From a virus (Duplodnaviria > Caudoviricetes), in the IMG/VR virus record IMGVR_UViG_3300032373_000034, positions 1 through 43,132 of that record: a stretch of DNA of 43,132 nucleotides. One strand, given 5' to 3'. The translations under genes and the position numbers were made by a program. Within the stretch, counting starts at the first letter, position 1. Each line of letters starts with the position of its first letter. The notes beneath the pieces were generated by a model, which was given only the letters and a program-made list of their open reading frames with translations, was not told where the DNA came from and made no database searches. Below, in pieces: positions 1 through 43,132 of this stretch.

Positions 1-146
1 TTACAAAGAGCTGTTTCTCTACGCGCTATTCAAGGAAGCGCGGCTTGTGCCGGACATTGACGGCAACGGAATGGTGCAGCTTCAACGAAAATCTAGCCGC
101 CTGACCAAACCCCAATTCTCGGACCTGTTCGAGATAATCCACGCCT
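1..146. repeat. Terminal direct repeat (left copy); circular assembly overlap
   Basis: 1..126 is identical to 42987..43112; 3 mismatches in the next 20 nt (positions 127, 136, 141). Confidence 0.95.
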
Positions 147-196
147 TTGCAGCACGTGAAGAAATCGACCTGAAAGAACCAAGGGAAACATCATGA
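1..196 (+). CDS. ninB: NinB/Orf-family recombination protein, 3' part (continues from 42778 across the junction)
   Basis: Frame reads ...YKELFLYALF..LVPDIDGNGMVQLQRKSSRLTKPQFSDLFEIIHAFAAREEIDL..* with TGA at 194-196. Confidence 0.75.
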   Translation, partial: YKELFLYALFKEARLVPDIDGNGMVQLQRKSSRLTKPQFSDLFEIIHAFAAREEIDLKEPRETS

Positions 197-438
197 CCAA
201 TAAACCAATGACAGCCAAGGAAGCGCGGCGAGCCGCCAAGGGAGAGTGTACCATTCACCTTGACCGCTTTGCCGCCACCCTCCGCGTCTATGCAGATCAG
301 GCCGAACAGATACAGGCCATGCGTGAGGCTTTGGGGCGTGCCAGTGCAGTAGTAGAAGCGACGCGGGACATTCCGCTGCTTTGTTCGTCAACCTTAGACG
401 AAGCCCTTGAAAAATACGATGGAGAGACCAATGACTAA
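193..438 (+). CDS. Hypothetical protein (N-terminus MTNKPMT)
   Basis: ATGA-coupled to ninB; AGGGA RBS. Confidence 0.7.
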   Translation: MTNKPMTAKEARRAAKGECTIHLDRFAATLRVYADQAEQIQAMREALGRASAVVEATRDIPLLCSSTLDEALEKYDGETND

Positions 439-466
439 ACCAATGACAGCCGAGGAGGTAGCGTAA
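431..466 (+). CDS. 11-aa mini-ORF MTKPMTAEEVA, or detached N-terminus of the next gene
   Basis: GGAGAG RBS, ATG 431, TAA 464-466 overlapping ATG 466; near copy of the start of ORF 193. Confidence 0.45.
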   Translation: MTKPMTAEEVA

Positions 467-699
467 TGGCTGAATGTCTAGCACCAGAACAGTACACGAC
501 CATTGCCAAAGTAGTGAACACGCTGGTTGAAGCCGGGGAGAGGGTGGATGAGACAAAGCCCAACTCTATGCAAGCTCACTACCTGTGGGGGCTCTTGCAT
601 GAGATTGGAAAAGACGGATTACGACTGGGGATCGAGCGGGGCCGGTTGAGTGTCCAACACGAAATACGTGCGCTGCTCGGCGTGGAGTCTCAGCTATGA
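466..699 (+). CDS. Hypothetical protein
   Basis: GAGGAGG RBS; operon-style overlaps. Confidence 0.7.
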   Translation: MAECLAPEQYTTIAKVVNTLVEAGERVDETKPNSMQAHYLWGLLHEIGKDGLRLGIERGRLSVQHEIRALLGVESQL

Positions 700-1106
700 G
701 CAGCGAACCGATGACATCCAAGCTCCGCGAGGCTGTGAAGGGCAGCCTTCGTGAAATATGCGCCATGATGTTTACAAACGCCTTGCGAGGGACAAACACC
801 ACCGAGCAAAGAGAGCCATTGAAAGAGGCCGTCTTGGATGAAGCCACAGATCGCATTCTTGCGCTGATGCCGTTAGGTGGTGTGCCAGATTTGCGAGCGT
901 TCGGATACGCGCCGGGCAATTACTTCTGCTATTGCGGATCATGCGGGGAACAGCACACAGCCGACAAGCGCGCATCCCGATGCCTGACGTGCGCAGAGAA
1001 GGCTTGCGCCTCACATTCAGCGGATAATGAGCAACAAGATACTTTGTCTTGCACACCAGAAGAATGTGACCGCCGCGACTCGGCGATATGGAAGGGTTGG
1101 TTATGA
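696..1106 (+). CDS. Hypothetical protein with Zn-finger-like motif (GYAPGNY.C.C..C...DKRA..C..CA)
   Basis: ATGA overlap; CxxC pairs. Confidence 0.7.
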   Translation: MSSEPMTSKLREAVKGSLREICAMMFTNALRGTNTTEQREPLKEAVLDEATDRILALMPLGGVPDLRAFGYAPGNYFCYCGSCGEQHTADKRASRCLTCAEKACASHSADNEQQDTLSCTPEECDRRDSAIWKGWL

Positions 1107-1453
1107 CTAAACCAATGACCCTACAAGACACGATCAAACGGCTTGAAGGGCTGCTCCCTCACGCTCGGGACAGAAACAAAAACTTAAAAGAGGAGAAAGT
1201 CCAAAAGAACTACCTGATTGGATACCATGCAGGCTGGATAGAGGCGGTTGAAAGTGAAGCCCTCCCCGCCCTTCGCACCGCACAGGCAGAGATAGACCGG
1301 CTCAAAGAGGCTTTGGTTGGTGCGGCGGACGCTTTGGAGCTTGAAGAACCGAGCGACCAAGCACCCTATAAAACCATTGTCGAATACGAAGCCAAAATCG
1401 CTTACGCCGCTGGCCGCGCCCGCGCCGCCCTCTCTACCAAGGGAGAAGGATGA
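1103..1453 (+). CDS. Hypothetical protein (N-terminus MTKPMT)
   Basis: ATGA overlap at 1103 is the more likely start than 1088. Confidence 0.7.
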   Translation: MTKPMTLQDTIKRLEGLLPHARDRNKNLKEEKVQKNYLIGYHAGWIEAVESEALPALRTAQAEIDRLKEALVGAADALELEEPSDQAPYKTIVEYEAKIAYAAGRARAALSTKGEG

Positions 1454-1806
1454 TGGCACGTCCGGTTAAGCCAAGTTGCAGAATGGCAGATAGGCCCAGA
1501 AACCTACGCCTCCGAGACGCTGCTGATCCGAATGTGACAATGGCGGCGGCGGCAAGTTTTTGGGGTTTGAAAAGCGCCTCTAGCGTTAATCATTGGTGCA
1601 AGAGAAATGGCGTCCATTGGGTGACGAAATATGAAACCGCCATACGTGCCGACGAACGCGAACGGTTGGCGAAACTGGCGGAGGGGCGTGATGCCACGGT
1701 TTATTGGGACAACGGCGTTGATCAGATTGGCGTAACTATGCTCGACGGTCCAAATGACCTCGCCGCATGGATACGTTCACAAGGAGAACCCAATGACCAA
1801 ACTTGA
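1450..1806 (+). CDS. Hypothetical protein, possible HTH
   Basis: GGAGAAGG RBS; TMAAAASFWGLKSASSVNHWCKRNG is HTH-like. Confidence 0.6.
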   Translation: MMARPVKPSCRMADRPRNLRLRDAADPNVTMAAAASFWGLKSASSVNHWCKRNGVHWVTKYETAIRADERERLAKLAEGRDATVYWDNGVDQIGVTMLDGPNDLAAWIRSQGEPNDQT

Positions 1807-1987
1807 TGAAGCCGTCCGCGCCGCGATTATAGCAGGCGCGTCGGACGAGGAGCGCGTTGTGAAAGCTGCCATCCAAGCCGCCGTGAAGGTGTTGGTGCCG
1901 GGGCCAATGGATATTGTCAGCGAAGCGTGGTCGAGCGATTGGAACGCCTGCCGCCGCGTAACCCTAAATAACGCAGGGATAGAGTAA
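1793..1987 (+). CDS. Hypothetical protein
   Basis: AAGGAG RBS before ATG 1793 (MTKLDEA). Confidence 0.65.
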   Translation: MTKLDEAVRAAIIAGASDEERVVKAAIQAAVKVLVPGPMDIVSEAWSSDWNACRRVTLNNAGIE

Positions 1988-2145
1988 TGTCTTATTGGCT
2001 TCACGTGCTGTCGCATTGGTTGGGGTGGAACACCGGCAAAGTGGTTTCCAAACTTGATAGCAACGGCAATGTCTGGATTGCTTTTGAATGCGGAAAATGC
2101 GGCAAGGTCAGCGGCGCTCATATTACCAAGCGTGGCAGCGCGTAA
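1987..2145 (+). CDS. 52-aa protein with CxxC (not in ORF track)
   Basis: TAATG overlap; MSYWLHVLSHWLGWNTGKVV..WIAFECGKCGKVSGAH..; its stop abuts the stop of the convergent gene. Confidence 0.65.
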   Translation: MSYWLHVLSHWLGWNTGKVVSKLDSNGNVWIAFECGKCGKVSGAHITKRGSA

Positions 2146-3852
2146 TTACACCGCCCGCCATTTAAGACCGCGCATTGTAATCATGGTGCGCTTGCCGTTC
2201 GGGAAGGTTCCTATCATAGTGCGGGACCAACTCGACGGCCCTCTTGCGTAATCAAGTGTAACGTGTTGCTTGTCACCACCTGTCAGACCGCATTGCCAAG
2301 CGCCGTCCATAATCCCCGCAGAGTGTGAGTGTCCTATATTGACCTTCACACCAATCTTTGACAGCGCGCGGATAGCCCCTCTTGATCCGTTCGGGCCTTG
2401 GTCGCCATGAAGGCCACATTCAACACCAGCGACAATATGTGAGGCGTCAGGGCGAAGGAAGGCCACATCGTTCGGGCAACCCTCTTTCTGGCAAGCCCAC
2501 TCCAACAGATTAAAATCAGCACCGGCCTCTATACCCTCTAGCATCGCATCGGCGGCTTGGAGATAGAAGCGGGCGTTCTTAGGGTCTTGTCGCCAATCTG
2601 ATTCCGCCAGCCAACGGCGCAAATGGTCGTCATGGTTGGAGGCGACAACAACAGACTTCATAAACGAGCGGGAGATTTTGGAAAGAAACGCCGCGTCGGC
2701 TTTAACTTCCTCTCTTACATCGTCGGCGTCGGAGTCGTGTAATTCAAATTGTCGGAAAGGGTTTTTACGGTCGTGGTGTGAGCGCGATTTGTGGTCATGT
2801 ACGTCATGCAAATGTATCTCTGCGGGCTGTAGCGTGTCGATTATCTCACAAAGCGTGTCTTCAATTTCCACATCAAGGTCTGCGACATGAATATCACCGG
2901 GCGTCAAAGCCGCAAGGTTACAGCCCTCTACCGCCTCACCGTCAGAAACAGTTATGTTCAAATCGTGGATAAGGCCGGACTCGTCGCCAACGATAGGCCG
3001 GACAAACCAATCTCCGTCGCTATCGACCTCCACAAGCATTGCGCCGTAGATATGATGCCAATCGGCTTTCTGGCCGACCTTTGTTTCGGAGTAGTTTCGT
3101 TGCGTCACAACGCCTGTTGTATAAAGAATCTTGGCGTGGTCTTCTCGCATAGTGGCGATAGAGCGCATTTCAATTTTCGTCGCCCCGAATACAGCCGAAG
3201 CCGATCCGGTAAACGTGTCATAACCTGATAGGGGGGAAGTTGCCGTCGCGGTCATGGGGGCGTCGCCTGCCCATTGAAGGTCGGGGGCTAATTCTACCCG
3301 GTCTTCATTGACAAATGGCAACACGCGGGAATCCCATTGAATAGCCTCGTCAGGCCCGCCCTCAATCTCTGTGTCTGAGCCTAGACGACGCCAAGCTGAA
3401 AGATTGTAGGCAATCCGCCGAATGTATATCGGGGCGGAATAATACTCGGCCAAAGCCGAAAGGTTTTCCCAAAATGCTTCGTGGACGTTTGTATTGTTGA
3501 CCGCCGCCGTGAGAATATATCGCGCCACCTTTCCGTCAGGTGGAATATCCATGTATTGAATGTCGCGGGTGTCAATCCGGCCTCCCGTTAATGCGGGAAT
3601 GGCCTCTTGTGGAACCCAACCCTTTTCTGCGGCTTTTTCGACGCGGCGCTTGTGGGCGTGGCTGGTTTCAAGCGGCTCGCCCCTCGCGGGATTCCAAGGC
3701 GGTGCGGGAACTTCTATTCCTTGCTCTTTAGCCTTGGCACACTTGCGCTTTATTGTTGACCGGCAAGAGCCTAATTCTCTGGCCGCAGCAGATATATTGC
3801 CGTTAGTTTTATGTAAGGCTTCTACAACTTGCTCTACCGTAAACTCTTTCAT
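2146..3852 (-). CDS. T5 A1-like protein: N-terminal HTH plus calcineurin-like metallophosphoesterase/nuclease
   Basis: Motifs GDIH, HDVHD, SNHD, HGDQGPNGSRG, GHSH, GPSSWS, YTTGVVTQRNY..K.GQKA; GGGAGG RBS before ATG 3852. Confidence 0.75.
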   Translation of the reverse strand: MKEFTVEQVVEALHKTNGNISAAARELGSCRSTIKRKCAKAKEQGIEVPAPPWNPARGEPLETSHAHKRRVEKAAEKGWVPQEAIPALTGGRIDTRDIQYMDIPPDGKVARYILTAAVNNTNVHEAFWENLSALAEYYSAPIYIRRIAYNLSAWRRLGSDTEIEGGPDEAIQWDSRVLPFVNEDRVELAPDLQWAGDAPMTATATSPLSGYDTFTGSASAVFGATKIEMRSIATMREDHAKILYTTGVVTQRNYSETKVGQKADWHHIYGAMLVEVDSDGDWFVRPIVGDESGLIHDLNITVSDGEAVEGCNLAALTPGDIHVADLDVEIEDTLCEIIDTLQPAEIHLHDVHDHKSRSHHDRKNPFRQFELHDSDADDVREEVKADAAFLSKISRSFMKSVVVASNHDDHLRRWLAESDWRQDPKNARFYLQAADAMLEGIEAGADFNLLEWACQKEGCPNDVAFLRPDASHIVAGVECGLHGDQGPNGSRGAIRALSKIGVKVNIGHSHSAGIMDGAWQCGLTGGDKQHVTLDYARGPSSWSRTMIGTFPNGKRTMITMRGLKWRAV

Positions 3853-3874
3853 GGGAGCCTCCCTGTAGCCCACA

Positions 3875-3902
3875 ACTATATATAGACAAGGGAGAAAAGC
3901 AA
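3875..3902 (-). promoter_or_regulatory. Putative sigma70 promoter for the A1-like gene
   Basis: TTGCTT-N16-TATAGT. Confidence 0.45.
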
Positions 3903-3906
3903 GGCG

Positions 3907-4179
3907 CTACTCGTCGGCGTCTTCTTCGGCCCACTCTGCAATGTCAGCAATGCGGCCATCGCAAAGATTGAAAGCCTCTACCCAACGGGCGCGGCTTTCC
4001 ACTATGTCACCCGTCTCCACCATGAAAACCTCGCTAGGACGCTCACAGGGGGTCAGCAGAGCCTTCGGGGGAGTTAGTCTCACTATTTCCGTTCTCGTCA
4101 GCAGGCGGGGCGTTGAGCAACCGCCTAAGAGCATCAGGGACAGGCTGAGACAAATAATCTTCAACATCGGGGTTTTCAT
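3907..4179 (-). CDS. o-spanin (Rz1-like lipoprotein)
   Basis: Signal peptide with lipobox LGGC; Pro-rich LLTPC; overlaps the i-spanin. Confidence 0.8.
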   Translation of the reverse strand: MKTPMLKIICLSLSLMLLGGCSTPRLLTRTEIVRLTPPKALLTPCERPSEVFMVETGDIVESRARWVEAFNLCDGRIADIAEWAEEDADE

Positions 4180-4468
4180 TGGAAACTCGCTCTACGTCCG
4201 CTCTGTCACGCCGCGCTTGATCACGAATAACTCGTTCGCGTTCATCGGCACGAATGAGAAGCGCATCAAGTCGCGCCGCCTCACCTTGAAGAATGTCGAT
4301 AGTGGCTTGATTTGCCTCAGCAGTCGTAACGGCCAAATCACGTTCTGCTCTTGCTGTGTCGCGTTCATTTTCCACCCACTGTATACGAAACCACATGGTA
4401 GCGGCGACCGCCAGCGCCACGCCACCAATCCAGACCACACCGGGGATTTTGCTAATCAGACTGAGCAT
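4043..4468 (-). CDS. i-spanin (Rz-like)
   Basis: N-terminal TM helix plus coiled coil, ..QPVPDALRRLL; in the lysis cassette. Confidence 0.8.
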   Translation of the reverse strand: MLSLISKIPGVVWIGGVALAVAATMWFRIQWVENERDTARAERDLAVTTAEANQATIDILQGEAARLDALLIRADERERVIRDQARRDRADVERVSNENPDVEDYLSQPVPDALRRLLNAPPADENGNSETNSPEGSADPL

Positions 4469-4682
4469 CGTTTACGCCCGCGTTCTTGCCCCACTGACGA
4501 ATCCCAAAAAGAGCCGCCGCGAAGCCAAAGATAGCAACCGCCAAGCCAAGAGCGTATTCTCCCGCCTCTGGTCGCGCGATAAAGACTATCACACAAGCGG
4601 GCGCAATCAAGCGCACCATCCAAAGAACGCTATGGGCCAAGCGAGGTCGCCATGTTTCGCGCATTTGTTGGAGATTGCTCAT
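4452..4682 (-). CDS. Holin-like membrane protein
   Basis: Two TM segments, WRP and FGIRQW.K motifs; position. Confidence 0.65.
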   Translation of the reverse strand: MSNLQQMRETWRPRLAHSVLWMVRLIAPACVIVFIARPEAGEYALGLAVAIFGFAAALFGIRQWGKNAGVNDAQSD

Positions 4683-4912
4683 TTCATCACCGCCGTTTTA
4701 ATGTCCGACACGTCAGAGCGCATCGCTTTAACTTGCTCCTCTAGCCGAGCAATAGCGACTTGGTTTTCTTGCGAGGAGTCTCTTTTTTCCAAAGAGGCCA
4801 CCCGTCCATGCAGGTGTCCGTAACCAATAGCGCCGCCAATAGCTGCAAGAACGCCGGTAACGCCTACCCAGTCGAGAATTTCAGTCATTGGACCTCCCTC
4901 TTGCATGGCCAT
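4679..4912 (-). CDS. Small membrane/coiled-coil lysis-cassette protein (holin/antiholin-like)
   Basis: One TM helix plus coiled coil, adjacent to the endolysin. Confidence 0.5.
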   Translation of the reverse strand: MAMQEGGPMTEILDWVGVTGVLAAIGGAIGYGHLHGRVASLEKRDSSQENQVAIARLEEQVKAMRSDVSDIKTAVMK

Positions 4913-5241
4913 TATTTTGGATCGTATTCAAAGTGGAAGTGGTTGCTCTCGACAACTACGTCATAGTCTTTGCCAAGGCGGTTACGGCAGGCTTGTGCAA
5001 TGTGGCGCTTTTCATCGTCGGACCATTGCGCGTAGCCCGGCGCTTCATCGCGCGAACGCGCATCCCACCCTTCGCCTGAATAATGCTTGGAGCCGCGCAT
5101 GTGGCGTCCATCGTTTAGGCTCGTGACGGTAAAGCGTTTCCCGTAATCACGAAAAACCGCAGCGCAAACCACAAGCCCCCGAATAGTCTCAAGTTTGATG
5201 CCTTTAGGCTTAACGCCGCCTTTGAAGGATATATCTATCAT
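4912..5241 (-). CDS. Endolysin, peptidase M15-like Zn metallopeptidase
   Basis: TS..DG.H..GSKHY.G...D.RSR and E.NHFHFEYD. Confidence 0.75.
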   Translation of the reverse strand: MIDISFKGGVKPKGIKLETIRGLVVCAAVFRDYGKRFTVTSLNDGRHMRGSKHYSGEGWDARSRDEAPGYAQWSDDEKRHIAQACRNRLGKDYDVVVESNHFHFEYDPK

Positions 5242-8200
5242 TAGACCACGACCGGACGGATATACTCGACACCCAGCCGGGTGCAGTCTGAAATGCCTGT
5301 GGACTGCCCCGTAACATCCACAACATCCGAACCCCCTTGCATAGAGGGCCGCAGTCGAACCGTTTGGCCTTTTTCTAAGTTTACTGTGAAGTTAATAGGG
5401 AAAAGAAAAGTCGAGCTGATCGAGCTGATAATGGTGTCTGGGTTCATTCGAGCGCATGAATAAAGACTGCCATTAATCTCTAGCCATAGCTCTAGATCAA
5501 CCTCAGACGAAGTAATCCCTCCGAGCGAAAGGGTGCCGTATATCCGATGAAGACCGTCTGCCTGAGCCGTGAATATGCCTGTGCTGGTGTTGTAACAGTT
5601 AGCTTCATTAAATCGCGCTGTGTCACATACGACATAATAGGAGGTTGTAGCGCCTAGGACATTACTTGCCGTTGCTGACAAATAGGCGTCAAAACCGTAA
5701 CCCGTCCGTGCAAGGTCAGTCTTGGCCATGCCAGCCTGCCCATCCGTTACCCCGAAGAAACGGGTTGCCACATACATTTTATCGTCGTCATAGTAATTGG
5801 TGGTTTGGGCTACGTTGCCGCCTGTGCCGCCTGTCAGCGCGTCCGTTCCCGCCGTAAAACTGTTACCGGCGTGCGCCTGCACAGTCACCATACCAACCGC
5901 CGCCTCGTCGTCAGGCGTGACGGGACACATAGCAATAGCGTCGTCTTCGCTATCGTAGCCGGAGCCTGAGTTAGTGGCCCACGTTACAACCCGCGTTGGT
6001 GTCGCCCCATCTGTTGACAAAAGCGCCACGCCCCATTTACCAGCCGGGAAGGTGGCAGACGTTCCTGTGTCCCATGTTCCAGCAGCAACAGCTGACTTAG
6101 TGCTTTCAATGGTAACATCAACAGAGTTAGCCGATTGCACATCGAAGTTTGAAGCGATTGCTAAAGCAGGATCACCGTCAACCAGACGGCAAAGGGAGCC
6201 ATAGTAGAAAGACTGGTCTTGGTGATTAAGCTCATGTTCAAGACCCTCGGTTGGTGTGACTATATCAGCAAGGATTGTCCCGAGGTTCGACATATCAAAA
6301 CGGTTGGCCCCAAAGCGGGCGCGCGACCCTGCCGCCGTGACTTTTAGATGGGCATTAGCGTATGTGCTGCCCGCCGTCTCTTGGGAGCCTTCCACCTCAC
6401 CAAAATCGCAACCATCAAAGTAGGCATCCCCGCCCGAAGCGTTACAAAGAATGGTGGTGTGCTTAGAGTTGCGCGTTGTTATGTCTTCAAAGCGAGCGTT
6501 GCGGCATGACCTGTAGCTGATCGCGCCAAGCCCGCTAGAATTGCTATTCTCGCCGCCGTATCCGTCCAAGGTTAGGTTAGAGAAAGCCACATCATCAGCC
6601 GGATAAGCCGAGTTGGTGCCAGACAGGTTAATTCCATGCAAACGCAGTGTTGTGTTTACAGCAACGACATTTGCCGTTGAACTGGACGTGCCGCCAGTGA
6701 TTGTTTCGGCGGCTTGGAATGTGCCAGAGATAGCTTTCAAACGAACGCGATTAAGCGCGTTGTCCGACACAACCACGCCCGTTGCGGACGATGTTCCACC
6801 CGTCACAGTCTCGCCTACAGTGAATCCCGCCGAGGGTTGGTTATAGACAAGCGAGCCTTCATCATCATAGCGCACAGCAATACCGTCTGAAACGCGGTGA
6901 CGCTTGCCTACATCATAATCCGCAGCGGCGGAGGGGGAACTTTTGGTTCCGTCAGTCAATCCAATAGCGTTGGCGGCGTTGCGCGCCACCCAACCGTCAA
7001 CAACACAATCCTCAGCGCCGTGAATATCAATCGCGGTCCATGTCGGTATGTCTTCAAAATAAGCGCCATTTACAGAGCAGCGCCGGGTTGGTGGGTTAGT
7101 GTCTGTATTGGTCGAACTATCCCGCGTCATCGTGATGCCATACATATTATAATATGGAGAATTGCCGGACTGACCCGGCCCAACGTCCAGAACGGTCAGC
7201 CCGGCCCAATGGACATCATCATTTGACAGCATGGCTACGCCGTATTTACCGGCGCGCTCTGACTTCATTTGTGTAAATTGGCTATCCGTCAGGTGCTCAA
7301 GCCATATATTAGCATAGCCGAATCCAGAGACGTAACAGTTATGCCCTTTCACGTCTCTAATGCGTGTGGTTAGCGTCTTTTTAATCTCTACGCCGTGGTT
7401 GAATAGCGCGGGTTGAGAACCGCTATCAAGATCGGCGCGCGTTGGTTGAGAGGGAAACGGCCCTTTCAATCGGACGTTAGTAAGTCCTGCGCCAGAGCCG
7501 CTAATCAAAATCCCTGCCGTGTTGCCGCTTTCCATGCAGCGAATATAATTGGCATTGGAAAGCCCATTGATTGTGACGTTAGCGGGAAGGTCCAAGCCAT
7601 AGCAAAGGTGATACCGGGATAGGTTGAGCGTCCCGCCGCCTGCGGTCGATATGGCGTTTATCGCGTTTTGAATTGCAGTCGTGTCGTTTGTGCCAAAGAC
7701 CGCCTCTGCGTTGGAAACTGTTGTCCCGGCTGCGGCGGTTACTTCGACTTCACCCGCGCCGGTATAACTGGCAATCGTTGTCGCTAGAAACGCATTGGAG
7801 GCACCCGCCCCGCGAATAACAACCTCCTTACCAACATCGCCCGCGACAAACGGATTAGACGCCGATGTTAGGGTGGTGCCGGAAGCTGTAATAGCAGCAT
7901 CTTGCAACTCAATCAGATCGTTGCCTGCCGCATACATGCCGGAAAAATAATTATGGCCAATCGGAATAAACCCGTTGTCCGCGTAGGCTTTGATCGACTG
8001 CTGCGAGGCTAACTTGGTCGCGCTGTCCGAGGCCATAGTGTCTTCATCAAGGAAGGCATCGCCTGAAAGCGTCCCGTTCAAAATAGGGCTTGTCAGCGTC
8101 TTGTTGGTGAGCGTCACAGAATTGGTGAGCGTGGCAAAACTGTCGTCGGACAAGGCGGTGTTGAACTCTGCCGTTGTCCCTGTCAGCGTGTTGTTTGCAA

Positions 8201-8537
8201 GGTCTACCGACTTGTTGGTAAAGGTTTGCGCTTTCGCAATAGCCGCTAGAGTGTCGGTGTCAGCGTCCGGCAAGATAAGCGTGATAGAGCCTGTCGCATT
8301 GGCTGCGTCAAACCGAACGCGGTCAGTGCGCGTTGAATTAGAGGACACACCAAACAAATTGTCGGGGAAATACCCGCTTTTGTCGATTGCTGAAACGTCC
8401 GTCCCGCCGACCTGCAAGAGAAAGAGCTTGGACGCATCGTCAGACGAATTGTCTGTCACGTTCATCTTGATAGCGTTGAACGTGGTGCCTCCGCTGTTCC
8501 ATGTGTCGGTGAGGTTATGAATAGGTGTGGTGGTCAT
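5241..8537 (-). CDS. Tail fibre/tailspike with pectate-lyase-like beta-helix and C1q/TNF-like C-terminal domain
   Basis: GTNDTTAIQNAINA..GGGTL beta-helix cap; YNTSTGIFTA..DGLH; last virion gene. Confidence 0.75.
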   Translation of the reverse strand: MTTTPIHNLTDTWNSGGTTFNAIKMNVTDNSSDDASKLFLLQVGGTDVSAIDKSGYFPDNLFGVSSNSTRTDRVRFDAANATGSITLILPDADTDTLAAIAKAQTFTNKSVDLANNTLTGTTAEFNTALSDDSFATLTNSVTLTNKTLTSPILNGTLSGDAFLDEDTMASDSATKLASQQSIKAYADNGFIPIGHNYFSGMYAAGNDLIELQDAAITASGTTLTSASNPFVAGDVGKEVVIRGAGASNAFLATTIASYTGAGEVEVTAAAGTTVSNAEAVFGTNDTTAIQNAINAISTAGGGTLNLSRYHLCYGLDLPANVTINGLSNANYIRCMESGNTAGILISGSGAGLTNVRLKGPFPSQPTRADLDSGSQPALFNHGVEIKKTLTTRIRDVKGHNCYVSGFGYANIWLEHLTDSQFTQMKSERAGKYGVAMLSNDDVHWAGLTVLDVGPGQSGNSPYYNMYGITMTRDSSTNTDTNPPTRRCSVNGAYFEDIPTWTAIDIHGAEDCVVDGWVARNAANAIGLTDGTKSSPSAAADYDVGKRHRVSDGIAVRYDDEGSLVYNQPSAGFTVGETVTGGTSSATGVVVSDNALNRVRLKAISGTFQAAETITGGTSSSTANVVAVNTTLRLHGINLSGTNSAYPADDVAFSNLTLDGYGGENSNSSGLGAISYRSCRNARFEDITTRNSKHTTILCNASGGDAYFDGCDFGEVEGSQETAGSTYANAHLKVTAAGSRARFGANRFDMSNLGTILADIVTPTEGLEHELNHQDQSFYYGSLCRLVDGDPALAIASNFDVQSANSVDVTIESTKSAVAAGTWDTGTSATFPAGKWGVALLSTDGATPTRVVTWATNSGSGYDSEDDAIAMCPVTPDDEAAVGMVTVQAHAGNSFTAGTDALTGGTGGNVAQTTNYYDDDKMYVATRFFGVTDGQAGMAKTDLARTGYGFDAYLSATASNVLGATTSYYVVCDTARFNEANCYNTSTGIFTAQADGLHRIYGTLSLGGITSSEVDLELWLEINGSLYSCARMNPDTIISSISSTFLFPINFTVNLEKGQTVRLRPSMQGGSDVVDVTGQSTGISDCTRLGVEYIRPVVV

Positions 8538-10753
8538 TGTAACCCCATCTCGCGTTGTCGCGCTTCACGTTCGGCGCGGTTCGCCGTAACGTCTCTTGGC
8601 TCTGTGGTTGCGTAGTTACTCATTGTTGGGTAGGCAGAGCGTTGTGCGATAAGCATCAAATCCCGAATATCATTGCCAAACTCACGGCTGATAATTTCGT
8701 CAAACGCCTGTTGCTGGACCCTATCGGCACCCGCTGGGCGAAGCATAGCCAGCCTCATAATTGCGCGGTTTCTTTCTTGCCGACTTCCAGCGTTAAGAAC
8801 TGAATTTCCGAACTGCGCCACGCCGCGAAGGGCTTCCCTGACGCCCCAATTTACATTCCCAGCGGACGCGGACGCCGCGCCCCCTAAAAGCGTTCTGTTC
8901 AGGTTTTGGCCCGCATCAGCGCCTTGAACACGAACGCCGCCACGTGGGTCAATACCCCTCACAGCCGCAAACTCTTGGTTGCTTCTGTTGACTATCTCCA
9001 TAAACGAATCGAAGTCTTCAGGGGAGTCAAAGAAAACACGCGCTCTATTACGAGCGGCTTCGCTATCAAGAAGGCCCACCGTTGCGTCTGTCCGGTCGCG
9101 CCGCCCGCCAACACGGCCTTCCATTGCGGTCAGAAACCCTATACGAGCCTGCTCCCGCTGCGGAGGCGTCATTTCAGCCCACCGAGTTGCCAGTTCTGCC
9201 GGGTCTGCCGACAAAGCCTCGCGGCCAAACTCCAAGGCTTCAAGTAGTTGGCTTTCAGACGAGAACTGATTAACGGCGGTTTGATATTCGTCTGGCGTGT
9301 TTTGGTATAAACGCCTTTGCATTACGCGCAACTCACGCCGCATCGCGGGCGTAACTGCTGTTGACCCTCTATCGTTTGCCGCGTCTCCCAAATACTTGTA
9401 AAGAACGTCAACATCTTGCATTTCAAGTTGGGAGGGGGTGGAGCCACGACTAATTGGCGGACGCCCACGAGCGCGAAGCAACTCATTCGTCCTGTTTATA
9501 ACGCTGGCCGGAAGGCGGTCCACTATACCTTGAATGTTGCTAACGATTTTTGGGTTAGAAACGACAATGGAGCGCCGCTCTGGCCCTGTGCCAACAAACG
9601 TAGCCGCTTCATAGGCCGCGTCCGCCTCCGCCGCTCGCCGCGTAAGGATTTCGTTTCTGCGAACCACGGCGTTTTGCGGAAGGCCAAAAAACCCTCGCGT
9701 TTCTTCGGTTAAGCGAGAGCCTTGATTTGCAAGGGTGTCGTCAATAGCGCCAATGGCCTGACCTGTTGCTTGGCCGGAGCCGCGCAGCCCGCCACGAACG
9801 GTTGCATAAAATGTTTCGGCATTAGGGAACGCCTCGTATAACCGAGATTCTTCTGCGCCCGAATCTGCCCACCGCCGCATTGCAGCAAGCGCGTCCTCAC
9901 TAGAATAGCCGTCCGTTTCCAAAGCAGAAAGCATTTCACGAAAAGCCGCGCGCTCCGCAGGAGTTCGCAAACCCCGCCCTGAAAACCTGTCTTTTACAAG
10001 GTTTACGGCCTGCCTTCCAGCGCCGACAGCGCCAGCGAAAAGCAAAGGCATACCCGCCCCAGCAGTACCACCAATAGCAGCGCCCGTTAGCGCGCCGCCC
10101 ACACGGTCTTCGTTGCCATACCCGTAGCCCGCAACAGCGCCGAAAGCAGCGCCCGTCCTTGCGCCTTGACCGACAGCTTGGGCCAACGTCTTCGTCGGGC
10201 CTCCACCAATAAGCATACTGGGAACGGAGGCTCCCATGTCCGCAGAAGCCGACCCAAGCGGGTCAGATTGCCGCTCTTGCGTAAGCCGCGTATTGTATTC
10301 TTGGGAAACCATCGCCGGGTCAAGCTGGCCCTCACCGGGGCTTCCAATTCCAACGCGGTCGTAAAGGTTTTCTACACGTGCGCCAAGCCCCGCGACTTCA
10401 TCCCCAAAACCGAAGGCGCGCGGCTGCCCGGCACCAAAGTAAGAAGACGGGCTTGTAAGCAGGCTGGGGTAAACGTCCATGCGACCGACATAATCCCTAG
10501 AGCGAGCGCGGCGCTCAAGGTGTTGCCGCGCCTCCTCTTGCGTCATTGGTTGGTCGTCGATGATATACCGGACCTCACCCGTTTGCGGGTTGCGCCGCCT
10601 GTCTATGGGAAAACGAAACCACTCACCCGTGTGCGAACGCACCGCCGCCTCTCTGCCGGTTGGGGCCATGCGAACTTCATACGGAGCAGAAGATTCAGGA
10701 GCGACATACGAACCTTCATCTTCGTTGGGAAGGGTTGGAAAGTTTTGCGCCAT
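8534..10753 (-). CDS. Internal virion / DNA ejection protein
   Basis: Large, Ala/Gly/Arg-rich, FGFGDE motif and GA-rich hydrophobic segment; follows gp7-like genes; TAATG start at 10753. Confidence 0.6.
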   Translation of the reverse strand: MAQNFPTLPNEDEGSYVAPESSAPYEVRMAPTGREAAVRSHTGEWFRFPIDRRRNPQTGEVRYIIDDQPMTQEEARQHLERRARSRDYVGRMDVYPSLLTSPSSYFGAGQPRAFGFGDEVAGLGARVENLYDRVGIGSPGEGQLDPAMVSQEYNTRLTQERQSDPLGSASADMGASVPSMLIGGGPTKTLAQAVGQGARTGAAFGAVAGYGYGNEDRVGGALTGAAIGGTAGAGMPLLFAGAVGAGRQAVNLVKDRFSGRGLRTPAERAAFREMLSALETDGYSSEDALAAMRRWADSGAEESRLYEAFPNAETFYATVRGGLRGSGQATGQAIGAIDDTLANQGSRLTEETRGFFGLPQNAVVRRNEILTRRAAEADAAYEAATFVGTGPERRSIVVSNPKIVSNIQGIVDRLPASVINRTNELLRARGRPPISRGSTPSQLEMQDVDVLYKYLGDAANDRGSTAVTPAMRRELRVMQRRLYQNTPDEYQTAVNQFSSESQLLEALEFGREALSADPAELATRWAEMTPPQREQARIGFLTAMEGRVGGRRDRTDATVGLLDSEAARNRARVFFDSPEDFDSFMEIVNRSNQEFAAVRGIDPRGGVRVQGADAGQNLNRTLLGGAASASAGNVNWGVREALRGVAQFGNSVLNAGSRQERNRAIMRLAMLRPAGADRVQQQAFDEIISREFGNDIRDLMLIAQRSAYPTMSNYATTEPRDVTANRAEREARQREMGLQ

Positions 10754-12285
10754 TAGAAGCGTTCCCAAGTGTCGTAATTCGTTTCGTCGCCCTCATTACC
10801 GGGGCTGCGGAAATTATTAAAGCGGTTTTCGATTGCCGTAAATTCCGAATAAACCTCCGGCATAAACTGCTCCATTGCTCGCATACGCTCCGAGCGCGCA
10901 AAGTGCAATTCACGAGCAAAAGCCTCTGTTTGACTGCGGAGTTGTTCGGGGGGCATATTGTCAGTCAAAAGCGTTTGCATGGCCTCCATAACGCGGATTT
11001 CGTTTTGCGTAAGCTGCCCAAAACCAGAACCGCGCTCGCCAATGCTTTGAGCGTATTCCCGCATTGCTTGCAACTGGTCAATAATCTCCTGCGACGTGAC
11101 GTTTTCAAGAAAAGACCTTACCCGCGATGGGGGCGTTCCCCGAACAAAGGCGAAGTTTGAGGCCAGTCCGCTTGAAAAAGGTCCATAATCCGCAGAGATT
11201 TCGTATATCTCGTCTAGAGCCTGTAATTGCCGCATTACGGCTCTGTCCGCGTCAAACGTGTGCCGGGCCATTGTGTTGGCCTGCTCAATACCGATGGCCT
11301 CATTGTTCAGGCCGTGAGAAATAGCCAAGCGAGCGTATTCCGGTGAAGCCTCTGTGTTTCCAGACTCACGCGACATTTCAACATAGCGACCAACAGCCGT
11401 GTCCATATCAATGACGCGCCGGTCAACCTGTGAAGTAAGCTCGTCCAGAACGTCGCCGCCAACAGTAGGCGTGCCAGAGCCGCCGCCAGAACCATTAGAG
11501 CCGCCGCCAATTTGCCGAACGCGAGTATTGTCTTGGGAATCGACATAAGCCTCCCAAACGCCCGCACCAAGGCCCGCCTCTTGCCGCTCCGCGTCCGTTA
11601 GAATGCGAATAGGGCGCACGCCAGAATCGCCAGAATGAATTGTTGTCTGCGCGCGGCCAGCCGCCGCTCTCGCCGCTATCCACTGTTGGTATGTGCCTTG
11701 ATAGCCTTGGTCTTGTGCGTATTCATACTCGCGGATGCTGGAAGTAAGCTCTGCTTCCTCCGGCGCACCGACTCTGCCTTGAATTTCAGCGTAGGCTTGT
11801 TGGGGGGCGATCTGGACGCCCCGGCTTGCCGCGACATTAACCGCGTTCGTCACGGCGGTTTCCATGTTTTCAGGATTAGCTTGGACACGGCTCGCTTGCA
11901 CATCGTAAATATCGGACAAATCAACTTCCGGCCCAGCTTGCGACTGCCGGTGAGCCATGAAGGCGTTAGGGTCGGCTTGTGCTAGGCGCTGTTCTTCACG
12001 AGAGCGTTGTTCGGGCGTTAAGCCTTGTTGTGTCACGCGCTCTTGTGTGAAGGGCGTCGAGCCTGCACCGAATGAAGTCGAGTCGTTAGCTCGCTCTATG
12101 CGTTGGTTTGGGCCTTGCAATCGGGCAAAGGCATCCCGCGCCTGCGCTTGACGCTGACGTTCTGCTTGTGCAGCGGCCATTTCAGCGCGCATAGCAGATT
12201 CTTGTAAACGCTGATTGCGCGCTCCACGGTAGGAACCAAAGAACGCCGCGCCAACATCAGGGAATACTGAAATCTGTCCGACCAT
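10753..12285 (-). CDS. Internal virion / DNA ejection protein
   Basis: TSSIREYEYAQ..GY.GT motif, GSGFGQLT..E; position. Confidence 0.6.
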   Translation of the reverse strand: MVGQISVFPDVGAAFFGSYRGARNQRLQESAMRAEMAAAQAERQRQAQARDAFARLQGPNQRIERANDSTSFGAGSTPFTQERVTQQGLTPEQRSREEQRLAQADPNAFMAHRQSQAGPEVDLSDIYDVQASRVQANPENMETAVTNAVNVAASRGVQIAPQQAYAEIQGRVGAPEEAELTSSIREYEYAQDQGYQGTYQQWIAARAAAGRAQTTIHSGDSGVRPIRILTDAERQEAGLGAGVWEAYVDSQDNTRVRQIGGGSNGSGGGSGTPTVGGDVLDELTSQVDRRVIDMDTAVGRYVEMSRESGNTEASPEYARLAISHGLNNEAIGIEQANTMARHTFDADRAVMRQLQALDEIYEISADYGPFSSGLASNFAFVRGTPPSRVRSFLENVTSQEIIDQLQAMREYAQSIGERGSGFGQLTQNEIRVMEAMQTLLTDNMPPEQLRSQTEAFARELHFARSERMRAMEQFMPEVYSEFTAIENRFNNFRSPGNEGDETNYDTWERF

Positions 12286-12959
12286 TAGAACATGCCCCCG
12301 ATACCTTTAGCGACGCCGCCCCAATCAACTCCGCCCAAGGCGTTGCCCCAAATGCCCGCCTGAGCGTTGGCATTGTTGCCGATGATATTGGCTTGGTTCG
12401 CACCGGATTGCCCATAAGCACCCATCAAATTGCCATACATACCAGACTGTGCGCCCGCGTAAGGGTTTTGTGCGGTTTGAGCCAAGCCCGCAATGCCGGA
12501 AAGACGGTTGTAATAGTTTCCGTATTCTCCGGCAGCAAGGTTTTGACCGAACTCTGTAATACCGCGAAGCTGTGCGCCGGACATAAGCATGCCGCGAGAC
12601 GCGGCTGAACTGTCCATTGCACGAATACCCTCATTCATACGGAAATCGTAATCAGGGGATTGATAGAAGCGATTCATTGCTTCTTCGCGGCGTTGGTCGT
12701 CTATCTCTTGTTGCGTCGGGGTGTAGGTTTGAACGCCGCCCGATTCATTGGGGAGAATAGCGCCGCCCGGTAGGGTCGCTCCTCCTCCGCCAGTGTTAGT
12801 TGCGCCGCCGCCGTCAGGATTAAAGCCCTCCCAAGGATTACCCCCACCCGCAGGCCCATTAGAGCCGGGGTATCCGCCGTTGCTTACGTTCCAATAATCT
12901 TCTGTGTTGTTGCCGCCACCGCCCCAGCCGGGGTTGCCGCCGAAGTATCTACTGGTCAT
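12285..12959 (-). CDS. P22 gp7-like DNA transfer protein, C-terminal-domain gene
   Basis: SPDYDFR..EG..A.DSSAASRG.LMSGAQLR.ITEFGQNLAA.EY..YYNRL.G.AG; start ATG 12959 overlaps the upstream TAA. Confidence 0.7.
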   Translation of the reverse strand: MTSRYFGGNPGWGGGGNNTEDYWNVSNGGYPGSNGPAGGGNPWEGFNPDGGGATNTGGGGATLPGGAILPNESGGVQTYTPTQQEIDDQRREEAMNRFYQSPDYDFRMNEGIRAMDSSAASRGMLMSGAQLRGITEFGQNLAAGEYGNYYNRLSGIAGLAQTAQNPYAGAQSGMYGNLMGAYGQSGANQANIIGNNANAQAGIWGNALGGVDWGGVAKGIGGMF

Positions 12960-13429
12960 TACATAATCCCCGGTGGTGTCGCGTTGCCATACATGCCCGG
13001 CCATTGCCCGTTAGGGTTTGTAACCATTCCGCGTAAGTAGGCTTGGTAAGATTCAGGGGAACCGCCCCAATTACCGTACTGTTGAATGCCGTTGCCCTGC
13101 TGTGCGTGGACAGGAGCGCCGGGATAAAACGCCTCTCCACCACCCAAAGAGCCGTCCGTGGCGGGTGCGTAAATATCACCCAGCCCGTAAAGGTCGGTTA
13201 GCTGCTGCAAGGCCGCATTGCCTGCGCGCTGACGTGGGTATTGAGAGGCTTGTTGGTCGGCGTAATAGCGGTCCTGTTGCGCCATCGCCTCGCGGGCAAG
13301 GCGTTCCTGAGAAGCCAAAGACTCCCGGTTGGACGCGAGTTGTGCGTTTGTCGCTTTCTTTTGCGAGTTGGAGCCGAATAGACCCCCAAGTAGGCTGGCA
13401 CCAGCCCCGATAAGTGCACCCCAAGGCAT
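12959..13429 (-). CDS. gp7-like ejection protein, N-terminal-domain gene
   Basis: MPWGALIGAGASLLGGLFGS..KKA..AQ and P...AG.AAL..L..L.GL. Confidence 0.65.
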   Translation of the reverse strand: MPWGALIGAGASLLGGLFGSNSQKKATNAQLASNRESLASQERLAREAMAQQDRYYADQQASQYPRQRAGNAALQQLTDLYGLGDIYAPATDGSLGGGEAFYPGAPVHAQQGNGIQQYGNWGGSPESYQAYLRGMVTNPNGQWPGMYGNATPPGIM

Positions 13430-14937
13430 CAGGGATTCTCCTCGTTGTATCGCGCCCCAAAGAGCGCAAATTCTGTTTTGTCGGAAAATTCAATCTTGAA
13501 AACGCGCCCCGGTGGGGTCATGCGCCCAAGGTGTGCGGTCGTCGCCCGCGTCGTGTATTCGCCAGAAGCGCCAAGGCTCAAAGTCCGCGCTTGGCTTGTC
13601 TGGTAATCGCGCCCTAAATTGTCGGACCACGTAAGAGTCATAACAGGGTTAGCGTCGTCTGCATTACCTACGCCGCGTGTCGCGTCTACCGTGAAATTGA
13701 AGCAGGGGGCGTATTGGCGGGTGGGAGCAAAAATCGTGGCGACATGATTCAACTCGAATTTACTTGCTGCGTCTACACTTTGCTCGTAATATACGTCCGT
13801 GTCAAGTCTATGGATTGCGGCGTCGTAACGATTGCCGACATAGTGGTTGTTGTTCCACCAAACATAATTCCAAGGAACATAGCCGGGACGGACGGCAAAC
13901 GGGACAAGCCCTTGGCCTCCGCCGCCTGTTGTTTCCGCTGAACTCAATCGCTCGTGCCACTCTCCGGTCGTTGTGTCGTAAACAAAAGCCCCGACTTCGG
14001 CGCTAGGCTCTGCGACATTAAACACGACAAACTGGTGGCCGTCCTCTACATAAGAGAAGGCCGAAACAACTGCGGCGTTAATGTTCTGCAAATGTTCCGA
14101 AATAGCAGGTGTAGAAATAGGAACCGCGCTCGCCCCCTCTGCGCGGTAAACAACGCGGTCCTCGCCCATCCAGAATAGAGACTGCCCTACGCGGGTATGC
14201 GCCCAAGGGCCGATAATACCCTTGTCGATAATACCACCGGGGCGAAGCTGGAACGGCAAATCAGCGCGTCCAGTCGGTTGCCATATCTCGATATTGTCTT
14301 TCTCGAAAAGCCACAAATCCCCTCGAAACTCTGTTCCTGCCCGAAGGTTGGAGCCTTTGCGCTCCGCCGTGGCGAAGTTAAGAGCGTCGATATTCGCGCC
14401 GTCAAGCGTTTCTGACCACCAAAACTGGTCGTCGTCGTTCGGAATGAAAACAAACCGGCCCGCCAAATAAACAACATTGACGTAATTCAAATTACCCAAA
14501 TCATTGTCGAAGGCGTAGAGGTCGTAGAGGTCGGTTCCGTCATAGATATAAACTTTACCGCCGCTCGTAAACGCCATTTCTTGAATAGGAGCAAACGCCA
14601 TCGTTACGGGCAGCGAGTCGTTAGCTACGTTTTGACCAGACGTGCCTTGCGTAGTTGTGATGTTGGAGCCGACCGTTCCTGCAAGATTAATGCGCTTGAA
14701 CTGGTTATCGTAGACAACAAACATATCATTGCTGAACTGGTCAACAGACGTGCCTAACCCTCGCGTAATCGTTCCCGACAAATCCTTGTAGGTTGTCAGG
14801 CCGGGCGTCCGCATTAAGATAAACTGCCGGTCAGGCATGTTCGGCACAGCCTCTGGAAAGAGGTTGATCAGCTCGCGCGGAGGCACACCAACCGTTTCTC
14901 TCTCATAAAAGCCGGGACCGAACGCAATATCAGGCAT
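13429..14937 (-). CDS. P22 gp10-like DNA stabilisation / tail hub protein
   Basis: INLFPE, L..TPGL, LNFATAE, YD..TGEWHER, LTWSD..G. Confidence 0.8.
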   Translation of the reverse strand: MPDIAFGPGFYERETVGVPPRELINLFPEAVPNMPDRQFILMRTPGLTTYKDLSGTITRGLGTSVDQFSNDMFVVYDNQFKRINLAGTVGSNITTTQGTSGQNVANDSLPVTMAFAPIQEMAFTSGGKVYIYDGTDLYDLYAFDNDLGNLNYVNVVYLAGRFVFIPNDDDQFWWSETLDGANIDALNFATAERKGSNLRAGTEFRGDLWLFEKDNIEIWQPTGRADLPFQLRPGGIIDKGIIGPWAHTRVGQSLFWMGEDRVVYRAEGASAVPISTPAISEHLQNINAAVVSAFSYVEDGHQFVVFNVAEPSAEVGAFVYDTTTGEWHERLSSAETTGGGGQGLVPFAVRPGYVPWNYVWWNNNHYVGNRYDAAIHRLDTDVYYEQSVDAASKFELNHVATIFAPTRQYAPCFNFTVDATRGVGNADDANPVMTLTWSDNLGRDYQTSQARTLSLGASGEYTTRATTAHLGRMTPPGRVFKIEFSDKTEFALFGARYNEENP

Positions 14938-15266
14938 TAGGGTTGCGTCCGTTCTGTAACAGAAAGCCGGTATGTCAGGCCAGAAGATGTGGTTGTTGCA
15001 AAGTAGATCGTCTCACCAGCCGCAAGTGTGTGGTTAGACACGCTGGGCGACACCCAATCGTCTGCCGGGACCGTAAGGCTCGGGATGATGGTTGACGCGG
15101 CGGTGTTTGCACCAAAGCGAAGCGCGGTAATCTGGTGGTCCGTTGTGCTTTCATTGGTGAAGGTGATTTTATCTACCTTGGCAACAAAGCCGGTCGGAAC
15201 CGTGTAATACAGCGTGGAGGCCGTCGCTCCAATCGCGCCGTTTTCTTTTTTTGATCTAACTGCCAT
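14937..15266 (-). CDS. Putative virion structural protein
   Basis: Beta-rich, LYYTVP..L.AGE; operon position. Confidence 0.55.
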   Translation of the reverse strand: MAVRSKKENGAIGATASTLYYTVPTGFVAKVDKITFTNESTTDHQITALRFGANTAASTIIPSLTVPADDWVSPSVSNHTLAAGETIYFATTTSSGLTYRLSVTERTQP

Positions 15267-15278
15267 GATGTTTTCCTA

Positions 15279-16265
15279 TTATGATTCCGAGAATCCGAAG
15301 GCGGACGTAAAATCAATGCGGCAAGTAACACCCGCGATGCCGACATTGGCCGATGTGGCCGACCCGCTTCCGATTTTCATCCAAAGAACAATCCAGCTTG
15401 AAGACGTGGGATACGTCACCGTCCCGCTGCGCCATGTGTAAAAGTCAGACGAGGGCGTCCAGACCGAAACATTGCCGTTACCCGCAGAGTCTACGATATA
15501 ATTTCCGCCATCCAAGATTACGTCGATTACGCCGCTGTCTACCGTTGTTCCGTCCGCAAACGTCCCTTCCTCGCCGTTTTCGTGAATCTTCATATACCAA
15601 TTAATCGTTCCGGTATTGTTGGCGGCAAGGTTCGGGAGAATGCTGGGGTCGCGGTCTGACGCCTCTAGTGTGACGCGAGAGCCGTCAAGATACCACTGGT
15701 TAGTGCGGAGCGTGGCCCCCACCTGCAACTTCATTATTTGCGTCTCGGTCGTTCCAAATGTCTCGTTCTGATAAACTTCCGTTGCGCCTGTAATGGTTTT
15801 TAGCTTGTCAGGCGAAATGTTGGCGTTGTTAACAATGTCCTCGTTTGTCACCACATCAATGCCGCGTGAAGCGGTGAATACCTGCTCCTCAAGCGACCTT
15901 AACCCAAACTGGATAGCATCTATTTGACCGGAAACGTCCGCGTTCTCCTGAATAGTCGGGAGGCTTTCAATAGCAGCAAGGCGGCTTTGCAGGTCGTCAA
16001 TGGCTGCGTCTATGGATCGGTCCTGTTGTATTAATTGTTCCAATGACTCTAGCCTCTCACCCGCTGTCGCAATCGCGCTTTGCAGGTCTGCTATCTGTGC
16101 GTCGTTGGCAAACGTCTCGTCCTCAAAACCGCCCGACCGCTCCCATAGCGTTTCAAGGAATCGACGGTATTGCTCATTGAGAATGACGGGCCGACCTTGT
16201 GAGTCCGTCCCTATGGTTTCTTGTATCTGCGGTATGGCAGAGGATATTTCACCGCGAAGGGGCAT
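15279..16265 (-). CDS. Putative tail needle/accessory protein (coiled coil plus beta domain)
   Basis: RRFL..LW.RSGG then heptad repeats; lies between gp4-like and gp10-like genes. Confidence 0.45.
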   Translation of the reverse strand: MPLRGEISSAIPQIQETIGTDSQGRPVILNEQYRRFLETLWERSGGFEDETFANDAQIADLQSAIATAGERLESLEQLIQQDRSIDAAIDDLQSRLAAIESLPTIQENADVSGQIDAIQFGLRSLEEQVFTASRGIDVVTNEDIVNNANISPDKLKTITGATEVYQNETFGTTETQIMKLQVGATLRTNQWYLDGSRVTLEASDRDPSILPNLAANNTGTINWYMKIHENGEEGTFADGTTVDSGVIDVILDGGNYIVDSAGNGNVSVWTPSSDFYTWRSGTVTYPTSSSWIVLWMKIGSGSATSANVGIAGVTCRIDFTSAFGFSES

Positions 16266-16988
16266 TTACCGCCTCCAGTCAACCATGAAAGTCGTTGACA
16301 CAGGCTCTTTATCGAAAGACGTGCTTTCCATTAGCTTTTGACCAGCGACCGATTGTAGGCGCTGCATCATCAGGCCATCGGCAGGGTAGTAGACAGGGGC
16401 CAAGCGCGCCGCCAAGCCATACTTCAATGTCTCAAACCACTCTTGCGGATAGTCAGGCTCGTCAGCGTCAGCGTCGAAGTCTTCAATAGCGCGTTGATAG
16501 GTATAAACCAGCGTTCCAGAGCCGCCAGACGCCAAGACAGGCCAGATATACAGCTTTGCCGGGTCGCGTTGCGGGTCGTAATTGAACAACGTCGCTTCGC
16601 CGGTAGAGTCCTTGTCGGGGAGATTGTCGTATTCGTCGCGGGAGATATGCGTCATAGGGCGCTCATTGCCTGACGAGTCCAGATAGCGCATATTCTCAAT
16701 ACGAAGGGGCCGGTAGGTTTTATCGCCGCCCGTCCCGAACTGATACGGGTTAGCATCGGTTCCTTGCGCGGCAACCATAGTCAACGTGTCGCGTGAGCGG
16801 CGGAACAGGTTATACCCCTGCACCTGCCAGTGCTTAATCATGTCGTTCAGAACACGATTGGCGTGAATGTATTTGCTGTCGGTGTTCGCAATCGTCTCGT
16901 CAATCGCAAGAACATGACACTCAATGAGAGCATCGTGGATGATATTGTCGCGGTCGGTTGCGTGATTCGTAGAGCCTGATGTAGCCAT
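16266..16988 (-). CDS. Head-to-tail adaptor (P22 gp4-like position)
   Basis: MATSGS, ISRDEY..LPDK, YIWPV, DYPQEW..L.YGLA.RLAP. Confidence 0.7.
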   Translation of the reverse strand: MATSGSTNHATDRDNIIHDALIECHVLAIDETIANTDSKYIHANRVLNDMIKHWQVQGYNLFRRSRDTLTMVAAQGTDANPYQFGTGGDKTYRPLRIENMRYLDSSGNERPMTHISRDEYDNLPDKDSTGEATLFNYDPQRDPAKLYIWPVLASGGSGTLVYTYQRAIEDFDADADEPDYPQEWFETLKYGLAARLAPVYYPADGLMMQRLQSVAGQKLMESTSFDKEPVSTTFMVDWRR

Positions 16989-17671
16989 TATTGATACAAC
17001 GCAAATGCGCCTACCGTGTAGGTAACGGTGACTGGTGTTGGGGAGAGGATTTCAAGTTCAATGTAGCGAAGCGTCTGACCGATAGAAAAACGGGTCGAGC
17101 TTCCACTTACAAGATTCTCAAGCATGTCTTGCGTGACGCCATCGGCCATAACCGTAAATGCGTCGCCATCCTTTGCATAAGATATACGCAAATTATCGCG
17201 TTGCGTCAAATCATCAATGGTTAGCGTGAGGTCTAGGAAGCTGACGTATTTGTCGGACCCTAAATCGCCGCCATAAAGCGTAATGCGGGTGTCGGTGACG
17301 GTGTATTCCTGCCCAATGGTGGAATTAGCACCCTCACGCAAAGTTAACTCGTTGCCGTCGCGGTCGGTGACAATCTCACCATCGCGCTCTGATACAAGGT
17401 CAAAGTCAGCTTGAAACGACAAAGCGGAGAGAAGGTCGGGCCGTGGGCGGGCATCCCTGACCGCGTAATCGTCCACCACGCCGCGAACATACTCTTGGGG
17501 GTGCCGAGGCTCCCACTCGTGCTTGGCGACCTTGAGGCCGGTCCATTCCGTCTTTATGTCGCTATTGAGAAAAGCCTGACCAGAGCGATCAGATGTCATT
17601 TTCCACTGACCGTGAGAATAACCAGACGGGCGGTGTGTTCTTTTCTTGGATTTACTGCCCGTTATACGCAT
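16988..17671 (-). CDS. Conserved phage virion-region protein
   Basis: SDRSG..EWTGLKV..WEPRHPQ..DARPRPD N-terminal motif. Confidence 0.6.
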   Translation of the reverse strand: MRITGSKSKKRTHRPSGYSHGQWKMTSDRSGQAFLNSDIKTEWTGLKVAKHEWEPRHPQEYVRGVVDDYAVRDARPRPDLLSALSFQADFDLVSERDGEIVTDRDGNELTLREGANSTIGQEYTVTDTRITLYGGDLGSDKYVSFLDLTLTIDDLTQRDNLRISYAKDGDAFTVMADGVTQDMLENLVSGSSTRFSIGQTLRYIELEILSPTPVTVTYTVGAFALYQ

Positions 17672-17678
17672 GGATCAC

Positions 17679-17948
17679 CTAATATGTTGGGTTATACCCT
17701 CGGCGCGGCCCTTGTTGCGGAGGTGGGGCTGGCTGCAACATCTGAACGATTTGCGCCATGCCTTCGGGGTCTTGCTCGGCAAATTGTTGTATCATCGCCA
17801 TTACCCGTTGACGGGTGCGGGCTTGTTGGTCGGCTACGTTCCCTTCTCGGGGAGGGGCGGCTTGAGCAACGCCTTGTGGGTTGACCGCCTGACGCGGGCC
17901 TCCCGATTGCTCCATGTAAAGGCTGCTATTGCCCATTAAACCACTCAT
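17679..17948 (-). CDS. Hypothetical protein
   Basis: ATGA overlap; Gln/Pro-rich. Confidence 0.6.
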   Translation of the reverse strand: MSGLMGNSSLYMEQSGGPRQAVNPQGVAQAAPPREGNVADQQARTRQRVMAMIQQFAEQDPEGMAQIVQMLQPAPPPQQGPRRGYNPTY

Positions 17949-18172
17949 GTCTCAGTCTCCGTATTGCGGGTGTCCATGTCGTAGATGCAAGAATAAGACA
18001 CGCTTGCGATAAGCCCGCCGCCTCTAACAATGTCTTCTGTGGCACCCATTGATTCCCGCATTTGCTCTTGGCACTCAATGAGAGAGGGGAAAGTTAAATT
18101 ATACTGCATCGTGCGGGTTTGGAGGTCGCCCTCTGCGTCGAAGAATGCTAGAACTAGAAAGAGCTTAAACAT
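17945..18172 (-). CDS. Hypothetical protein
   Basis: ORF in operon; hydrophobic N-terminus, two Cys. Confidence 0.6.
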   Translation of the reverse strand: MFKLFLVLAFFDAEGDLQTRTMQYNLTFPSLIECQEQMRESMGATEDIVRGGGLIASVSYSCIYDMDTRNTETET

Positions 18173-18184
18173 CTGGAAGCCTTG

Positions 18185-18952
18185 TTAAGAAGAAGCAAGC
18201 GCCAAGTGTCCATTCATCCAAGCCGACACGTCAGTGTTCGTGGAGCTTGAGAGAGCCTGAATACGAACATCTGCGTTGGCTGGAACGATGAATGGGGGGT
18301 TGACTGTGACAAAAGCAGGGGGGGAGCCAGCGCCCGTAGAGCCCGTTAACTGCGTCCTAAAGACACCCCCTGCACCCTTAACCTGCACACGGAACGTCAC
18401 CGTCGCGGCGGTCTTCTTGTCCACAGACCCAAAGAACTGCGTGATCACCCAGTAGTCGTCCTTTGATATTGACGTTGATGCCTTTAACGACTGCTGATCA
18501 CTAGCGGGCGCTTGTAGGTGAATTTTTGCCGCCGTGTCAGGAACGCCGTCTGTGTAAGTGTCAGATCGGCATACATAGACTGTGCCGGAGAACTCTGTGC
18601 TGTCAGAGTTGTAGGCCCTTGTGGCGCGGGCCAGTGGTGTTGTTAGGGTTGCCGCAGTCTGTCCAGTTAGCGCGATTGTTTGGGTAACAAACGTCAACTC
18701 CGTCCCTGAAATGGTATGGCCTTCAACTGTAATAGTTTGGTCGTCGCCGTTATCAGACGAAATCACACTGTTAATAGTATTGCCGGTCTGGTAGGTTTCG
18801 TTGCTGCCTTGGTTCTGGACGGTCTCGTAGACTGAGTTAGAGACGGTAGCTTTGCCAAACTTCAAAAGAGACTTGGGCTTGATTGTGCAGGTAGCGCCGT
18901 AGGTCGAAGCTATTTCGTTTAGGGCGTGTTGGAGGCGAGGCTCTGTAGTCAT
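18185..18952 (-). CDS. Putative virion structural protein
   Basis: Ser/Thr-rich beta protein in the head-tail operon. Confidence 0.6.
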   Translation of the reverse strand: MTTEPRLQHALNEIASTYGATCTIKPKSLLKFGKATVSNSVYETVQNQGSNETYQTGNTINSVISSDNGDDQTITVEGHTISGTELTFVTQTIALTGQTAATLTTPLARATRAYNSDSTEFSGTVYVCRSDTYTDGVPDTAAKIHLQAPASDQQSLKASTSISKDDYWVITQFFGSVDKKTAATVTFRVQVKGAGGVFRTQLTGSTGAGSPPAFVTVNPPFIVPANADVRIQALSSSTNTDVSAWMNGHLALASS

Positions 18953-19333
18953 TTATTTCACCAAGTGGAACACGAGGGTGTAGATGTCGTTTGCGTCAAG
19001 GGTAGAGGTAACGGTAATGTCGCCGGTCGGTGCGGTGGCGTTATTCTTCAACCCGCCAATATCTTTCCAATCCAGCGTTCCGGCGTCGTCAGAAGGAATT
19101 GTGCAAAGGATAGCGTCACTAGAGCCATCCCATTCAATGACGAGAGAGTTTGCGCTTGTGGTTGAATAATCAATCCGGTCGCAGCGAACGGAGCCATCAA
19201 CCGCAATACCAAGAGCAGACGCATCAACTTTGACAACATCGGACTCGTCGGTTCCGTCAGAAGTGAGGGTGACTTTGACGACGCAATTACGCGCACCGTT
19301 CAGCAATGTTTGTGTAGAGGCTACGTTAGCCAT
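18953..19333 (-). CDS. Putative virion structural protein
   Basis: AGGAG RBS; DESDVVKVD.S.L, GGLKNNA..PTGDI. Confidence 0.65.
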   Translation of the reverse strand: MANVASTQTLLNGARNCVVKVTLTSDGTDESDVVKVDASALGIAVDGSVRCDRIDYSTTSANSLVIEWDGSSDAILCTIPSDDAGTLDWKDIGGLKNNATAPTGDITVTSTLDANDIYTLVFHLVK

Positions 19334-19345
19334 AGAATGCTCCTG

Positions 19346-19378
19346 AAAAGAAAAAGAGGCGGGGGCCGGAGCCCCCGC
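19346..19378 (-). terminator. Rho-independent terminator after the head genes
   Basis: GCGGGGGC-TCCG-GCCCCCGC followed by CTCTTTTTCTTTT. Confidence 0.75.
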
Positions 19379-19384
19379 ACCTAG

Positions 19385-19681
19385 TTAAGAAGCCGCAGTA
19401 ATCTGGGCATCCTCCAAAGCCTGCTCAAGAGCATTGACCTTGGTTTGCAACTCTTTCAGTTGCAGGTTTGTGGCGGTAATGGCGGTATTAACCGCCGTAT
19501 TAACCGCTGAATCGGTGTAGGTGTCGCTCGTGGACAGGGCGATAGCCGCCACGTCCGCAAGCGTTCCATCAACAGTGCCGGTAAGAGAACCAGCAAGTTG
19601 GCCGATATTAGCAATCCGAGCGTCCGAAGAATTAAGAATCGGAGCGTAGATACCGTTGGGGAAGTTGGTTGGTTTAACCAT
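19385..19681 (-). CDS. Putative head decoration/fibre protein
   Basis: TNFPNGI N-terminus, C-terminal coiled coil; directly after the capsid gene. Confidence 0.55.
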   Translation of the reverse strand: MVKPTNFPNGIYAPILNSSDARIANIGQLAGSLTGTVDGTLADVAAIALSTSDTYTDSAVNTAVNTAITATNLQLKELQTKVNALEQALEDAQITAAS

Positions 19682-19701
19682 CGTAGTCTCCTAAGAGTTG
19701 C

Positions 19702-19721
19702 GTGGGGGCCGAAGCCCCCAC
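19702..19721 (-). other. Stable C(UUCG)G hairpin after the major capsid gene
   Basis: GTGGGGGC-TTCG-GCCCCCAC, no U-tract. Confidence 0.65.
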
Positions 19722-19729
19722 TGTGATGG

Positions 19730-20650
19730 CTAGGCAGCGCCTTCCGAAGCGTAAGCACAACGCCAATCAACGAAGTCAAACACGTAACGCTCGACCGCAG
19801 AGGCCAAAGCGTTCTTCGTATTGAAGTCGTTGTCTTTGTCGAACTCAAGCGCCATACGTTCCTGATGAATCAGGCCCGTTCCACTTGGAACATCGTTCAG
19901 GATGAAGAATGCGTCGAGGTCGGTGAGGTAGTGGTTTACCACATAACCTTCCGGCAGCATTCCTTTAGAACGAAGGGCGTTCGTTGCGTTGTTCGCCGTG
20001 TCATTCTGCAAGGTCGAGTTCAGGATGCGCTCAGCATTGAACTGTTCGTTTGGAGTAATGACCAGCTTGCGCGGCATTAGCTTGATCTGGAAGCCACGGT
20101 CGTCCTTGGCGTTACCAATCTGGATAAGCAAGTCTTCCAGAGAGGCTTCGGAAAGGTCGGCCCCGGCGCTCAGTTCGTTCGACTGGTTGCCTGCGTACAT
20201 GGTTGGGTGATCGGTAGCAAAAAACTCTTTGCCATCGCCGCCCGCATAAGACGAGTTGAAGCCACGGTTGAAGATATTCGCACCGTTGATTTCTTTCGTC
20301 TGACGGAAAGAGTCAGCCAACCGGCCAGAACGGGCTTGCGCCAATTCTGCATACTGGTTGTCTGCGAGTTCTTCCATCGACACAGCGTAGCCAAGTGCGT
20401 AGGTTACGTTGCGCGAACGCTGGACGAAACCCTGTTGGTCCACATCATACGAGATAGCGGAGCCTTGACCCTTTTCAGCGGCAAGACCGTAACCAACAGA
20501 CTGCACACGCTCCTCGTAAGCCTTGTCAGAAGACACGGTTTCAAAGAGCTCTGCACACTCAAGAGGGTGGCGCTCATACTGAGTATGAAACCACTTCTTG
20601 ATGCCGGGCCATAACGCCTTTGGGTGATTGCTCGTTGTGATAACAGCCAT
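19730..20650 (-). CDS. Major capsid protein
   Basis: 306 aa, KALWPG, SF.QTKE..GAN.FN.GF, GGDG..F.TDHP, VNHYLTD, ERY.F..DWR; AAGGAG RBS. Confidence 0.9.
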   Translation of the reverse strand: MAVITTSNHPKALWPGIKKWFHTQYERHPLECAELFETVSSDKAYEERVQSVGYGLAAEKGQGSAISYDVDQQGFVQRSRNVTYALGYAVSMEELADNQYAELAQARSGRLADSFRQTKEINGANIFNRGFNSSYAGGDGKEFFATDHPTMYAGNQSNELSAGADLSEASLEDLLIQIGNAKDDRGFQIKLMPRKLVITPNEQFNAERILNSTLQNDTANNATNALRSKGMLPEGYVVNHYLTDLDAFFILNDVPSGTGLIHQERMALEFDKDNDFNTKNALASAVERYVFDFVDWRCAYASEGAA

Positions 20651-20662
20651 GAGTAATCTCCT

Positions 20663-21256
20663 TTAGACGCCAGCCGTTGCGCTGTTGTATTGGTGCTTGG
20701 AAATACGCACCTTCCAGACAGCGTTGGTTCCGACTTCGTTGTCGGGGGATTGATGAAGACCGACAACCTTCACATTCGTAAGGCCAACGTCAGTGCTGAC
20801 CGCAGAGGAATCAATTTCGGAGCCGGAGATACCGGAGGTCGTGCTGCCAGCAGCAAGAACCAAACGGAAGTTGTTACCAACACCTGCAACGCCAAGATTA
20901 CCATCCTCTTGAGCGAGGAAGACCTCATCGGGGTTGTCAGCGACGATAGCATACACGCCAGAGCCGGGTGTGGCGGCGGCGTATTTGGTATCGCCTTGCA
21001 GTTGGGTTCCCTCTTTCGAGGAAGCGAAGCCAACAACAACACCCACGATAGGCAGGTTGTTTGCGGTGGTTGTGGCTGCGACCGTGGTGAGACGGACTTC
21101 GGGAATACCGTTGGCGTCCGCAGTTCCAGTCAGTGTGACCGGATCGTAAAGGTAAATGGCAGAAGCGCCCGTAGCATCTACAGAATAGATGTTCGTTTGC
21201 TTATCAGAACCAAGACCCATCGGGCGAAGACCAAAGGCAGCATCAGCATTAGCCAT
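20663..21256 (-). CDS. Capsid-associated (cement/decoration) protein
   Basis: MANADAAFGLRP, V.DNPD..F.AQ; immediately before the capsid gene. Confidence 0.65.
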   Translation of the reverse strand: MANADAAFGLRPMGLGSDKQTNIYSVDATGASAIYLYDPVTLTGTADANGIPEVRLTTVAATTTANNLPIVGVVVGFASSKEGTQLQGDTKYAAATPGSGVYAIVADNPDEVFLAQEDGNLGVAGVGNNFRLVLAAGSTTSGISGSEIDSSAVSTDVGLTNVKVVGLHQSPDNEVGTNAVWKVRISKHQYNSATAGV

Positions 21257-21268
21257 GTTGCTACTCCA

Positions 21269-21766
21269 TTATGGCATTTTGTTTTGAATGTCGGGGAGAT
21301 ACGAATTATCGCCACGATTCATTTTGCTGTTCGAACCGTCCTTGATAGCTTCCATTTGAACGTCCAGCCTTTTTTGTTTGGCGTCAAAATCTTGCTTATA
21401 AAGGTCGGTTGGCATCAGCATTGCATACGCTCGGACACTCTCGCCCCGCGTATTTGTGTCTGCATGTTCTACAAAGACCGCGCCTTCGCGTTCGTCTTCT
21501 TCTCGGATAACGCCGTTGCTGTCTTTAACGGCAAAGCGCCAACCTGCTTCAATAGCGCGCTGGATGCGGCCCGGACTATCGTTGAACCAATAAGCCTTAA
21601 AGCCTTCCGGTGCGTCGAAGTGAAGACGAGCCTCTAAACCCGTCATGGGCTTACGGTTCGCGGCTGCGCGGTAATCTATTTTCGAGGGGTTCTTAGGTTC
21701 GTTCGGCTGCGCGGCTTGTTCTGCTTGCGGAGCCTGCGGCGAAGCCGCTTTTCTTGGTCTAGCCAT
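21269..21766 (-). CDS. Conserved head-module protein
   Basis: G...YWFND.PGRI..A..AGW.F. Confidence 0.65.
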   Translation of the reverse strand: MARPRKAASPQAPQAEQAAQPNEPKNPSKIDYRAAANRKPMTGLEARLHFDAPEGFKAYWFNDSPGRIQRAIEAGWRFAVKDSNGVIREEDEREGAVFVEHADTNTRGESVRAYAMLMPTDLYKQDFDAKQKRLDVQMEAIKDGSNSKMNRGDNSYLPDIQNKMP

Positions 21767-21796
21767 ATCTTTACCTATTTTCTGTTAGTTGTCAAA

Positions 21797-22747
21797 TCAG
21801 GAGTTGTTGCGTGAGTATTCGCGCGCATATTCAAGACGGCCTTCTGGCGTGTCCTGATATATTTTCCGGCGCGCAAGGTCTTGAAAGCCCTTTTTCGCGT
21901 CTTGCGGCAAAGCATCGTAGGATGCTGACTTTTTGCGAGGGGAGGCAGACGAGCGGGCGTTGGTTGGTGATTGGTAATTGGTTGTTTTCGCGCGGTCGCC
22001 GGGGAAGAATTGATTTACCTTTGCCGCGACTTGGTTGAACACTTGACGCCGCAATTCCGGCTGTAACTCCAACGGGTTTGAAACGCCAAGGCGTTGATAT
22101 TCCTGACTCGCGATGAAGTTGGCATATTCAAACCGAGGAGCGGTTTCAACGTCGCCCTTCATGCCGGTTTCAAACCAAGGGTTTTGAGCGGTGAACTCTC
22201 GAAACACAGGGTCGGCGGCGACTTGCTGGACATGCTCTTGTTGTTCGCGCTGCGGGTCTTGTTGTTCCTGCGGGCGGGAAAGGTGTTGTTCAATCTCTTG
22301 GTTTACAGCGTCATATTCACGCTTGTCGCCAATATCGAACGCCTTATCGCGTTTAGCCTTTAGCGCGGCAATAGATTGCGTGTCTTGCTCCTGAAACCTG
22401 TCCATGACCTCACGGCGGAGGCGTTGAAGCTCCTGCTCGGCCCGTTCGGCGCGGGTTTGTATTTCCGGCAGTTGTTCAATGCGCTTGGAGTGGATGCCAA
22501 GGTATTTCTCGGCAGACATATAATTGGTAGTGTCGCCTTTCCACTCGGTCGGCTCTTTCCAGCCTAGAGCCTTGGCAAGACGAACTTGCTCAGGGTCTTC
22601 TCGTGGCCGCTGCGGAATCTGTGGCTCACCAAACTCCTCGTCGTCGCCGTCTTCTTCGAGGTCTTCAATCTCCTCTTGTTCGGGCGCGATTTCCTGCTCT
22701 ACAACTTCGCCTTCCGGCTCTGCGTATTCTTCAACAACATCAGTCAT
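21797..22747 (-). CDS. Scaffolding protein
   Basis: Acidic coiled coil, A..LGW.....W.GD, NPWF; between portal and capsid. Confidence 0.7.
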   Translation of the reverse strand: MTDVVEEYAEPEGEVVEQEIAPEQEEIEDLEEDGDDEEFGEPQIPQRPREDPEQVRLAKALGWKEPTEWKGDTTNYMSAEKYLGIHSKRIEQLPEIQTRAERAEQELQRLRREVMDRFQEQDTQSIAALKAKRDKAFDIGDKREYDAVNQEIEQHLSRPQEQQDPQREQQEHVQQVAADPVFREFTAQNPWFETGMKGDVETAPRFEYANFIASQEYQRLGVSNPLELQPELRRQVFNQVAAKVNQFFPGDRAKTTNYQSPTNARSSASPRKKSASYDALPQDAKKGFQDLARRKIYQDTPEGRLEYAREYSRNNS

Positions 22748-23075
22748 TTACAACTCCAAGGATTTCTGAATCTTGCAGGATCAGGTATCTGTTCCCGTCT
22801 TTCTCTGCGACTTGCTGGCCGTTATACTCACGGAAGGACACGACATCGCCCACCTTTGGGGCGTCTCGGTCTTCGAAGTATTCAGGCGAGCCGGGCGTTC
22901 CCATCGTGAAGGCTAGAGCGCCAAGCTCTACGACAACGGCTTGGGATTGCCGCCATTGTTCTTTTTCTATGATTTCATCAGGGAGAAGAACGCTCCCTTT
23001 CTTGGTTTCGACCTTTTCCGGCCTCACCAATACGCTGTAGCGTGTCGGGCGAAAGCCCGCCTCATTCGTCTTCAT
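22740..23075 (-). CDS. groES: GroES-like co-chaperonin
   Basis: P....VLVRP...ETKKGSVLLP..VVELG..PKVGD.V.F..Y.G..Y.IL.D.EILGVV. Confidence 0.8.
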   Translation of the reverse strand: MKTNEAGFRPTRYSVLVRPEKVETKKGSVLLPDEIIEKEQWRQSQAVVVELGALAFTMGTPGSPEYFEDRDAPKVGDVVSFREYNGQQVAEKDGNRYLILQDSEILGVVND

Positions 23076-23298
23076 CCAAAAACTCTCCGTTTTCTATTGA
23101 GTCTATTGCTGCGTCGAACGCCTTGTATTCCAAGGCGGTATTCAGCATACCGCGCGATTCCGCTGTTAACGGGTCGTTAATGATATGCTCGCCCAAAAGG
23201 GACTTTCTTTGCTCATTAACCTTGCGTAAGGCTTTGAGGATTTGCTTGGTTTGGGGGGCTTGCTGCCATTCCTTGAGGTCCGCTAAGTTGAGGGCCAT
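23062..23298 (-). CDS. Hypothetical protein
   Basis: EW...PQT motif; overlaps the 3' end of the portal gene. Confidence 0.6.
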   Translation of the reverse strand: MALNLADLKEWQQAPQTKQILKALRKVNEQRKSLLGEHIINDPLTAESRGMLNTALEYKAFDAAIDSIENGEFLDEDE

Positions 23299-25234
23299 TG
23301 AATTGCTCCGCTAGTTGTGTGAGTTGGGAAATGTAGCCTTCAAGTTGGATACCTTCTTCGGTCTCCTCGGCCTTGGCGATATTGAGAACGGCGCGAGATT
23401 TAATCTCAATCGTCTCAACAAGGGTTTTCATGGCTTCGATTTGCTTGGCTTGCGAATCCGTCTCAGCGCGCATCTTGTCGGTTTCGGCGCGCATCAAGCC
23501 CGCTTGTTCCTTGAAGTCAGGCTGTGGTGGTTTCTGCTCTGCAAGATATTCTTTCGGGTCTTCAATGCCCGACGCCTCTAGGACCGTCATAAGAACCTTT
23601 TGAGGGTTAAGCATTGGGCCGAACTGCCCCATCATTTGCATGAGAGTTTGCGCTTGAAGGGCTTTTTGCCCACGCGCCGCCATTGTCGGATCGGTAACGG
23701 GCGTTACGTCAACGCTCTCCACATCGTAATCATCGACTTTGATTTGCTTTTCGGAGTCGAGAAATGTGGAGTATTGTTCAGTGTTCAGCGTGAGCGAGTT
23801 CAGACGGAACAGCATTTTCAACTCACGGCGCAATGAGCGATGCACCCGCTTGAAGATAGAGTTAAACTGGACTGTGCCTTGCTCAATAAGCTGTTGCAGC
23901 GCCATAGGCTGCACGTTGCTTTCCGTTTGCCCCATCATGGCGTCTTTGACGGATGCAATGTCGTTGCCGGAATCAATAATCATGCCCAGCAGGCTGAAAA
24001 GAACAGGTGACGGGCCGGGGAATTGGAGCTGGTAGAGGTTTTCGCGGATATTGCCGCCCGTTGCATCAACCTGTTTGAACTCGCCGGGCTTGAACCGAAA
24101 GTCGCCACCGCGAACGCGAAGGCCAGAAGCAATGAAACCCATCGGGGTGTTTTGCAAATGGGCCGCGTCGTTGATCTGGTTTAGCGTGGTGTTAATCTGC
24201 TCATTAAGCGGGCCAAGCAACCAGCCAAGGCCAATGCCATAGAGTCCATTCTCAGGGTTGGGGAGAAAGTCGTATTGGGTGTAGGGCGGGTAGCAGGGGA
24301 TTGCCGCGATTTCGCCCATCTGGTTTTGTTCAATGTCCTGCTCCGTAAAGTGCGGAATAATCTGGAACACCTTGCCATCATCTTCGCGGAAGAACACGAC
24401 ATACGGTTCAGGGTAGCCGTCGCCGTCTAGGTCGAGGCGAACGTATTGCTCAATGAAGGCAAGCGGCGCTTGGTCGTTTTCCATGTCGGTGGATGATTGA
24501 AGGTCGTCTTCAAGAGAATCGCCTTCATAATACCACTCGCCGCGCCGGACCTTTTCGATAACTTGGTGTGGGTGTAGGTGGAACCGCTCAGAAACGCGCC
24601 CTGCGCTATCAAGGCTCTCCGCGTCCATATTTACGATAAGGTTGGACGCCGGGATAAATCGTGAGCGTGGGCGGTCCTTCTGAACGTCATACCAGAGCTT
24701 GCGGAAGGCTGTGCCAGCAACGGCGAGATAGTGCAGCATCTTGTCGGTGTCGGGCTCCCACTCCTCCATCTCCTCTAATAGCTGATATGACATATGCTCA
24801 CCGACACGAGAGGCTTTGCCTGCTTTCGCGCCGGGCGGGGATATTTCATTGGCTTGGGGTTGGCCTTTTTGGTCAACGCCCATAACCTCGTAAACGCCGC
24901 TGTCGTCGCCATTGACTTTACACCGAACGAGATTTGCGCCGGGAATGATTGCGGGAAGCGCGCGGGCGGCGAACTGGTTGGCCCCGGTCGTAATCAGCGG
25001 GTAGATAATGTTGGATGCGCCTTCAAACGGGTATGATTTCTCGTCCGTCTTTTGCATAGCAAGGGCGAGCGCCTTATCGTGGCGGTCTATCCATTGCTCG
25101 CGCGATTCCTCGTCAATCTTGACGCCGCGTTGGCAGTCCTGACCGATTTTCTGAGCGATGCCATCTTCAAGGATTTCGCAGAGATTCGGGCTGTTGAGAA
25201 TGTCGTCAAGGGTAAGGTTGGTATCGTAATCCAT
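23216..25234 (-). CDS. Portal protein
   Basis: 672 aa after TerL; K..PFEGASNI.YPL, LDLDGDGYPEPYVV, PGEFK, PSPVLFSLLG. Confidence 0.85.
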   Translation of the reverse strand: MDYDTNLTLDDILNSPNLCEILEDGIAQKIGQDCQRGVKIDEESREQWIDRHDKALALAMQKTDEKSYPFEGASNIIYPLITTGANQFAARALPAIIPGANLVRCKVNGDDSGVYEVMGVDQKGQPQANEISPPGAKAGKASRVGEHMSYQLLEEMEEWEPDTDKMLHYLAVAGTAFRKLWYDVQKDRPRSRFIPASNLIVNMDAESLDSAGRVSERFHLHPHQVIEKVRRGEWYYEGDSLEDDLQSSTDMENDQAPLAFIEQYVRLDLDGDGYPEPYVVFFREDDGKVFQIIPHFTEQDIEQNQMGEIAAIPCYPPYTQYDFLPNPENGLYGIGLGWLLGPLNEQINTTLNQINDAAHLQNTPMGFIASGLRVRGGDFRFKPGEFKQVDATGGNIRENLYQLQFPGPSPVLFSLLGMIIDSGNDIASVKDAMMGQTESNVQPMALQQLIEQGTVQFNSIFKRVHRSLRRELKMLFRLNSLTLNTEQYSTFLDSEKQIKVDDYDVESVDVTPVTDPTMAARGQKALQAQTLMQMMGQFGPMLNPQKVLMTVLEASGIEDPKEYLAEQKPPQPDFKEQAGLMRAETDKMRAETDSQAKQIEAMKTLVETIEIKSRAVLNIAKAEETEEGIQLEGYISQLTQLAEQFNGPQLSGPQGMAASPPNQANPQSLTQG

Positions 25235-25235
25235 A

Positions 25236-26726
25236 TCAATATCCTGTTGTGTTGTTTCTGCCCATATCGGACGTGTAGCTGTCGTGAAGGCGGACGTTGG
25301 CCATGATGTCTTCGTCCAGAAGCCAATCAGCCTCGGTTTCGGGTGTTAAAGTGAATGTGAGAGACAGCGCATCGGCAATATCGGGGGAGTCCTCGCCGCG
25401 ACGCTTCATATCCACCTTGCGCTCAAGGCGTATCTGTCCAAGGTCAGTGATGGAGTATTCAGGGGCGACCAATTCCTTGCGAAGCTGCTCGTTATGTGGG
25501 AGGTCGGCGCGCTCAAGCCACTCTTTCATGCGGCCCCATAATTCGTCGCGCAAAAAACGGTAATGCTTCGGGTTGTGAGGGCGACGCCCAACATTCACGC
25601 CGATAGCGCGCGTATCGAAGCGGCGAACAATATCCAGCACACCGCCGCCAACGCCGACTTCATCAACGTAAGCCATAACAATGTCTTTATTGGTGCGAAG
25701 GATGCCGACAACCTGCTCGGCTAGTTCTTGGACGTTCAAGCCCTCAAAGCTCTCGACATGGGGTACTTTCGGGCCGCGCCGTAGCAGGATGCACGATTTA
25801 TCGTCACCAAAGCGGGCAACATCAACGCCCATGATAAGAGGGTAGCCCGACACTTCTTCGCGGCTGATTACCCGCTCAATGGCTTCTGAGACGGTTTCAG
25901 GCGATATAAACTGTGTCGCACCGTGGCGAGGGAACAAACCACGAACGCGGCGGCGCACAATGTCGCTATCCTCGCCGTAGACCTCCACCATATCCTCAAA
26001 GTATTTCTTGTTGGACGCGGCCTTGGCTGTGCGGGAGTCAATGTTGCGTGTGTTCCACAAGGTTTTCTTTTTGCCGTGGAAGCACTCATAAAAGCCACCA
26101 GAGGGGCGAAGCGGGTTTCCAAAGGCTAGGTGAATTGCGCCTGCGGTTGTCTGATAGCCTAGAGCGGCCTCCCAAATGCTTTGCGGGACACCAGAGGCTT
26201 CGTCCATAATCAGGACGTTGTGGTCAGCGTGGACACCAGCAAAGGCGTCGGGGTTGTTTTCGGACCACGGAATAGCCTCTGCGCGCCAGTTTGTCGGGTG
26301 CGAGACGTGGTAGAAGCTGGTTTTCTCCCATACAAACCAGTCTTTGTGGAACATGCGGGTGTGCCATAGGGCCAATTCACGCCATGTGGTCGAGTTAAGC
26401 TGCATTTCGGTGTTGGCGGTAACGCGGATACGGACATTCTGCCGGACGGTCATAAACCACAGCACAATAATGGCGATCAGGGCGGATTTACCAATACCGT
26501 TACCAGAGGCGACCGCCATAAGAACGGATTCATTCGTAACGCGGCTTCCTTTTATCTTGTCGGCCATGTCGTTTAGGAATGATTGTTGCCATTCGTCCAG
26601 ACCATCCCACTCGGCAAGCGGGCCTTTCTCCACGCCCCAAGGAAACGCCTCGTGAGCAAACTTTACAGGGTCGTCATACCAAGACGCCAATTTTTCCAAA
26701 ACATAATCATTGACGGTGTTAGACAT
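25236..26726 (-). CDS. terL: Terminase large subunit
   Basis: Walker A VASGNGIGKS, Walker B LIMDEAS, GNP, nuclease GVDVARFGDD, SPDIADAL.LTF. Confidence 0.95.
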   Translation of the reverse strand: MSNTVNDYVLEKLASWYDDPVKFAHEAFPWGVEKGPLAEWDGLDEWQQSFLNDMADKIKGSRVTNESVLMAVASGNGIGKSALIAIIVLWFMTVRQNVRIRVTANTEMQLNSTTWRELALWHTRMFHKDWFVWEKTSFYHVSHPTNWRAEAIPWSENNPDAFAGVHADHNVLIMDEASGVPQSIWEAALGYQTTAGAIHLAFGNPLRPSGGFYECFHGKKKTLWNTRNIDSRTAKAASNKKYFEDMVEVYGEDSDIVRRRVRGLFPRHGATQFISPETVSEAIERVISREEVSGYPLIMGVDVARFGDDKSCILLRRGPKVPHVESFEGLNVQELAEQVVGILRTNKDIVMAYVDEVGVGGGVLDIVRRFDTRAIGVNVGRRPHNPKHYRFLRDELWGRMKEWLERADLPHNEQLRKELVAPEYSITDLGQIRLERKVDMKRRGEDSPDIADALSLTFTLTPETEADWLLDEDIMANVRLHDSYTSDMGRNNTTGY

Positions 26727-26738
26727 GGGGGTTATTCT
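26710..26738 (+). promoter_or_regulatory. Putative sigma70 promoter (rightward)
   Basis: TTGACG-N17-TATTCT. Confidence 0.55.
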
Positions 26739-26747
26739 CGTTTACTG

Positions 26748-26776
26748 ATTATGGAGAGAGAGAAAATGACTGACAA
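26748..26776 (-). promoter_or_regulatory. Putative sigma70 promoter for terL and the virion operon
   Basis: TTGTCA-N17-CATAAT. Confidence 0.55.
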
Positions 26777-26897
26777 ACGAGACTTGGAACACATAGACCG
26801 GCTTATCCATGAAGCGATGGCGGACGACAGGATTGTTGCTGCTCGTTGGCTTCGTGAGAGGCGGAAGGCGTTAGAGAAAAAGGGGGGCGACAAATGA
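26766..26897 (+). CDS. Hypothetical 43-aa protein
   Basis: GGAGAG RBS, ATG 26766, ATGA-coupled to the next gene. Confidence 0.55.
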   Translation: MTDKRDLEHIDRLIHEAMADDRIVAARWLRERRKALEKKGGDK

Positions 26898-27304
26898 GTG
26901 AGCCTCTATTCGACCCGTTCAAGGTTAATCCGTTTCAGGAGACGTTGACACAGTTAGCTACTCGGTTAGCTGGTGAGGCCGAAATGCCTGTCGAGGTAAT
27001 CCGGTCGGGAACCAAGGGCATTGGTAAGCGCGGCGCTATAAAGCGTGATGCGTTGGCCGTTCGGATTATCGAATTGCGAGAGCGGTTTTGCTATGAGGCG
27101 TATGCGTCGGGGCGATATTCGCTCGCGCAGCTAGGTCGGTTCTGTAAATTGGGCCGTTCGGCTCGTTGTCAGGTGCATAGGCGCGTTCATAGCTATGCAA
27201 AACGTAAGGGGTTGCGTGTTCCTCATATCAAGGATAACCGCCGCCAGAATCTTGCCTCTCGGAAGGTCGAGTTTGTCGATGTTGCCGATGTGGCGTATTA
27301 CTAG
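26894..27304 (+). CDS. Hypothetical basic protein, possibly DNA-binding
   Basis: Arg-rich; YSLAQLGRF is HTH-like. Confidence 0.55.
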   Translation: MSEPLFDPFKVNPFQETLTQLATRLAGEAEMPVEVIRSGTKGIGKRGAIKRDALAVRIIELRERFCYEAYASGRYSLAQLGRFCKLGRSARCQVHRRVHSYAKRKGLRVPHIKDNRRQNLASRKVEFVDVADVAYY

Positions 27305-27313
27305 GACAAAAAC

Positions 27314-27982
27314 ATGAAAAAGATTGCTATTTGCACCCCGATTGGGCGCGCTGCCGTCCCTTATTACTCAAATTCTCTGCAAACGACGATGTTTCAGTGC
27401 CGAGAGGGCTATCAGATTGGCCCTGTGCAGGACGTAGGCCACGCAAACACGCCGCGTATCCGCAATGTGCTTGTTCAAATGGCTTTGGATGCTGGTTTTG
27501 ACACGATTGTCTTCATTGACGACGATATTTCGTGGGAACCGGACGTTTTTTGGTCGGTTATTGAAGATCCAGCCCCAATTTGCGGTGTTGCTCCTCGTCG
27601 CCGCAATAATGACATCAACAGGCTTGAGTTTTGCTGTAATCCGCGTGAGAAAATCGGGGATGGGCGCTGGCATGGCAAGGTTGCGACCGCATTCCTGAAA
27701 ATCGAAGCGTCTGTTTTTCGAGATTTGGAACCGCACACGGACTGGTTTCATTATGCCCCGTTAAAATCAGAGGCTAACCCAGAAGGGGTTGTGCGGGCTT
27801 GGTTTGACTATGACATAGGTTCCAATGGCGACGGAACGCGCGGATATATCGGTGAGGATTACTGGTTTTGCAATTTTGCCACCGAACACGGCATTGAGCC
27901 GGTTATTCGCACTGATCTAGGTGTCGCACATTGGCACGTATTGCCTCTTACGGGCGTTGTGGATGATTATAGGGAGGATTAA
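27314..27982 (+). CDS. Glycosyltransferase family 2-like (GT-A fold) protein
   Basis: IAICTP, RIRNVLV, FIDDD (DxD), GEDYWFC, V.H. Confidence 0.7.
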   Translation: MKKIAICTPIGRAAVPYYSNSLQTTMFQCREGYQIGPVQDVGHANTPRIRNVLVQMALDAGFDTIVFIDDDISWEPDVFWSVIEDPAPICGVAPRRRNNDINRLEFCCNPREKIGDGRWHGKVATAFLKIEASVFRDLEPHTDWFHYAPLKSEANPEGVVRAWFDYDIGSNGDGTRGYIGEDYWFCNFATEHGIEPVIRTDLGVAHWHVLPLTGVVDDYRED

Positions 27983-28170
27983 TCGACCGCCTTTTTCCTC
28001 TGATTGCGCGCGGCTGCATTTGCGGCAATATCTGTGTTAATGCCCTCACCGAAGGCGTCGAGAGCCGCGACAGTCAGTAGCACCTTCATGCGTGATGTTG
28101 GCGCAACCGAAATACACCAATTAGCGAGCGTGGTTGCGATTAGTGCGCGTATTTCTTGCCAGAGCGCCAT
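27979..28170 (-). CDS. Hypothetical protein
   Basis: Abuts the upstream gene; GGAGGA RBS. Confidence 0.55.
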   Translation of the reverse strand: MALWQEIRALIATTLANWCISVAPTSRMKVLLTVAALDAFGEGINTDIAANAAARNQRKKAVD

Positions 28171-28407
28171 CTACTCGTCCTCCAACGGCTTTGGCTTATC
28201 GAACACACGCTTTTGGTTCACTTTTGAGAACGTTTGGTAAAGCCAAAGTTCGTTATTTTCGCGTATCGTCATAGCGCCGCCAGTGCTTATTGTCAGAACT
28301 TTTAGGCCGTCAACGCGAAGTTGGAAAAACCCGGCTTCGTCAATATAGGCCGACACGCTCTGCTGGTTTTGGCGGTCCCGGTCCATAACGAATTTAATCT
28401 TTTCCAT
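28171..28407 (-). CDS. Hypothetical protein
   Basis: Abutting ORF; GGAGGG RBS. Confidence 0.6.
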   Translation of the reverse strand: MEKIKFVMDRDRQNQQSVSAYIDEAGFFQLRVDGLKVLTISTGGAMTIRENNELWLYQTFSKVNQKRVFDKPKPLEDE

Positions 28408-28842
28408 TTACTCGCCCTCCACCGGAGTCAGGCGGTATTTCTTACCTGCGTATTCAACTGACCAGTCCGAGGCGGGGTTAATTTCTTCGGGTTTTTCGGG
28501 CAGGGTGAGATTAAGGGCGCTACTATCATTTGCGTCTGTCCCGTCCGCGTTTCTCGCCTCCATCCGGCCAACTGCGCTTTCGACAATCAACCCGACACCA
28601 GTAACTTTTGCGCTATCGAAATACGTCCGATACGTCTCACCGATAGTGAAAGGTGTATCCACGAAGTAGCGGTGACCGGTGACCTCGGCTATTTCGCAAT
28701 TATTTTCTCGGCAGGCCCAATCAACGAACGAGCAGCCGTCCCAATGAACGAGGAGCGGAGCGCTGCCCATCTTGTCGTCGTGTATGACGGTCCCTGTGCG
28801 GCCATCAACGTGCTTCACTCGGTCGTGTAGCTTGATTTCCAT
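28408..28842 (-). CDS. Hypothetical protein
   Basis: TAATG start at 28842 (MEIKLHDRV). Confidence 0.65.
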   Translation of the reverse strand: MEIKLHDRVKHVDGRTGTVIHDDKMGSAPLLVHWDGCSFVDWACRENNCEIAEVTGHRYFVDTPFTIGETYRTYFDSAKVTGVGLIVESAVGRMEARNADGTDANDSSALNLTLPEKPEEINPASDWSVEYAGKKYRLTPVEGE

Positions 28843-29084
28843 TAGACCATCTCCGCAAGAATGATAAGGGCGGCGGTCAACGTCACGGATATAACGGTGA
28901 TGTATGTTGCGAGTTTGAGCCAGTAGCGGCGCTTGGCGGTCGTGTAGTTTGCCAGTGTTCTTTCGCGGCAAAGCGCGACGAAAGCCACCTTATCGCCAGA
29001 GCGGGCGGCTTGGTAGATGTCCTCAAGCCTCGGCTCCATAAACCCTGACTTGCGTGTCCCAACTTTGTGAAAATGCGTTTCCAT
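28842..29084 (-). CDS. Hypothetical protein with C-terminal TM helix
   Basis: GAGGAG RBS; TAATG start at 29084. Confidence 0.6.
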   Translation of the reverse strand: METHFHKVGTRKSGFMEPRLEDIYQAARSGDKVAFVALCRERTLANYTTAKRRYWLKLATYITVISVTLTAALIILAEMV

Positions 29085-29335
29085 TATTCGCACTCCTCGC
29101 ATGAGGTGAGGATTTCTGTCTTGGCGGCTTTTTCGGCCCACACGCCATCAAGCCACGCCTCTGCTTCTTTGCAGGTGTCGTGCGTCCAGATTGACCACCA
29201 ATAATGGCCCCCGAGGGGGAGGTTTTCTTTACGCACAGTCTCCCAACGAACTTTGCCATTATTGCTGGTGGTTTTCCTGATAGCGTATTTACCACCCCAG
29301 CGTTGTGGTTCTTTTTTCTTCCCAAAGCCAACCAT
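29084..29335 (-). CDS. Hypothetical protein
   Basis: TAATG start at 29335 (MVGFGKKKE). Confidence 0.6.
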   Translation of the reverse strand: MVGFGKKKEPQRWGGKYAIRKTTSNNGKVRWETVRKENLPLGGHYWWSIWTHDTCKEAEAWLDGVWAEKAAKTEILTSCEECE

Positions 29336-29580
29336 TATCCCAGCTCCACGATAGCGGCGACAACAAGGGCCACAGCGAGGGACGCCGAAACCAGCGAGCC
29401 AAAGAGGCACAGGGCATGAAGAAAATAGTGCGCGCCCACTCCATACCACTTCTTCGAGTCGTAACTATCCCATGTCAGGTTTTTGGCGGCGTTAAAGCCC
29501 ATGCCAACAGCAAGCGTCAGAAACAATCCTGCTATTGCGGCCACGGCGATGTATGCTGCGATGTGAAATAAGGTTTCCAT
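29335..29580 (-). CDS. Small membrane protein (2 TM)
   Basis: AGGAGAG RBS; two hydrophobic helices. Confidence 0.65.
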   Translation of the reverse strand: METLFHIAAYIAVAAIAGLFLTLAVGMGFNAAKNLTWDSYDSKKWYGVGAHYFLHALCLFGSLVSASLAVALVVAAIVELG

Positions 29581-29604
29581 TTTTCTCTCCTGTTCAAGAT
29601 GGAG

Positions 29605-29633
29605 AGTTTAGCCCTGCAAGGGCTTCGCCGCAA
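29605..29633 (-). promoter_or_regulatory. Putative sigma70 promoter of the small-gene cluster
   Basis: TTGCGG-N17-TAAACT; the spacer contains inverted repeat AGCCC-TTGCA-GGGCT. Confidence 0.5.
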
Positions 29634-29646
29634 GCGATATTTGTCG

Positions 29647-30201
29647 CTATTGCGTTCCAAGCCTATTTGATTTGGAGCAGTTCTCAAACGCCGTCAGAAT
29701 CTGAAGGTTGTTCGCCACATGAAGGCCTGAGACGGCCCTCCCTCGAAGGGGAATGATGTGGTCAACGTGATACTCAACGCCCGCTCGTTCGGTGGCTTCA
29801 CGCGCCGCCTCATAGAACAGCGGAATCAAAGCCTGACAGCCGAAGACGGGTGTGCGGTTTAGTTTTGCGGCTCGGTGTTTGGCCGTCTGAGCATTTACCT
29901 TGCCCGGGTTGGCCTTGCGGTATTTGCGCACGTACTCACGCCTCGCCTCGCGGTTAGCTTTGTAATACGCGCGCAGCCTCTCTCGCCCCGCCTCTCGGCT
30001 GGCCCTGCCGTACTCGCGATTGTGCTCGCGCTTCGCTTCGGGATTGGCTTTGTAATACTCGCGCTGGTGCTCTCGGTGGCATTCTAGGCAGGTACCGTTA
30101 CTAACGAGGCGCTTTGCTGCGTGACCGTGCTTACAAGGCTTGCCGGTAAAGTAGCGAAGAAAACCCCGAGCCTTAGCGTCTTTGCGGGAAATTGTTTCCA
30201 T
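29647..30201 (-). CDS. HNH endonuclease
   Basis: [15 protein letters not shown]-terminus; [20 protein letters not shown]...EN..KSN. Confidence 0.9.
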
Positions 30202-30217
30202 AAATCAGCCCTGTTGC

Positions 30218-30232
30218 GTTCTGCTTATGTTC
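30218..30232. promoter_or_regulatory. Alphaproteobacterial LexA (SOS) box
   Basis: GTTC-TGCTTAT-GTTC overlapping divergent putative promoters that share palindromic AGTATACT. Confidence 0.7.
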
Positions 30233-30262
30233 GAGTATACTACCAATGACAGTTTTGGTAAA

Positions 30263-30521
30263 CTGGCCATATCTTGCAGGCGTTACAGCGGCCCCCTCAC
30301 GCCGGGGGAAAGAGCGAAGCCGGACTTAGACGGCGTCAGTTCGTGAGCAAGCACAAAAGGAGATCGATGCGGCCTTCCCCGCCTCTCGGTTGCACCCATC
30401 CTAGCGGATAAACGCCCCCAAATGATTCCTAATGGATATTCTTGCCTTGTCGTTGCATTGGCTTGGCGAGAATGATTGTCTCACGACATAACCGAGAAGT
30501 TCGCCCTGCACAACAGGCCAG
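30263..30521. ncRNA. Candidate structured non-coding RNA
   Basis: Ends pair (CTGGCC/GGCCAG, TGCAGG/CCTGCA); internal TCTCGGTT/AACCGAGA, TCGTGAG/CTCACGA, ATTCTTGCC/GGCGAGAAT; no ORF in track. Confidence 0.55.
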
Positions 30522-30639
30522 AACGACCACAGAGGATACAGCTCCCCGAAGCACTCCCGGCGAGCAGGACACCAATCCTAACCTCTAATGCAAAAACAAA
30601 TGGTCTGCCCACGTGGGGGATAGAACTACGTCCAAATTC

Positions 30640-30891
30640 CTAGCGAAGACCGTTGGCATCAAGAAACTCACCGAAACTACCATACCCACCAGAAGGCAAC
30701 ACACGCCCGACAGAAGGATCAGAGCCGCTAAGCGACTGCACAAACCTATATCGCCCGCACCGGGGGGACCACCGCGCAACACAGCGCGTTCCGTTGTCAA
30801 ACAAAACAGTAAAAGGGCTACGGCTCACGTCCAAACTCCTAATGATACGACAGAAATTATCGCAGAATTTTTTTCCAGCTATTTGAAACAT
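30640..30891 (-). CDS. Possible hypothetical protein
   Basis: Open frame from MFQIAG; weak RBS. Confidence 0.3.
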   Translation of the reverse strand: MFQIAGKKFCDNFCRIIRSLDVSRSPFTVLFDNGTRCVARWSPRCGRYRFVQSLSGSDPSVGRVLPSGGYGSFGEFLDANGLR

Positions 30892-31086
30892 TCCAAACAC
30901 ATTACCAGCGCCAGCAGAAAACCCAAACGGTTTCAGAAATGATGTGAGATTCAAGAAGGATATAGATAGGAAAAATAATCCAGAGATAGGTGGTGTATAG
31001 GACCCAGCCTCACCTCCTTCCCCTCCTCCCAGCACCCCCCACCACCCCGACTAGGTTCCCTACCCTTCCTGACGATGACCAAACCC

Positions 31087-31130
31087 GGAACAAAGCATGA
31101 ACACTAAACCATTGGGAACAAAGCATGAAC
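31087..31130. promoter_or_regulatory. Tandem LexA boxes (16-bp direct repeat GGAACAAAGCATGAAC x2)
   Basis: GAAC-AAAGCAT-GAAC at 31088-31102 and 31116-31130. Confidence 0.7.
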
Positions 31131-31466
31131 GCCATACCTGTGCCAGTTTGGAAACAATCGGGAGGGGATTGATGATGATATGGAAAGAGTGTAACCCACC
31201 CCCTCTAATATCCCTCATATCTCACCCCCATGATATTTAGCCATTTCCCGAATAACGGATGCAATATGTCTTGGCTTGTGTGTGTGTCTATATATACCGT
31301 CTTACACTAGCGCATTGATATTGCGTCACATTCCCTAATCATTGAGATAGGCTATAGCTTGCCCGGTTGGTATAGATATTATTGCCTGTGCAGTGTTTAC
31401 TCTTTGGTGCTATTAAGGGTGTGTGATCTGGCAATCAAGCTGGACAGCTAAGGGGAATAAAAGACC

Positions 31467-31688
31467 ATGACTAAACTTTCAAACGCTGACCAAGCCATCG
31501 CCGACATTGTGGCAATGCACAAAGATGAAAGCGCGGAAGCTGTGCAAGAATATGTTGTGAGCCGCATTAATCGCTCTGACCTGCTAGCCGTCTTCATTGG
31601 CTTGCAAGATCACCAATCGCTGAATGAAACAAACGCCGCCGACGACGCGATTGCGGTTATTCGCCCTATTCTGTTCGCCCCACGCTAG
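31467..31688 (+). CDS. Hypothetical protein
   Basis: AGGGGA RBS; first gene of the rightward island operon. Confidence 0.7.
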   Translation: MTKLSNADQAIADIVAMHKDESAEAVQEYVVSRINRSDLLAVFIGLQDHQSLNETNAADDAIAVIRPILFAPR

Positions 31689-31734
31689 GTGCCGACCATA
31701 TCAACGCCTAACCACAACAAAAGGAAATAAGACA

Positions 31735-32013
31735 ATGGACATCATCACAAATCACCAACCGCGCAACATCATCGGCTGGCATGAGTTAAGCGACGAAGAG
31801 CGCGCCGACTTTAACTGGGAAGGCGCAGACGAATGTGATTACTTCCGCTATCGCGGCAACGCTTATTGCTTGAGCGAATTTATGCGCGCTAGTGGCGACA
31901 TTGCTTTGCTTGGATGGGATGGGATGGAGGCGGATTCCTATTTTAGCGGAACCCTTGTTAAATATGCCGATGACTATGGTGATTCCATCATAGTGGCCTC
32001 TTGCTATAGCTAG
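31735..32013 (+). CDS. Hypothetical phage protein (acidic)
   Basis: Start set by the repeated leader; FRYRG..Y.LSEFMR, WDG...DSYFSG. Confidence 0.75.
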   Translation: MDIITNHQPRNIIGWHELSDEERADFNWEGADECDYFRYRGNAYCLSEFMRASGDIALLGWDGMEADSYFSGTLVKYADDYGDSIIVASCYS

Positions 32014-32041
32014 CGCCTAATCACAACAAAGGAATAAGACA

Positions 32042-32281
32042 ATGACACGCTATATAAACATTAAACCGCTTGAACGCTCGCGCGTTTATGAAACAGCAGA
32101 GCAGGCTATCGGCCACTTGTTTTTGTACCCTATAGGACAAAGCGATTGGAATGACGCAAGGCCTTGGGGCCATACTGTCACCGACATACGCCGCATTAAT
32201 GCCGCAAGGAAAGCGAAAGACTTTTCAGCGTTCAAAGCAGAGCAGCGTCGCGGATATTGGCGCGTAGAGCTGGCAAACTAA
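32042..32281 (+). CDS. Hypothetical protein
   Basis: Repeated leader plus ATG. Confidence 0.7.
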   Translation: MTRYINIKPLERSRVYETAEQAIGHLFLYPIGQSDWNDARPWGHTVTDIRRINAARKAKDFSAFKAEQRRGYWRVELAN

Positions 32282-32315
32282 CGATAACGCCTGACCAACA
32301 AAGGGAAATAAGACA

Positions 32316-33032
32316 ATGACCAATCTAACTTACAACTTGAATGCTGTATTGCTGGCTGCCGTTAATACGGCGAGGAGCTACGAGGAGACGCGCTATTATC
32401 TAGGCGGCGTTTATGTTTTCCCGCTTCCTAGCGGTGAGGGCGTCGGTATGGTCGCGACGGATGGCCATCGCATGATATGCGCGACTGACTTAACCGGATT
32501 TATTAGCGAGCCCGCTATCCTGTCTCTTGACAAGAAACTAGCCACAGCCTGCAAAGATGTGAAGGGCAAGATTCCTTCGCTTGTCTATGATGGAAGCGAA
32601 GCCGATTCAACGCACCAAGCCCGGCTTGAATTGCAAAGCGAAGATGGCGCGCAACTGGTAGCAGGCGGAATCGTTAATGTTATCTACGGGACATTTCCAG
32701 ACTTTCGCCGCATTATCCCAGACACATTTGACGCTCAGCCCGTATTGCTTTCCGGTAAGTATCTAGCCGATTTTAGCGCGGCTTCCTACAAGGCTTGTGT
32801 GGCTACAGGCTTTCCGATTGATAACCGCAACGCGGGAAAAATCGAGATTATCGGAGGTCATAGCGCTAATGACGCGCAACTAATCGGACTAGGAACGCCT
32901 CATTGCTTTGGCGTCCTAATGCCATTGCGCCGGAATGAATGCCGCAACACCCCAGAAAACGGCGGGGAGAAAGCGCGGGATTCATTCCTCGCCTTAATCA
33001 ACGAAAGCGAAAAGCAAACCAAGGCCGCTTAA
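32316..33032 (+). CDS. DNA polymerase III beta-clamp-like protein (truncated)
   Basis: ETRYYLGGV, VATDGHR, GTFPDFRRIIP, VLMPLR. Confidence 0.75.
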   Translation: MTNLTYNLNAVLLAAVNTARSYEETRYYLGGVYVFPLPSGEGVGMVATDGHRMICATDLTGFISEPAILSLDKKLATACKDVKGKIPSLVYDGSEADSTHQARLELQSEDGAQLVAGGIVNVIYGTFPDFRRIIPDTFDAQPVLLSGKYLADFSAASYKACVATGFPIDNRNAGKIEIIGGHSANDAQLIGLGTPHCFGVLMPLRRNECRNTPENGGEKARDSFLALINESEKQTKAA

Positions 33033-33075
33033 ACTAACAGGGCGCGAACGCCCCACAATAAAGGGAAACAAGACA

Positions 33076-34410
33076 ATGACTGACATAACCGCAACTTACA
33101 GCCCAGAAGACAATAAGCTAAGACTCTACGCATCAACGCGACTTGATGCCGAGACATTCGGCAAAGTAAAGGGGGCTGGATATAAATGGGCTCCTAAACA
33201 AGAGTTATTTGTTGCGCCTAAATGGACACCAGCCCGCGAGGATTTAGCGCTTGAATTAGCGGGAGAGATTGAACCAGAATCCATGACAATGGCAGAGCGC
33301 GCCGAGATTAAATCAGAGCGCCTTGCCGCTATTGCTGAGAACCGCAAGCGGGACGCGGAAACATACGCACGCCGCGCCGATGAATTGTCAGAATGCTTTT
33401 CAGGAGGCCAGCCGATTCTAATGGGCCACCATTCCCAGCGGAAGGCCGAGAAGACCGCCGAGAAAATGCGAAGCGCGCAGACCAAGGCAAACGATAACCT
33501 AAGCGCCATTGGTTATTGGCTTTATAAGGCCGAGAGTGTGCAACGCCACGCCAACTATAAAAACAGCGACAGGACGCGCGCGCGACGGATTAAAACCCTT
33601 CTCACGGAATTGAGAGACGTGCAGCGACGCATTAACGAAAATTACAAGGCGTTGGACCTTTTAGAGCGATGCACAACCGAGGCACAGATTCGCGCCTTTG
33701 TCGGCGGCGGATTTGCGTCCATGAATCTTTATTTGTCGCTGAGTAAAGACGAGATCACACCACAGGAGGCCCGCGAACAGCTTTTAACCGCCTATCGACG
33801 CCGGGTTAATAGCTCGCACTATTCGCGATGGACTAACCACATTCTAGGCCGGTTATCTTACGAACGAACCTTGTTAGGCCGCGTTACTCGCTTTGGCGGC
33901 ACATTAACCCCGGCAATTCTTCAAACATTCGCGCGAACGCATGGCGCAGACAAGCCCAAAGCAACCGCGCATGATGGTGACAGGTTCACAATCGAAAGCC
34001 CGGCACCTTTACCGCTTCACATCGCAAGCGGGCACACGCTGGACCTTGATTGCGAAGAATGGCGCGACTTGATGGAATCTGTAGGCTATGAAGTGCCCGC
34101 AAAGAAAGCAGGCCCGCCGCCGATCCTAAATTTTAAGGCGGAAAAGCTCTGGACTAAAAACCGCTATCACGGAACGCTTATCACCATGCGCCAAGTCGGA
34201 ATGACCAAGGCGGAATATAAAGAAGCAACGCGGTTTTCAAACGCATGGATCGATACAAGCTATTGCGGGCAATTCCGGTTTAAGACTGTGACAGACCCAC
34301 ACTCAAAAGAGGCTTATTACATGCGCGAGCGTGTAGCCGTGTTTTTGACCGATAGCAAAGCGCACACCGCACCGGAAGGCATTGAACCACAAGAGGAGGC
34401 CGCAGCATGA
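33076..34410 (+). CDS. DUF3560-type protein
   Basis: ATYSPEDNKLRLY, WAPKQELFVAP.WTP.RED, GQPILMGHHS.R.A. Confidence 0.75.
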   Translation: MTDITATYSPEDNKLRLYASTRLDAETFGKVKGAGYKWAPKQELFVAPKWTPAREDLALELAGEIEPESMTMAERAEIKSERLAAIAENRKRDAETYARRADELSECFSGGQPILMGHHSQRKAEKTAEKMRSAQTKANDNLSAIGYWLYKAESVQRHANYKNSDRTRARRIKTLLTELRDVQRRINENYKALDLLERCTTEAQIRAFVGGGFASMNLYLSLSKDEITPQEAREQLLTAYRRRVNSSHYSRWTNHILGRLSYERTLLGRVTRFGGTLTPAILQTFARTHGADKPKATAHDGDRFTIESPAPLPLHIASGHTLDLDCEEWRDLMESVGYEVPAKKAGPPPILNFKAEKLWTKNRYHGTLITMRQVGMTKAEYKEATRFSNAWIDTSYCGQFRFKTVTDPHSKEAYYMRERVAVFLTDSKAHTAPEGIEPQEEAAA

Positions 34411-35033
34411 GGCCGGACCTATACAAACCATTAGCGGGAGCCTTGCGGCTTCCTGTTATCCCTCGCAGAAGTGACGCACCGGAGCGCATAGACTTTGCAG
34501 CACAGGCCGAGCCCATCAGCATCGACAAGGCCAGCGAGTGCCATGTAACGCCGCCACACATTGCCGCGTTAATGGCGGACCAATTCGACGCGCCGGGAGA
34601 TAAGCAAACGCTAGAACCGTCAGCGGGAACCGGGAGCCTTGCGCGGGCAATGATCGAGGCCGGACAAAGCGAGTTAGAACTAACAATAGTCGAACGGCAC
34701 ATAGGACTAGCGCGCGGGCTTGCCTCTCAATTCAAAGATGCCGGACACGTTAACCGCTGTTTTCTGGAATATGCCGAGGAGGCGTGCGGCAAGGTCCAGT
34801 TTCGCCAAATTATAATGAACCCGCCATTCAGCAAGGTTAAAGCCCACATGAGGGCCGCGTTATCCTTACTTGGCAGCAATGGCCACGGCACGCCGGGTGA
34901 ATTGGTGGCGCTTGTCCCGATAACATACGAACACCCCGACGCCTACACTGTGCAGGAATTAGGACCGGACACGTTCGCAACCGCAAAAGTCAGGACGAAA
35001 ATCATTAAGATCGAACAGGAGTCAGAACAATGA
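34407..35033 (+). CDS. SAM-dependent N6-adenine/N4-cytosine DNA methyltransferase
   Basis: Motif I LEPSAGTG, motif IV MNPPF. Confidence 0.85.
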   Translation: MRPDLYKPLAGALRLPVIPRRSDAPERIDFAAQAEPISIDKASECHVTPPHIAALMADQFDAPGDKQTLEPSAGTGSLARAMIEAGQSELELTIVERHIGLARGLASQFKDAGHVNRCFLEYAEEACGKVQFRQIIMNPPFSKVKAHMRAALSLLGSNGHGTPGELVALVPITYEHPDAYTVQELGPDTFATAKVRTKIIKIEQESEQ

Positions 35034-35209
35034 GAACGGCAACACTACACACAACCGCGACACAAGGCGACAACAAAGCCGGAACGCCTATCTTTATCTT
35101 GCCAGAACGCGACAACCTTGGAAGGCGCCTTGCAGTTTGGCAAAGCGGAAGGGGCAAGGCGTTTCCGATTCAAGGCTTCCACATTGTAAAGCAAGAGGCC
35201 AGCCAATGA
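35030..35209 (+). CDS. 59-aa hypothetical protein (not in ORF track)
   Basis: AGGAG RBS; ATGA overlaps at both ends. Confidence 0.55.
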   Translation: MRTATLHTTATQGDNKAGTPIFILPERDNLGRRLAVWQSGRGKAFPIQGFHIVKQEASQ

Positions 35210-35301
35210 ACGCGCGGCAATGGCTAGGCGAGATTGCCCGCTTCATAGCTGTCTGCATCGTCATGGCGGTCTGGATAGCCGCCTTGTCTTTCTTTCAATA
35301 G
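35206..35301 (+). CDS. 31-aa single-TM peptide (not in ORF track)
   Basis: GAGG RBS; MNARQWLGEIARFIAVCIVMAVWIAALSFFQ. Confidence 0.55.
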   Translation: MNARQWLGEIARFIAVCIVMAVWIAALSFFQ

Positions 35302-35312
35302 GAGAAACTGAA

Positions 35313-35627
35313 ATGGAAACGAAACACACACCCGGCCCGTGGAGCGCCACGAACGACACAGTTAAAGGCCCGTCTGGCAACATCGTTGCTGAATGCATGG
35401 GCTATTCCGTGAAGGCGACCGCCCCTGAACAACGCGCGCAAGGCGGGCGAGAAGCTAACGCTCATCTAATAGCTGCCGCCCCTGAATTGTTGGAGGCTTG
35501 CCGCAATCTTTCGCAATACGTTGCCAAAGGCATAGCAGACGGAGCCTTCAAGGATTGCGTTTTACCAAAGGGCGCAGAAAAACGGCTAAACCAAGCACAA
35601 GCCGCAATCGCGAAAGCGACTAGCTAA
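35313..35627 (+). CDS. Phage protein of the HTPGPW...ANA.LIAAAPELL type
   Basis: AGGAG RBS, ATG 35313; hallmark motifs. Confidence 0.75.
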   Translation: METKHTPGPWSATNDTVKGPSGNIVAECMGYSVKATAPEQRAQGGREANAHLIAAAPELLEACRNLSQYVAKGIADGAFKDCVLPKGAEKRLNQAQAAIAKATS

Positions 35628-35652
35628 ACCTTGAACCCCTTTCCCTCAACTC

Positions 35653-35679
35653 GCCCGCGCTAATGCGGGCATTTTTTTT
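35653..35679 (+). terminator. Rho-independent terminator
   Basis: GCCCGC-GCTAAT-GCGGGC-A-T8. Confidence 0.85.
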
Positions 35680-35684
35680 GCCTG

Positions 35685-35712
35685 CAATTAGAACAAAACA
35701 CGAACCCGTCAA
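35685..35712 (-). promoter_or_regulatory. LexA box (35691-35705) inside a putative leftward promoter
   Basis: TTGACG-g-GTTC-GTGTTTT-GTTC-TAATTG. Confidence 0.6.
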
Positions 35713-35768
35713 AGCGTCCACACAATGCCGCTAGAACGCGCGCAAGGAATAAGTGGACTAGGACGCAT

Positions 35769-36323
35769 TCAAGGCTCTAACGCCTCTTGTGGGCTATCCT
35801 GTGCGGTAATATCCACGTATTCCGCGTCGATGGTCGCGTCGTCTATCGCTTTCGCTTTCTTGGCGCTATCCATTGCTGACAATATGTCTTTTAGATTGTC
35901 AGGCGTGATCGAAAGGCTTGTTTTTGTGTTTGGCCTGTGTCTGGCACCATCCGAACGCTTAAGGTTTTCAAGATGGTTTAGACCCTTATCACGCGCCGAA
36001 ATCTCGGCGTTATCCATCTGGCCAGCTTGGTCTAGCAGGTAAATAGATTCCCTAAATTGCCTATCGTGTATCCATTCGGACCGCGCTTCTAGGGCTTCCA
36101 GATAGACTTCCTTTAGGTCAGGGTCGCGACGAATAAACATCATTAGTGCGCCTTGTGAAACGCCTATGCGTTCCGCTTCCTGCTCTACAGTCATGCCACC
36201 CGCTAATCGTTCCATCGTCAATTCGTATTCATCACAACCCGCCTCAGCGTTCCAGCGCATAAGAGCCGAACGAGTAGCGCCGTCACGTTGAAGGCGAACC
36301 CTCTTGCCTACCTTCTTGGGCAT
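35769..36323 (-). CDS. terS: Terminase small subunit
   Basis: RLAGGMT....A..IGVS...L..FI..DP.....Y..A.EAR HTH; C-terminal IDAEY. Confidence 0.65.
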   Translation of the reverse strand: MPKKVGKRVRLQRDGATRSALMRWNAEAGCDEYELTMERLAGGMTVEQEAERIGVSQGALMMFIRRDPDLKEVYLEALEARSEWIHDRQFRESIYLLDQAGQMDNAEISARDKGLNHLENLKRSDGARHRPNTKTSLSITPDNLKDILSAMDSAKKAKAIDDATIDAEYVDITAQDSPQEALEP

Positions 36324-36557
36324 CTATTCGTCCTCGAACGTATCAGAGACGAAAGCGTGAAGCGCCCTTGTTAAATCGACAATCGTTGAATCATCATCAG
36401 AGCAGGAATTGAACAAACGCAATTCGCCTTCTTTGCCTACAGCAACAACACAAACGCGGGTTAATTCCTCGCCATACAATTCAGCTATTGATTCCAGAAC
36501 GGCTTGTGGTGGTAATTCGTTTCGGGTTAGGCCGGGAAAGCCTATCACGTTGGACAT
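36324..36557 (-). CDS. Hypothetical protein
   Basis: GGAG RBS; MSNVIGFPG.T. Confidence 0.7.
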   Translation of the reverse strand: MSNVIGFPGLTRNELPPQAVLESIAELYGEELTRVCVVAVGKEGELRLFNSCSDDDSTIVDLTRALHAFVSDTFEDE

Positions 36558-36637
36558 AGCTTTCTCCGAAAGGTAAATCCCACGCTCACCGCCTACGCTT
36601 TACAAACAGCGTTTTCTAGGTGTGTGCGGGGCGTGGG

Positions 36638-36673
36638 AATAGAAAAGCCCGCCACTCGTGAGAATGACGGGCT
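36638..36673 (-). terminator. Intrinsic terminator/attenuator in the terS leader (tR'-like)
   Basis: 12-bp stem AGCCCGTCATTC/GAGTGGCGGGCT with G-U pairs, then TTTCTATT. Confidence 0.65.
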
Positions 36674-36681
36674 GTGTTGAA

Positions 36682-36908
36682 TTGGCCTCAACCTATCCGC
36701 TGTGTCGGAGCGCGTCACAGTCGCGCAAATCAGAAGAAGGCCAAACTGTATCTCCTACCCCGGAATGTGGAGTCGAACCACAAGCCTCGCCGTTACTTCC
36801 TAGGATTTACGAACGAAGCTGCATCCCATGCTTGGGGCTCAGGAAGCTTGCCCATGCCGTCAACGGCTAGAGGGCTTTATCTCGTTTCAGGCCGTATTAT
36901 CGACCTGA
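36682..36908 (-). ncRNA. Structured leader RNA / small RNA
   Basis: Several helices between promoter and terminator, including a T-loop-like hairpin and a three-way junction with complementary loops. Confidence 0.55.
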
Positions 36909-36916
36909 CTAAATTC

Positions 36917-36945
36917 ACAATACCGCTAGGCTAAAACACTGTCAA
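36917..36945 (-). promoter_or_regulatory. sigma70 promoter (pR'-like position)
   Basis: TTGACA-N17-TATTGT. Confidence 0.7.
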
Positions 36946-37492
36946 CCGTTGCGGGCGTTTTTCTTATCCCGTCCCGATACGCCGAAACCAGAGCATCAAG
37001 GCCCGTTAGCAGGTTTTCAATGTCCTGCGCCTGATTGCTGTAATACAATCCAAGCACCGCCGCTTTTGCCCTAAGCCCCACACCATCCAGAGCGTCAAGC
37101 CCCACATCGTTCACAACCTCGGCACGTCGCAACACTTTATCGGGAGGCCCGTCAGACTTACCGCCTCGCTCTGCGCCATAGCCACCGATTGAAGGTGTTG
37201 TCCTGCCGTATAGAATATCCCTTGCTTTGCAGAGTTTCCTATAGGCTTCTTCTTGGGTGTCGCTGACAAGCCCTTTCGCTATCAGACAGTCAATCGCTAA
37301 ATCGTAAACGCCTGCCTTTCGGCGTTCCAACAATTCCGGCGTCGGCTCCACCCGCTCGTTAACTCGTTGTTGCTGCCCATTGCGTTCACGGTGCATGGAC
37401 AACGGCGAGCGACACAAAGGCAAAGGGCAAATGTTTGATTTAGTCTTACCAGACCAACCGCACTTGCAGACCTTGCGCTTTGGCTTACTCAT
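36926..37492 (-). CDS. Putative late transcription regulator (Q-like position)
   Basis: N-terminal Cys cluster, PTPE..L..KGL....Q.EA; precedes a promoter-terminator leader. Confidence 0.45.
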   Translation of the reverse strand: MSKPKRKVCKCGWSGKTKSNICPLPLCRSPLSMHRERNGQQQRVNERVEPTPELLERRKAGVYDLAIDCLIAKGLVSDTQEEAYRKLCKARDILYGRTTPSIGGYGAERGGKSDGPPDKVLRRAEVVNDVGLDALDGVGLRAKAAVLGLYYSNQAQDIENLLTGLDALVSAYRDGIRKTPATVDSVLA

Positions 37493-37776
37493 GCTGACGT
37501 GCTTTCCGGTTCGCCGCCGACAATCTCCGCTGTGGCATACACAACAGGGTTGCGGTCCAGAACAGCCTTCGCGTCAATCTCGTCAGGCTCTATCGTTGCG
37601 CGCCGTTTGCGTATCCACCCGCGAGCGCCAAGGAACGAACCAACAGCAACAGCCAACCATTCAGGGTCAACGCCGCGTCGGCAATCAATACCTTTAAGCA
37701 TTTCCCGGCCAACCTCTTTGCAATCGTCAACAAAGCGCGGGTCCATTTCGGGGGCTGTGCGTGGTTGTTCAGTCAT
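37489..37776 (-). CDS. Hypothetical protein
   Basis: AAGGAA RBS; overlaps neighbours. Confidence 0.6.
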   Translation of the reverse strand: MTEQPRTAPEMDPRFVDDCKEVGREMLKGIDCRRGVDPEWLAVAVGSFLGARGWIRKRRATIEPDEIDAKAVLDRNPVVYATAEIVGGEPESTSA

Positions 37777-38251
37777 TGCATAATTCCTTGCTCAATTCAT
37801 CACACCGCCGCAATTCAACCAGCTTTAAGGCGTGTATGCGGTCGGCCTTTGCCAACAACTGCCCCGGAGTAGGCATCCAGTTTTCAGTAGACCTTCGCCA
37901 TTCTCGGCAAGCCTCGGCAATCACAAACGGGGGAAGGTGTTCGGTGTCGTCTAACCAATCGTTCGCCCAAATACTCGCGCCAATGTCGTCGCGCTCTTGG
38001 CGAGGGTAGTGGGCCGACAAACTCTCCACGGCGGTCGCGTTCAAATCCGCGCTTCGCAACTCAAGAGCCGTTCGTAATTGCGTAGCGTGACGGTCCAGCG
38101 TCGATTGCAGGCCGTTCGTCTTGATTGCCTCCACCGCCCTCTCGACGTTCTGATAAAGCACTGGCAAAAGCGCCTCTGTGTCGCTGCGTATTAGCCTGTT
38201 TTGGGTTCGTGAACCGCTCATTGCCCTGCCTTGTTTCATACTTTCCCTCAA
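37769..38251 (-). CDS. Replication protein, helicase loader/inhibitor-like (start uncertain)
   Basis: W..D...LP...I..AC..WRR....WMPTPGQL; follows the initiator. Confidence 0.55.
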   Translation of the reverse strand: MRESMKQGRAMSGSRTQNRLIRSDTEALLPVLYQNVERAVEAIKTNGLQSTLDRHATQLRTALELRSADLNATAVESLSAHYPRQERDDIGASIWANDWLDDTEHLPPFVIAEACREWRRSTENWMPTPGQLLAKADRIHALKLVELRRCDELSKELCND

Positions 38252-38909
38252 TCACCTTAGCGAAATTCGCTTCGCTTGCAAGAAAATCTATATCGGCCTT
38301 CCAGCCTGACCCGTTTTCGCCCCGGCAAAAAGAACTGCCCGCCAACCTTTCGCAAGCATCCCGCCAGCCATCAACGCCTTCCGCCTTCAATCTGGCCTTC
38401 AATGCCGCTGCCCTCTTTGCTGGCATTTTCGCTCTCGGCTTTGCAAGGCCAACAGGAACACAAATCTCATTCCAAATATCAAGAGCCTCAATGGGCTTAA
38501 TCGACATATCTATAGATACGTTAGTATCTATATCTGGTTCTGGTTCTGTATGGTTTAGCGGTGGCTTTTGTAAGTCATTGTTTTTGCGTGGTCCGCTTGC
38601 GTTTTCGCGCTGTTTATCTTGAAGTTTCGCGAGACTTTCAAGCTCCGAAACTGCGCGGTAATTCGTTAGAAACTCACCCGAAGCCTGAATTTTGCCCCCT
38701 TCAATGAGCCGCAAACGGATGGATTTCCACTTCCGAATAGAGCATCCTAGAAGACCGGAAATATACCGCGCGTCGTCTGGCAGTTTGCCCGCCTGCATGT
38801 AAATCAAGTCCAGAACAACGCGGTAGGCGCACTTGTCCTCAAATGGCATCCCAATAGTGCCTTCGATAAAGTCGCGCGGATACGCCTTGTAATAAGGAAG
38901 CCCGTTCAT
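38061..38909 (-). CDS. Replication initiator / replisome organiser (DUF1376/YdaU-like)
   Basis: LPYYKAYPRDF..GT....E.K.AY..LDL.Y...G.LPDD; C-terminal S.F..G.N..GWKADIDFL....F.KV.EGKY. Confidence 0.8.
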   Translation of the reverse strand: MNGLPYYKAYPRDFIEGTIGMPFEDKCAYRVVLDLIYMQAGKLPDDARYISGLLGCSIRKWKSIRLRLIEGGKIQASGEFLTNYRAVSELESLAKLQDKQRENASGPRKNNDLQKPPLNHTEPEPDIDTNVSIDMSIKPIEALDIWNEICVPVGLAKPRAKMPAKRAAALKARLKAEGVDGWRDACERLAGSSFCRGENGSGWKADIDFLASEANFAKVIEGKYETRQGNERFTNPKQANTQRHRGAFASALSERREGGGGNQDERPAIDAGPSRYAITNGS

Positions 38910-39172
38910 TCCGCACCCATCCGTTCGCGGTGTTTCTTGCAGGCGTGGATAACGGTTGAGTGATCCAACCCGCCGAACATACGCCCAATGTTAGGGTAGC
39001 TGTAAGAACTAAGCCGGTCAGCGCGTGGACGCAGATATTTACGGACAATGTAGATTGCCTCATGACGAGCCGCGACCGCTGATCTAATGCGGGTTTTCCC
39101 CAGCACCATTTCAGGCCGGACATTGTGCTTTTCAGCACATTGCGCGATAATCTTACGAACCTTGTTATTCAT
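38906..39172 (-). CDS. DnaA C-terminal-like HTH protein
   Basis: ARHEAIY, SYPNIGRMFGGLDHSTVIHA. Confidence 0.8.
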   Translation of the reverse strand: MNNKVRKIIAQCAEKHNVRPEMVLGKTRIRSAVAARHEAIYIVRKYLRPRADRLSSYSYPNIGRMFGGLDHSTVIHACKKHRERMGAE

Positions 39173-39306
39173 TTCATTACTCCCGTTATGCGGCCATCTA
39201 GGCCATTGCGTCTTAACCAGCGAGACAGGGCGACCTTAGACACGCCCAATTTTCTCCCGGCTACAGACAAACTCTTGCTTTTCGCAATCGTGCGAATCCG
39301 TTTCAT
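39169..39306 (-). CDS. 45-aa HTH protein (not in ORF track)
   Basis: SLSVAGRKLGVSKVALSRWLRRNG; ATGA overlap with the next gene. Confidence 0.55.
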   Translation of the reverse strand: MKRIRTIAKSKSLSVAGRKLGVSKVALSRWLRRNGLDGRITGVMK

Positions 39307-39313
39307 GCTCTGG

Positions 39314-39688
39314 TCACGGTTCAACATTGACCGACCCCAAAAACCTTACCTCTACCCGCCCGCCCTTTACGGGCTCCTCAAAGCCGTAAGACGTGATCCA
39401 ATAATAATCGTCAACACCTATAGCGTCCGCCACTCCGTCTTGGCCGGATTTGAAGGCGGCAATCATGTTGTCCCTGTCCCGCTTGCGGCGGTTGGGCGGG
39501 AAAAAGGTTATCACTACTCGCGGCTTTGGATCGGCGCTGAACGCATACTTGTTGCGCTCGGACACGGCCAGCATTTGGCATTCTGCCCGGTAGATTTTCT
39601 TAGCCTTCGCCAAAGCGGCCCAATGATTGCGACCGTTGGGGTTTAGGCTTGACGGCGGGAAGGGGAGGGCAACAACAAAATCAGTCAT
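39314..39688 (-). CDS. rusA: RusA-like Holliday junction resolvase
   Basis: LPFPPS.LNPN, F.PP.RRKRD.DN....K...DG.ADA.GVDD. Confidence 0.8.
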   Translation of the reverse strand: MTDFVVALPFPPSSLNPNGRNHWAALAKAKKIYRAECQMLAVSERNKYAFSADPKPRVVITFFPPNRRKRDRDNMIAAFKSGQDGVADAIGVDDYYWITSYGFEEPVKGGRVEVRFLGSVNVEP

Positions 39689-40080
39689 TTCGGCACTACT
39701 TTCCCGTCAAATGTTTTCTTGAAGTTCTTACAAAAGCCACGGCTCTGAATCTTGCGGGACCGGGTTTCGGTTTTAGGCTTGCGGCGGTTGCGGTCAGGTG
39801 TGTGCTTCCGGCGCTTCGCCATAGCGGCTTTGTCAGACGCCGTTTTAATCTTGTGGCAAGGGGTGCAGAGCTTCGCGCCATCCTTTGCCGTTAGCTTGCG
39901 GTCGCGGTCGCTTTCTTCACGCAATCCCTCTGGATATACGTGGTCGTAATCCTTGGCGGTGTTTAGGCACTCAATCGGGAATAGCCCGCGAATTGCCGGG
40001 GGCATAAAGTCACATTCGCAAATACCTTGCGAGCGTTCGTCCATGTCGCGCTTGGATTGGGCGTCGAACTCCTCACGCAT
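39685..40080 (-). CDS. HNH endonuclease-family protein
   Basis: GICEC, DYDH, LCTPCHKIKT..D; start at 40080 or 40107. Confidence 0.75.
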   Translation of the reverse strand: MREEFDAQSKRDMDERSQGICECDFMPPAIRGLFPIECLNTAKDYDHVYPEGLREESDRDRKLTAKDGAKLCTPCHKIKTASDKAAMAKRRKHTPDRNRRKPKTETRSRKIQSRGFCKNFKKTFDGKVVPK

Positions 40081-40260
40081 CAGCCAAAGCCTTGCGGACA
40101 TACTCACACAATTTCGCTTGGCGTTTTTTCTTCTCGCCTACAGGGGCAACAGCCGCGCGGTGAATGCGTCTTCGCCATTCAGAAGAGGGTTGGGCTGGCA
40201 CAGAGGGAGGGGCTGCACCAGCCCGCGCGTTAGCCGGAAGGGAAACCAGCCTCGCGCAAC

Positions 40261-40455
40261 TCATTGTTCTTTTTCCCGCAGGTTATCACGCCACCAACGA
40301 GGAGCAATGCCTAAAGCATCCTCTATCTTGATAGCAAGGTCAAACGATGGGGATTTGATTCCTCTTGACAGCTCACTTGCATGAGCAGCAGAGACTTTTA
40401 GCGTCTCACGCAATTCTCGCGCCAACACCTTCGGGTTTGTCATTAAATCTTTCAT
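40261..40455 (-). CDS. Cro-like XRE HTH regulator
   Basis: L...LKVS..HASEL.RG.KSPSFDLAIKIE..LGI....W. Confidence 0.8.
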   Translation of the reverse strand: MKDLMTNPKVLARELRETLKVSAAHASELSRGIKSPSFDLAIKIEDALGIAPRWWRDNLREKEQ

Positions 40456-40462
40456 GCCCTTA

Positions 40463-40491
40463 TAGATAACCGCTGATTTAATTTGCGTCAA
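40463..40491 (-). promoter_or_regulatory. Putative promoter of the cro/replication operon (possibly leaderless)
   Basis: TTGACG-N17-TATCTA, 7 nt before ATG 40455. Confidence 0.45.
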
Positions 40492-40560
40492 GCGAAAATA
40501 ATGCTTGCAATACTTTTCGGTGTGTGCGAAGAAAGGCTATCGAATAACGGGAGAAATGAC

Positions 40561-40737
40561 ATGGCAACTTATACAATAGAATGCAGCCGGACGGTTTTGG
40601 AAGTGGCGCACATCACAGTTGAGGCGCTTGAGGCTGGGCAGGCAATCGAAAACGCTCTTGGCCTGACTGACGAGGCTGATTGGTCGCGCGAAGACGTGCA
40701 AGAAATCATTGTTGAAGACGTAGTGTTGGAGGATTGA
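40561..40737 (+). CDS. Hypothetical acidic protein
   Basis: GGGAGA RBS, ATG 40561. Confidence 0.65.
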   Translation: MATYTIECSRTVLEVAHITVEALEAGQAIENALGLTDEADWSREDVQEIIVEDVVLED

Positions 40738-40739
40738 TT

Positions 40740-40970
40740 ATGGATATGGACACATCAATAAGCCTTGGTAGCGTTGCCGATACTGTAGGGCGCGCGACCC
40801 GATATGCCGCGAAAGCGGAGGGCATTGACTTTGCGAAGGAGTTAGGCGGGCGAATGTCCGGCGACACTTTCATGGGCTACGCGTTGGAGGCCGCAATTCA
40901 GGCGCAAGGGAGCCTTGCAGAAGTTATTGCAGCTCTGGAAACCGAACTCGCAAAAGAGGGGGCCGCGTAA
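40740..40970 (+). CDS. Hypothetical protein
   Basis: GGAGGA RBS. Confidence 0.65.
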   Translation: MDMDTSISLGSVADTVGRATRYAAKAEGIDFAKELGGRMSGDTFMGYALEAAIQAQGSLAEVIAALETELAKEGAA

Positions 40971-41135
40971 TGGCTAAAGAAACCCCCGCACCGACTTTGC
41001 CCGCACAGAGCCAGTCTTTCCAGAAGACTGCAAGAAGCCGCATGACGAGCGTTTGGCCGAGCGATTGAAGCTAATGGACGAATTGCAGCGGCTTGGGCAG
41101 GAATGTGACGCCGATGACGGAAAGGGAGACGAGAA

Positions 41136-41408
41136 ATGAACCCGCACCACGAAGATGCGCCGGAATGCTGCTTTTGCAGCGCGGTAGGTGAAGAATTGCG
41201 TTGGTATGGATGGGCAACCGAAACCAAACCAAGCGACCCGATTTGCGAGGATTGCTATTGCGACCCGTCAACAGACGAAGCCGCAGGCCCGGCGTTTGAT
41301 GATCTACCGCTCGCCTACTCCGCCCGCATCGAAACGCCGCGCGGAATGTGGGGCCGGTTTAGCCCTGACGAAATAGAAGCCGCAAGTTATAAGGAGATAA
41401 AGAAATGA
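41136..41408 (+). CDS. Hypothetical protein with two CxxC-like motifs
   Basis: GGGAG RBS; overlap with the next gene. Confidence 0.55.
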   Translation: MNPHHEDAPECCFCSAVGEELRWYGWATETKPSDPICEDCYCDPSTDEAAGPAFDDLPLAYSARIETPRGMWGRFSPDEIEAASYKEIKK

Positions 41409-41692
41409 ACGCGTTGCAGAAAACAATCCGCGATGGCGATGCTCTTTGGCAGCGTTGGGAGAATGAATTGAGTGGCTTTATTCAATACGCGAAATCGGGA
41501 GGCCCGAAAGTGCTTGATATTGGAGAGGCCGCATCAACGGGTGAGCATCTTCACGTCAACCTCCTACACCGCTGCAAAGACATGCGGGACGATGTGACGC
41601 TTCGCAAGATAGCGGGCGACAGGGGCTTTATTGAGGAAGCCCGCGACTTACTAACTGACACGCTGCAATGGATGGATAAGAACGATGGATAA
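41405..41692 (+). CDS. Hypothetical protein
   Basis: AAGGAG RBS. Confidence 0.65.
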   Translation: MNALQKTIRDGDALWQRWENELSGFIQYAKSGGPKVLDIGEAASTGEHLHVNLLHRCKDMRDDVTLRKIAGDRGFIEEARDLLTDTLQWMDKNDG

Positions 41693-42320
41693 GAAGCAAG
41701 CAAAAGAGGCTTTAGCAAAACTGCTCAAGAAATACAATTTCGATTCTTCGGCTATTTGGGATTGTCACGGAACGCCCGTATTGCTGCACAAGGCTTGCGA
41801 GCAAATTGCGATTGTTGAAGGCATCCAGTTTGAGCGTCCGGCGATTATTGAAAATAGCACCAAGGATGGCGTTGTGGCCGTCATGGTGGAAGGCGTGTTT
41901 GGCGACAAGCACGAATGGTCTTTTGGCGAGGTTAGCCCGAAGAACAACAAGAACGCATACCCTTATTCAATGGCAGAGAAGCGCGCCAAAGACCGCGTTG
42001 TTCTCAAACTGATCGGAATGTCGGGCTATCTTTATTCCGAAGACGAAATGGACGACTTCAAAGAGTCAAACCCCGCGCGCAAAGGCGCAGACCAAGCCCC
42101 AGCACCAGCCCGCAAGTCGGCGGCGCAGGCCAAGCGTGACGGAGACAACGACACGGTTCGCGACATTCTCCAAAGCGCGGACACCGCCGAGGAATTAGAC
42201 GCCCGCTGGCAGCAGGTTGAAAACGATTGGCTTCCGATCCTGCCCTTATCATGGGAAGACTCTATTCGGGACACTTACGAAAACCACCGCGACACACTCA
42301 AAGAAAAGGAAACAGCATAA
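41685..42320 (+). CDS. Putative ssDNA-annealing recombinase (Rad52/Sak-like)
   Basis: [34 protein letters not shown]; directly upstream of ssb and ninB. Confidence 0.5.
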
Positions 42321-42778
42321 TGGCCGGATCAGTAAATAAATGTATTTTAGTCGGGAATTTAGGGGCTGACCCTGAAATCCGCGCAATGAATAGCGGCGAC
42401 AAAATCGCCAACCTCCGCGTTGCGACTTCGGAAAGCTGGAAAGATAAATCCAGCGGTGAACGCAAGGAAAAGACGGAATGGCACAGCGTCGTAATTTTCA
42501 ACGAACATCTTGTGAAGGTTGCCGAGAATTATCTCAAGAAAGGCTCCAAGGTCTACCTTGAAGGCTCTTTGCAGACGCGCAAATGGCAGGACAAAGACGG
42601 CAACGACAAATACAGCACCGAAGTCGTGTTGCAGCGTTTCCGTGGCGAATTGCAAATGCTAGATAGCAAGAGCGAAGGCGGCGGCGGATACCGGGAGGCC
42701 GAACCTTCCCGCAATGATGACCGCCCGCAGAATGACGAATTAGAGGACCAAATTCCTTTCGTCCGGTGGGCTGACTAA
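42320..42778 (+). CDS. ssb: Single-stranded DNA-binding protein
   Basis: [54 protein letters not shown]. Confidence 0.95.
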
Positions 42779-43132
42779 TGCGCCCTTGGTCCGTTTCCCT
42801 CACGTCTCCCGATAACGTGAAACTTGCGAAAACTGCCGTCGATAAGGCTTTTATCAAAGGCGGTATGCAGGTGAGTTTTGCGGAGGCGAAGCGGACCAAC
42901 CCGCAGAATGACCGCATGTGGAAGCTACTCGGCATTATCGCGGAAGCGAGGCCAAAGCACCACGGCATTTTGATGGCGGACCACGATTACAAAGAGCTGT
43001 TTCTCTACGCGCTATTCAAGGAAGCGCGGCTTGTGCCGGACATTGACGGCAACGGAATGGTGCAGCTTCAACGAAAATCTAGCCGCCTGACCAAACCCCA
43101 ATTCTCGGACCTATTCGAGATCATCCCCGCCT
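42778..43132 (+). CDS. ninB: NinB/Orf-family recombination protein, 5' part (wraps to 196)
   Basis: TAATG overlap with ssb; KRT.PQN.RMW.LL..IA. Confidence 0.75.
   Translation, partial: MRPWSVSLTSPDNVKLAKTAVDKAFIKGGMQVSFAEAKRTNPQNDRMWKLLGIIAEARPKHHGILMADHDYKELFLYALFKEARLVPDIDGNGMVQLQRKSSRLTKPQFSDLFEIIPA
42987..43132. repeat. Terminal direct repeat (right copy)
   Basis: Matches 1..146. Confidence 0.95.

Follow-up and report, generated by a model that had tools for sequence, protein, structure and literature searches.

We found that the window, the whole 43,132-nt stretch of viral DNA analysed here, very probably encodes a structured non-coding RNA on its + strand, and that the neighboring HNH-type endonuclease gene is very probably independent of this RNA, the pairing of the two being likely incidental. 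The reading that we favor, as yet tentatively, is a stand-alone, pseudoknotted phage RNA of about 350 nt under LexA control, which would act as a protein-binding decoy or scaffold after SOS induction, with the HNH gene as an independent neighbor. An earlier sequence-only reading had joined a closed RNA of ~260 nt and the HNH nuclease into one module across a LexA-boxed bidirectional promoter. Few large structured phage RNAs are known, and what they do is an open question. If the favored reading is true, it would offer a 350-nt RNA with a readable on-switch (the host LexA box) and a size suited to probing and cryo-EM, and SOS induction would be a built-in condition for finding the partner of the RNA. 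A new RNA-guided HNH nuclease is unlikely, and the narrow known range and the lack of a cultured host limit the present use.

Genome setting and host

The window is one whole contig with portal, large terminase (terL), head, ejection, replication, and RusA-like genes, and is a whole podovirus-like phage genome. Both contig ends (1-150 and 42990-43132) read the same stretch of a NinB-like protein, which makes a circular or permuted, near-complete genome likely. The host is likely an alphaproteobacterium; the best 12 plasmid matches of the phage SSB all come from alphaproteobacteria. The nearest terL of a cultured phage reaches only 44%, so there is no close cultured phage. Among the ORFs scanned, we found no integrase, reverse transcriptase, or cI-type repressor; since the first and the last of these are missing there, a temperate life style is not shown. 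ARAGORN found 0 tRNA genes in the genome.

The RNA region belongs to a largely non-coding interval (30202-31466) some 3.5 kb upstream of terL. We take 30640-31080 to be the probable packaging site from its position and from features typical of such sites, and ORF 35769-36323, without a match in the family scans, is presumably the small terminase by its resemblance to known ones. Between this presumed small terminase gene and terL, and oriented opposite to both, lies a + strand block (31467-35627) encoding a beta-clamp-like protein, a DUF3560 protein, and a methyltransferase; a comparable arrangement is seen in the distant relative L335. A GroES-like gene (22740-23075, - strand) directly follows the portal gene. 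The start of the major head gene (20401-20740) folds with z -3.7 on the - strand and -2.7 on the + strand in a coarse scan with 8 shuffles. Four terminase relatives (P0121, P0019, P0021, and P0060) are 817-834 aa long, and three of them match PF14528 and PF05204, which suggests an intein-like insert; P0121 belongs to the window's own 90% cluster.

Extent and folding of the RNA element

The element and its parts, with ends placed from folding, the contigs of a relative, and variants, are as follows.

30248..30600, + strand: candidate non-coding RNA, ~350 nt, both ends approximate
30263..30521, + strand: domain 1, closed by P1 (30263-68/30516-21 and 30275-80/30505-10)
30292..30334, + strand: hairpins H1 (CCCCC/GGGGG) and H2 (GCCG/CGGC), with wobble-keeping variants
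30341..30497, + strand: predicted pseudoknot core, in which helix a (30341-47/30480-86) crosses helix b (30384-91/30490-97)
30398..30409, + strand: hairpin H4 (ATCC/GGAT), with a double-sided change and two loop changes
30437..30474, + strand: hairpin H6 with an 18-nt loop, pair probability 0.98
30531..30586, + strand: domain 2, AGAGG/CCTCT around two hairpins, from folding and variants
30603..30643, no strand assigned: conserved unstructured tail that three contigs of the relative retain, containing a palindrome and one of two copies of a 15-nt repeat

All eight strings to which the sequence-only reading had given positions lie where it placed them, and its hairpin arms, promoter hexamers, and inverted repeat are present. 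It had proposed a comparison with shuffled sequences, and there the region 30263-30521 folds with z -2.6 on the + strand (1/200 shuffles as good) and only -0.8 on the - strand (47/200). The range 30248-30590 reaches z -2.9, and in a coarse scan of 340-nt windows across the genome, one of 52 scored as low as the RNA element. Perfect helices of at least 6 bp number 9 vs 6.3 ± 2.2 in shuffles, a count that 17% of 300 shuffles reach. A crossing helix pair with adjacent 3' strands, a feature chosen after the fact, occurs in 10/300 shuffles. The sequence by itself is thus only modest evidence for an RNA.

P1 has a pair probability of 0.84-1.0 in the window strain. Helices a and b, the latter a plain 8-bp helix, have their 3' strands 3 nt apart and pair probabilities of 0.25 and 0.51, respectively; the fold model cannot hold both. 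H4 reaches only 0.15 in the fold. For the loop of H6, 30587-30593 (7 bp) and 30522-30527 (6 bp) are possible pairing partners. The end formerly set at 30521 had to be given up, as the element continues through domain 2 (fold z -2.6 to -3.8, depending on the window) to ~30590. Beyond it, the tail at 30603-30643 has no folding signal and is likely a DNA site. Its 15-nt direct repeat (30628-30642 / 30827-30841, 14/15 alike, 199 nt apart) may represent terminase binding sites.

The region had been described as free of tracked ORFs; short + strand ORFs of 54 and 55 aa, starting from TTG, do overlap it. We rejected these as coding because indels of the relative frameshift them. The complementarity of the RNA to its own genome is at chance level, with no match of more than 15 nt elsewhere. 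An antisense role of 30494-30510 on the leader of an 81-aa gene was likewise rejected, the 14/17 repeat being by estimate within chance. The placement of GGA motifs serves to recognize CsrA sponges; here, GGA lies mostly in stems, and we dropped this candidate. A 71-aa ORF on the - strand (30585-30800), with a hydrophobic stretch and no NCBIfam family, ends at the 3' tail of the RNA.

Natural variants of the element

The run index gave 10 runs, drawn from 8 studies and with one that is possibly the source; four of the 10 were examined. Two of the 10 are RNA runs (one sample, share 0.09); the one examined gave 0 contigs and is uninformative on expression. Run X2 (microbial mat) holds the same strain across the HNH-RNA junction, identical to the window. 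Run X3, with a depth of 2-3 and no cover over the RNA, was left out of the analysis. In run X10 (estuary), the contigs of relatives cover 30254-30643 and 30894-31102, and its two main, adjoining contigs differ from the window by 19/137 and 17/249 letters. All covariation comes from this run, in effect from one relative. Substitutions were counted only away from contig ends, which gave 18 in the element; the 14 least-supported variant rows, by their depth probably a depth-2 contig outside the element, were left out.

The helices were fixed beforehand as those of the sequence-only reading plus domain 2 from the fold. On the + strand, the 18 substitutions break 0 pairs, and include two double-sided changes and three changes from C-G to U-G. 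A permutation test that preserves the types of change, and excludes the 25-nt deletion described below, expects 4.6 breaks and gives P(0) = 0.0019, with P(0 broken and at least 2 double-sided) = 1.3e-4. The double-sided changes are A30398G/T30409C in H4 (A-U to G-C) and C30544T/G30562A in domain 2 (C-G to U-A); the C-to-T changes at 30294, 30296, and 30320 form U-G pairs on the + strand and mismatches on the - strand. The remaining changes and insertions in domain 2 fall in loops, and the small indels lie in unpaired positions in 5/5 cases. The earlier helices alone give P = 0.021, the + strand centroid P = 0.003, and the + strand MFE model, with 3 pairs broken, P = 0.044, in contrast to P = 0.39-0.85 for the - strand models. 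The stems are not poorer in substitutions (7/18 substitutions vs 97/260 positions paired). Since the variants keep the + strand helices and the - strand models fail, we consider a genuine RNA likely, encoded on the + strand and exceeding the length first reported; the strand, for which the evidence was once called mixed, is now resolved to +.

The covariation check that the sequence-only reading had suggested finds its named helices kept by the substitutions of this one relative, with no covariation in the crossing helix. In X10, no variant falls in a, a', or b', and the 5' strand of helix b lies too near the contig ends to be read; without a change in helices a and b, the pseudoknot pairing is a prediction only. 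The 61-nt block 30434-30494, which holds H6, has no listed variant. One X10 contig lacks 25 nt (30495-30519), so that the 3' strand of P1 is gone and 12 bp are broken, and helix b is restored from the next letters. This deletion counts against the closed model: P1 is predicted to pair in the window strain as had been proposed, but closure is not a conserved property.

It is distinctly unlikely that there is no functional RNA, and that the pairings are due to chance or act in DNA, the block being kept together with the packaging or promoter region. Helix counts alone near chance, the other window that folds as well in the coarse scan, the loss of P1, and the single relative would fit this explanation. 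The two double-sided and three wobble-keeping changes and the strand asymmetry argue against it, as does the distant L335, whose packaging intergenic region looks similar without the RNA block.

Promoter region and LexA boxes

Two features occupy the gap between the HNH gene and the RNA, which contains AGTATACT, TTGCGT, and the inverted repeat TACCAA/TTGGTA.

30214..30262, no strand assigned: predicted divergent, overlapping sigma-70-like promoters with a common TATACT (TTGCGT-N16 rightward, TTTACC-N17 leftward)
30218..30232, + strand: alphaproteobacterial-type LexA box GTTC-N7-GTTC, placed within the -35/-10 spacer of the rightward promoter and immediately beyond the start of the leftward one

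The bidirectional promoter of the sequence-only reading stands as to its hexamers. In a consensus promoter scan, the leftward promoter passes, and the rightward TTGCGT, with a -35 matching 3/6, is absent from the list. The same scan offers an alternative + strand candidate, ATGACA-N18-TATCTT (30246-30275), which would place the RNA start near 30282 and at a greater distance from the LexA box; such a start lies after the 5' strand of P1, and P1 would therefore be incidental.

The LexA box is present as had been claimed, and GTTC-N7-GTTC is described as the alphaproteobacterial LexA motif (PMC8565304). There are 6 such boxes in the genome vs 1.5 expected, and 0/100 shuffles reach 6. Other LexA-type boxes lie at 31088-31130 (two in tandem, preceding the + strand gene block), at 35691-35705 (between convergent genes, just past the terminator of that block), at 25932, and at 14083; two LexA-type boxes are inside genes. 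The box at 31088 keeps both half-sites and has a spacer changed at two places (runs X2 and X10); the box at 30218 is covered by the identical strain only, so half-site conservation is seen for the 31088 box alone. We found no phage repressor with a peptidase domain, and for this reason host LexA may be the main switch; alternatively, a phage repressor with a similar site may act at the box.

It is possible, though on balance unlikely, that the element is a cis-acting leader or antiterminator whose structure in the nascent transcript lets polymerase cross the packaging region into 31467-35627. The element follows the promoter immediately, we found no + strand terminator beyond it, and near 35650-35680 a hairpin with a run of T closes the next set of + strand genes. 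However, ~870 nt separate the element from the first convincing + strand gene, for which a separate promoter candidate (31315) and two LexA boxes are present, the DNA of the relative after 30643 differs from the window, and no Rfam antiterminator matches.

The HNH gene and its independence from the RNA

The leftward side of the region comprises three features.

29647..30201, - strand: free-standing HNH-type endonuclease gene, 184 aa, assigned by PHROG matches
29647..30221, no strand assigned: 564-nt HNH cassette with 11-nt direct repeats (29647-57 / 30211-21, 10/11 alike)
29581..29646, - strand: leader of the 81-aa gene with three hairpins (fold z -2.1), the last of which buries the ribosome-binding site

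The protein matches PHROG 1035 (E 8e-23) and PHROG 1271 (HNH; E 0.007), and its nearest named Atlas cluster has PF01844 in 63% of members. It has no Pfam family above threshold, reaches no NCBIfam cut-off, and has no RuvC family match, in agreement with the earlier statement that it is not IscB. It has 584 related viral stretches. Its transcription probably starts at the leftward promoter.

In one X10 contig, the HNH gene is missing and 29606 is linked to 30255. The window minus the cassette would leave 84 nt between these positions, compared with ~76 nt deduced for the contig from record lengths. The joint comes from a single contig (depth 4, with 31 letters on its shorter side), mapped at 80% likeness, a level at which joints from other organisms can arise. 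The stretch 29576-29606 is kept in this contig ahead of different DNA. A one-sequence covariance model found a similar RNA at 0/80 of the best HNH homologue loci. Among the distinct upstream regions of HNH homologues, 36/68 abut a same-strand ORF within 30 nt, 6/68 are mostly non-coding, and 0/68 have a LexA box; the single strongly folding one (L055) looks like DNA repeats. The HNH-less contig, the direct repeats around the cassette, and the homologue loci with their unrelated contexts speak against the proposed HNH-associated module, and the gene is likely an independent homing-endonuclease insertion, for which homing is predicted.

That the RNA guides or assists the HNH protein, as in an OMEGA-like module, is extremely improbable. 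The 60-nt spacing, the common promoter region and box, and the same junction in run X2 would suit such a role; the opposite strands, the HNH-less contig, the missing RNA at 80 homologue loci, the count of 6/68 non-coding upstream regions, and the lack of a RuvC family match all oppose it.

Eight identical letters open both the HNH gene and the 81-aa gene downstream of it (29573-29594 / 30194-30215), as if the translation start had been copied by the insertion. In the leader of the 81-aa gene, the hairpin that buries the ribosome-binding site spans 29581-29607. Near an HNH homologue, the abiF RNA motif scores above its gathering score (L029, 4775-4812).

Searches for families and homologues

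The Rfam 15 covariance models gave 0 matches over the whole window and 0 up to E = 10 on 30230-30660, a negative that takes in GOLLD, ROOL, HEARO, group I and II introns, and tmRNA and upholds the earlier statement that no known RNA family is recognizable. Searching phages and plasmids with blastn recovered no sequence other than the window's own record. No homologue came from pattern scans of viral contigs: one gave 4 matches, all true RNase P, and the others gave 0, 19, and 120 of ~970 examined (8/64 parts scanned). Scans of genome contigs (94 and 14 candidates) yielded no homologue by nhmmer or the model, and neither did a scan of metagenome contigs (16 candidates), in which L325 is identical to the window. 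The best non-self matches, L321 (E 0.035) and L432 (E 0.002, seed only), were rejected as seed-driven.

With the one-sequence covariance model, the best E was 0.088 (L347) over 98 terL loci, L415, and the window, and 0.17 over 85 loci including all 80 HNH loci; 5 loci searched without filters and 3 whole records gave no homologue. Neither a DNA search of 401 alphaproteobacterial genomes nor a terL search (E 1e-60) of 401 genomes from a single family gave a match. Clade-specific terL patterns found no close relative, and terL relatives exist as proteins that are 68-92% identical. Our literature search, which leaned to open-access papers and covered mainly listings and abstracts, found no description of the RNA. 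The RNA is likely new and, so far, narrowly distributed.

Proposed mode of action

Under the favored reading of a LexA-controlled, stand-alone RNA, host LexA would bind the box between the -35 and the -10 and silence both directions. DNA damage, or infection before LexA binds, would release transcription from ~30248. The RNA would fold into the variant-supported hairpins around the predicted pseudoknot and would then bind a protein as a decoy or scaffold. We infer protein binding by elimination, because there is no kept ORF, no complement of more than 15 nt, no ribozyme signature, and no + strand gene right behind the RNA.

Comparison with known systems

GOLLD and ROOL are described as phage or prophage RNAs of unknown function, of which GOLLD rises during lysis, and phage RNAs that form RNA-only complexes are known (PMC12286853). 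Like these, the present element is phage-encoded, non-coding, multi-domain, ornate, and, by prediction, pseudoknotted. It differs in its length of ~350 nt, compared with 659 nt for a ROOL example and often more than 800 nt, in its narrow range, in the LexA box at its promoter, and in having no Rfam match and no tRNA island; both the length above 500 nt and the tRNA neighborhood of that group are missing. A self-assembling structural RNA (a GOLLD/ROOL-like cage) or a packaging-motor RNA like prohead RNA is improbable. The multi-domain fold, the open complementary loops, the location between the probable packaging site and terL, and the RNA-only complexes of other phage RNAs are in keeping with it. 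Against it are the length, at most half that of ROOL, the genome without tRNA genes, and the absence of the RNA at 98 terL-relative loci in the model search, so that it is not a general motor part. To our knowledge, P22-like motors need no RNA, which we also count against a motor role. It is quite improbable that a new class of multi-pseudoknot RNA, directly controlled by the host SOS system and encoded next to the packaging site, acts alone, either as a ribozyme with a novel fold or as a packaging RNA that self-assembles in a podovirus of the terminase type.

The element resembles class A RNase P RNA (RF00010) in length and in the pseudoknot strand order P1-P2-P3-P4, and 21 of the 24 positions of 30470-30493 match two RNase P RNAs (J18/2-P2-J2/4), which were themselves retrieved with a pattern built on the resemblance. 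These features would favor a ribozyme, either RNase P-like or a new self-cleaving RNA, which we regard as highly improbable. Of the 29 RNase P RNAs in an unbiased alphaproteobacterial set, 2 matched at P <= 0.05, and one of the two did so at the look-alike site; a profile built from all 29 gave no match to the region; and Rfam gave nothing up to E = 10. The hallmark of RNase P is described as CR-I/CR-V in P4 with a conserved bulged U (PMC4919922), and a search of both strands found no such P4 catalytic signature. The strand order itself is similar, with the look-alike shifted relative to helix a and P1 missing from the relative. We rejected kinship with RNase P, and a decoy for RnpA, as the resemblance is lost in the unbiased set.

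Group I introns have a P3-P7 core with P8 between the 3' strands and lie inside an interrupted gene; here, only 3 nt separate a' and b', there is no interrupted ORF, and no model matches, so this candidate was rejected. So was tmRNA, with no Rfam match and 0 genes by ARAGORN.

HEARO RNA is described as lying within the 5' UTR of a gene whose protein combines RuvC and HNH with a PLMP domain (PMC9755519). The present RNA shares with HEARO and the omega-RNA of IscB a place upstream of an HNH-bearing gene. In contrast to them, it lies on the opposite strand, the protein is a 184-aa HNH protein without RuvC, and the link is not kept; the RuvC+HNH+PLMP protein, the same-strand 5' UTR, and the obligate linkage are all missing. 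The HNH gene is closer to the free-standing phage HNH genes, which are described as clustering near terminase and other essential genes (PMC10448857): it is free-standing, near terminase, and present or absent among relatives. Its nuclease domain is recognized by PHROG 1035/1271 and the PF01844 of the Atlas cluster, below the Pfam threshold, and its contexts vary, the empty site being seen in one contig. It differs in being inserted into a LexA-boxed leader.

The promoter recalls phage GIL01, which is described as held shut by host LexA (PMC4551915), in that a phage promoter carries host SOS boxes. Here, the GTTC-N7-GTTC box is at the promoter and enriched in the genome, with half-sites conserved at the 31088 box, as expected of an alphaproteobacterial LexA box. 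Compared with GIL01, the box is a direct repeat of the alphaproteobacterial type, and the predicted product is an RNA.
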